DNA of 37,595 bases from Chloroflexota bacterium. Its GTDB lineage: Bacteria > Chloroflexota > Dehalococcoidia > SM23-28-2 > RBG-16-64-32. The stretch spans positions 1 to 37,595 of the forward strand of contig JBDTOK010000002.1 of assembly GCA_039933275.1 (NCBI GenBank). The letters run 5' to 3'. Of the stretch, positions 1 through 37,595 are shown piece after piece (positions within the stretch are counted from its first letter, which is position 1; every line of letters begins with the position of its first letter). Under the pieces are notes generated by a model, which did not search any database, was not told where the DNA came from, and saw only the letters and a list, made by a program, of their open reading frames with translations. The translations under genes and the position numbers were made by a program.

Positions 1-138
1 CCCGCCCCCCGGCATCTCGTCGATCTCCTCCCGGATCTTGTCCCAGGTCAGATCGCGGCGAGCCTCGTCATAGTTCCAGAGGTTGGGTTTAACCTCAAAG
101 TCGTCGTATGCCGGCTTCTCGATCGGCGTGTAATCCAT
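1..138 (-). CDS. acsA: Acetate--CoA ligase (acetyl-CoA synthetase), N-terminal fragment running off the window
   Basis: Manual translation from ATG at 138: MDYTPIEKPAYDDFEVKPNLWNYDEARRDLTWDKIREEIDEMPGGG, matching the PNL-x-Y...W...PGGG N-terminus of AcsA-type ligases. GGAGG RBS upstream. Not in the ORF track. Confidence 0.65.
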   Translation of the reverse strand, partial: MDYTPIEKPAYDDFEVKPNLWNYDEARRDLTWDKIREEIDEMPGGG

Positions 139-274
139 GCGGGACCCTCCTACTCGGCCTGAATCATATCCAGCCGAAGCCCCGCTTGGGTACTGGAATT
201 CACCCGCAAATCGCGTTTGCCGCCCGCGAGGCGCAAATCTATCATGAACTTAAGGCGCGTAAGGTTAGTGCAGC

Positions 275-1078
275 ATGTTTGAAATTGGTGGCGTCAGCAT
301 ATTCGTCGCGTTTGCGGCGGGGCTGCTCTCCGTTGCCTCCCCCTGCGTCCTCCCGCTCGTTCCCGCCTACCTCGGCTACCTGACCGGCGCCACGCTTGAG
401 GGGGTTCCCCTCGACGCCAGCGTCATGCACTCCGCCGCTGCGACCACTGGCGGCGGCACGATCACCGTCGCCGCACAGGCGCGAGTCCGCACTTCCGCCC
501 CATCTCCGTTCTTGCACGCGATCGCTTTCTGCGCTGGCTTCACCGCCGTCTTCGTCGCCTTCGGAATCTCGATTGGCCTCGTCGGCTACGTGCTCAAGGA
601 CCACCAGGACTTCATCCTCAAAGTCTCCGGTGCGCTCCTCATCGTCATGGGTCTGCACCTCTCCGGCGTCATCACCATCCCCTTCATGGAGCAAGAGCGC
701 CGCGTCGATGTCGGTAACGGCTCACGAGTTGGCTACGCGCGATCGTTCTTCGTTGGCTCAGCGTTCTCCGCCGGCTGGAGCCCGTGCATCGGCCCCACGC
801 TCGCCTCGATCTTCGCGCTCTCCGTTTCGAGCCACACTGTGCTCCAGGGCGGACTGCTGTTGCTCGCGTACTCCGCCGGCCTCTCGATCCCGTTTCTCGG
901 GCTTGGCCTTGCGTACAAAGCGGTCGAGCCGATCTACGTGAAGATCAAGAAGTACTCCGGTGCAATGAACTACCTGGCCGGCGCGCTGCTCATCATCATC
1001 GGCATCCTCATCTTCACGAACAGCGTCTCGCACCTGAACAGCACCTTCGATTTCGGCCTGCCCGGATCGAACGTCTAG
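275..1078 (+). CDS. ccdA: Cytochrome c biogenesis protein CcdA (DsbD transmembrane domain)
   Basis: SPCVLPLVP and WSPCIGP Cys motifs; about 6 hydrophobic helices; adjacent thioredoxin-like gene. Confidence 0.93.
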   Translation: MFEIGGVSIFVAFAAGLLSVASPCVLPLVPAYLGYLTGATLEGVPLDASVMHSAAATTGGGTITVAAQARVRTSAPSPFLHAIAFCAGFTAVFVAFGISIGLVGYVLKDHQDFILKVSGALLIVMGLHLSGVITIPFMEQERRVDVGNGSRVGYARSFFVGSAFSAGWSPCIGPTLASIFALSVSSHTVLQGGLLLLAYSAGLSIPFLGLGLAYKAVEPIYVKIKKYSGAMNYLAGALLIIIGILIFTNSVSHLNSTFDFGLPGSNV

Positions 1079-1080
1079 CA

Positions 1081-1722
1081 ATGTCCGACTTCGCGCCCCG
1101 ATCCCTACGTCAGCGTTTCATCGCGCTCATCGGCGTCGCTGCCATCGTCGGCGTCGTCATCGCCGCGCTCTGGGCTGCCGGCGTCTTCGACTCCACCGCC
1201 GGCGAAGCCGCCACGCTCGTCGACACGCCGAAAGTGGACGGCGTCGCAGACGTTGGCCCGCAAACCGGCAAGATCGCCCCCGACTTCGAGATCACGGACA
1301 TCGACGGCGTCCGCCACCGGCTGAGCGACTATCGTGGGCAGGCCGTCTTCATCAACTTCTGGGCGACGTGGTGCGTCCCCTGCCGGGCCGAGCTCCCCGA
1401 GATTTACGCGCTCCAGCAGGAATATGGCGACCGACTTGCGACGATCGAAGTGGACCGCGGCGAGTCAGTCGACACAGCGAAGAACTTCCTGTCGGGAGTC
1501 GAGCGCTTGGACGACAAAAAGGGCGTCAGCTACACAGTCGATGGCCTCGATCCGAGCGAGGTCGTCTACAACCGCTACGAGACGCTGCCGATCCAGGTGA
1601 CGCCGATCAGCATCTTCGTCGACAAGCGCGGCGTCGTCACCAAGCTCTACAACGGCCAGCTCAAAAGCGACGACATGCGCGCCGCCATCGAGCAGGCGCT
1701 GGCCAGCGGCAACTCCGGTTAA
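1081..1722 (+). CDS. TlpA/ResA-family thiol-disulfide oxidoreductase, membrane anchored
   Basis: N-terminal TM helix, APDF and NFWATWCVPC motifs. ATG at 1081 follows the ccdA stop, so I prefer it to the ORF-track start at 784. Confidence 0.9.
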   Translation: MSDFAPRSLRQRFIALIGVAAIVGVVIAALWAAGVFDSTAGEAATLVDTPKVDGVADVGPQTGKIAPDFEITDIDGVRHRLSDYRGQAVFINFWATWCVPCRAELPEIYALQQEYGDRLATIEVDRGESVDTAKNFLSGVERLDDKKGVSYTVDGLDPSEVVYNRYETLPIQVTPISIFVDKRGVVTKLYNGQLKSDDMRAAIEQALASGNSG

Positions 1723-2291
1723 CCCCGAGCCGCTTCCAACGCAAGCAGCGACATCTTCCCCGCCACCTCCAACGCCTCCGTGCTGCGAGTCGCCCGCGCC
1801 AGCACAAACGCCCCCTCTAGCGCCGCGATCATCCCGATCGCCAAGTCCCGTGCCTTCGTCTCGCTGATGCCGGCCGTCACAAAGCGCAACGTGGCCGCCA
1901 CGATCCAACCGTCGAACACCTCCACCGTCGCTTTGCGTAGCGGCTCGCTCGTGCTCGCCACCTCCAGCGCGACGGTCGCGATCGGGCAGGCGTCGGCGTA
2001 GTCCGTCTCGCGTAGTACCGCCGCCGCGCCGCTGAAGACGTTGGCCAGCCCTTCCTCCAGCGTCGCTCCGGACGCAAAGATCGCCATCACCAGGTCTTCG
2101 TACATCTTCCCGGAGCGCCGGATCACCTCGCCGCCAAGCTCTTCCTTGCCACCGGGGAAGTGGTGGTACAGCGACCCGAACGGCGCGTTCGCCCTCTGCA
2201 CAACCTGCTTCAGGCCGGTGCCCGTGTACCCGTACCGCCGGAACATCGCCGCCGTCGTGTCAAGGATCCGGTCTTTTGTGCTCGTTTCCAT
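1719..2291 (-). CDS. TetR/AcrR transcriptional regulator (LmrA/YxaF-like)
   Basis: TKDRILD...GYTGTGLKQV...GSLYHHFPGGKEEL HTH; CPIATVALE motif; GGAGG upstream of ATG at 2291. Confidence 0.92.
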   Translation of the reverse strand: METSTKDRILDTTAAMFRRYGYTGTGLKQVVQRANAPFGSLYHHFPGGKEELGGEVIRRSGKMYEDLVMAIFASGATLEEGLANVFSGAAAVLRETDYADACPIATVALEVASTSEPLRKATVEVFDGWIVAATLRFVTAGISETKARDLAIGMIAALEGAFVLARATRSTEALEVAGKMSLLALEAARG

Positions 2292-2329
2292 GCGTCCTCC
2301 AGCGTCTATCGCGCCCATCCATTGTCTAG

Positions 2330-2398
2330 ATAGAACGCTCTATTGACAAGCGCAGGGCGGCACTGCCAGAATCGGCATCGAGTAGAGCGATCACTCTA
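2330..2398 (+). promoter_or_regulatory. Promoter with two probable TetR operators
   Basis: Near-palindromes ATAGAACGCTCTAT (2330-2343) and TAGAGCGATCACTCTA (2383-2398) flank TTGACA (2343-2348) and TGc-CAGAAT (2367-2372). Confidence 0.7.
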
Positions 2399-2409
2399 GA
2401 GGAGGCGTC

Positions 2410-2868
2410 ATGACCTGCCGAAACACCGTTTTTGCCAAACAAACCCTCCGCTGGTCGCTCCTTCGCTGGGCCGCCGTCCTCTACGGTCTCGGCACTCTCC
2501 TCCACACCCTCGATCACTTCCGCCGCGGCACAGACGCCGTCACCTCGCAGGTCCTGTGGGCTGGCAGCCTCTCCACGCCCGTCGTCATCGTCGTGATCTT
2601 CCTCGCCGTCGTCGGCTTCCGGTACGCGCCCATCCTCGCCGTCGCCGTCGGGTTGCCGCACGCCGTCGGTATCACAGCCGTCCACCTCGCGCCGCACTGG
2701 GGCGTCCTCAGCGATTCGCTCACCAGCAATGGGGCCTCCGGCATCACCTACGCCGCCGTCCTCGTTGAAATCATCGGCGCGCTGGCTTTCGCCGCTGCCG
2801 GCGCCTACATCCTCCTCGCTGAACGCAAGATCGCGAATCCCCACCCAACGCTTTTGCACGGCAACTGA
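2410..2868 (+). CDS. Hypothetical integral membrane protein (about 4 TM), probable TetR target
   Basis: GGAGG RBS, four hydrophobic segments, divergent from tetR. Confidence 0.75.
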   Translation: MTCRNTVFAKQTLRWSLLRWAAVLYGLGTLLHTLDHFRRGTDAVTSQVLWAGSLSTPVVIVVIFLAVVGFRYAPILAVAVGLPHAVGITAVHLAPHWGVLSDSLTSNGASGITYAAVLVEIIGALAFAAAGAYILLAERKIANPHPTLLHGN

Positions 2869-2878
2869 TCCCGCTCGC

Positions 2879-2909
2879 TCCATCCCCCATTTCCCATTTC
2901 CGATTTCCC
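2879..2909. repeat. Heptamer tandem micro-repeat (CCCATTT-like, 3-4 copies)
   Basis: tccatcc cccattt cccattt ccgattt ccc in an intergenic spacer. Confidence 0.6.
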
Positions 2910-2957
2910 GAACGTCATCCCTTATACTGACCTCACACACCACTCAGGAGGACCCAC

Positions 2958-4190
2958 ATGAGGGACGTAGCAATCGTCGGCGCCGGGATGACCAACTTCG
3001 GCAAGTTCCTGGACCGCAGCATGAAAGACCTGGCCGCCGAAGCCGTCAACGGCGCGCTGGACTCCGCTGGCATCGACAAGTCCAAGCTCCAGGTCGCCGT
3101 CGTCGGCAACGCCACCGCCGGCCTCATCACCGGCCAGGAAATGATCCGAGGCCAGGTCGCTCTGCGAGATATGGGCATCGGCGGCATTCCCATCATCAAC
3201 ACCGAAAACGCCTGCGCCAGCTCCTCCACCGCCTTCCACGTCGCCTGGATGTACGTCGCCTCCGGCATGTACGACATCGCCCTCGCCGTGGGCATGGAAA
3301 AGCTCTACCACGAGGACAAGACTCGTTCCTTTAAGGCGATCGGCTCGGCCGTCGACGTCGAGTGGGTGCAGCAGATGGCTGCGCAGGCAAAGGCCGCGCA
3401 AGAGAAGAGCCGCGCCGACAACCCCGACGTCGCGGAAGGCGCCGGCGAGAAGCGCTCGATGTTTATGGACTTCTACGCAGCCTTCGCCCGTTCCCACATG
3501 GCCAAGTACGGCACGACGAAAGAACAGTTCGCGCGGGTCGCCGTCAAGAACCACTACAACGGCTCGCTCAACCCGCACGCCCAGTACCGCGAGGTCTACT
3601 CCCTCGAAGACGTTCTCGCCTCGCCGCCAGTCGCTGAGCCACTGACGCGACTCATGTGCTCGCCCATCGGCGACGGCGCTGCGGCCACGGTCATCATGTC
3701 GGCGGAGATGGCGAAGCAGTTCACCACGAAGCCCGTCTTCATCCGCGCGAGCGTTCTCGGCTCCGGCTTCGACCGCGCGCCCGGAGAGCCCGACGTTACG
3801 CAGACCGTCGCCAAGAAGGCGTATGAGATGGCTGGCGTCGGCCCGCAAGACCTGAACGTCGTCGAATGCCACGACGCCTCGGCACCGGCTGAGCTCGTGC
3901 TCTACGAAGAGCTCGGCCTCTGCGCACCGGGCGAAGGTGGCAAGCTTATCGACTCTAAGGCCACCTACATCGACGGCCCGATTCCCGTGAACCCCAGCGG
4001 CGGGCTCATCTCCAAAGGTCACCCGATCGGTGCCACCGGCGTCGCCCAGATCTACGAGATCTTCACGCAGCTCCGCGGCGAGGCCGGCGACCGGCAGGTA
4101 AAGAACCCGAAGGTCGGCATGACCGAAAATGGCGGCGGCATGGTCAAAGGCGACCCGGCCGCGTTGGCCGTCCACATCCTGACGGTGTAG
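2958..4190 (+). CDS. Thiolase family protein (SCP2/lipid-transfer type)
   Basis: ENACASS, ECHDA and SKGHPIGATG motifs; AGGAG RBS. Confidence 0.92.
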   Translation: MRDVAIVGAGMTNFGKFLDRSMKDLAAEAVNGALDSAGIDKSKLQVAVVGNATAGLITGQEMIRGQVALRDMGIGGIPIINTENACASSSTAFHVAWMYVASGMYDIALAVGMEKLYHEDKTRSFKAIGSAVDVEWVQQMAAQAKAAQEKSRADNPDVAEGAGEKRSMFMDFYAAFARSHMAKYGTTKEQFARVAVKNHYNGSLNPHAQYREVYSLEDVLASPPVAEPLTRLMCSPIGDGAAATVIMSAEMAKQFTTKPVFIRASVLGSGFDRAPGEPDVTQTVAKKAYEMAGVGPQDLNVVECHDASAPAELVLYEELGLCAPGEGGKLIDSKATYIDGPIPVNPSGGLISKGHPIGATGVAQIYEIFTQLRGEAGDRQVKNPKVGMTENGGGMVKGDPAALAVHILTV

Positions 4191-4210
4191 CTAATCACTC
4201 CGGTAATAAA

Positions 4211-4243
4211 GCGGGCCCCCCACGAGGGGGTCTGTTCTTTTTG
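4211..4243 (+). terminator. Rho-independent terminator
   Basis: gcgggccccc-cacga-gggggtctgt stem followed by tcttttt. Confidence 0.7.
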
Positions 4244-4268
4244 CAACCGTGGGCGCTAACATCTGGCC

Positions 4269-5024
4269 ATGACTGACTACGAGACCGTCATCGTCGACCG
4301 GCGCGATAGTGTCGCCATCGTGCGGCTGAACCGAGTAGAGAAGCACAACGCCATCAGCCGCCAGATGTCCGCCGACCTCATCGCCGTCATCGATGAACTC
4401 GAAGGCGACGATGATGTTCGCGTGCTCATCCTGACTGGCGCCGGCGACAAGGCGTTCTGCGCCGGCGCTGACATGGCCCAGGCCGCACTCGAAGAAGGGC
4501 CTGCCGACTGGTCGCGCGATTGGGCCGCGCAGGCCGCCGTCCGTCTCGCTCGGGTGAAGAAGCCGCTGATCGGGCAGATCAACGGCTACGCCTACGGTGG
4601 CGGCGCAGTCTTCGCGCTGCAGTGCGACGTCCGAATCTGCTCCGACGACGCGAAGTTCCGTTTCGTTGGTGCCGTGTACGGACTCGTCGTCGGAGCGAGC
4701 CGGCTGCCTAGCCTGGTGGGTCCGGCGATCGCCAAAGAGTTGATCTTCACTGCGAGAACTGTCGACGCGGACGAGGCGCTTCGCATCGGGCTCGCCAACC
4801 ATGTCGTCCCTAAGGCTGACCTCGAGCCCACAGTCCTCAAGATGGCGCAGGACATCGCTGCGCACTCTCTGCCCGCGCTTATCGCATCGAAGGAAGTGAT
4901 CGACATCGCCTCTGGCTTCCGCGACGCCGCCAAGCGCGAGAACGAGCACAACACCGAGCTCCGCCAGTCCGACGAGCACAAACGCCGCTTCCGCGCCGCC
5001 GCCGAGCGCGTCGTCCGCGACTAG
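4269..5024 (+). CDS. Enoyl-CoA hydratase/isomerase (crotonase-fold) protein
   Basis: LNR...NA, AFCAGAD, NGYAYGGG, CDVRI motifs. The canonical catalytic Glu residues appear absent (see findings). Confidence 0.9.
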   Translation: MTDYETVIVDRRDSVAIVRLNRVEKHNAISRQMSADLIAVIDELEGDDDVRVLILTGAGDKAFCAGADMAQAALEEGPADWSRDWAAQAAVRLARVKKPLIGQINGYAYGGGAVFALQCDVRICSDDAKFRFVGAVYGLVVGASRLPSLVGPAIAKELIFTARTVDADEALRIGLANHVVPKADLEPTVLKMAQDIAAHSLPALIASKEVIDIASGFRDAAKRENEHNTELRQSDEHKRRFRAAAERVVRD

Positions 5025-5389
5025 TGCGACTCACCTACCACGGCACGTCTGCCGCCCACTACGACTCCCTCGATCCGGGCGAACCGTACCTCCCTGCTGA
5101 CTTCGTGCGCGACGGCTTCATTCACTGCACGGACGGCGACCGCCGTCTCGCTGACACGCTGACGAACTACTACGCGGAATCGGAGGGAGAGTGGCTGGTG
5201 CTCTACCTCGACCTCGATCTTGTCACCGTCGAGGTGAAGTACGAAGACCCGGAGCGCGTCTTCCCGCACATCTACGGTCCGCTGAACCGCGACGCCATCC
5301 TCTCGATCAAGACGATCCCGCGCATGACGGACGGGCGCTTTTTGATTCCGCCGCCGCTCAGGTGGCCGCCGTTTCCCAGCGACGAATGA
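5024..5389 (+). CDS. DUF952 family protein
   Basis: DGFIHCT and FPHIYGPLN signatures. Confidence 0.9.
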   Translation: MRLTYHGTSAAHYDSLDPGEPYLPADFVRDGFIHCTDGDRRLADTLTNYYAESEGEWLVLYLDLDLVTVEVKYEDPERVFPHIYGPLNRDAILSIKTIPRMTDGRFLIPPPLRWPPFPSDE

Positions 5390-5422
5390 GGTATGCTTGC
5401 GGCGCCCACGAAGGAGGTCGCC

Positions 5423-6358
5423 ATGAGCCGGAACGGATCGAGCACTAACGGAACGAAGAAGTCGCGCGGCGCGATTGTTGTCACCGGCACGTCGACCGGC
5501 ATCGGTCGCGCTACTGCTGACCGTCTGGCCGCCGCTGGCTTCCACGTCTTCGCCGGCGTGCGCAAGCTCGAAGATGCGAAGCCCGGCGCCAACATCACGC
5601 CTATCGTGCTTGACGTCACCGATCAGTCGACGATTGATGCTGCCGCCGCGACGGTCACCAAGCAACTTGGCGATTCACCGTTGCGCGGCCTCGTCAACAA
5701 CGCGGGCATCAGCGTCGCCGGCCCGATCGAGTTCGTGCCGCTCGACGACTTCCGCAGGCAGCTCGAGGTAAACGTGATCGGGCAGGTCGCGGTCACGCAG
5801 GCGTTCCTTCCGCTCCTCCGCAAGAGCCGCGGCCGTATCGTCAACGTTGGTTCCATCGGCGGCAAGATGGCCTCGCCGTTCCTCGGTCCGTACGCTGCCT
5901 CCAAGTTCGCTCTCGAAGCTATTACCGACGCCCTGCGCGGTGAGCTTCGTCCGTGGCATATCGCCGTATCCATTGTTGAACCCGGCGCGATCGCGACGCC
6001 CCTCTGGGAGCGCAGTCGCGTCTCTGCCACAAGCATGCTCGCCAACGCGCCGGTCGAAGCCACCGAGCTCTACGGCGAGGCGATCGACGCGATGCTCGCA
6101 GCCGTGGACGTCATCGAGAACCGCGCTATCCCAGCCGACGCCGTCGCCAAAGCGATCGAGCACGCACTTACAGCGAAACGACCAAAGACGCGCTACCTCG
6201 TTGGCATCGCCGCGCGCGCCCAGTCGATCCTCGCGGGAGTAGTTCCGGACCAGGCGATGGATGGCCTGATCGCGTGGCAGCTCAAGCTCCCGAAGAAGGG
6301 CTCGAAGGCGGTGAAGAAGTCAGCGCCGGAATGTCAGCCCGAGGACTCGCGCGCCTAG
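5423..6358 (+). CDS. Short-chain dehydrogenase/reductase (17-beta-HSD/RDH-like)
   Basis: TGTSTGIG, LVNNAG, YAASK motifs; AAGGAGG RBS before ATG at 5423. Confidence 0.92.
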   Translation: MSRNGSSTNGTKKSRGAIVVTGTSTGIGRATADRLAAAGFHVFAGVRKLEDAKPGANITPIVLDVTDQSTIDAAAATVTKQLGDSPLRGLVNNAGISVAGPIEFVPLDDFRRQLEVNVIGQVAVTQAFLPLLRKSRGRIVNVGSIGGKMASPFLGPYAASKFALEAITDALRGELRPWHIAVSIVEPGAIATPLWERSRVSATSMLANAPVEATELYGEAIDAMLAAVDVIENRAIPADAVAKAIEHALTAKRPKTRYLVGIAARAQSILAGVVPDQAMDGLIAWQLKLPKKGSKAVKKSAPECQPEDSRA

Positions 6359-7492
6359 CGCCCTACCGACGCGCTGCGCCGCCGGATCGTCGTTCGCGGC
6401 CAGCGCCTCCAGCGCCTGGATCGCGCCGGTCGTGTTGAGGTTAGCCGCCATCGCATCCGTAAACGGCCCGCGGTAGCGCTCGATCTCTTCGTCCGTCGCT
6501 TCGCCCGCATCGCCGAACGACTTCGTCAGCTTGTTGGCGAGTTCCTCCGTCGGCACGGGCGCGCCCTGTGGGTGGTCCCACGCCCGTGCGTAGGGGTGCG
6601 ACAGCAGGTGCAGCCGCAGCGCATCCGCAGAGTACTGCTTGAGCAACTCGCCGACGAACACCATGTTCCCCAGCGACTTGCTCATCTTGTGCTCTCCGCA
6701 ATACACCATTCCCGTGTGCATCCAGTGCTTCACGAAGCGCTCGCCGCTGTAGCTCTCGCTCTGCGCGGCCTCCGCGTCGTGGTGTGGGAAGACCAGGTCC
6801 TCGCCGCCGCCGTGCACCGTGATCGGCATCTTCAAGTACTTCGCGCTCATCGCCGAGCACTCGATATGCCAGCCCGGCCGCCCGGGACCCCACGGCGACT
6901 CCCAGCTCGGCTCGCCAGGCTTCTGTCCCTGCCACAGCACAAAGTCCAGCGGGTCGCGCTTGTTGGCGTCGCCCGGGAAGTTGCCGCGCTCGTTCGCGAT
7001 CTCCAGCAGCGCCTCGTACGGCTCTTTGAACAGACGCGGGAAGTTCTTGTCTTTCTTCACCTCGAAGTAGACGTTCGGGCCGCTCGCGTACGCCAACCCC
7101 TTCTCCACCAGCCCGCCGATGATCGCCTGCATCTCCGGGATGTGCTGCGTCGCCCGCGGCGCTACGTCCGGGTCGAGGTTGCCCAGCGCCGACATCTGCT
7201 CCCGGAAGCTGGCGTACTCGCGGTTGCCCAGCGCCTGCCAGTCCTCCCCCAGCTTGTTCGCCCGCAGCAGCACGTCGTCGTCGATGTCGGTCACGTTCTG
7301 CACGTACGTCACCCGGCGCCCGCAGAAGCGCAGGAACCGCACCAGCACGTCGAACATGATGTAGGTAAACGCGTGCCCCAGGTGCGAGGTGTCGTATGGC
7401 GTCACGCCGCATACGTACAGCCCCACCTCGGCGTCATCGATCTGCTCGATACGCTTCGATTCTGTGTTGTACAGGCGAATTAGCGGAGCCAC
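6320..7492 (-). CDS. mshC: Cysteine--tRNA ligase family protein lacking the anticodon-binding domain (MshC-like cysteine ligase)
   Basis: YVCGVTPYD, HLGH, GRPGWHIEC, FPHH and KMSKS motifs; only 390 aa; TPYD and ERG-x-x-xD features are MshC-like. Confidence 0.65.
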   Translation of the reverse strand: MAPLIRLYNTESKRIEQIDDAEVGLYVCGVTPYDTSHLGHAFTYIMFDVLVRFLRFCGRRVTYVQNVTDIDDDVLLRANKLGEDWQALGNREYASFREQMSALGNLDPDVAPRATQHIPEMQAIIGGLVEKGLAYASGPNVYFEVKKDKNFPRLFKEPYEALLEIANERGNFPGDANKRDPLDFVLWQGQKPGEPSWESPWGPGRPGWHIECSAMSAKYLKMPITVHGGGEDLVFPHHDAEAAQSESYSGERFVKHWMHTGMVYCGEHKMSKSLGNMVFVGELLKQYSADALRLHLLSHPYARAWDHPQGAPVPTEELANKLTKSFGDAGEATDEEIERYRGPFTDAMAANLNTTGAIQALEALAANDDPAAQRVGRALGARVLGLTFRR

Positions 7493-7566
7493 GAGCCGTA
7501 TCGTAGCTGTTGCGGCGGCCTGTGCGGAAGGCTTACGCTCCCATTCGCAACCTGAGGAGGTTCCGT

Positions 7567-7989
7567 ATGAGCGACGTTTGTGGCGTCAAAGTGGGCGATC
7601 GCGCCGAATACACCCGCACCGTGACGATGGACGATATCCAGAAGTTCGCCGACGTCACCGGCGACGCCAACCCTCTGCACAGTGACGCCGAGTACGCCAA
7701 AAAGACCCGCTTCAAGGAGCCGATCGCTCACGGCATGCTCAGCGCCGGCTACATCTCCGCCGTGCTCGGTACGAAGCTCTGCCCGGACGCTGTCACCATC
7801 TACCTCAGCCAGACGCTCCGCTTCATGCGCCCGGTCAAAGTCGGCGACACGATCCGCGCCATCGCCGAAGTTGAGGGCCTCGAGGCGGAGAAGCGCACGC
7901 TTACGCTGAAGACGGAATGCTTCAACCAAGACGGCGACGCGGTCGTCAAAGGCGAGGCCGTCGTCATGCTGGACCCGATCCGCGACTGA
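7567..7989 (+). CDS. MaoC-family (R)-specific enoyl-CoA hydratase (PhaJ/CroR-like)
   Basis: Hydratase-2 motif FADVTGDANPLH, IAHGML, FMRPVKVGD; GAGGAGG RBS before ATG at 7567. Confidence 0.9.
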   Translation: MSDVCGVKVGDRAEYTRTVTMDDIQKFADVTGDANPLHSDAEYAKKTRFKEPIAHGMLSAGYISAVLGTKLCPDAVTIYLSQTLRFMRPVKVGDTIRAIAEVEGLEAEKRTLTLKTECFNQDGDAVVKGEAVVMLDPIRD

Positions 7990-7993
7990 CGCG

Positions 7994-8476
7994 ATGCCGC
8001 AGTACCGAAATCCCGGCAAGCTTACTTTCACCGGCGTCATCAACGGCGCCGAGGATAACGGTGGCGCTTTCATCGAGTTTCCGCATGATGTGCAAGAGAT
8101 GTTCGGCGTGAAGGGACGCGTACCAGTCAAAGTCATCTTCGATGGCCATCGCTATCGCGGCAGCATGGTGAGGATGGGCAGCGAGCGGCACCTCATCTTG
8201 ATGCTGAAGGAGATCCGCGAGAAGCTCGGCAAAGGCCCGGGCGATTCCGTCGCCGTCACCGTCGAGCTCGATGTCGAGGAGCGCAAGATCATCCTGCCGC
8301 CCGACGCCCGAGAAGCTCTCCGCGATGCCGGCGTTCTACAGGCGTTCGACAAGCTCGCCTTCTCATACCAACGCGAGCACGTCATGTCCATCGAGGACGC
8401 CAAGCGTCCCGAGACCCGCCAGTCACGCATCGAGAAGATGGTCACCGTTCTCCGCGAGAAAGCGACCGCCAGGTGA
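7994..8476 (+). CDS. DUF1905 plus YdeI/OmpD-associated domain protein
   Basis: GRVPVK...YRGS...IREKLGKGPGD (DUF1905) and AKRPETR...RIEK (OmdA/YdeI). Confidence 0.88.
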   Translation: MPQYRNPGKLTFTGVINGAEDNGGAFIEFPHDVQEMFGVKGRVPVKVIFDGHRYRGSMVRMGSERHLILMLKEIREKLGKGPGDSVAVTVELDVEERKIILPPDAREALRDAGVLQAFDKLAFSYQREHVMSIEDAKRPETRQSRIEKMVTVLREKATAR

Positions 8477-9477
8477 CCGACACCGCGCTCATCCCCGAGG
8501 GCGTACACAAGATTCGTGTCCCGCTCACGGGCAGCCCGCTCGGCTGGGTAAACTCCTACGTCATCAACACGGACGAAGGGTACGCGCTCGTCGACGTCGG
8601 CTGGGACACGCCCGACTCACTCGAAGCGCTGCGCAAGGGCCTGGATGACCTGAACATCCCGCTCGAATCGATTCGGCGGCTGATCATCACGCACAACCAC
8701 CCCGACCACTACGGGCTTGCCGGGCGTCTTGTACAGCTGGCATCGTGCGGCGTCATGATGCACCGCCTCGACGCGGTGCACATCGAGAGCCGCTACGTAA
8801 ACATGACGCAGCTCGAAGCCGAGATGACGCAGTGGCTGCGCACGCACGGTGCACCGAAGGACGAGCTGCTCGACATGGTGAAGGGCTCCGAGATGATCCT
8901 GAACCGCGTGAACATCGTGAACCCCGACATTCAGGTGGACGGCGGTGAGCGCATAACCGGCGGCAAACTGGAGTGGGAGATCGTCTGGACGCCCGGGCAC
9001 TCCATCGGCCACATCTGCCTGTACGAGCGCACCACGAAGTCGTTCATGTCCGGCGACCACATCCTCAACCCGATCAGTCCTAGCATCGGCCTGCACGCGC
9101 AATCGATGGGCAACCCGCTCTCCGACTACCTCGCGTCCCTGCAGGCGATCCGCGACCGTGACGTCGAAGTCGTCCTCCCGGCGCACGGTGACGAGTTCCG
9201 CGGCTTCCGCGAGCGCATCGACCAGCTCGTCAGCCACCACGAGACCCGCCTCGACGAGATCTGCGAGATCGTCGCGCGCGAGGGCGATCAGTCCGCCTAC
9301 GACGTCGCTTCTAACATGCGCTGGCGGACCAACAACGCCTGGAAGGAGTGGCCGCCGTTCCAGCGCCGGATGGCCACCACCGAAGCGCTCGCCCACACGG
9401 AACTGCTCGTCTCCCGTGGCCGCCTGCGCCGCCAGATTGCCGACGGCGGCCTCGTCCGATACGCTTTGCCCCTGTGA
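8473..9477 (+). CDS. MBL-fold metallo-hydrolase with C-terminal winged helix
   Basis: THNHPDH, TPGHS, GDH, PAHG metal ligands. Confidence 0.92.
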   Translation: MTDTALIPEGVHKIRVPLTGSPLGWVNSYVINTDEGYALVDVGWDTPDSLEALRKGLDDLNIPLESIRRLIITHNHPDHYGLAGRLVQLASCGVMMHRLDAVHIESRYVNMTQLEAEMTQWLRTHGAPKDELLDMVKGSEMILNRVNIVNPDIQVDGGERITGGKLEWEIVWTPGHSIGHICLYERTTKSFMSGDHILNPISPSIGLHAQSMGNPLSDYLASLQAIRDRDVEVVLPAHGDEFRGFRERIDQLVSHHETRLDEICEIVAREGDQSAYDVASNMRWRTNNAWKEWPPFQRRMATTEALAHTELLVSRGRLRRQIADGGLVRYALPL

Positions 9478-10550
9478 CCATACCTAAAACCACCGGCGGC
9501 AACTTCTTCGAAGACTTCCAGCGCGGCGCCACCATACAGCACGCCGTCCCCCGCACGATCTGGGACGGCGACCTGGCGCTCTACATTGCCCTCACGGGCG
9601 ACCGCCGTCCGCTCAACTCTGACCGCGAGTTCGCCCAGTCCCTCGGCTTCGACCGCGAGCCCGTCCACGACTTGCTGGTCTTCCACATGGTCTTTGGCCG
9701 GGCGGTTCCCGACGTCTCGCTCAACTCGCCGGCCAACCTTGGCTACGCCGATGTCCGCTTCCTCCGCCCCGTCTACACCGGCGACACCCTCCGCGCTGAG
9801 ACCAAGGTCATCGGCAAGCGCGAGACCTCCCGCCCAGACGTCGGCATTGTCTGGGTGCACACGAAGGGCGTGAACCAGCACGACGAGACCGTCCTCCAGT
9901 TCTACCGTTGGGCGATGGTCAACAAGCGCGAGCCCGGCAAGCCCACCGGCGATGACGACGCCCCCGAACTGCCCGCGCAGGTGAGCACCGAAGACCTGTA
10001 CGTCCCACCGGAGCTAGATCTCAAGCGCTATGACACCGTTATCACCGCGCAGAAAGCGATGTGGGAGGACTATGAGCCGGGCGAGCGCATCATGCACCCG
10101 CAAGGTCTCACCGTCGAAGACGCGGAGCACCAGATGGCGACGCGCCTCTACCAGAACAACGCTCGCGTCCACTTCAACGACGTCCTGCAAAAGAAGTCGA
10201 AGCTGGGCAAGCGCATTATCTACGGCGGCCACATCATCTCGCTCTGCCACTCCATCAGCTACGACGGGCTCGAGAACGCGATCCGCGTCCTCGGCTTCAA
10301 CGCCGGCGCCCACGCCAACCCCACCGTCGCCGGGGACACGCTCTTCGCCTGGACCGAAGTGCTGGCACGCGTCGAACTTGGCCGCGCTGACGCGGGTGCC
10401 CTCCGTCTGCGGCTCGTCGGAGTCAAGAACATCGACCCGCGCGAGGAGGACGTCCCGCTGCGCATCAAGGGCGACGATGGCCGCGAGTCCTACAACCCGA
10501 ACGTCGTCCTTGACCTCGACTACACGGTGCTCATGCCGCGCAAGCGATAG
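9474..10550 (+). CDS. mch: Mesaconyl-CoA hydratase (beta-methylmalyl-CoA dehydratase), double hot-dog MaoC fold
   Basis: KTTGGNFFEDF...PRTI...FHMVFG..VPDVSLN..ANLGYA, EHQMATRLYQN, VLDLDY match Mch. GTG at 9474 overlaps the upstream TGA. Confidence 0.85.
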   Translation: MTIPKTTGGNFFEDFQRGATIQHAVPRTIWDGDLALYIALTGDRRPLNSDREFAQSLGFDREPVHDLLVFHMVFGRAVPDVSLNSPANLGYADVRFLRPVYTGDTLRAETKVIGKRETSRPDVGIVWVHTKGVNQHDETVLQFYRWAMVNKREPGKPTGDDDAPELPAQVSTEDLYVPPELDLKRYDTVITAQKAMWEDYEPGERIMHPQGLTVEDAEHQMATRLYQNNARVHFNDVLQKKSKLGKRIIYGGHIISLCHSISYDGLENAIRVLGFNAGAHANPTVAGDTLFAWTEVLARVELGRADAGALRLRLVGVKNIDPREEDVPLRIKGDDGRESYNPNVVLDLDYTVLMPRKR

Positions 10551-10553
10551 CCA

Positions 10554-11087
10554 ATGTTAAACGGCGAAACGATCACCGTCCGCCCCGTCACCGAAGCCGA
10601 CCTCACGCGCCTCTACGAGAGAAACATCGATCTAGAAAATCGGGGCGAGTTCTTCGGCCTCAACTTTCGCACGATGTCGGAGCTCAAGCGAGACTACGCG
10701 AAGCACGGGTTCTGGTCAGACGAATTCGGCATGCTGTTGATCTGCCCACGCGGTACGGACGAATTCATCGGCCAGGTCGTCTGGTTTCCGACCGTTCGCT
10801 ATATGGACGAGATCGAGGTCGGCTACATCATGTGGGACCAGTCCGCGCGCCGTCGCGGCGCCATGACCGAGGCGGTCAAGCTCTTCACGCGCTATCTGTT
10901 CGACACACGCATCCTGAATCGCATCCGCCTCTGCATCGCCAGCGGCAACATCGCCTCCCGACGCGTCGCTGAAAAAGCCGGCTACACGCACGAGCTAACG
11001 CAGCGCGGGTCCGATTTCCACCGCAACAAGCGCTTCGATATGGAGCTTTACGCATTCTTGCGCAGCGATCTCGCGAAAGCGCAGTAA
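10554..11087 (+). CDS. GNAT acetyltransferase, RimJ/RimL type (copy 1)
   Basis: EVGY...RRGAMTEAV...N..SRRVAEKAGY motifs. Confidence 0.9.
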   Translation: MLNGETITVRPVTEADLTRLYERNIDLENRGEFFGLNFRTMSELKRDYAKHGFWSDEFGMLLICPRGTDEFIGQVVWFPTVRYMDEIEVGYIMWDQSARRRGAMTEAVKLFTRYLFDTRILNRIRLCIASGNIASRRVAEKAGYTHELTQRGSDFHRNKRFDMELYAFLRSDLAKAQ

Positions 11088-11097
11088 CGGAGACATC

Positions 11098-11625
11098 ATG
11101 CTCAACGGAGAAGTCGTCACCCTTCGCCCAATCGTCGAAGAAGATCTCCCGCAGCTCTATGAGCACATCATCAACGTTGAGAACCGCGGCGAGTTCTACC
11201 CGCGCACGTTCCAGACGATGTCGTCGTTACGCAAGGAGCTTGCGGATACCGGCTTCTGGTCCAACGAATTTGGCATCCTTCTGCTCATCGACAACGAGTC
11301 CCGCAACATCGTTGGGCAGATCGTCTGGTTTAAGACCGTGCAGTACATGGACGAGCTAGAAATCGGCTACATCATGTACGACCAGTCGACACGCTCACGT
11401 GGCGGCATGACCGAAGCGCTCAAGCTGCTGACCCGCTATCTGTTCGACACGAAGCAGGTAAATCGCATCCGCCTCTGCATCGTGACTGAGAACGGACCAT
11501 CTCGCCGGGTCGCCGAAAAGGGGGGCTACACGCATGAGGGAACCCAGCGCGGATGCTTCTTTAACCGGGGCAAACACCACGATATGGAGCTTTACGCCTT
11601 CCTGCGGGCCGATTTATCCACATAA
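11098..11625 (+). CDS. GNAT acetyltransferase, RimJ/RimL type (copy 2)
   Basis: Collinear paralogue of 10554..11087; EIGY...RGGMTEAL...SRRVAEKGGYTHEG. Confidence 0.9.
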   Translation: MLNGEVVTLRPIVEEDLPQLYEHIINVENRGEFYPRTFQTMSSLRKELADTGFWSNEFGILLLIDNESRNIVGQIVWFKTVQYMDELEIGYIMYDQSTRSRGGMTEALKLLTRYLFDTKQVNRIRLCIVTENGPSRRVAEKGGYTHEGTQRGCFFNRGKHHDMELYAFLRADLST

Positions 11626-11698
11626 GCTGGTTGCCAATAACGGGTGGATTGCCCGATAGTCATCAGAGACACCCGCCGAGTCCACACAAAGGAGAACC

Positions 11699-11986
11699 AT
11701 GGCTACCAAAGACGCGAAGACCGAAAAGCCCGCCCGCAAGGCCAGCGCCGCATTCATGAAGCCCGTCACACCCAGCCCGGAGCTCGCCCTTATCGTTGGC
11801 GACAAGCCGATGCCGCGCACGGAAGTCACGAGCGCGCTTTGGAAGTACATCAAGGCGAACAATCTCCAGGACCCCGCTAACAAGCGCAACATTAACGCCG
11901 ACGAAAAACTGAAGGCGGTCTTCAACGGCAAGGCCACCGTCAACATGTTCGAGATGACCAAGCTCGTCTCCGCCCACCTGAGCTAA
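11699..11986 (+). CDS. SWIB/MDM2 domain protein
   Basis: PSPELA.IVG..PMPRTEV...LWKYIK.NNLQDP.NKR.INADEKL; AAGGAG RBS. Confidence 0.95.
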   Translation: MATKDAKTEKPARKASAAFMKPVTPSPELALIVGDKPMPRTEVTSALWKYIKANNLQDPANKRNINADEKLKAVFNGKATVNMFEMTKLVSAHLS

Positions 11987-12026
11987 AAGCAACGCCGCAC
12001 TCGCGGCTCAATCACCTCGCATCAAA

Positions 12027-12052
12027 GAGGGTCAGGCGAAAGCCTGACCCTC
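12027..12052. terminator. Hairpin/terminator between convergent genes
   Basis: Perfect 11-bp stem gagggtcaggc-GAAA-gcctgaccctc with a GNRA loop. Confidence 0.8.
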
Positions 12053-12076
12053 AATCATTTCTCCGAGTACTAGCAT

Positions 12077-12439
12077 TTAGTGCGATGTCCCTCGCTCACC
12101 GATCGCGATGTGGTGCCCGTCCGGATCGTGAATCACAAAGTCGCGATTCCCCCACGGCTGCGTCGTCAACTCCATGTCGATGCTCGCACCCGCCTCGCGC
12201 AACTGCGAGTACAACTCCTCGACGCCGGTCACGTACACGTAGCAACCACTCACCTGCGGCATCGCATTGTGAACCAGCGCGATCTCCGCGCCCTCACGCA
12301 CAACCAGCGCAAACTCCGGCGGCTCGCCCATCGTCGCTACGATCTCAAAGCCAAGCTTCTCGCGGTAGAACGCCGCTGTGCGCGCCACATCGCTCACCTG
12401 GAAGTTCGGCCGCGCGTTCAGAAAGTGGACCGTGGCCAC
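12077..12439 (-). CDS. VOC family protein (glyoxalase/bleomycin resistance)
   Basis: AFYREKLGF...QPWGNRDF...DPDGH. GTG at 12439 overlaps the upstream stop. Confidence 0.9.
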   Translation of the reverse strand: MATVHFLNARPNFQVSDVARTAAFYREKLGFEIVATMGEPPEFALVVREGAEIALVHNAMPQVSGCYVYVTGVEELYSQLREAGASIDMELTTQPWGNRDFVIHDPDGHHIAIGERGTSH

Positions 12440-13779
12440 TAGTTCTGCCAGCTGATGTCGAACACCCGCACCGGATCCTCGAATCCGCGCATCACATGCT
12501 CGCCGCGGTCCGCAAACAAGAAACCTTTGCCGCCGCACAATTCGCGTACTCCCAGCGACGAAAGTATCTCACCGCCCTGCGCCATCGCCGCGATGCGCGC
12601 GGCCATGATCACGGTCTCGCCGAACAGATCGCCGTCCTCTTCGATCGGCTCACCTGCGTTCAGCCCGACCCGGATCGTTAGCGGCTCCTCGGCGGACTCA
12701 TTCCGCTCCGCGAACGCCTTCTGCAGCGCAATCGCGCACTCGACGCCCTTCGTCACGGACGGAAACGAGGCCATGAACCCGTCGCCCATCGTCTTTACTT
12801 CGGATCCGCTGTGCTGCTTGAGCACATCGCGCGTGACCGTCTCATGCTCGCGCAGGACGGCTCGCCCCTTCTCGTCACCGAGGCGGCGCATCATCGCCGT
12901 GTGCCCGACGAGATCGGTGAAGAGAATCGTCTTGAATCCCGACGTTTGGTCCGCCGCGGGTCTTTTCTCGCGCGTCTCGTAACCCACGAATTCTGAAAGA
13001 GCGGCAAACGCCTTCTGGAATCCCTCAGGACCCATGATGTGAGCCCCGTTGAGTGAGACAAAGCGAGCCCCCTTGATGCCCGCGGCTATCTCCTGTCCCA
13101 ATTCGATCGGGACGATGCGATCCTCGTGCGTATGGATCACCAGGGTCGGTACATTAATCTGCGAGAGCAGTGGGCGCACGTCGATGCTAACGGCGGCTTC
13201 GATGATCCCGACTGCGTCTTGAGCGTTCGCGCAAGTCCGCTGATACGCCGCGAACGCCTCAATGCTCATGATCGAATTCTCCCCGACAAATAGCTCCGCC
13301 ATCACTTTCGACGCCATGCCCCACTCAGCCTTCGTGATCGCGATAACCGCGTCGCGCATCTGCGGCGTTCCCGCAAGCCCGGCGCCGTTCGCGAACGAAC
13401 CGAGGATGATCAGCTTTGTTACCTTCTCCGGGTGCCGCGCGGCGTAGGCAATCGCGATTGGCCCACCTTCGGAGTGTCCGCCGAGCGCGAACTTGTCGAT
13501 CCCAGCGTCCTCTACAACGGCCTCCACGTCACGCACCCGCGCTTCGAGTGAGAGATCGCTGATATTGCGTCCAGATAGTCCGCCCCCGCGCTTGTCCATC
13601 TGTATCCAAAGATGACGGGCGGAGTATTGGAGGATACCCATGCTTTCGGAGAGTTGGTGATCGATCTCCAGGTGGCTTATCCAGCCCGGGATCCAGACGA
13701 TGGGTGAACCTTCGCCCGCGATGGAATATGCAATGCGAGTCCCATCGAACGAGGTGCAGTATCTGACTTCGCGCTCCAT
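12439..13779 (-). CDS. Alpha/beta hydrolase fused to a class III adenylate/guanylate cyclase (LipJ-like architecture)
   Basis: GHSEGG nucleophile elbow; cyclase motifs LFTDLVG, VKTMGDG, GDLFG, AARI. Confidence 0.92.
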   Translation of the reverse strand: MEREVRYCTSFDGTRIAYSIAGEGSPIVWIPGWISHLEIDHQLSESMGILQYSARHLWIQMDKRGGGLSGRNISDLSLEARVRDVEAVVEDAGIDKFALGGHSEGGPIAIAYAARHPEKVTKLIILGSFANGAGLAGTPQMRDAVIAITKAEWGMASKVMAELFVGENSIMSIEAFAAYQRTCANAQDAVGIIEAAVSIDVRPLLSQINVPTLVIHTHEDRIVPIELGQEIAAGIKGARFVSLNGAHIMGPEGFQKAFAALSEFVGYETREKRPAADQTSGFKTILFTDLVGHTAMMRRLGDEKGRAVLREHETVTRDVLKQHSGSEVKTMGDGFMASFPSVTKGVECAIALQKAFAERNESAEEPLTIRVGLNAGEPIEEDGDLFGETVIMAARIAAMAQGGEILSSLGVRELCGGKGFLFADRGEHVMRGFEDPVRVFDISWQN

Positions 13780-13868
13780 ATCGGAGTCAGGATACCAGCG
13801 GGAGCGCCCGAACTACAGCAAACCGGGCAAGTCTCGCCCTGGTCCGCATCTGGTGGGTTAGAGCGGCG

Positions 13869-14105
13869 TTAACGCTCCAGCGTCTCTCCCGAGTACAGCT
13901 TTCGCACGATCACACCCTTCGCCGGCGCCGCCTGCACGCATAGCTCGCACAGCACGCACTCATCGAGGTTCGACTCAATGATTGTCGCATTGCCCTGCGC
14001 GTCCGTCCCGAAGATGTTCACCGGGCAGACCTCCACCAGCTTCTTCGCCAGCTCTTTGTCTTGCGCGGCCTGCGCCTGGATGTCTACTTCGATGAACATC
14101 GCCAT
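13869..14105 (-). CDS. Small 4Fe-4S ferredoxin
   Basis: VCP plus CVLCELC: four Cys, enough for one cluster; AGGAG RBS. Confidence 0.85.
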   Translation of the reverse strand: MAMFIEVDIQAQAAQDKELAKKLVEVCPVNIFGTDAQGNATIIESNLDECVLCELCVQAAPAKGVIVRKLYSGETLER

Positions 14106-14114
14106 GCTTCTCTC

Positions 14115-14516
14115 CTAGTGTCCGTTCGCCATCTGCCAGTGCTTCGCTGTATCGGTGACGTGCTGGTACTTCGTGACTTTGCCGGCCTTGTTGAATACCC
14201 AGAGGTGGCCCTCGTACGGGAAGCTGTACTTCTTACCCGTCTCCCGGTGCGTCGCCTCCATGTGAATCAGCACGAACACTTTGTCGCCGGTTTCGAAATA
14301 AGTCTCCGGATCAAACGTCGTGAACTCGATTGGCGCGAGCGACTCGAAGAACGCCGGCACTTCCGCCTTGCCGTGGCGCGGCTCGAACCAAGGGATACCT
14401 TGCGTCTGACTGTCCGTCTCCCACTCGACGTTGTCGTCGAGGTGTTCGAGGATGGCCGGCACATCGCCGCGCCCGAACGCGTCGTACATCTGCTTTACTG
14501 AATCGACGTTGCTCAT
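14115..14516 (-). CDS. SnoaL-like/NTF2 family protein
   Basis: YDAFGRGDVPAIL...DDNVEWE...HG..EV..FF; GGAGG RBS. Confidence 0.88.
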   Translation of the reverse strand: MSNVDSVKQMYDAFGRGDVPAILEHLDDNVEWETDSQTQGIPWFEPRHGKAEVPAFFESLAPIEFTTFDPETYFETGDKVFVLIHMEATHRETGKKYSFPYEGHLWVFNKAGKVTKYQHVTDTAKHWQMANGH

Positions 14517-14573
14517 TTCATTTCCTCCGTGATTGTGATGTCGCCCGTTATTCGGGGCGACCAACAACTCGGA

Positions 14574-15476
14574 TCACTTCTTCGCCAGCGCCTTTTTCAC
14601 AAGGTCGGGAATCTGCGAAATCTCCTCTGCTACGGCGATGCCGGCCTCGTTCAGGCGCAGCAGCTTCTCTTCCGCCGTGTCGGCCTTGCCTTCGACGATC
14701 GTCCCTGCGTGCCCGAAGCGCATGCCAGGCATCTTGTCCATGAACTTGCCAGCCATGAAGGCGATAATCGGCAGCCGCGAGTTGTTCTCCTTCACCCAGA
14801 GGGAGAGCTGCGCGTCCATCGGCCCGCCCGGCTCCGTGTAGATCACGATCGCGTCCGTCTCCTTGTCCGCTTCGAACAGCGGCATCAGCTCCGCGTACGT
14901 CGAGCCAATCATCGGGTCTCCGCCGATCGACACCGCTGTGCTCTGCCCGAGCCCGGCGGCCGTCAGCGAGTTCGATATCTCTGTAGTCATGCCGCCTGAG
15001 CGTGACATAACTCCGATGCGACCCGGCGAGTACGCCTGTCGAGTGTTCGCGGCCGGCCCGCCGATGCCGCCCATCTTGCCTTTGCCCGGCGTAATCATCC
15101 CTAGGCAGTTGGGCCCGATCACCCGCGTCCCGCGCTCCTTCGCAAACTCAAGAACCTGTGCCACCTCGTAGCGGGGCGTGCGCTCGGTGACGATGACCAG
15201 GATCTTCACCCCGGCCTCGATCGCCTCAAAGGCAGCGTCGCGCACGAACGGCGCCGGCACCGTAATCACCGACCCGTCGACGTGCTCTTTCTTCGTGATC
15301 TCGGCCACCGTGTCGTATACAGGCACGCCGTACACGTCGCGGCCGCCGCGTCCTGGCGTTACCCCGCCCACCACCTTCGAACCGTAGTCCAGGCACTCGC
15401 GTGTCATATTGACCGCTTCGCGCCCGGTGATGCCCTGGATGATGAACGTTGTGTTCTCGTCGATAAGTATGCTCAT
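14574..15476 (-). CDS. ADP-forming acyl-CoA ligase alpha subunit (SucD family; citryl-CoA synthetase small-subunit-like)
   Basis: IQGITG, GVTPG, IGPNC, IGGDP and FGHAG phospho-His motifs. ATG at 15476 overlaps the DUF1330 stop. Confidence 0.88.
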   Translation of the reverse strand: MSILIDENTTFIIQGITGREAVNMTRECLDYGSKVVGGVTPGRGGRDVYGVPVYDTVAEITKKEHVDGSVITVPAPFVRDAAFEAIEAGVKILVIVTERTPRYEVAQVLEFAKERGTRVIGPNCLGMITPGKGKMGGIGGPAANTRQAYSPGRIGVMSRSGGMTTEISNSLTAAGLGQSTAVSIGGDPMIGSTYAELMPLFEADKETDAIVIYTEPGGPMDAQLSLWVKENNSRLPIIAFMAGKFMDKMPGMRFGHAGTIVEGKADTAEEKLLRLNEAGIAVAEEISQIPDLVKKALAKK

Positions 15477-15781
15477 GCGTTGTCCCTCGGTGGCATCACC
15501 ATGCCCTCGACCATAAACAGATGGCCGGTCGTAGCGTTTTGTCGTATCGGCGCGATCGCCTGGTACGCCGGAGAGTCGTACCATTCGCGCGCTTTCTCCA
15601 GCGAAGCGAACTCGCCAACGATTGTGCGGAGGTGCGGAATCGAACCTTCGCGCACGACGGCGTCGTTCGCGGCCACAATCTTGCCGCCAAAGGGCTTCAG
15701 CGTCGGGAATATCTTAGATGCGTAGTCGTAGTAAGCATCGACGTCCTGCACGTCAAACTGCGCGATCACGTAAGCGCTCAC
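15473..15781 (-). CDS. DUF1330 family protein
   Basis: AYVI...Y...FGGKI...EG...EFASLEKAREWYDSPAYQ...R. Confidence 0.9.
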   Translation of the reverse strand: MSAYVIAQFDVQDVDAYYDYASKIFPTLKPFGGKIVAANDAVVREGSIPHLRTIVGEFASLEKAREWYDSPAYQAIAPIRQNATTGHLFMVEGMVMPPRDNA

Positions 15782-16986
15782 TTCGCGTTGATCTTTTCCA
15801 CGGCGCGCCGCGCCGCTTCAGACATCGAGACCGTCCGGTCGCAGTAGTCGACGCCATACTTCTCGAGCAGCTTGAACCCTTCGCCTTCCCATGAGCCGGG
15901 GATGCGGAACACCGCGATCTTCTCGGCCGGATCGAACCCCATCTCGATGACGCCCTTGACCACGCCGCGGGCGACGATATCCACGCGCGTGTTCGAGACG
16001 ACGTTCATGATCACCGCGATCTTGTCGACGCCCGGCTTGCTGAGGATGAGTTTCGTCAGCTCGCACGCCTTCAGCACGCTGGGGTTGCCGCCGATCTCGC
16101 AGTAGTTGGCCGGTCGGCCGCCGTACTTCTGGATCGCATCGAAAATCGTCAGCGAGCCACCGCCGGCGCCGATCACCAGCCCCAGGTTGCCGTCGAACTC
16201 GACGACCCGGCCGGCGACGCCACGGTGGTCCACCTGGTCGACCCGAGCGCCGCGCATCTCGAACTCTGTCGGGGGGCGCCCCTGTCGGGTCTCGTCTGCG
16301 CCGATGCCGAGGTCGTCCAGCACCGACATCTGGTGCCGCTCCCGCGCCTCTTCTTCCATATCGAGGTGGCAGTCCAGCACAACGAACGTGCCGTCCGTCA
16401 GCTTACCCAGTGGGTTGATCTCCGCCAGCGTCAGGTCGTACGCGAGGAACGTCTTCACGAGCCTCGACATAACTGCAGTCAGCTGATTGAGGTCGTTGCC
16501 GGTGATCCCGAGCGATGCAACCGCCAGCTTCGCCTTGTGGTCGGTGAACGGCAGGAGCGTCGAGAAATGCGCCTTCGCGATGTGCTCCGGGTGCGTCTCC
16601 GACACCTCTTCGATGTCGATGCCACCCATGTCGCTAATGATCATCAGAGGCTGCTTGGCGACAGCGTCAAACGTAACGCCCAGGTAATACTCCTGCGTCA
16701 CCGAGGCCTTCGCCTCAACAAGCACGTTCACCGGCAATTGGTCCTTTATCGGCAGCTTCATTATCTCGAGGCAGGCCCTTTCCGCTTCGTCCGGCGTGTC
16801 CGCAAACTTCACGCCGCCGGCCTTCATACGTCCGCCAGACAAAACCTGCGACTTGAGCACCACCGGCCCGCCAATACTATCGGCGATCCGCCGAGCGTCC
16901 TGCGGCTGCTCCGCCGTCCCGCCTGCGGGAAGCCGAACTCCCTGCATGGCGAGGAGCCGTTTTGCTTCGAATTCGTAAAATCTCAT
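15778..16986 (-). CDS. ADP-forming acyl-CoA ligase beta subunit (SucC/ATP-grasp family; citryl-CoA synthetase large-subunit-like)
   Basis: YEFEAK, KSQVLSGGRMKAGGVK, GGIDIEE, EINPL ATP-grasp motifs; divergent C-terminal ligase domain. Confidence 0.88.
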   Translation of the reverse strand: MRFYEFEAKRLLAMQGVRLPAGGTAEQPQDARRIADSIGGPVVLKSQVLSGGRMKAGGVKFADTPDEAERACLEIMKLPIKDQLPVNVLVEAKASVTQEYYLGVTFDAVAKQPLMIISDMGGIDIEEVSETHPEHIAKAHFSTLLPFTDHKAKLAVASLGITGNDLNQLTAVMSRLVKTFLAYDLTLAEINPLGKLTDGTFVVLDCHLDMEEEARERHQMSVLDDLGIGADETRQGRPPTEFEMRGARVDQVDHRGVAGRVVEFDGNLGLVIGAGGGSLTIFDAIQKYGGRPANYCEIGGNPSVLKACELTKLILSKPGVDKIAVIMNVVSNTRVDIVARGVVKGVIEMGFDPAEKIAVFRIPGSWEGEGFKLLEKYGVDYCDRTVSMSEAARRAVEKINAK

Positions 16987-17001
16987 CGTCGTCCGCTTTC
17001 G

Positions 17002-18051
17002 TTAGAGCCCGTACAGCTCTGCGTACTTCTTATCCCGCTTCGCGATCATCTTCGCCGTGGCCACCATGACCTGCGCCTGCTTGAACGTGGCGTCGTCTTG
17101 CATGCGGCCGTCTAGCATCACTGTGCCGGTGCCGTCGCCCATCGCCTCGATGATGCGTGTCGCCATCTTTACTTCGTCCGCCGTCGGGCTGAACTCGCGG
17201 CGTGCAATCTCGATCTGGCTTGGGTGCAGCGTCCAGGCGCCGACGCAGCCCATCAGGAACGCCGCTCGGAACTGCACCTCGCACGCCTTCGGGTCTTCGA
17301 TCGCCCCGAACGGCCCGTAGAACGGCAGGATCCCGCTCGAATTGCAGGCGTCCACCATCCGCGCCATCGTGTAGTGCCACGGGTCCTGCTGCGCCGACAA
17401 TCGAGGCGTGTCCGGGTTGTTCGCGTCCGGATCTGATATCACCTGGTACGACGGATGCCCGCCGCCGACGCGCGTCGTCTTCATACGCCTCGATGCCGCT
17501 AAATCCGCCGGCCCGAGGCTAATCCCTTGCATTCGAGGGCTGGCCGCGCAAATCGCCTCCACATTCGAGACTCCGAGCGCCGTCTCCAGGATCGCGTGCA
17601 CCTGCAGCGACTTTTTGATCCCGTGCTGCGCTTCAAGTTGCGCCAGCAGCCGGTCGATGTAGTGGATGTCCCACGGCCCTTCGACCTTCGGCACCATCAC
17701 CACGTCCAGCTTGTTGCCGATCGCCGGGATCACCTCGAACAAGTCGTCTAGCACCCACGGGCTGTCCAGGCTGTTGATCCGAGTCCACAGCGACGTCTCC
17801 CCAAAGTCGTTCTTCTGCGCGACTTCGATCAGCCCAGCGCGGGCTGCATCCTTCTCCGTGGCCGGGATCGCGTCCTCCAGGTTGCCGAGCAGCACGTCGA
17901 CCTGCGGGATGATCTCCGGTATCTTCGCGCGCACTTTCTCCAGGTGGGGCGGGAAGAAGTGGATCATCCGATACGGCCGCGCCGGGATCTCATTGATCGG
18001 GGTAGGCGCGCCGACGGCCAGCGGCGTCAGAAATGCCCTCGGATTTCGCAT
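17002..18051 (-). CDS. mcl: Malyl-CoA/beta-methylmalyl-CoA/citramalyl-CoA lyase (Chloroflexus-type)
   Basis: [62 protein letters not shown] match the recalled Chloroflexus Mcl sequence closely. Confidence 0.88.
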
Positions 18052-18120
18052 AAGAACGAGTCGGAGTATATGAAGCCATATCTGAGAGGGTCAAGGAACG
18101 AGCGTGCTAGCATTGCCCCG

Positions 18121-18999
18121 ATGACCAACACGGGCCCTTTTCGCAGCGTTCTCTTCGTGCCCCTGACCGCACCCCGCTTCATCGAGAAGGCGGCCCAATC
18201 CGTCGCCGACGCCATCTGCCTCGACCTTGAGGACGCCGTCGCCCCCGATCAGAAGGACGCGGCCCGAGCCGCCGCCCCCGCCGCCATCGACACGCTGGCC
18301 GCCTCCGGGTGCGCCGTCTGGGTGCGCATCAACGCAATCGATTCCCGCCACTCCGAAGCTGACCTCGACGCCATCGTCCGGCCCGGCCTGAGCGCCGTCA
18401 TGCTCCCGAAAGCCGGGTCCGCCGCCGACATCGCCCGTCTCGAAGAAGCGCTCTCCCGCCTCGAAGGCGAGCCTGGGCTCGACGCCGCAAAGGCCGTAGC
18501 CATCGTCCCCCTGATCGAAACACCGCGCGGCATTCTCCACGCCGAGGGCGTTTGTGGCGCCTCCCCGCGCGTCATCGCAGCCGCTTTCGGCGCCGAAGAC
18601 TTCCGCGCCCAGATGCGAACGGGTGACTCCACCGCGGCTTTGGCCTACCCCCGCGCCCACCTCGCCGTCGTCTGCGCCGCCGCCGGCATCGAAGCCATCG
18701 ACACTATCGACACCCAGTACTCAGACCTCCCCGCGCTCGAAGCCGGTATGCGCCAGGTACGCGCCCTCGGCTTCGGCGGCAAGCTGTGCATCCACCCAGC
18801 GCAGGTGCCCATCGCCAACGAAGTCTTCCGCCCTGGCGAGGCGGAGCTGGCCGAGGCCCGGGCAATAGTCACCGCTTTCGAGCGAGATGGCCTCGCGAAG
18901 GGGCGCGCGGCCATACCGCTGGGGGGTAAAATGATCGACACGCCGATCTACTGGCGGGCCAAGCGCCTGCTAGAGGCGGCGGAGCGAACGGAGAAGTGA
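18121..18999 (+). CDS. CitE/HpcH-family CoA ester lyase (possible malyl-CoA thioesterase)
   Basis: RSVLFVP, DLEDAV, VRIN, IETP.G, FGAED, GKLCIHP.Q, GKMID.P. Confidence 0.88.
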   Translation: MTNTGPFRSVLFVPLTAPRFIEKAAQSVADAICLDLEDAVAPDQKDAARAAAPAAIDTLAASGCAVWVRINAIDSRHSEADLDAIVRPGLSAVMLPKAGSAADIARLEEALSRLEGEPGLDAAKAVAIVPLIETPRGILHAEGVCGASPRVIAAAFGAEDFRAQMRTGDSTAALAYPRAHLAVVCAAAGIEAIDTIDTQYSDLPALEAGMRQVRALGFGGKLCIHPAQVPIANEVFRPGEAELAEARAIVTAFERDGLAKGRAAIPLGGKMIDTPIYWRAKRLLEAAERTEK

Positions 19000-19196
19000 A
19001 GTACCGAGATGCCATTCAAGATTGTCGAACGGGACGGCTGGTTCGTGACTACCCAGAAGGGCAGCCACCGCCAGTTCAAACATCCCGTCAAACAAGGCAA
19101 GGTCACGATAGCGGCCATCCGAGCAAAGATGTGCCGCCAATGACATTGAACAGCATCATGCGTCAGGCTCAGATCCGGCTCCGAGACCAAGAGTGA
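18996..19196 (+). pseudogene. hicA: HicA mRNA interferase toxin disrupted by compensating +1/-1 frameshifts
   Basis: Frame A gives MKYRDAI. A shifted frame from 19018 gives KIVERDGWFVTTQKGSHRQFKHPVKQGKVTIA. Frame A from 19113 gives GHPSKDVPPMTLNSIMRQA. Directly upstream of hicB. Confidence 0.85.
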
Positions 19197-19477
19197 CGAA
19201 ATACTTAGTAATCCTCGAAAAGGCCGAAGGAAACTGGGGTACGTTCGTTCCGGATCTGCCCGGCTGCGTAGCTCTCGGTGACACGGTCGAAGAAACGATG
19301 GAACTCATGCGCGGTGCAATTGACATGCACTTGGGCGCCATGGTCGAAGACGGTGACCCTATACCTGAGCCCACCACATTAGTCGACTATGTCGATGTAG
19401 ACGTTCCCGCCAAGAAGAATGCTGACTCCAAGCGTCCACGTACCCGCAAGAAAGTCGCGGCCAGGCCAAATGACTAA
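19193..19477 (+). CDS. hicB: HicB family antitoxin
   Basis: YLVILEK...FVPDLPGCVALGDTVEE...AI..HL..M.EDG.PIPEP. Confidence 0.93.
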   Translation: MTKYLVILEKAEGNWGTFVPDLPGCVALGDTVEETMELMRGAIDMHLGAMVEDGDPIPEPTTLVDYVDVDVPAKKNADSKRPRTRKKVAARPND

Positions 19478-21185
19478 CACCAACGGCAGCTCACACAACG
19501 GCGACGACAACCACATCGCCGATGAGAAGAAGCGCTGGCTCGCTGGCGCCTACGCCAGGTCCGTCGAGAACGGCGGCGAGCGCAAGGACACCGACTTCCG
19601 GACCAGTTCCACGGACGCCGAGCCCCTCTACACTCCGGCGGACGTCCACTCTGACTACGAGACTGACATCGGTTTCCCCGGCGAGTATCCGTTCACGCGC
19701 GGTGTCCAGCCCAACATGTACCGCGGCCGCCTCTGGTCGATCCGCCAGTACGCTGGCTACGGCACGCCCGAAGAGACGAACGCGCGCTTCAAGTTCCTGC
19801 TGAACGAAGGCCAGCCCGGCCTCTCCGTCGCCTTCGATCTGCCGACGCAGCTCGGCTACGACTCCGACGACCCCCTCGCTGAGGGCGAAGTCGGCAAGGT
19901 CGGCGTCGCCATCGACACGCTAGCCGACATGGAGACGATGTTCGAGGGCATCCCCCTGGATCGCGTGAGCACCTCGATGACGATCAACGCTCCTGCCGCC
20001 GTCCTAGTCGCGATGTACGCTGTCGTCGGCCAGAAGCAGGGCGTCCCGCAGGACCGCATCTCTGGCACCGCCCAGAACGACGTCCTCAAGGAGTACGTCG
20101 CGCGCGGCACTTACATCTACCCTCCGAAGCCCTCGCTTCGGCTCGCCGCTGACCTCATGTCGTACTGCGCCCGCGAACTGCCTCGCTTCAACGCGATCAG
20201 CATCAGCGGCTACCATATGCGCGACGCTGGTTGCACCGCCGTCCAGGAGATCGCCTTCACCTTCGCCAACGCTGTGGCCTACGTCGAAGCGGCCATCGAG
20301 CGAGGCGTCAGCGCCGATGACATCGGCCCGCGGATCAGCTGGATCTTCAACACACAGAACAACTTCCTAGAAGAGATCGCAAAATACCGCGCCCTCCGCC
20401 GGATGTGGGCGCGCATTATGGCGGAGCGCTTCGAAGCCAAGGACACGCGCTCGATGATGCTGCGCACGCACGTTCAGACGGGCGGCGCCACCCTCACCGC
20501 CCAGCAGCCGGAGGTGAACATCATCCGCGCGTCGCTGCAGGCGCTTGCCACCGTCATCGGCGGCGTGCAGTCACTCGCGCTCTCTTGCTACGACGAAGCC
20601 CTCGCCCTCCCGACGGAGCAGGCCCAGCGCATCGCCGTCCGCACGCAGCAGGTCATCGCTTACGAGAGCGGCATCGCGGACACGGTCGACCCGTTCGCCG
20701 GGTCTTACTACATCGAGAACCTGACGGATGAGCTTGAGCAGAAGGCTCAGGAGTACCTCAACAAGATCGAGGATATGGGCGGCGCCATCCAGGCGATCGA
20801 GTCCGGCTACGTCCAGCGTGAGATCCAGGAAGCGTCCTACGCCTACCAGAAGTCCGTCGACGAAGGGCGCAAGGTCATCGTCGGCGTCAACAAGTTCGTG
20901 AACGAAGGCGAAGACCCGCAGCCCATCTTCCGCACCGACCCAAAGTCCGAGAAGGCCCAGATCGAACGCCTCACCACCGCCCGCGGCCACCGCGATGACG
21001 CCGCCGTCGCGGCAGCGCTCGCCAACCTTACCGCCGCCTGCAGCAACGGCGACGGCACGTCCGGCGGGGCGGAGAACCTGATGTACCCTATCGTCGAAGC
21101 AGTGAAGACGTACGCTTCAGTGGGCGAGATCTGCGGCGCCATGCGCGGCGTTTTCGGCGAGTACACCGCCGCCACGGCCGTCTAA
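19470..21185 (+). CDS. Methylmalonyl-CoA mutase family, catalytic subunit without a B12-binding domain
   Basis: PGEYPFTRG, RQYAG, GLSVAFDLPTQ, QNDVLKEY.ARG, ISGYH. No DxHxxG motif. Confidence 0.92.
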   Translation: MTNTNGSSHNGDDNHIADEKKRWLAGAYARSVENGGERKDTDFRTSSTDAEPLYTPADVHSDYETDIGFPGEYPFTRGVQPNMYRGRLWSIRQYAGYGTPEETNARFKFLLNEGQPGLSVAFDLPTQLGYDSDDPLAEGEVGKVGVAIDTLADMETMFEGIPLDRVSTSMTINAPAAVLVAMYAVVGQKQGVPQDRISGTAQNDVLKEYVARGTYIYPPKPSLRLAADLMSYCARELPRFNAISISGYHMRDAGCTAVQEIAFTFANAVAYVEAAIERGVSADDIGPRISWIFNTQNNFLEEIAKYRALRRMWARIMAERFEAKDTRSMMLRTHVQTGGATLTAQQPEVNIIRASLQALATVIGGVQSLALSCYDEALALPTEQAQRIAVRTQQVIAYESGIADTVDPFAGSYYIENLTDELEQKAQEYLNKIEDMGGAIQAIESGYVQREIQEASYAYQKSVDEGRKVIVGVNKFVNEGEDPQPIFRTDPKSEKAQIERLTTARGHRDDAAVAAALANLTAACSNGDGTSGGAENLMYPIVEAVKTYASVGEICGAMRGVFGEYTAATAV

Positions 21186-21212
21186 CCTAACCCCGATTTA
21201 ATCCGTAGTCCG

Positions 21213-21242
21213 TTGACGTAGCCGGCGCTCACTCGCGAGAAT
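21213..21242 (+). promoter_or_regulatory. Sigma70-type promoter for a probably leaderless S8 peptidase mRNA
   Basis: TTGACG (21213-21218), 18-nt spacer, GAGAAT (21237-21242), GTG start 6 nt later. Confidence 0.55.
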
Positions 21243-21248
21243 CATCTC

Positions 21249-23960
21249 GTGCCCATCGCCGTTCGCCGTGTCGTCTCACTCGTTGCCTTGCTGGCCTTCA
21301 CGCTGCTCGTCGCCTACGGCTCCGGCTCCGTCGCCTCATCTGCGACCGTCGTCCAGGGTGACGCCGACTGCTCCGGCACAGTCGCGGCACCAGACGCGCT
21401 TGGCATCCTCGGTAACGCCAGCGCGGGCCGGCCCCTCGGTTGCGCCGACTCCGCGGACACCAACTGCGACAACCACGTTGATGCCCGTGACGCACTCAAC
21501 GTCCTGCTCTACGTGAGCGGCGCGTCGCCCAACCTACCGGAATACTGCACCGCGATGGCCGACGCTCTGCCGCTAACGCAGATCGCCATCGACACGAGCC
21601 TCCACCCAGACCCGGCGACGATAGACGCGCTGGATGGCGGTCCGCCAAACACCGTTCACGAGATCGTCGACCCCAGTGGCGTGACCACTCTCTTCGCTGA
21701 CCAGGAGATGATCTACAAGCCGGACAACGACCAGGACCTGCAACAGTTCCTCGCGGCAACTCACGGCACCGTCGTCCGCGACGGCACGTTCCAGCTTCCG
21801 GCCGAGGCGGGGATCGCTTCCAGCAACAGCATCAACGACGGCTACTACCTGATCGCCGTCGATCCGGACCAGGGCGGCCTCGGCGATCTTGCTGGCCACA
21901 TCTCGGATGCTGGGATAACCGGCAAGGTCGTGCTCGACAGCGTCGGCGCGGCCACCTTGCTCGACATTGCCACTGGCACGCCCGGCGAAAGGGCCCAACT
22001 CAGCGCCGTCGGCAACATGAACGCCACTGAAGACCAGCAAACCGGGGACTCGCCCGTCAATTTCTTCGACATCGGGAGCACTTTCCAGTACTCAGGCGAT
22101 CCGCCGCTGGACATCAACGTCGTCGGCGCCTGGAGCTACATGCGCTACCAACAGGCCATCCTCGCGGAGGACGCGATCCCGTTTCAGGCCACCCGCGTCG
22201 CCATCATCGACACTGGCTTCGCCCTCGACACCTCTACCGGCCTCCCCCTGGGCGGCAACCTCGATTTCTTCCCGCAAGGCCTGCGCCCCAGCCAATACGA
22301 CGCCCAGGACGAGGACTACACCGCGGGCGGCGAGGCTACTGCCAGCTGCGGCGACCCGGCCGGTTGTCCCTGGCACGGCATACAGGCGGCCAGCGCTTGT
22401 TGCGCCATCGTCGATAACCATTACGGTAGCGGTGGGACCGCTAACAACTACGTCGTCCCAATCATGATCAAGATCGATGGCCACGTCTCAGTCTGGGCCG
22501 ACGCCATCCGCGCCGCTGAGCTCTTGGAGGCGGACGTGATGTCGATGAGCTTTTCCTATAGCTGCGACCACTTCTGCGGCTGGTTCGACGGGGATATCGG
22601 TGACGCCGTCGATCACGCCGGACACGCTGGCCGCATCCAGGTCGCCGCCGCCGGGAACGACGGCGTCGACATCGGCGGGGATGACCACTTCCGTCCGTGT
22701 GAGTTCGTGAAGACGATCTGCGTCGGCGGTATGAACGCTGGCAAGACCAACCTGCGCAACTTCGGCTCACCCGTCGACATTTGGGCGCCCGAAGACCTGA
22801 CCACGACCGTCACGCCCGTCTCCAGCGCGAAGGACGACAACAACATTGGAAGCGATGAGTTGACGCACTTCAACGGCACCAGCGCCGCCACGCCATTTGT
22901 CGCCGGTATCGTCGCGATGATGAAGTCGCTGAACCCGGACCTAACCTACGTCGACGTGCTCCGGATTCTCGGAGACACCGCGCTCCCTGCCACCGACCCC
23001 AAGATCTCGAAGGGCTACATCAACGCGATGGCCGCTGTGCAAGCCGCGAAGCCCAACCTTCCGCCCGTCATCACTAACGTTCGCGCCCCCCAGTCGAAGG
23101 AAACGTACGGCTACGCCGGCATAGACTTCCGCGTCGACGTCTACGATCCGGAGCCCGGCTCCCTCGATCCCGAGTTCAACAACGGCATGTTCGCCACCTT
23201 CGAGTTCAACGGTCAGACGATCTGCTCCAGCAGCCAGCTCACCTATCGAGATGGCATCCCCGGATTCGACTGCTTCCCGAGCAATGTCACCCCTGGCACC
23301 GGCGACGTGATCATTACGGTCACTGATTACTTTGGCGCGGTTGATATGGCCCGCATCAACGAAGTGCACATCGTCAATCATCCGCCAATCGTCGATATCA
23401 TCGAACCCGAAGACGGCGAGACCCATTACTCCAACGAGTCGCTCAGGTTCAGCGCCTACGTCTTCGACGCCGAGGAGACGATCCCCTTCCCGCAGGACCA
23501 GATCGTCTGGAGCTCCAACATCGACGGCGTCATCGGCACCGGCGACACGATCAACTCGGCTCTTTCGCAGGGCGAGAACACGGTCACTATCACCGCGACT
23601 GACTCCAAGGGCACCTCCACGTCGCAGTCGATCACGCTACACATCCAGTCGGGCGCGGGCGTCCCAACGGTTGGTATCGACAACCCGCATGAGGGCGACA
23701 GCTTCGGCGGCGGCCAGCAGATCACCTTCCAGGGCCACGGCTTCGATACAGAAGACGGCACGCTAAGCGGCAACAGCCTCCAGTGGTACGACAACATCGA
23801 CGGCTATCTCGGTAGCGGCACGCAGATCACGGCCGTCCTCAGCGGCAACCCCACCTGCAACAATCCCTACTGGCCGCATACGATCACCCTCCACGCCATC
23901 GACTCCGACAACCACAACGTGACCGCCCACGTCCACATCTCCCTCTCGATCATCTGCTAG
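21249..23960 (+). CDS. Secreted S8 (subtilase) serine peptidase with N-terminal dockerin-like module and C-terminal Ig-like repeats
   Basis: Signal peptide; VAIIDTG, WHG, AAGND, GTSAATPFVAG catalytic motifs; two P-x-G...W-x-x-N-I-D-G-x-x-G-x-G beta-sandwich repeats. Confidence 0.9.
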   Translation: MPIAVRRVVSLVALLAFTLLVAYGSGSVASSATVVQGDADCSGTVAAPDALGILGNASAGRPLGCADSADTNCDNHVDARDALNVLLYVSGASPNLPEYCTAMADALPLTQIAIDTSLHPDPATIDALDGGPPNTVHEIVDPSGVTTLFADQEMIYKPDNDQDLQQFLAATHGTVVRDGTFQLPAEAGIASSNSINDGYYLIAVDPDQGGLGDLAGHISDAGITGKVVLDSVGAATLLDIATGTPGERAQLSAVGNMNATEDQQTGDSPVNFFDIGSTFQYSGDPPLDINVVGAWSYMRYQQAILAEDAIPFQATRVAIIDTGFALDTSTGLPLGGNLDFFPQGLRPSQYDAQDEDYTAGGEATASCGDPAGCPWHGIQAASACCAIVDNHYGSGGTANNYVVPIMIKIDGHVSVWADAIRAAELLEADVMSMSFSYSCDHFCGWFDGDIGDAVDHAGHAGRIQVAAAGNDGVDIGGDDHFRPCEFVKTICVGGMNAGKTNLRNFGSPVDIWAPEDLTTTVTPVSSAKDDNNIGSDELTHFNGTSAATPFVAGIVAMMKSLNPDLTYVDVLRILGDTALPATDPKISKGYINAMAAVQAAKPNLPPVITNVRAPQSKETYGYAGIDFRVDVYDPEPGSLDPEFNNGMFATFEFNGQTICSSSQLTYRDGIPGFDCFPSNVTPGTGDVIITVTDYFGAVDMARINEVHIVNHPPIVDIIEPEDGETHYSNESLRFSAYVFDAEETIPFPQDQIVWSSNIDGVIGTGDTINSALSQGENTVTITATDSKGTSTSQSITLHIQSGAGVPTVGIDNPHEGDSFGGGQQITFQGHGFDTEDGTLSGNSLQWYDNIDGYLGSGTQITAVLSGNPTCNNPYWPHTITLHAIDSDNHNVTAHVHISLSIIC

Positions 23961-24044
23961 AGGCGGTTCCGCTTCGCCGTCCGGGCGTGGTATAAAGCAC
24001 AAGCCTTAGCAGACGCTAGGTAAACCGCTCGGGGGAGGAAGCTC

Positions 24045-24791
24045 TTGACCAGCCTTAAAGATAAAGTAGCCATCGTCACTGGAAGCTCGCGTGGGCTTGG
24101 AAACGCCATCGCCAGGGACTTCGCGGAGCACGGCGCTTCCGTGGTCCTCAACTACTACCAGAGCAAGGAGCCCGCAGACGCGCTCGCCAAGGAGATTCGC
24201 GATAAGGGAGGCAACTGCATCGTCGTCGGGGCCGGCGTCGCCCACCCTGACGAGTGCGCTCAGCTCATCGAAGCTGCCGTCAAAGAGTACGGCGGGCTCG
24301 ACATCCTCGTGAACAACGCAGGCGTCAACCGTGACCGCACTATCCGCCGCATGACCGTCGAAGAGTGGCGCGAAGTCATCGCCACTGACCTCGATTCTGT
24401 CTTCTACTGCACCTACGCCGCTGTTCCCCACATGATCGAGCGGGGCGCCGGCCGCATCGTGAACATGGCCTCGATCGTCGGGCAGATGGGCAACCCGGGC
24501 CAGTCGAACTACGCCGCCGCCAAGGCTGGCATTGTCGGCTTCAGCAAGTCCGCCGCCCAGGAGCTCGCCCGCTACAACATCACCGTCAACGCCCTCTGCC
24601 CAGGCTTTATCGAAACGGACATGGTTACGAACCTCACCGACGACGTGAAGGCCGCGCTGATCGCCAAGATCCCGCTCGGCCGCTTCGGCAAGCCGGAGGA
24701 GGTCGCCCAGATCACGCGCTTCCTCTGCACAGACGGTGGCTACATCACCGGCGCGCAGATCAACATCAACGGCGGGATGTACATGCAGTAG
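24045..24791 (+). CDS. phaB: Acetoacetyl-CoA reductase / 3-oxoacyl reductase (PhaB/FabG-type SDR)
   Basis: TGSSRGLG, NNAGVNRDR, GQSNYAAAK, CPGFIETDM, ININGGMYM resemble Bacillus-type PhaB. TTG start with GGAGG RBS. Confidence 0.75.
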   Translation: MTSLKDKVAIVTGSSRGLGNAIARDFAEHGASVVLNYYQSKEPADALAKEIRDKGGNCIVVGAGVAHPDECAQLIEAAVKEYGGLDILVNNAGVNRDRTIRRMTVEEWREVIATDLDSVFYCTYAAVPHMIERGAGRIVNMASIVGQMGNPGQSNYAAAKAGIVGFSKSAAQELARYNITVNALCPGFIETDMVTNLTDDVKAALIAKIPLGRFGKPEEVAQITRFLCTDGGYITGAQININGGMYMQ

Positions 24792-24827
24792 AGCCCGGCT
24801 TCGGGCGTCCACTATAATCGCTGTGTA

Positions 24828-25325
24828 ATGTCTCGCAACGAAGTCGAAGTCCTTGTCGAACTGCTGGACAGCGCCTTCCAGCGCCCGATCCCGGACAACT
24901 GGTCGGATGGCTGGCACTCGTTGCTCTCCAACCTCCGCAGCGTCCGTGAAGAAGACTGGGATTGGCTCCCAGCGGACGGCGTTCGGACGATCCGCGACCT
25001 CGCGAGTCACTGCGGCCGCACCATGCGCGTCTACGCCTATTACGGCTTCGATGCGCCGGAAATGCACTGGGGCGAGGAAAATCCACCCGCCGCAATCCGC
25101 GCAACGAAGGAGCTCCTCACACCCTGGCTTGTCGAAAGTTACGAGACGCTTCGCGACACCGTCGCTAAGTTCAACGACGACCAGCTCGATGACCCGCGCG
25201 AGACCTGGGATGAGGGCGACTTCCGCCCCCGCCGCTGGTTCGTCACCACCATGATCGACCACCTCCTCTACCACGCCGGCGAAATCAACCACATCCGCGC
25301 ACTCGCCCAGAAGAACGACGAGTAA
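24828..25325 (+). CDS. DinB family protein (copy 1)
   Basis: RTIRDLASH...MIDHLLYHAGEIN three-His pattern. Confidence 0.88.
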   Translation: MSRNEVEVLVELLDSAFQRPIPDNWSDGWHSLLSNLRSVREEDWDWLPADGVRTIRDLASHCGRTMRVYAYYGFDAPEMHWGEENPPAAIRATKELLTPWLVESYETLRDTVAKFNDDQLDDPRETWDEGDFRPRRWFVTTMIDHLLYHAGEINHIRALAQKNDE

Positions 25326-25346
25326 GCGAAGCGCTATCCTGAACGC

Positions 25347-25847
25347 ATGACCCGCGCCGGCGTCGACCAGCTCCTCTACATGCTCGATCGCGCCTTCGCG
25401 CCGATCGACGATGACGTCGAGCACTCGCTGCTCCACAACCTGGAAGCTGTGACCGAGGACGACTTCCTTCGCGCTGCGCCAAACGGTAACCGGACGATCG
25501 TCCAGATCACCTGGCACGCCGCCGCCGCCAAGCTCATGTATGCCAACCACTGCTTCGGCGACGGCACGCTCACCTGGGACGAGCTCTTCAACCACTGGGA
25601 GGGCAAGCCTTCAAAGACCGAGATGATTGACTGGCTGCGCGAAGCCCATGCCGAATTCCGCGGCCTCATCGAACCGCTGGATGACGGCGCCCTAACTGTC
25701 GAGCGCAAAGCTCCCTGGGGCGCGATGCACGAGACCCGCTGGATCGTCGCCCAGATCATCGAGCACGACGTCTACCACGCCGGCGAGATCAACCTGATCC
25801 GCGCCCTGCTCCAAGACACCGACTCCAGGCCCACCTTCGATGAGTGA
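25347..25847 (+). CDS. DinB family protein (copy 2)
   Basis: RTIVQITWH...IIEHDVYHAGEIN. Confidence 0.88.
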   Translation: MTRAGVDQLLYMLDRAFAPIDDDVEHSLLHNLEAVTEDDFLRAAPNGNRTIVQITWHAAAAKLMYANHCFGDGTLTWDELFNHWEGKPSKTEMIDWLREAHAEFRGLIEPLDDGALTVERKAPWGAMHETRWIVAQIIEHDVYHAGEINLIRALLQDTDSRPTFDE

Positions 25848-26106
25848 GGATCGGCCGCAGCAGGCGGTCCGCTTCTCCGGCGGACGCATCGTCTGGTTCG
25901 CCATCCTCTCGTTTGCCATCGCCCTCGCCGTGCACGGTGTCATCATCCTCATCGGCGGCGGCGACAGCCCCTTTCGCCTCTTCGTGACGCCGCTCATCGG
26001 CGCCGGCGTCATGTTCTTCGGCCTGCGCGGGTTCCCCGCCGCCAGCCGCGTACGCCTCAGCCTGATGGTCGGCATCTGCCTGCTGCTCTTCTCCGGCGCC
26101 ACCTAA
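25840..26106 (+). CDS. Small hypothetical membrane protein (about 3 TM)
   Basis: Three hydrophobic stretches; start overlaps the DinB stop; host-like codon usage. Confidence 0.7.
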   Translation: MSEDRPQQAVRFSGGRIVWFAILSFAIALAVHGVIILIGGGDSPFRLFVTPLIGAGVMFFGLRGFPAASRVRLSLMVGICLLLFSGAT

Positions 26107-26161
26107 TACCTGTGCCAGCCGCGGATACTTTCCGCGCGATCCGGCTGATACGCTAAACGCC

Positions 26162-26890
26162 GTGACCCTCACCTACGACCCGAAGAAGGCACTCCGCCAC
26201 GTCCGTCGCCGCGACCCGATCCTCAAGCGGCTGATCGACAAAGTCGGCCCGTACGAGCTTGAGTCACGCCGCGGCTCCCACAAATCCCTCGCCCGAGCCA
26301 TCTTCTTCCAGCAGCTCGCCGGCCCCGCCGCGCGCGCAATCATGGGCCGCGTGCTCGTAGCGTTGGAAGCAGACGAAGACACCTGGTACGAGCCGGCCCG
26401 TTTCCTCCAGGCCACCGACGAACAGCTACGCACCGCCGGCCTCTCGCGGATGAAGATCACCTACCTCCGCGATCTCGCCGACAAGTTCGCCTCCGGCGCG
26501 CTCACCGAGGACGAGTTTCACGATCTCAACGATGAAGAAGTGATCAAGCGCGTGACGGAAGTGAAGGGCATCGGCCGCTGGACCGCCGAGATGTTCCTCA
26601 TGTTCTCCCTCGGCCGCCCGGACATCATGCCCGTCGACGACCTCGGCGTACGCAACGGTATGAAGATTGTCTACGGCCTTGACGAACCCCCCAAAGCCGA
26701 CAAGATGCGCGAAATCGCCGAACCCTGGGCGCCATACCGCAGCGTCGGCACCTGGTACATGTGGCGCGCGTTAGGCGTAGAAGTGCCGGAGCAGGGCAAA
26801 GGCTACAAACGCAAAGACGAACGCAAATACGAACCGCAGGGGTCGTTCGCGAACGACCCGCCCAACGTCGCGAACCACTGCAACTTTTAG
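26162..26890 (+). CDS. alkA: DNA-3-methyladenine glycosylase 2 family (AlkA, HhH-GPD)
   Basis: QQL...AA, GLSR.K, KGIGRWTAEMFL, RPD..PVDDLG, W.PYRS. Confidence 0.92.
   Translation: MTLTYDPKKALRHVRRRDPILKRLIDKVGPYELESRRGSHKSLARAIFFQQLAGPAARAIMGRVLVALEADEDTWYEPARFLQATDEQLRTAGLSRMKITYLRDLADKFASGALTEDEFHDLNDEEVIKRVTEVKGIGRWTAEMFLMFSLGRPDIMPVDDLGVRNGMKIVYGLDEPPKADKMREIAEPWAPYRSVGTWYMWRALGVEVPEQGKGYKRKDERKYEPQGSFANDPPNVANHCNF
26840..26859. repeat. Perfect 20-bp palindrome, REP-like, inside the 3' tail of alkA
   Basis: GGGTCGTTCGCGAACGACCC equals its own reverse complement; preceded by GCAG. Confidence 0.6.
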
Positions 26891-26917
26891 CTACTTGCTA
26901 CTGGCGACTTGCTACTC
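26890..26917. repeat. Heptamer tandem micro-repeat (GCTACTT, 4 copies)
   Basis: gctactt gctactg gcgactt gctactc between the convergent alkA and HxlR genes. Confidence 0.65.
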
Positions 26918-26922
26918 GTTCT

Positions 26923-27264
26923 TTACTCCGGCTCCCACTCTTCCCCCCAGGCCTTCATCGCTGACACCACTTTCCCGAATGCCAGCCCCTTCGGCGTGAA
27001 CCAGTACTCCGCGCGCGGCGGGTGGTCGCTGTAGAAGCGCCGCTCCAGGATTCCGCGCTCCTCCAGCCGCTTCAGCCGGTCCGCCAGTAGATTCGGCGAC
27101 AGGCCGGGCAGCGACTCCAGCAGCTGCGAGAACTTTCGCTGGCGGCGGAAGATGTCGCGGATGATCAGCAACGTCCAGCGGTCGCCCACGACGTCCAGCG
27201 TCCGCGCGACGGGACACCACTCTTGTTCCGGGTACGTGCGCTTGGTCACAGACTTCGTTGCCAT
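26923..27264 (-). CDS. HxlR-family winged-helix transcriptional regulator
   Basis: CPVARTLDVVGDRWTLLIIRD...LADRLKRL...PPRAEY..TPKG. Confidence 0.92.
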   Translation of the reverse strand: MATKSVTKRTYPEQEWCPVARTLDVVGDRWTLLIIRDIFRRQRKFSQLLESLPGLSPNLLADRLKRLEERGILERRFYSDHPPRAEYWFTPKGLAFGKVVSAMKAWGEEWEPE

Positions 27265-27350
27265 GTCACTTGCAGAATACATAGTGACTTGACAAAAGGC
27301 AAGTGACGGCAGTACAACAGATGTGACTTCACTAATCGATAGTGAGTAAC
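27265..27350. promoter_or_regulatory. Divergent promoter region with repeated GT(C/G)ACT...AGT(G)A inverted half-sites (probable HxlR operators)
   Basis: GTCACT-N12-AGTGAC (27265-27288), ACTTG-N8-CAAGT overlapping TTGACA (27289-27294), and TCACT-N7-AGTGA further downstream. Confidence 0.6.
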
Positions 27351-27392
27351 CAGTAACCCGATCCTTGGACGGGTATACGAAAGGAGCGCGCC

Positions 27393-27851
27393 ATGACCAC
27401 CATCGCCGAACGCATCGCAAAGGGTGAAGTTACCCCTCCGCCCATCGCCAAACTCCTCGGCTTCACCACCGATCACATCGAAACTGGCCGTTGCCGCATC
27501 GGCTTCGAGGCTGGCGCTCAGCACGCCAACCCAATGGGCGGTCTCCACGGCGGCGTCCTCTGCGATATCGCAGACGCCGCCATGGGCATGGCCTACGCCT
27601 CCACTCTCGCCGAGGGCGAGTCCTTCACCACCGTCGAGCTCAAGATCAACTTCTTGCGCCCGTTCAAGGCGGGCCACCTCACTGCCGAAGGCTTCGTCGT
27701 TAACGGCGGCAAGACTCTCGGCTGGACCGAGTGCGAAGTCCGCGACGACTCCGGCCGCCTCATCGCGAAGGCCGGAAGCACCTGCATGACCCTCCGCCCG
27801 GCGGCTCCGAAGCCCGAGCTCGCGCTCCTCGCCAACGGCAACCGCTGGTAG
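27393..27851 (+). CDS. PaaI family thioesterase
   Basis: HANPMGGLHGGVLCDIAD.AMG, TVELKINFLRP; AAGGAG RBS. Confidence 0.93.
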   Translation: MTTIAERIAKGEVTPPPIAKLLGFTTDHIETGRCRIGFEAGAQHANPMGGLHGGVLCDIADAAMGMAYASTLAEGESFTTVELKINFLRPFKAGHLTAEGFVVNGGKTLGWTECEVRDDSGRLIAKAGSTCMTLRPAAPKPELALLANGNRW

Positions 27852-27906
27852 CGTCGCATTTGGGCGAGCGCTAAGCTAAGATTAGTCGCGAAACGGAGGA
27901 TCACCC

Positions 27907-29100
27907 ATGAACAACGGTACAAACGAAGTCGTCCTCGCCGGTGCAGTGCGCACCGCCATCGGCACCTTCAACGGTCAATTCGTCGATACGCCTGCCATCC
28001 AGCTCGGCGCAACGGTTATCACCGAAGCTCTCAACCGCGCCGGCGTGAAGCCCGACCAGGTCGACGAGATCATTATGGGCAACGTCCTCTCGGCCGGGCT
28101 CGGGATGAACCCCGCCCGACAGGCTTCGATCGCGGCCGGAATTCCGGACAACATCCCGGCGATGACCATCAATAAGGTCTGCGGCTCTGGCCTCAAGGCG
28201 ATCGCCCTCGCCACGCAGGCGATCCTCCTCGGCGACGCGGACATCGTCGTCGCCGGCGGCTTCGAGAACATGTCCGCTTCCCCGTACCTCCTCCCGAAGG
28301 GACGCAACGGCTACAAGATGGGCCACGGCGAAGTCCTCGACCATATGATCAAGGACGGCCTCTGGTGCGCGCTCAGCGACTGCCACATGGGCATCACCGC
28401 GGAGAACGTTGCCACCGACTACGAGATTTCCCGCGGAGATCAGGACGAGTTCTCTTACCAGAGCCAGCAGAAGACTGCGCGGGCCTGGGAGCGCGGCGAT
28501 TTCACCGGCGAGATCGTTCCCGTCGAAGTGAAGTCCCGCAAAGGCAGCGTCATGATTGATCGCGACGAGCACTTCCGCGCCGACACCACGCAAGAAGTTC
28601 TGGGCAAGCTGCGTCCCGCATTCCAGGCGGACGGCTCCGTCACGGCGGGCAACGCCTCCGGCATCAACGATGGCGCGGCCGCAATCGTCGTCATGTCGCG
28701 AAAGAAGGCGGAGGAGCTCGGCGTCAACCAGATGGCCACCGTCCGCTCCTACGCCAGTGCTGGCGTCCCCCCGCGAGTAATGGGCGTCGGCCCGGTGCCC
28801 GCGACACAGAAGGCGCTCGCCAAGACCGGCCTCGGCATCGGCGATATCGATCTCATCGAAGCCAATGAAGCCTTCGCCGCGCAGTCGCTCGCCGTCGGGC
28901 GTGAACTCGGCTGGGACTGGGAGCGCGTCAACGTGAACGGCGGCGCGATCGCTCTCGGCCACCCGATCGGCGCCAGCGGCACGCGCATCCTCGTCACGCT
29001 GCTCCACGAGATGCAGCGCCGGGACGCCAAGCGTGGCCTCGCCACGCTGTGCATCGGCGGCGGCCAGGGCATCGCAATGGTAGTCGAGAACGCCAACTAG
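27907..29100 (+). CDS. phaA: Acetyl-CoA C-acetyltransferase (biosynthetic thiolase, PhaA/AtoB type)
   Basis: [32 protein letters not shown]. Confidence 0.85.
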
Positions 29101-29131
29101 AAACACATCACGCAAACGCTGGGAGGGGAAC

Positions 29132-31003
29132 ATGCGTATCGTCTTGCGCGCGTCAATCCTGCTGACCATCGGCTCGCTACTGCTCGTCGCCTCAACCGCG
29201 CAAGCTGGCCGTACCATCTTCACCGTGACGCGAGAAGACGACGTCGCCGGCGACACGTGTGCCCTTGACGACTGCTCACTCCGACAGGCAGTCTCTGCGG
29301 CCAACGCCGCGTCGGGACCGGCCAGCGTGGTCATTCCAGCTGGCACGTACCATCTGACGATCCCCGGCACCAGCGAAGAGGACAATCTCAAAGGCGACCT
29401 CGACACGACCGGCGAAATCCTCATCCAGGGCGCGGGCCAAACGCAGACCACAATTGACGCTGGCCACATCGATCAGATCATCCAGGCACACTCAGGCTCG
29501 ATCGAGATCGATGACCTCACTCTAACGAACGGCGGCAAGGACAACACAGGCGCGGGCGGAATCTACACAAGCGCTCCGCTTACGCTGGACCACGTCACCG
29601 TCTCCGCCAACACGGCTGGCGCTCCGTTCGCGACGGCCGGCGTGCTCCTCTACGCGCCCGGCACCATCATCGACTCCACCATCACCGGCAACATCGCCGC
29701 GCAGGGCGGCGCAGGCGGCGTTTTCGCCAAGGGCCCGCTCACGCTCACACGCAGTGTAATCAGCAACAACCACGCCAACGCTGACAGCTCAGCCGGTGGT
29801 CTCCTCGCCAGCTCCAACGTCACAGCTACCGACTCCCAGATCACCGGCAACACATTCGATACTGGCACAGACCTGGCAGGCGGCGTTTACCTGACGGGCG
29901 TGGGCGCCACCCACACGTTCACCAACGTCACCATCGCCGACAACACTGCCGGTGACAGCGACGCCGCTGGCGGACTTTGGAACACCGGAACGATGACGGC
30001 GACGAAGCTCACCGTCACCGGCAACACCGGCGCTAACGGAGGCCCCGGCGGCATCTGGAACGAGGGCGAATTCACCGTTACGGATCTCGTCGTCGACGAC
30101 AACCACTCCGACACCGGTCCCGGCGGCATCTTCGCGACGATGCACCCGTTTACCGTCAACCGCGGCCAAATCACGCGGAACAGCACCCACGGCGCGCCCA
30201 TCACCGCCGGCGGCCTTTCGGCTGCCGGTCGCGCCGTGGTTACGCTCACCAACGTCACCGTCGCCGGCAACATTGCTGAGAGCGATGGCACCGGCGGAAT
30301 TTGGCTCGGCGGCGCCGCCAACCCCCCTATGCTTTTCCTCATCAACGCGACGATCGCGGACAATGGCGGGGATGGCCTTCGCACCGAAGTTCCCGTCAAC
30401 TCGGAGAACACCATCTTCGCGGGCAGCGACGACGACAGCTGCTCCCTGGGCAGCACGATCGTCTACACCGGCGTGAACATTTCCGACGACGACACTTGCC
30501 AGATGCAAGCTCCCAACCTGCCGTCCACGGATCCGCTGCTCGAGCCGCTCGCTGACAACGGCGGTTTCGTCGAGACCGAAGCCATCGCCTCCGACAGCCC
30601 CGCCCGCGACGCCGCCAACAGTTGCCCAACGCCTTCCGAAGACGCGCGCGGCGCACCGCGGCCGGCAGGTGCCTGCGACATCGGCGCATTCGAGTTCGGC
30701 GCATCCGCTGGCCTACTCTGGGCCGATGCAAACTGCAGTGGCGCGGTCGACGTAAACGACACCCTGACCGAACTTCTCGAGCGAGCGGGCCTCAACCCGC
30801 AGTATCCGCAGGGGTGCCCCGCCAGTGGCGATCTCGTGTACCAGGGTGCGTACGAAGAAGTGTGGGGTGATTGGCTCTGCCAGGGTTCGGATCCCAACCC
30901 GGAGCAAGCGCTCGTAGCGTTGCGATTCGTTGCGTTCAACTACAGCGGCCCCGGCGGCGATTGCCCGGTGCTCGGTTCCATTGTGACTGTGCAGCAACCT
31001 TGA
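29132..31003 (+). CDS. Secreted CSLREA-domain beta-helix protein with choice-of-anchor Q and C-terminal dockerin-like module
   Basis: Signal peptide; DCSLRQAV; GG(I/V/L)...(I/V)xxN repeats; PLADNGG...SPA.D...D.RG..R...CDIGAFE. Confidence 0.88.
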   Translation: MRIVLRASILLTIGSLLLVASTAQAGRTIFTVTREDDVAGDTCALDDCSLRQAVSAANAASGPASVVIPAGTYHLTIPGTSEEDNLKGDLDTTGEILIQGAGQTQTTIDAGHIDQIIQAHSGSIEIDDLTLTNGGKDNTGAGGIYTSAPLTLDHVTVSANTAGAPFATAGVLLYAPGTIIDSTITGNIAAQGGAGGVFAKGPLTLTRSVISNNHANADSSAGGLLASSNVTATDSQITGNTFDTGTDLAGGVYLTGVGATHTFTNVTIADNTAGDSDAAGGLWNTGTMTATKLTVTGNTGANGGPGGIWNEGEFTVTDLVVDDNHSDTGPGGIFATMHPFTVNRGQITRNSTHGAPITAGGLSAAGRAVVTLTNVTVAGNIAESDGTGGIWLGGAANPPMLFLINATIADNGGDGLRTEVPVNSENTIFAGSDDDSCSLGSTIVYTGVNISDDDTCQMQAPNLPSTDPLLEPLADNGGFVETEAIASDSPARDAANSCPTPSEDARGAPRPAGACDIGAFEFGASAGLLWADANCSGAVDVNDTLTELLERAGLNPQYPQGCPASGDLVYQGAYEEVWGDWLCQGSDPNPEQALVALRFVAFNYSGPGGDCPVLGSIVTVQQP

Positions 31004-31908
31004 GCGACACCGCTGCGACCGACGTCGCCTACGACCTGTGCCTCTACTGGCTGCGCGACAACCGCGACCTCGCACTCCAGCGCGACGATGCCACCGCCGA
31101 TCTCATGACCGCGCGCTCTGGCGACACGACGCTCGCCGCCGCCGTCCGTCCGCTGCTTTCGGGCGCTGAGCCAGCGTGGGACCGCGCGCGCTCCATGCTC
31201 GAGCCGTTCATCGCCGACGACTTGCCCGCACGCATCGCCCTCTGGTGCCCCGCCGGCGCTGACCTGCCCACTGAAGAGCCCGAAGTCAGCGAGTTCGCGG
31301 CGCTCGTCCGCCAGTCCGCCCTCAAACTCGGCCCGCAAGAGCGTTCCTACGTCCCGATTCCCGCCAAGCTCTACCTGCGCAAGAACACGGACACGGGCAA
31401 CGTCATCTCTGTCACCGGCGGCCTCAACCCCCACTGGGCGCGCTTCACCGATCGCGTTCGCGGCCAGTACGATCTCGACTCTACGCAGCTCCACCGCCTG
31501 CCTGAATCGCAGGAGCACCTTGAGGCGCTGCTCGACACAATCGCCGAGCGCACAACGACGATGGATGTCGGCCAGTACGCCGTCATCGAAACGATCGACG
31601 CCTGGACCATCCAGCGTCTCTCGGGCGACAACGGCGTCACCATCGTCGGCATCCCGCCCACCGTCGCCGCCGAGGGCGCGCTCGTAGTCCGCCGCAACCT
31701 CAAGCGCATCCTCGTCGACTCAGCAGCTATCCGCGCGACGGACGCTAACCTGCGCGCGCTCCTCGTCCTCGCCCACTACCCTCGCATCGAGCAAGAGACA
31801 GTCACCGTAGCCCTCCGCGGCTTCGACCCGACGCTATACAGCGGCCTCGACTACGTCGTCCTCCTCGCGGACGGAGTAGTGAAGCCGCTGATTCAGCCCG
31901 CTAAGTAG
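31000..31908 (+). CDS. Hypothetical protein
   Basis: Open frame with host-like codon usage. TTG at 31000 overlaps the upstream TGA. No family recognised. Confidence 0.7.
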   Translation: MSDTAATDVAYDLCLYWLRDNRDLALQRDDATADLMTARSGDTTLAAAVRPLLSGAEPAWDRARSMLEPFIADDLPARIALWCPAGADLPTEEPEVSEFAALVRQSALKLGPQERSYVPIPAKLYLRKNTDTGNVISVTGGLNPHWARFTDRVRGQYDLDSTQLHRLPESQEHLEALLDTIAERTTTMDVGQYAVIETIDAWTIQRLSGDNGVTIVGIPPTVAAEGALVVRRNLKRILVDSAAIRATDANLRALLVLAHYPRIEQETVTVALRGFDPTLYSGLDYVVLLADGVVKPLIQPAK

Positions 31909-31911
31909 TCG

Positions 31912-32235
31912 CTACTTCGGCGGCGCGTACCCAACCTTTGCTGCGTCCTGGATCGCCTTGAACCCCTCGTCCATCGTCATCAGTACCGTCGTCGAAATGT
32001 TCGAGACCGCACCACCTGCTGACGCCGCAATTGCGAACGCCGCCGCCTCGTGGGCGCCGGGCAACTCCGCGATCGCGATCAAGTCTTCCTTCCCGAATGT
32101 GTAGTACGCGCAGATCACTTTCCCGCCCAGCCCTTCGATCATCGGCGTAATCGCCTCCATCCGGTGCTTCGGGTGACCCACCTGCGCCTTCCAGGCGTCG
32201 GCTGTGTAGTCCACGTGGTACATGTAGTGGGGCAT
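31912..32235 (-). CDS. GYD domain-containing protein
   Basis: Y....YT...K......R.......E.LGG.....YYTFG..D...I.E.P pattern; AAGGAGG RBS. Confidence 0.88.
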   Translation of the reverse strand: MPHYMYHVDYTADAWKAQVGHPKHRMEAITPMIEGLGGKVICAYYTFGKEDLIAIAELPGAHEAAAFAIAASAGGAVSNISTTVLMTMDEGFKAIQDAAKVGYAPPK

Positions 32236-32301
32236 TTCGTTCCTCCTTCTTGTGCGCAAAAGTGCGACGGCGCTAACTCTGCGGCCACCATCGACGCTGT
32301 G

Positions 32302-32799
32302 TCAACGAACCTGCAGGCGCCGGAGCAGCATCCGTAACCCGGCCGCGGCACACTCGCGCCGGTTCCCCGCGCGGTCGCTCTCAAACAAGAATCGCTCGCT
32401 CACAACGCCGTCCACATCCACCACCGCGATCCAGAACAACCCCGCCGGGCGCTCCGGCCCCGCACCTGTCGGTCCGGCGATTCCCGTTTCCGCCAGCCCA
32501 ACGTTGGTCTCGCCCCGCCCGCGGATCGCGATCGCCAGCGCCTCGGCGGCCTCGCGGCTGACCGCACCGTATTCCTTGAGTATGTCCTCCGGTACGCCAA
32601 TCCGCCGCTTGAACGAGTTCGCGTAAGGCGCAACGCCACCACGAAAAACTTTGGAGCTGCCCGGAATCTCCGTCAGCAAATGCCCGATCAGCCCGCCCGT
32701 CGTCGCCTCCGCTGTGCTGATCGTCAGTCCGCGCTCATTCAGCGCGGCGATAGCCTCAGCCGCTAATCGGTTGAGCTCGCCGTCTGCGAGACCACTCAA
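32302..32799 (-). CDS. CinA C-terminal domain protein (PncC-like NMN deamidase family)
   Basis: AEATTGGLI...PGSS..F.GG...Y.N..K...YGAVS...TGIAGP. The usual AES-C-TGG reads AEATTGG. Confidence 0.85.
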   Translation of the reverse strand: MSGLADGELNRLAAEAIAALNERGLTISTAEATTGGLIGHLLTEIPGSSKVFRGGVAPYANSFKRRIGVPEDILKEYGAVSREAAEALAIAIRGRGETNVGLAETGIAGPTGAGPERPAGLFWIAVVDVDGVVSERFLFESDRAGNRRECAAAGLRMLLRRLQVR

Positions 32800-33769
32800 C
32801 GCTGCGCCTCACCGCTTCGCGATAGCCAACCTCTGGCTTCCACCCGAGCTCATGCCCCGCCTTCGCGGAGCTCTCCACGTAATCGATTCCGAGCAAGTTC
32901 GCCGAGAACCGTGTCAGCGACGGCCGGTGACTCCACCCACGCACTCGCGACGAAAGCTCCATCGCGAGGGCAGCGGTGTACGCCGCGCGAAACGGCAAGG
33001 ATCGCTTCGGCGACGGCACACCGGCCTCCTCAGATGTAATTGCGAACAGGTCGCGCTGTGTCACGTACTCTTCGTTGACGGCGTTGTACGTCTGTCCCGC
33101 GCTCGGAAGGTTTGTCGCGGCGAGAATGCTAAGCTCAGCCACATCGCCCGCGTACACAATCGGCAAACGGTTGCGCCCGCTCCCCAGGTAAATCGATCCG
33201 GGCAACGACAGGTGCTGGATCACACCAGGCAGCATCGCTGCGTCGCGCTCACCCAGGATCAGCGCCGGCCGCACGATCGTAACCGGCAAGTCGCCGCGCT
33301 CCATGTACTTGCGCACGATCCGCTCCGCTGCCGTCTTCGATCGCCTGTAATAGTCAAACGCTCCGAAGTGCCTCTCCATCGGAGTCTCTTCCGTTACGCC
33401 GTGTCGCAAGTCCTGGTAGCGGTACACGCCGTCGGTGCTCACGTAAAGGAACCGACCGACGTTCGCATCACGCGCCGCCTTCAACATGTTTCGCGTCCCG
33501 CCGATCGTCACCGACTTGAACTCGTCCCATGCCGCCCAGTCGCTCACCATTGCCGCCGCGTGGTACACAACGTCGACGCCGCTTAGCGCCGCTGGCAGGC
33601 TCGGCGCGTCCGTCACGTCGCCACGTACAATCTCCACGCCTAGCCCCTCTAGAAATGATGTCCTGCTCGTCGGCCGGACGAGTGCCCGCACTTGCTCTCC
33701 GCGCTGGACGAGCCGCTCTGCGATGTGGCTCCCGAGGAACCCGGTTGCGCCTGTGACGAGTGCTTTCAC
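32756..33769 (-). CDS. NAD-dependent epimerase/dehydratase (3-beta-HSD-like extended SDR)
   Basis: VTGATGFLG, YHAAA, YRRSK, IVRP motifs. Confidence 0.9.
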   Translation of the reverse strand: MKALVTGATGFLGSHIAERLVQRGEQVRALVRPTSRTSFLEGLGVEIVRGDVTDAPSLPAALSGVDVVYHAAAMVSDWAAWDEFKSVTIGGTRNMLKAARDANVGRFLYVSTDGVYRYQDLRHGVTEETPMERHFGAFDYYRRSKTAAERIVRKYMERGDLPVTIVRPALILGERDAAMLPGVIQHLSLPGSIYLGSGRNRLPIVYAGDVAELSILAATNLPSAGQTYNAVNEEYVTQRDLFAITSEEAGVPSPKRSLPFRAAYTAALAMELSSRVRGWSHRPSLTRFSANLLGIDYVESSAKAGHELGWKPEVGYREAVRRSVEWSRRRRAQPISG

Positions 33770-33846
33770 GGTTGGTTCTTCCCTGTCCTTCCCTTACGCT
33801 GTTCGGAGACTCGCACTAGTTTACCCAATCGATTCCTGGGAGGCAT

Positions 33847-34839
33847 ATGTACGCACTCGCGATAGGTGCATCCGAAGGTGAAAAGATTGCCACGATGGCC
33901 GAAGCGGCTGGCTTCGAGGGCGTCTGGACGTCCGAGATGTTCCACGATCCCTTCCTCCCGCTCGCTTCCGCTGCCTCCACTACTTCTACGATCGAGCTCG
34001 GTACGTCGATTGCCCTCGCCTTCGTGCGCAGCCCGTGGGTCACCGCGCTCGCAGCCCTCGATCTCGACGCTGCATCGGGAGGGCGCTTCACGCTCGGGCT
34101 CGGCACCGGCCTCAAGCGCTTCAACGAACGCTGGCACGGCGTCGCCTACGGCAAGCCAACTCCCCACATCCGCGAGGTCGTGCAGATCATCCGCCTCATC
34201 GCTGAGAACGCGCACCGCGGTGAGCCGATCCGTTTCCGCGGGCAGTATTACGATCTCGATATCCAGGGCTGGCAGCGTCCCGCCCACCCCGTCCGCGAGC
34301 GGTTCCCCATCTACCTCGCCGGCGTGCGAGAGGGCATGATCCGCACCGCAGCCGGTGTCGCCGATGGCCTTCTCGGCCACCCGATCTATCCGCTGCGCTG
34401 GATCCGCGACGTCGTCGTCCCATCCCTCGCGCGAGGCCTACACGACGCTGGCCGCGAACGTTCCGCCTTCCGCCTCTGCCTCGGCGTGTGTTGCGCGATC
34501 GATTCCGACGTCGCTGCCGCCCGCCGCGCCGCTGCCGCAACAATCGCCTTCTACGCCACCGTCAACACCTACGAGCCGCTCTTCAGCGCCTTCCCCGCAG
34601 AGGTGCAGTCGATCCAGGCCGCCGCCGTTCGCAACGACACCGCCGCCATGGTCGACGCCGTCAGCGACGCCATGGTCGACACCTTCGCCATCGCTGGAAA
34701 TGCCGACTCCGTACGCCAGAAGCTGGCCCCCTACGCAGACCTCGCCGACTGCGTTATCGTCTCGCCTCCGGACCAGCTAATCGACCCCGCGGAAGCGGAA
34801 AGATACCGCCTGGCGGTACTCCAAACCCTCTCGACATAA
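33847..34839 (+). CDS. LLM-class flavin-dependent oxidoreductase (probably F420-dependent)
   Basis: GFEGVWTSE..HDPFLPLA.AA..T..IELGTSIA.AF.RSP...LD..SGGRF.LGLG; ADGLLGHP. Confidence 0.88.
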   Translation: MYALAIGASEGEKIATMAEAAGFEGVWTSEMFHDPFLPLASAASTTSTIELGTSIALAFVRSPWVTALAALDLDAASGGRFTLGLGTGLKRFNERWHGVAYGKPTPHIREVVQIIRLIAENAHRGEPIRFRGQYYDLDIQGWQRPAHPVRERFPIYLAGVREGMIRTAAGVADGLLGHPIYPLRWIRDVVVPSLARGLHDAGRERSAFRLCLGVCCAIDSDVAAARRAAAATIAFYATVNTYEPLFSAFPAEVQSIQAAAVRNDTAAMVDAVSDAMVDTFAIAGNADSVRQKLAPYADLADCVIVSPPDQLIDPAEAERYRLAVLQTLST

Positions 34840-34881
34840 CCGCGGCGTAACAGCCGGCCCCCCGGCGCATCGTTATCTACG

Positions 34882-36225
34882 GTGGCGAGTATCTCCTCGC
34901 CCCGTACGAATATGCTAGAAATCGCCGCGCAATCGCCCGCCACGACCAGCGTCCGCGCCCGGCCGCGCTGGGGCCTGCGAGACCACCCGCTGCTCACGCT
35001 CATGGTCGTCGGCGTCCTCGGGCGGTTGGTGTTGGCCTTTGTGCCCGGCCACAACGACGTCATCGTCTTCACCGGCTGGGCCGACGAGCTGGCAGCCCAC
35101 GGCCCGATCCAGTTCTACCGCGGCGAAGTCTTCCGCGACTACCTGCCGGGCTACCTCTACATGCTCCTCGTTTTCGGCGAACTGCGATCGATCTTCGGTA
35201 TCTCGGACTGGCTCTTCCAGCTCATGCTCAAGATGCCCGCGCTCGTCGCCGACATCGGCTCCGCGCTGTTGCTGTACCACCTGCTGCGCGGACTGCCGGA
35301 GAAGCGCCGGATGTTCGCTGTCGCGACGTACCTGGCACTCCCGCCTGTGCTTTTCATCGGCGTCGTCTGGGGCCAGGTCGACAGCATCCTCGCCTTCTTC
35401 CTCCTCCTCACCGTCTACTACTTCGATCGCAAGCGTCCCGTAGCCGCGGGCGTCGCCTTCGCCGTCGCTTTCATCGTGAAGCCGCAGGCCGCCGCCGCTG
35501 CGCCCGCCTTTGCGGTCTGGGCGCTCACCCACTACGACCGCAAGACGATCGTCAACGCCGTTGCCGCCGGACTGATCGTCGGTGTGCTCTTGATTATTCC
35601 GTTCTTTGTGCAGCCGTTCGCCATCTTCCCGCAACTCATTACGATGACGAACCACTACAACAACAACGCCATGCACTCGCTCAACTTCTGGTCGATGTGG
35701 GGTTGGGAGATCAGCGACGATCACCACTTCTTCCTGGGCATCGACTGGCGCACCTGGGGCACGCTCCTGACGTTCGTCGCCTACGTCCCTGTCGTTCTGC
35801 AAACGCGCCGCGCCCGCACTACCGGCGAGCTCTGTCTCGGCGTCGCCGTTTCGATCCTCGTCTTCTACACCTTCCAAACGCGCATGCACGAGCGCTACAG
35901 CTTCGTCGCCATCCTCCCGATGCTCGCCGGCTGCATGCTCCTCAGTCACCGCCGATTGTGGCTCGGCTTCGCCGCCGTCTGCGCCCTCCAACTGATGGCC
36001 CTCATCTACGCCTACGGCCATCAGTTCTACGGAGTAAGACTAACCGACATCCTCGATTACAACCCCGGCTGGCACATCAAAGCCAGTCCCGCCGTCTACG
36101 CGCTCTCTGCCGTCGCCAGCGGCGTCACCCTCTGGCTAATGCTGCAGTCCAAAGCAATCATCGGCGAACGGCAATCTCACACCCCTAAACCAATCCCTGA
36201 AGTCGCGCCCACTACCCCACGGTAG
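34882..36225 (+). CDS. GT-C-fold membrane glycosyltransferase (mannosyltransferase-like)
   Basis: About 10 TM helices; DYLPGYLY, LKMP...D, WGQVDS, VKPQ, RMHERY motifs. Start uncertain (34882 or 34912). Confidence 0.82.
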   Translation: MASISSPRTNMLEIAAQSPATTSVRARPRWGLRDHPLLTLMVVGVLGRLVLAFVPGHNDVIVFTGWADELAAHGPIQFYRGEVFRDYLPGYLYMLLVFGELRSIFGISDWLFQLMLKMPALVADIGSALLLYHLLRGLPEKRRMFAVATYLALPPVLFIGVVWGQVDSILAFFLLLTVYYFDRKRPVAAGVAFAVAFIVKPQAAAAAPAFAVWALTHYDRKTIVNAVAAGLIVGVLLIIPFFVQPFAIFPQLITMTNHYNNNAMHSLNFWSMWGWEISDDHHFFLGIDWRTWGTLLTFVAYVPVVLQTRRARTTGELCLGVAVSILVFYTFQTRMHERYSFVAILPMLAGCMLLSHRRLWLGFAAVCALQLMALIYAYGHQFYGVRLTDILDYNPGWHIKASPAVYALSAVASGVTLWLMLQSKAIIGERQSHTPKPIPEVAPTTPR

Positions 36226-36240
36226 GGCAGCGTCTCCGAA

Positions 36241-36276
36241 CAAAACGAAAGGGCCGACGAAACCGTCGGCCCTTTG
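36241..36276. terminator. Bidirectional Rho-independent terminator
   Basis: aaagggccgacg-aaac-cgtcggcccttt with A/T tracts on both sides. Confidence 0.82.
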
Positions 36277-36395
36277 ATTCGCGGCGGGGGAGGGGTGAAC
36301 CGCCACCGCGGGACTGCGCCTACATAATCCACCCGAAAACCACGCTCTCGGTTAAGCGCCGGTTACAGCACGGGGTCGATTCAGTGACCCAAACC

Positions 36396-36424
36396 TTGCA
36401 AACCTAACCACCCTCAGCTATGCT
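36396..36424 (+). promoter_or_regulatory. Sigma70-type promoter of the GNAT gene
   Basis: TTGCAA (36396-36401), 17-nt spacer, TATGCT (36419-36424). Confidence 0.6.
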
Positions 36425-36459
36425 TCCACCACAACTCGGGAGGAATAAGGGGGGACATC

Positions 36460-37023
36460 ATGGCACAGGGCACAGTCCGTCGCACGTACCCGTGGAAAAC
36501 AAACATCAACGGCAAGGAAGTTACCTTCCGCATGATGGTTCCCGAAGACCGAGATGAAATCATCCGGTTCGCCAAGCTCCTCCCCGAAGAAGATCTCATG
36601 TTCCTGCGTAGCGACATCACGCAGACCGGCCCCGTCGACGCCTGGATGGCCTACATCAAGAACGGCCGCAGCATCAGCATCATCGCCGAAGTTGGCGGCC
36701 ACATCGCCGGTTACGCCACCATTCACATGAACGAAGCTACCTGGACCCGCCACGTCGGCGAAATGCGCGTCCTCGTCAGCGGCGACTACCGGGGCATGGG
36801 CCTGGGCAAGCGCCTCACCACAGAAGCCTTCGCCATGGCCAAAGAGCTAGGCCTGCGCAAAGTCACCGCCCAGATGTCCACAGACCAGCGCAGCGCTCGC
36901 GGCGTCTTCGAGCACCTCGGCTTCCGCCCGGAGGCTCTGCTCGCGGACCACGTCATGACCCGGGACGGCCAAACCCGCGACCTCCTGATCATGTCCTACG
37001 ACGTAGCTGGCTTCAGTAACTAG
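36460..37023 (+). CDS. GNAT family N-acetyltransferase
   Basis: V..DYRGMGLGKRL acetyl-CoA motif A; FEHLGF. Confidence 0.9.
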   Translation: MAQGTVRRTYPWKTNINGKEVTFRMMVPEDRDEIIRFAKLLPEEDLMFLRSDITQTGPVDAWMAYIKNGRSISIIAEVGGHIAGYATIHMNEATWTRHVGEMRVLVSGDYRGMGLGKRLTTEAFAMAKELGLRKVTAQMSTDQRSARGVFEHLGFRPEALLADHVMTRDGQTRDLLIMSYDVAGFSN

Positions 37024-37120
37024 CGCCCAGCCAGCCAGTCCGCGCGCAGCCCGATCACCAACCGCGAGGACCCGGGGCGGGGAACATCAGCGCGCAGCAA
37101 ACGCCGCCCCCATCAAATAC

Positions 37121-37429
37121 TCACTTCGGCAACCCCAACAACTCCCGCGCCGCCTCCTCATCTTCGGCGCGCACCCACAATTCCATGTCGTACGAATTTG
37201 CAGCACGATATGTAGCCAAATACCCAATCTCGCTGTAGTTCGAAATCCTGCAGCCCACCCCCTCGACACCCAAACGCTGCGCCCACATCTGAGCCTCGAT
37301 ACTGTTCTGCGCGATCCCAATCCGCACCATCGGAATCACCGGCCCCGTGCGAGAGTCACTCCGCTTCTGCAACCAAGCGAGCAGCACGATAGTGCCGAAT
37401 AAAACCACACCCAGGAAAACAAAAAACAC
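37121..37429 (-). CDS. Small membrane-anchored protein with a DUF2007-like (putative signal-transducing) domain
   Basis: N-terminal TM; A.N.IEA......L...G...ELWV..ED.EAARELL. Confidence 0.7.
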   Translation of the reverse strand: MFFVFLGVVLFGTIVLLAWLQKRSDSRTGPVIPMVRIGIAQNSIEAQMWAQRLGVEGVGCRISNYSEIGYLATYRAANSYDMELWVRAEDEEAARELLGLPK

Positions 37430-37449
37430 GCGCGAACTAAGAAGCGGCG

Positions 37450-37595
37450 CTAGCCAGCGTCAGCAGACATTGCACCGGCAGATGACGGCGCTGCCCGGCG
37501 GCGGCGTGGCGCTTCCGCGCCGTTCGTGCTGCCGTTCGCCGCGTCGGCCTTTGGCGCGGACGACACACCCAGTTGCGGCAGGTCAGACTTTCCGA
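37450..37595 (-). CDS. C-terminal low-complexity tail of a gene entering from the right edge
   Basis: Frame reads ...GKSDLPQLGVSSAPKADAANGSTNGAEAPRRRRAAPSSAGAMSADAG* with TAG at 37450-37452. Confidence 0.5.
   Translation of the reverse strand, partial: GKSDLPQLGVSSAPKADAANGSTNGAEAPRRRRAAPSSAGAMSADAG

Follow-up and report, generated by a model that had tools for sequence, protein, structure and literature searches.

A citryl-CoA-synthetase-like ligase encoded with a Chloroflexus-type malyl-CoA lyase in a soil Dehalococcoidia bacterium: a candidate malate-CoA ligase

Introduction

Citryl-CoA synthetase (CcsAB) of Hydrogenobacter thermophilus (6hxq) is a two-subunit, SucCD-like ligase which works in two steps with a citrate-synthase-fold citryl-CoA lyase (CCL), the ligase acting first and the C-C lyase second. 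In serine-cycle methylotrophs, an ADP-forming two-subunit ligase (MtkAB, with malate and malyl-CoA as substrate pair) is genetically tied to malyl-CoA lyase (Mcl). In the ethylmalonyl-CoA pathway, according to the available text of PMC2948502 and PMC3832036, malate arises from the malyl-CoA that Mcl produces, through a further enzyme; in Rhodobacter sphaeroides, Mcl1 and Mcl2 make up such an "apparent malate synthase", in which the CitE-like thioesterase Mcl2 wastes the thioester.

Here we analyse a ligase and mcl locus from a soil Dehalococcoidia bacterium, contained in a stretch of 37,595 nucleotides (the window), in which a first-pass annotation had seen a citryl-CoA-synthetase-like ligase encoded with a malyl-CoA lyase and had proposed an ATP-dependent system for hydroxy-acid cleavage.

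Results

Organization of the locus

The ligase and mcl genes belong to a predicted operon of five minus-strand genes (mcl, ligase beta, a DUF1330 gene, ligase alpha and a SnoaL gene), with spacers of at most 15 bp (Table 1). The reading-frame positions, their strand and the spacer of 15 bp between mcl and beta are as the first-pass annotation gave them. The stretch of about 300 bp between beta and alpha is the DUF1330 gene, whose stop overlaps the alpha start (ATGA) and which we regard as accessory, since it is present in 14 of the 133 loci having both ligase subunits; the SnoaL gene lies 6 bp downstream of alpha and also follows alpha in the near relatives L007, L011, L016 and L021. The first-pass annotation mentioned neither of these two genes, nor the divergently transcribed citE2 and mutase genes. 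On the minus strand, the region from 18051 to 14115 contains no terminator-like site, the first one following at 13839-13825, and the promoter-like motif search returned one site against 1.1 expected by chance, so that it is position which supports the site upstream of mcl.

On the opposite strand, the position of citE2 is conserved in relatives having a Chloroflexus-type Mcl, and the mutase gene is syntenic in these same relatives. A Mch-like gene lies within 6 kb in many relatives, and the window contains a PhaA-like thiolase in addition to Mch and the mutase.

Table 1. Features of the ligase and mcl locus (positions in the window).
Feature	Position	Strand	Remarks
mcl, Chloroflexus-type (S)-malyl-CoA / beta-methylmalyl-CoA / citramalyl-CoA lyase (predicted)	17002..18051	-	349 aa; Pfam HpcH_HpaI 93 bits
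Ligase beta, large ATP-grasp subunit, CCS-type C-terminal domain	15778..16986	-	402 aa; Pfam ATP-grasp_2 164 bits
DUF1330 gene	15473..15781	-	about 97-102 aa; Pfam PF07045 89.6 bits
Ligase alpha, small CoA-binding phosphohistidine subunit	14574..15476	-	300 aa from MSILID; Pfam CoA_binding 84 bits, Ligase_CoA 49 bits
SnoaL_2-domain gene	14115..14567	-	150 aa; Pfam PF12680 61 bits
Promoter-like site TTGACC-18-TATACT	18065..18094	-	just 5' of mcl, within the 69 bp between the divergent genes
citE2, second CitE/Mcl-family CoA-ester lyase	18121..18999	+	divergent from mcl; Pfam HpcH_HpaI 152 bits
Acyl-CoA mutase large subunit, methylmalonyl- or ethylmalonyl-CoA mutase type	19419..21185	+	Pfam MM_CoA_mutase 723 bits; TIGR00641 737 bits
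Mesaconyl-CoA hydratase (Mch)-like MaoC enzyme	9348..10550	+	Pfam MC_hydratase 94 bits, MaoC_dehydratas 70 bits

The ligase subunits

Judged by their domains (ATP-grasp_2 in beta, CoA_binding and Ligase_CoA in alpha) and by the GHAG loop, the two subunits are assigned to the SucCD/CCS/ACL superfamily; the histidine loop of alpha is intact and its histidine is invariant in the alignment. The domain architecture, the phosphohistidine loop and the best overall scores are shared with SucCD, including the GTP-preferring succinyl-CoA synthetase (SCS) of Thermus (3ufx), but both subunits fall below the NCBIfam equivalog cut-offs. Beta scores 245 bits against a SucC cut-off of 370 (NF001913) and 231 bits against 375.55 (TIGR01016), and alpha 295 bits against a SucD cut-off of 336 (NF004230) and 291 bits against 353.2 (TIGR01019); with the MtkA model (NF010647), beta reaches 169 bits for a cut-off of 604. 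Among PDB entries, beta matches 3ufx_B (187 bits), 6hxq_B (162 bits) and 1jkj_B (143 bits), and alpha is nearer to SucD (257-258 bits, the best match being Thermus 3ufx) than to CcsB (180 bits). The closeness of alpha to SucD, like the neighbouring methylmalonyl-CoA-mutase-type gene, which could point to succinyl-CoA, speaks against malate as substrate.

Beta carries GRPPTEFEMRGARVDQVDHRGVAGRVVEFDGNLGLVIGAGGGSL, NYCEIGGNP, KLILSKPG and NTRVD, and a regular-expression search found neither NGAGLAM nor [DN][VLI]GGG[AS] in it; in the alignment, the positions of these SucC motifs, which we take to be the succinate site of SucC, are occupied by GAGGGSL and EIGGNPS. With phmmer, RPPTE, DHRG.AG, GGGS, IGGNP, ILSKPG and NTR.D of beta align residue for residue with 6hxq_B, so that the C-terminal domains of beta and of CcsA have in common the D[HY]RG insert, GGGGS, GGNP, ILSKPG and NTR.D. 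Across the 56 sequences aligned, the D[HY]RG insert, GGGGS/GGGAS, GGNP and an extra residue before NTR.D are common to clades X (which contains the query), Y1 and Y2, and the insert and CCS-type motifs are missing from all 14 rows of the SucC/MtkA clade; they also occur in the CCL-linked relative L151. Alpha contains GITGREA, MGGIGG and SRSGGMTT, and its 6-residue insert (GGPAANTRQAY) and SRSGGMTTE are common to CCL-linked and CitE-linked relatives and missing, in the alignment, from SucD and MtkB. All the motifs quoted in the first-pass annotation are therefore present, the SucC-type strings are missing from beta as it had stated, and the likeness to citryl-CoA synthetase that it had put forward is borne out for beta by the alignment with 6hxq_B; the acid-binding domain would be of the citryl-CoA-synthetase type.

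Phylogeny and paralogy

In the beta tree (quick IQ-TREE, SH-aLRT), the query clade X has a starred value of 100 and the SucC+MtkA clade a starred 99, and FastTree gives the same split. The MtkA-type references from Paracoccus and Methylobacterium bullatum group together (100, starred) within the SucC clade, away from the query. The relations among X, Y1, Y2 and SucC, including sisterhood to Hydrogenobacter CcsA, have an SH-aLRT of 58, in a tree which contains no named CcsA or AclB sequence and where Y1 owes its label solely to P0152; this protein, the closest 6hxq-like representative (292 bits to 6hxq_B), is in a different clade from the query. The deeper members of the wider query clade adjoin true citryl-CoA lyases or CitE-type lyases; neighbours of the relatives L151 (264 bits) and L117 (251 bits) pass the NCBIfam citryl-CoA lyase cut-off of 245.

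The ligase is a paralog of the canonical SucCD of its own genome, whose SucC (503 bits) and SucD (425 bits) are encoded elsewhere, and SucC is above cut-off in four of the five other ligase-bearing genomes. Two identities were accordingly rejected: canonical SucCD (both subunits under the cut-offs, SucC motifs missing, beta outside the SucC clade) and MtkAB (the MtkA score, and the placement of the MtkA references in the SucC clade). The first-pass annotation had set the ligase apart from the SucCD-derived malate thiokinase, which these scores and the nesting of MtkA support, and it had named a grouping within SucC, or the lack of another sucCD, as grounds for abandoning its view; beta lies outside that clade and another canonical SucCD is present.

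The lyases

The mcl product gives 502 bits with 4l7z/4l80 (residues 6-349) and 501 bits with 6kin, against 200 bits with the Rhodobacter/Methylobacterium type, and conserves the catalytic R91, E156, D183 and D319 (the roles of these Arg, Glu, Asp and Asp residues are taken from the accessible part of PMC3832036). Based on this similarity, it is classed as a Chloroflexus-type malyl-CoA lyase (MCLC), a CitE/Mcl-fold TIM barrel and not a citrate-synthase-fold lyase, as first proposed. The citE2 product (150 bits to 5ugr, 131 bits to 1sgj) keeps the catalytic Asp and does not have the Glu of Mcl2 thioesterases, a criterion found in the same portion of PMC3832036. By that criterion, no CitE-family gene with Glu at the catalytic Asp column was found in the five ligase genomes, and in the complete chromosome of a Solirubrobacterales member (G004), Mcl is the sole gene of the CitE family.

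A survey of the mcl neighbourhood, which had been suggested with the first reading, shows that the link to Mcl-family lyases is conserved: 34 of the 54 evaluable genome loci encode such a lyase on the strand of the ligase and no further than 1.7 kb from it (17 with a Chloroflexus-type Mcl and 17 with "lyB"), and the 20 loci with none in this range are mostly from Solirubrobacterales. Of the 27 evaluable loci of the metagenome set, 22 have a lyase (13 CitE-type, 5 Chloroflexus-type Mcl, 2 lyB and 2 CCL) and 5 have none.

Host pathway context

Four of the five ligase genomes have crotonyl-CoA carboxylase/reductase (Ccr) above cut-off, and in the fifth it is split. Isocitrate lyase, malate synthase and CCL (NF004866) are each above cut-off in none of these five, of which G000 is 79.7% complete and G001, G003 and G004 are titled as single chromosomes. 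The hosts are assigned an ethylmalonyl-CoA pathway context because their gene content includes Ccr, Mch, Mcl, a mutase and a thiolase, no gene being attributed specifically to ethylmalonyl-CoA mutase or methylsuccinyl-CoA dehydrogenase. Since they have Ccr and Mch and neither isocitrate lyase nor malate synthase, Mcl is expected to make malyl-CoA.

Among 151 sampled Dehalococcoidia genomes, Ccr is found in 17 of the 20 with the ligase versus 20 of the 131 without it, counts which overstate the support because the relatedness of the genomes makes them non-independent; the distance between Ccr and the ligase is 2-4 kb in G116 and G117. Ccr is missing in 3 of the 20 ligase-bearing genomes and malate synthase is present in 2. 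The pathway can do without the ligase, since 20 of the 37 Ccr-bearing genomes do not have it (16 of these 20 are also without malate synthase); in G058 and G079, one lyB-type lyase lies beside Ccr with no ligase.

Discussion

We give roughly an even chance to the ligase being a malate-CoA ligase (malyl-CoA synthetase) of the CCS lineage, possibly run towards malate and ATP; its acid substrate, nucleotide and physiological direction are those that we infer. Together, the two subunits would make up an acid-CoA ligase that forms ADP (or GDP) and acts via phosphohistidine, like SucCD and CCS; its most probable substrate pair is (S)-malate / (S)-malyl-CoA, made or used by the adjoining Mcl. The sequence itself does not single out malate, because the acid-site motifs are nearly identical in relatives linked to CitE-type lyases and in those linked to citryl-CoA lyases.

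In hosts with the ethylmalonyl-CoA pathway, Mcl would condense glyoxylate and acetyl-CoA to malyl-CoA, and the ligase would convert malyl-CoA, ADP and Pi into malate, CoA and ATP (substrate-level phosphorylation). Mcl and ligase would then occupy the pathway position of Mcl1 and Mcl2 as an ATP-conserving "malate synthase", in which the ligase replaces the Mcl2 thioesterase and saves as ATP the thioester that Mcl2 wastes. ATP-citrate lyase, which runs in the synthase direction in Desulfobacter, would offer a parallel. The lineage may have arisen from citryl-CoA synthetase, with the citrate-synthase-fold lyase exchanged for CitE-fold lyases, and may have spread over Chloroflexota, Actinomycetota and Binatota. 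The full proposal (an ATP-yielding malate synthase closing the ethylmalonyl-CoA pathway without Mcl2, derived from citryl-CoA synthetase by lyase swap) is tentative, and we hold it well short of an even chance.

Since the reaction type is reversible, Mcl and ligase could also act as malate thiokinase and lyase, turning malate, ATP and CoA into malyl-CoA and then into glyoxylate and acetyl-CoA, in a serine-cycle-like or glyoxylate-generating route. This has the gene logic of methylotroph mtkAB-mcl (compare the Paracoccus locus L087, with mtkA, a sucD-like gene, ppc, hpr and a CoA-ester lyase), and in L069, where Mcl lies 3 kb from the ligase, PEPCK is placed between them. The co-occurrence with Ccr fits as well, because the serine cycle and the ethylmalonyl-CoA pathway operate together in methylotrophs (available text of PMC2948502). 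However, MOFRL glycerate 2-kinase, Fae and PQQ alcohol dehydrogenase were each found in none of the five genomes, the window contains no serine-cycle genes, and hosts with neither isocitrate lyase nor malate synthase need an exit from malyl-CoA, not an entry. We regard this route as unlikely and, judged by context, malate formation as at least as likely as the cleavage first proposed. MtkAB itself, in contrast to the query, lies (through MtkA) inside the SucC clade and has SucC motifs, so that the recruitment of the query ligase would be independent and convergent.

The ligase might instead activate a C5 acid (e.g. (S)-citramalate, mesaconate, beta-methylmalate, itaconate or methylsuccinate), the CoA ester passing to a trifunctional Mcl and to Mch, which is encoded in the window. 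Chloroflexus-type Mcl also cleaves citramalyl-CoA and beta-methylmalyl-CoA (in the text of PMC3832036 available), citramalate comes closest to citrate in structure and would fit a CCS-type site, and the CitE-type-lyase sister systems L118 and L158 are accompanied by PrpD/MmgE genes. Yet the operon encodes neither a transporter for these acids nor a pathway supplying them, the corresponding intermediates of the ethylmalonyl-CoA pathway are already CoA esters, and the ligase site is constant whether the lyase partner is a Chloroflexus-type Mcl or lyB, and we consider a C5 substrate improbable.

Slightly more doubtful still is a second succinyl-CoA synthetase, for instance of other nucleotide preference, disposing of succinyl-CoA from the neighbouring mutase. 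The top matches of both subunits (Thermus 3ufx in the PDB; SucC and SucD in NCBIfam) and the divergently adjacent, syntenic mutase would agree with it; canonical SucCD coexists, however, with NGAGLAM/GGG exchanged for CCS-type motifs in the query, and what is kept across the clade is adjacency to a lyase, not to a mutase, with basal members paired with citryl-CoA lyase. That the ligase is a genuine citryl-CoA synthetase whose citryl-CoA lyase is Mcl (or citE2), making an ATP-citrate-lyase analogue for the reductive TCA cycle, is very improbable: the CCS-type motifs, the relatives beside citryl-CoA lyases and the JGI label of many homologs ([quoted passage not shown]) favour it, but no CCL was found in any of the five genomes, the partner matches solved malyl-CoA lyases, and the hosts have Ccr-based acetate assimilation in place of a reductive TCA context. 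Mcl is not known to cleave citryl-CoA.

If the malate-CoA ligase reading is true, the malate/malyl-CoA ligase would have a second, independent origin, from the citryl-CoA-synthetase side and not from SucCD, and the "ligase + C-C lyase" module would exchange lyase folds (CCL, CitE-type and two Mcl types) around one conserved ligase scaffold. Automatic annotation calls these genes "citryl-CoA synthetase large subunit", and surveys take ccsA/ccsB as markers of the reductive TCA cycle (available text of 10.64898/2026.09.02.748891); the query clade would give false positives there, because it is found in genomes without CCL. Run towards malate, the ligase would give the ethylmalonyl-CoA pathway a new step that conserves energy, worth one additional ATP per malate at the final stage of acetate assimilation in slow-growing soil and groundwater bacteria, and would be of use in building synthetic routes for glyoxylate and acetyl-CoA.

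Results

Gene organization of the ligase operon

Five tightly packed minus-strand genes of the window encode the malyl-CoA lyase Mcl, the beta subunit of an acid-CoA ligase, a DUF1330 protein, the alpha subunit of the ligase and a SnoaL_2-domain protein. The first-pass annotation had left a gap between the two subunits, but the sequence there is the DUF1330 gene, which is found in only 14 of the 133 related loci with both subunits, mostly those of the nearest relatives. Other DNA (0.4-1.6 kb) is inserted between beta and alpha in other loci (e.g. L024, L032, L041 and L140). The SnoaL_2 gene probably belongs to the same operon as alpha; it follows alpha again in four loci (L007, L011, L016 and L021). 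Co-transcription is predicted from the gene spacing. Promoter-like sites are as numerous as expected by chance, which makes the one just upstream of mcl weak evidence. No RNA family was found by Rfam in 13800-19500 at E <= 1. The window also encodes, among its other genes, two thiolases, an enoyl-CoA hydratase and an SDR.

Features of the window and of related loci and genomes discussed in the text
Feature	Location	Strand	Details
mcl	17002-18051	-	349 aa
Ligase beta	15778-16986	-	402 aa; starts 15 bp after mcl
DUF1330 gene	15473-15781	-	Pfam 89.6 bits; between beta and alpha
Ligase alpha	14574-15476	-	300 aa; ATG overlaps DUF1330 stop
SnoaL_2-domain gene	14115-14567	-	6 bp after alpha
Promoter-like site	18094-18065	-	just upstream of mcl
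Terminator-like site	13839-13825	-	first on this strand for the operon
citE2 (CitE family)	about 18121-18999	+	divergent from mcl
Acyl-CoA mutase large subunit	19419-21185	+	divergent from operon
Mesaconyl-CoA hydratase-like gene	9348-10550	+	
Alpha/beta-hydrolase fused to adenylate/guanylate cyclase domain	12439-13779	-	335 bp downstream of operon; LipJ-like, 179 bits, under cut-off of 800; also near ligase in L011, L012, L033
CysS-type protein	6320-7492	-	390 aa, shorter than the 466-position cysS model; 369 bits (cysS cut-off 340), 336 bits to MshC (cut-off 485)
DinB/mycothiol-S-transferase-like genes	24828-25847		tandem
lyB examples	L020:4426-5454; L029:4952-5980; G058:C8:75462-76151		
Non-canonical SucCD-like pair	L088:5001-7030		Azospirillum plasmid
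Short citrate-synthase-fold genes	L117:7202-7969; L151:4156-4953		
Split Ccr	G003:C1:3446833-3448021		adjacent frames
Split SucC	G003:C1:2491116-2492271; G002:C1:1348806-1349407		adjacent frames

Relationship of the ligase to SucCD, MtkAB and citryl-CoA synthetase

The sequence contains all the motifs from which a citryl-CoA synthetase (CCS)-like ligase had been proposed earlier, and beta has none of the SucC-type strings. Both subunits have the SucCD-type domain set but score under the curated NCBIfam cut-offs, and the ligase qualifies neither as SucCD nor as MtkAB: beta reaches 245 bits against the SucC cut-off of 370 and 169 against the MtkA cut-off of 604, and alpha 295 where SucD requires 336. 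The window's genome, a 2.6-Mb MAG that is 79.7% complete, encodes on other contigs a canonical SucC with 503 bits and a canonical SucD with 425. Among five further genomes, SucC over the cut-off was found beside the ligase paralog in four, and as fragments in the fifth. The crotonyl-CoA carboxylase/reductase (Ccr) gene of one genome (G003) and the SucC genes of two (G003 and G002) appear split into adjacent frames, likely by frameshift errors of long-read assembly and not as pseudogenes.

When compared with PDB entries, beta scores 187 bits with the Thermus succinyl-CoA synthetase (3ufx_B), 162 with citryl-CoA synthetase (6hxq_B), 143 with E. coli SucC and 69 with ACL beta; aligned with 6hxq_B, its RPPTE, DHRG.AG, GGGS, IGGNP, ILSKPG and NTR.D motifs agree position by position. 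Overall, alpha scores higher with SucD, at 257 bits, than with CcsB, at 180.

For phylogenetic analysis of beta, 1.84 billion representatives were searched and, from the best 150 matches, 85 near-full-length sequences were kept together with references (SucC of the window's genome, two plasmid-borne genes of MtkA type and a paralog from Azospirillum, with no named CcsA, CcsB or AclB among them). The clade split is the same in FastTree and in a quick IQ-TREE run under a site-mixture model (56 rows). The query lies in a clade X (starred support 100), while SucC with the nested MtkA references forms a clade of its own (starred, 99), which bears out the earlier proposal that the ligase is separate from both. 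A third starred clade, Y2 (99), includes P0184, with 156 bits to 3ufx_B and 150 to 6hxq_B, and a further clade, Y1, holds the rows nearest to Hydrogenobacter CcsA, a label given by P0152 (292 bits to 6hxq_B). The branching order among X, Y1, Y2 and the SucC plus MtkA group is poorly supported (58). In the beta alignment, rare-change characters join X, Y1 and Y2 against SucC/MtkA: an insert of 6-8 residues with D[HY]RG, GGGGS/GGGAS where SucC/MtkA have NGAGL, GGNP where they have GGGA, and one residue more ahead of NTR.D. The alpha subunit bears clade-specific marks that its relatives share and that SucD and MtkB lack: an insert of six residues, SRSGGMTTE, and two extra residues ahead of the GHAG histidine loop. 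A further non-canonical pair (L088), annotated 'ATP-grasp domain-containing protein' and 'CoA-binding protein', branches basally in the SucC clade; it follows a tricarboxylate transporter and an aldehyde dehydrogenase.

Lyases of the window and lyase partners across the clade

The lyase is, as had been recognized from its sequence, of the Chloroflexus type: it matches the structurally solved MCL of Chloroflexus (4l7z/4l80) at 502 bits, versus 200 for the Rhodobacter/Methylobacterium type, and it keeps R91, E156, D183 and D319. According to a passage of PMC3832036, Glu replaces the catalytic Asp of the lyases in Mcl2-type malyl-CoA thioesterases. The Asp is retained in citE2 and in lyB, another Mcl-family branch found in relatives, and by this criterion citE2 would not be an Mcl2-type thioesterase. 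The position of citE2 is conserved wherever the Chloroflexus-type Mcl occurs.

The lyase lyB, which adjoins the ligase in many Dehalococcoidia, is a distinct 342-aa enzyme whose best PDB match is the malyl-CoA lyase 5ugr (110 bits). Its resemblance to malate synthase is faint (E = 6e-7), as are its Pfam matches to the TIM barrel of malate synthase and to DUF6986. Candidate identities are an Mcl not yet characterised and an ethylmalonyl-CoA-pathway enzyme resembling malate synthase.

Partners were counted in 80 genome loci (close relatives with 57-93% identity, from Dehalococcoidia/Chloroflexota, Solirubrobacterales/Thermoleophilia and Binatia) and in 80 metagenome loci found by a profile of the wider clade. 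To count, a lyase had to lie no more than 1.7 kb away on the ligase strand and to align by tblastn over 120 residues or more at E <= 1e-8; loci were evaluable when alpha was found and each side extended for 1.2 kb or more.

Lyase partners of the ligase (CCL, citryl-CoA lyase)
Partner	Genome, all	Genome, evaluable	Metagenome, all	Metagenome, evaluable
Chloroflexus-type Mcl	21/80	17/54	12/80	5/27
lyB	24/80	17/54	4/80	2/27
CitE-type lyase	0/80	0/54	21/80	13/27
CCL	0/80	0/54	3/80	2/27
None	35/80	20/54	40/80	5/27

The genome loci with no lyase are mostly from Solirubrobacterales; at L069, Mcl lies 3 kb from the ligase, with PEPCK between. In the metagenome loci, the CitE-type lyase usually comes directly after alpha. 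Such beta-alpha-CitE operons of deeper relatives (L136, L146, L158, L167, L118 and L106) have as neighbours PrpD/MmgE (L118, L158), succinate dehydrogenase/fumarate reductase genes (L158, L167), a GntR regulator with TRAP DctP (L146) or a family III CoA-transferase (L106), and could serve the ATP-dependent cleavage of citrate, citramalate or related acids with a CitE-fold lyase. At L117, L151 and L147, CCS-like ligases directly adjoin short citrate-synthase-fold proteins, which score 264 (L151) and 251 (L117) bits against the NCBIfam citryl-CoA lyase subfamily cut-off of 245; a pyruvate:ferredoxin oxidoreductase gene is near the L151 pair. All three resemble CCS/CCL pairs of a reductive TCA cycle that fall outside the clade of Hydrogenobacter-type CcsA.

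Clade X accordingly appears to include genuine CCS/CCL pairs among its basal members, and it has a crown group (starred, 98, FastTree) with an Mcl-family partner. The partner-labelled tree shows the Mcl-linked subclade well and deeper partners poorly, its length and coverage filters having kept one of the 21 CitE-type-linked and two of the three CCL-linked loci. The acid-site motifs are nearly alike across partner classes and are therefore uninformative on the substrate.

Metabolic setting of the ligase

Five ligase-bearing genomes were checked, namely that of the window and four reached through the loci (three of them titled as single chromosomes). Ccr is over the cut-off in four and split in one; isocitrate lyase, malate synthase, citryl-CoA lyase, MOFRL glycerate kinase, Fae and PQQ alcohol dehydrogenase were found in none of the five. 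[quoted passage not shown] Glu at the catalytic Asp column is absent from all CitE-family genes of these genomes, and the Solirubrobacterales chromosome (G004) has a single CitE-family gene, its Mcl.

Among 151 evenly sampled Dehalococcoidia genomes (at least 80% complete; ligase at E <= 1e-100), the ligase occurs in 20 and Ccr in 37, with Ccr in 17 of the 20 ligase genomes versus 20 of the 131 ligase-less ones, counts that are descriptions and not tests, related genomes not being independent. In two genomes (G116 and G117), Ccr is 2-4 kb from the ligase. Malate synthase is present in 32 of the 151 genomes, only two of them among the 20 with the ligase. Complementarity between the ligase and malate synthase among Ccr genomes is not clean: the ligase is missing from 20 of the 37, of which four have malate synthase and 16 have neither. 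The small ligase-less genomes G058 (99% complete) and G079 (95%) have lyB, adjoining Ccr, as their sole CitE-family gene, and weaken the idea that the absence of Mcl2 makes the ligase necessary. The ligase is dispensable for the ethylmalonyl-CoA pathway, judging by the Ccr genomes that do without it.

Discussion

From the genes and their context, we propose a substrate, nucleotide and direction for the ligase. Mcl would cleave beta-methylmalyl-CoA and condense glyoxylate with acetyl-CoA to (S)-malyl-CoA, and the ligase would convert malyl-CoA, ADP (or GDP) and Pi to malate, CoA and NTP through phosphohistidine chemistry, which is reversible in this enzyme family. The two enzymes would stand in place of Mcl1 and Mcl2, which are together described as an 'apparent malate synthase' in an excerpt of PMC2948502, and the thioester energy would be saved. 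The ligase and Mcl are predicted to work like MtkAB with Mcl or like CCS with CCL, differing from the CCS system in having no CCL partner, which defines CCS. The proposed chemistry suits descent from CCS, since citryl-CoA, citramalyl-CoA and malyl-CoA each belong to the 3-hydroxy-3-carboxy-acyl-CoA esters.

The same pair can also act as malate thiokinase and lyase, the direction put forward in the first-pass annotation. lyB shows a faint malate-synthase similarity (E = 6e-7), and if it hydrolyses malyl-CoA itself, this activating direction becomes the more likely one for the ligase beside it. Succinyl-CoA is also in play as substrate of the ligase, given the acyl-CoA mutase next door and an alpha subunit that resembles SucD.

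A full-text literature search, covering few of the subscription journals, found no account of CCS-type ligases linked to lyases of the Mcl or CitE kind. This ligase clade is likely to give rise to false 'ccsA/ccsB' calls when carbon fixation is surveyed.
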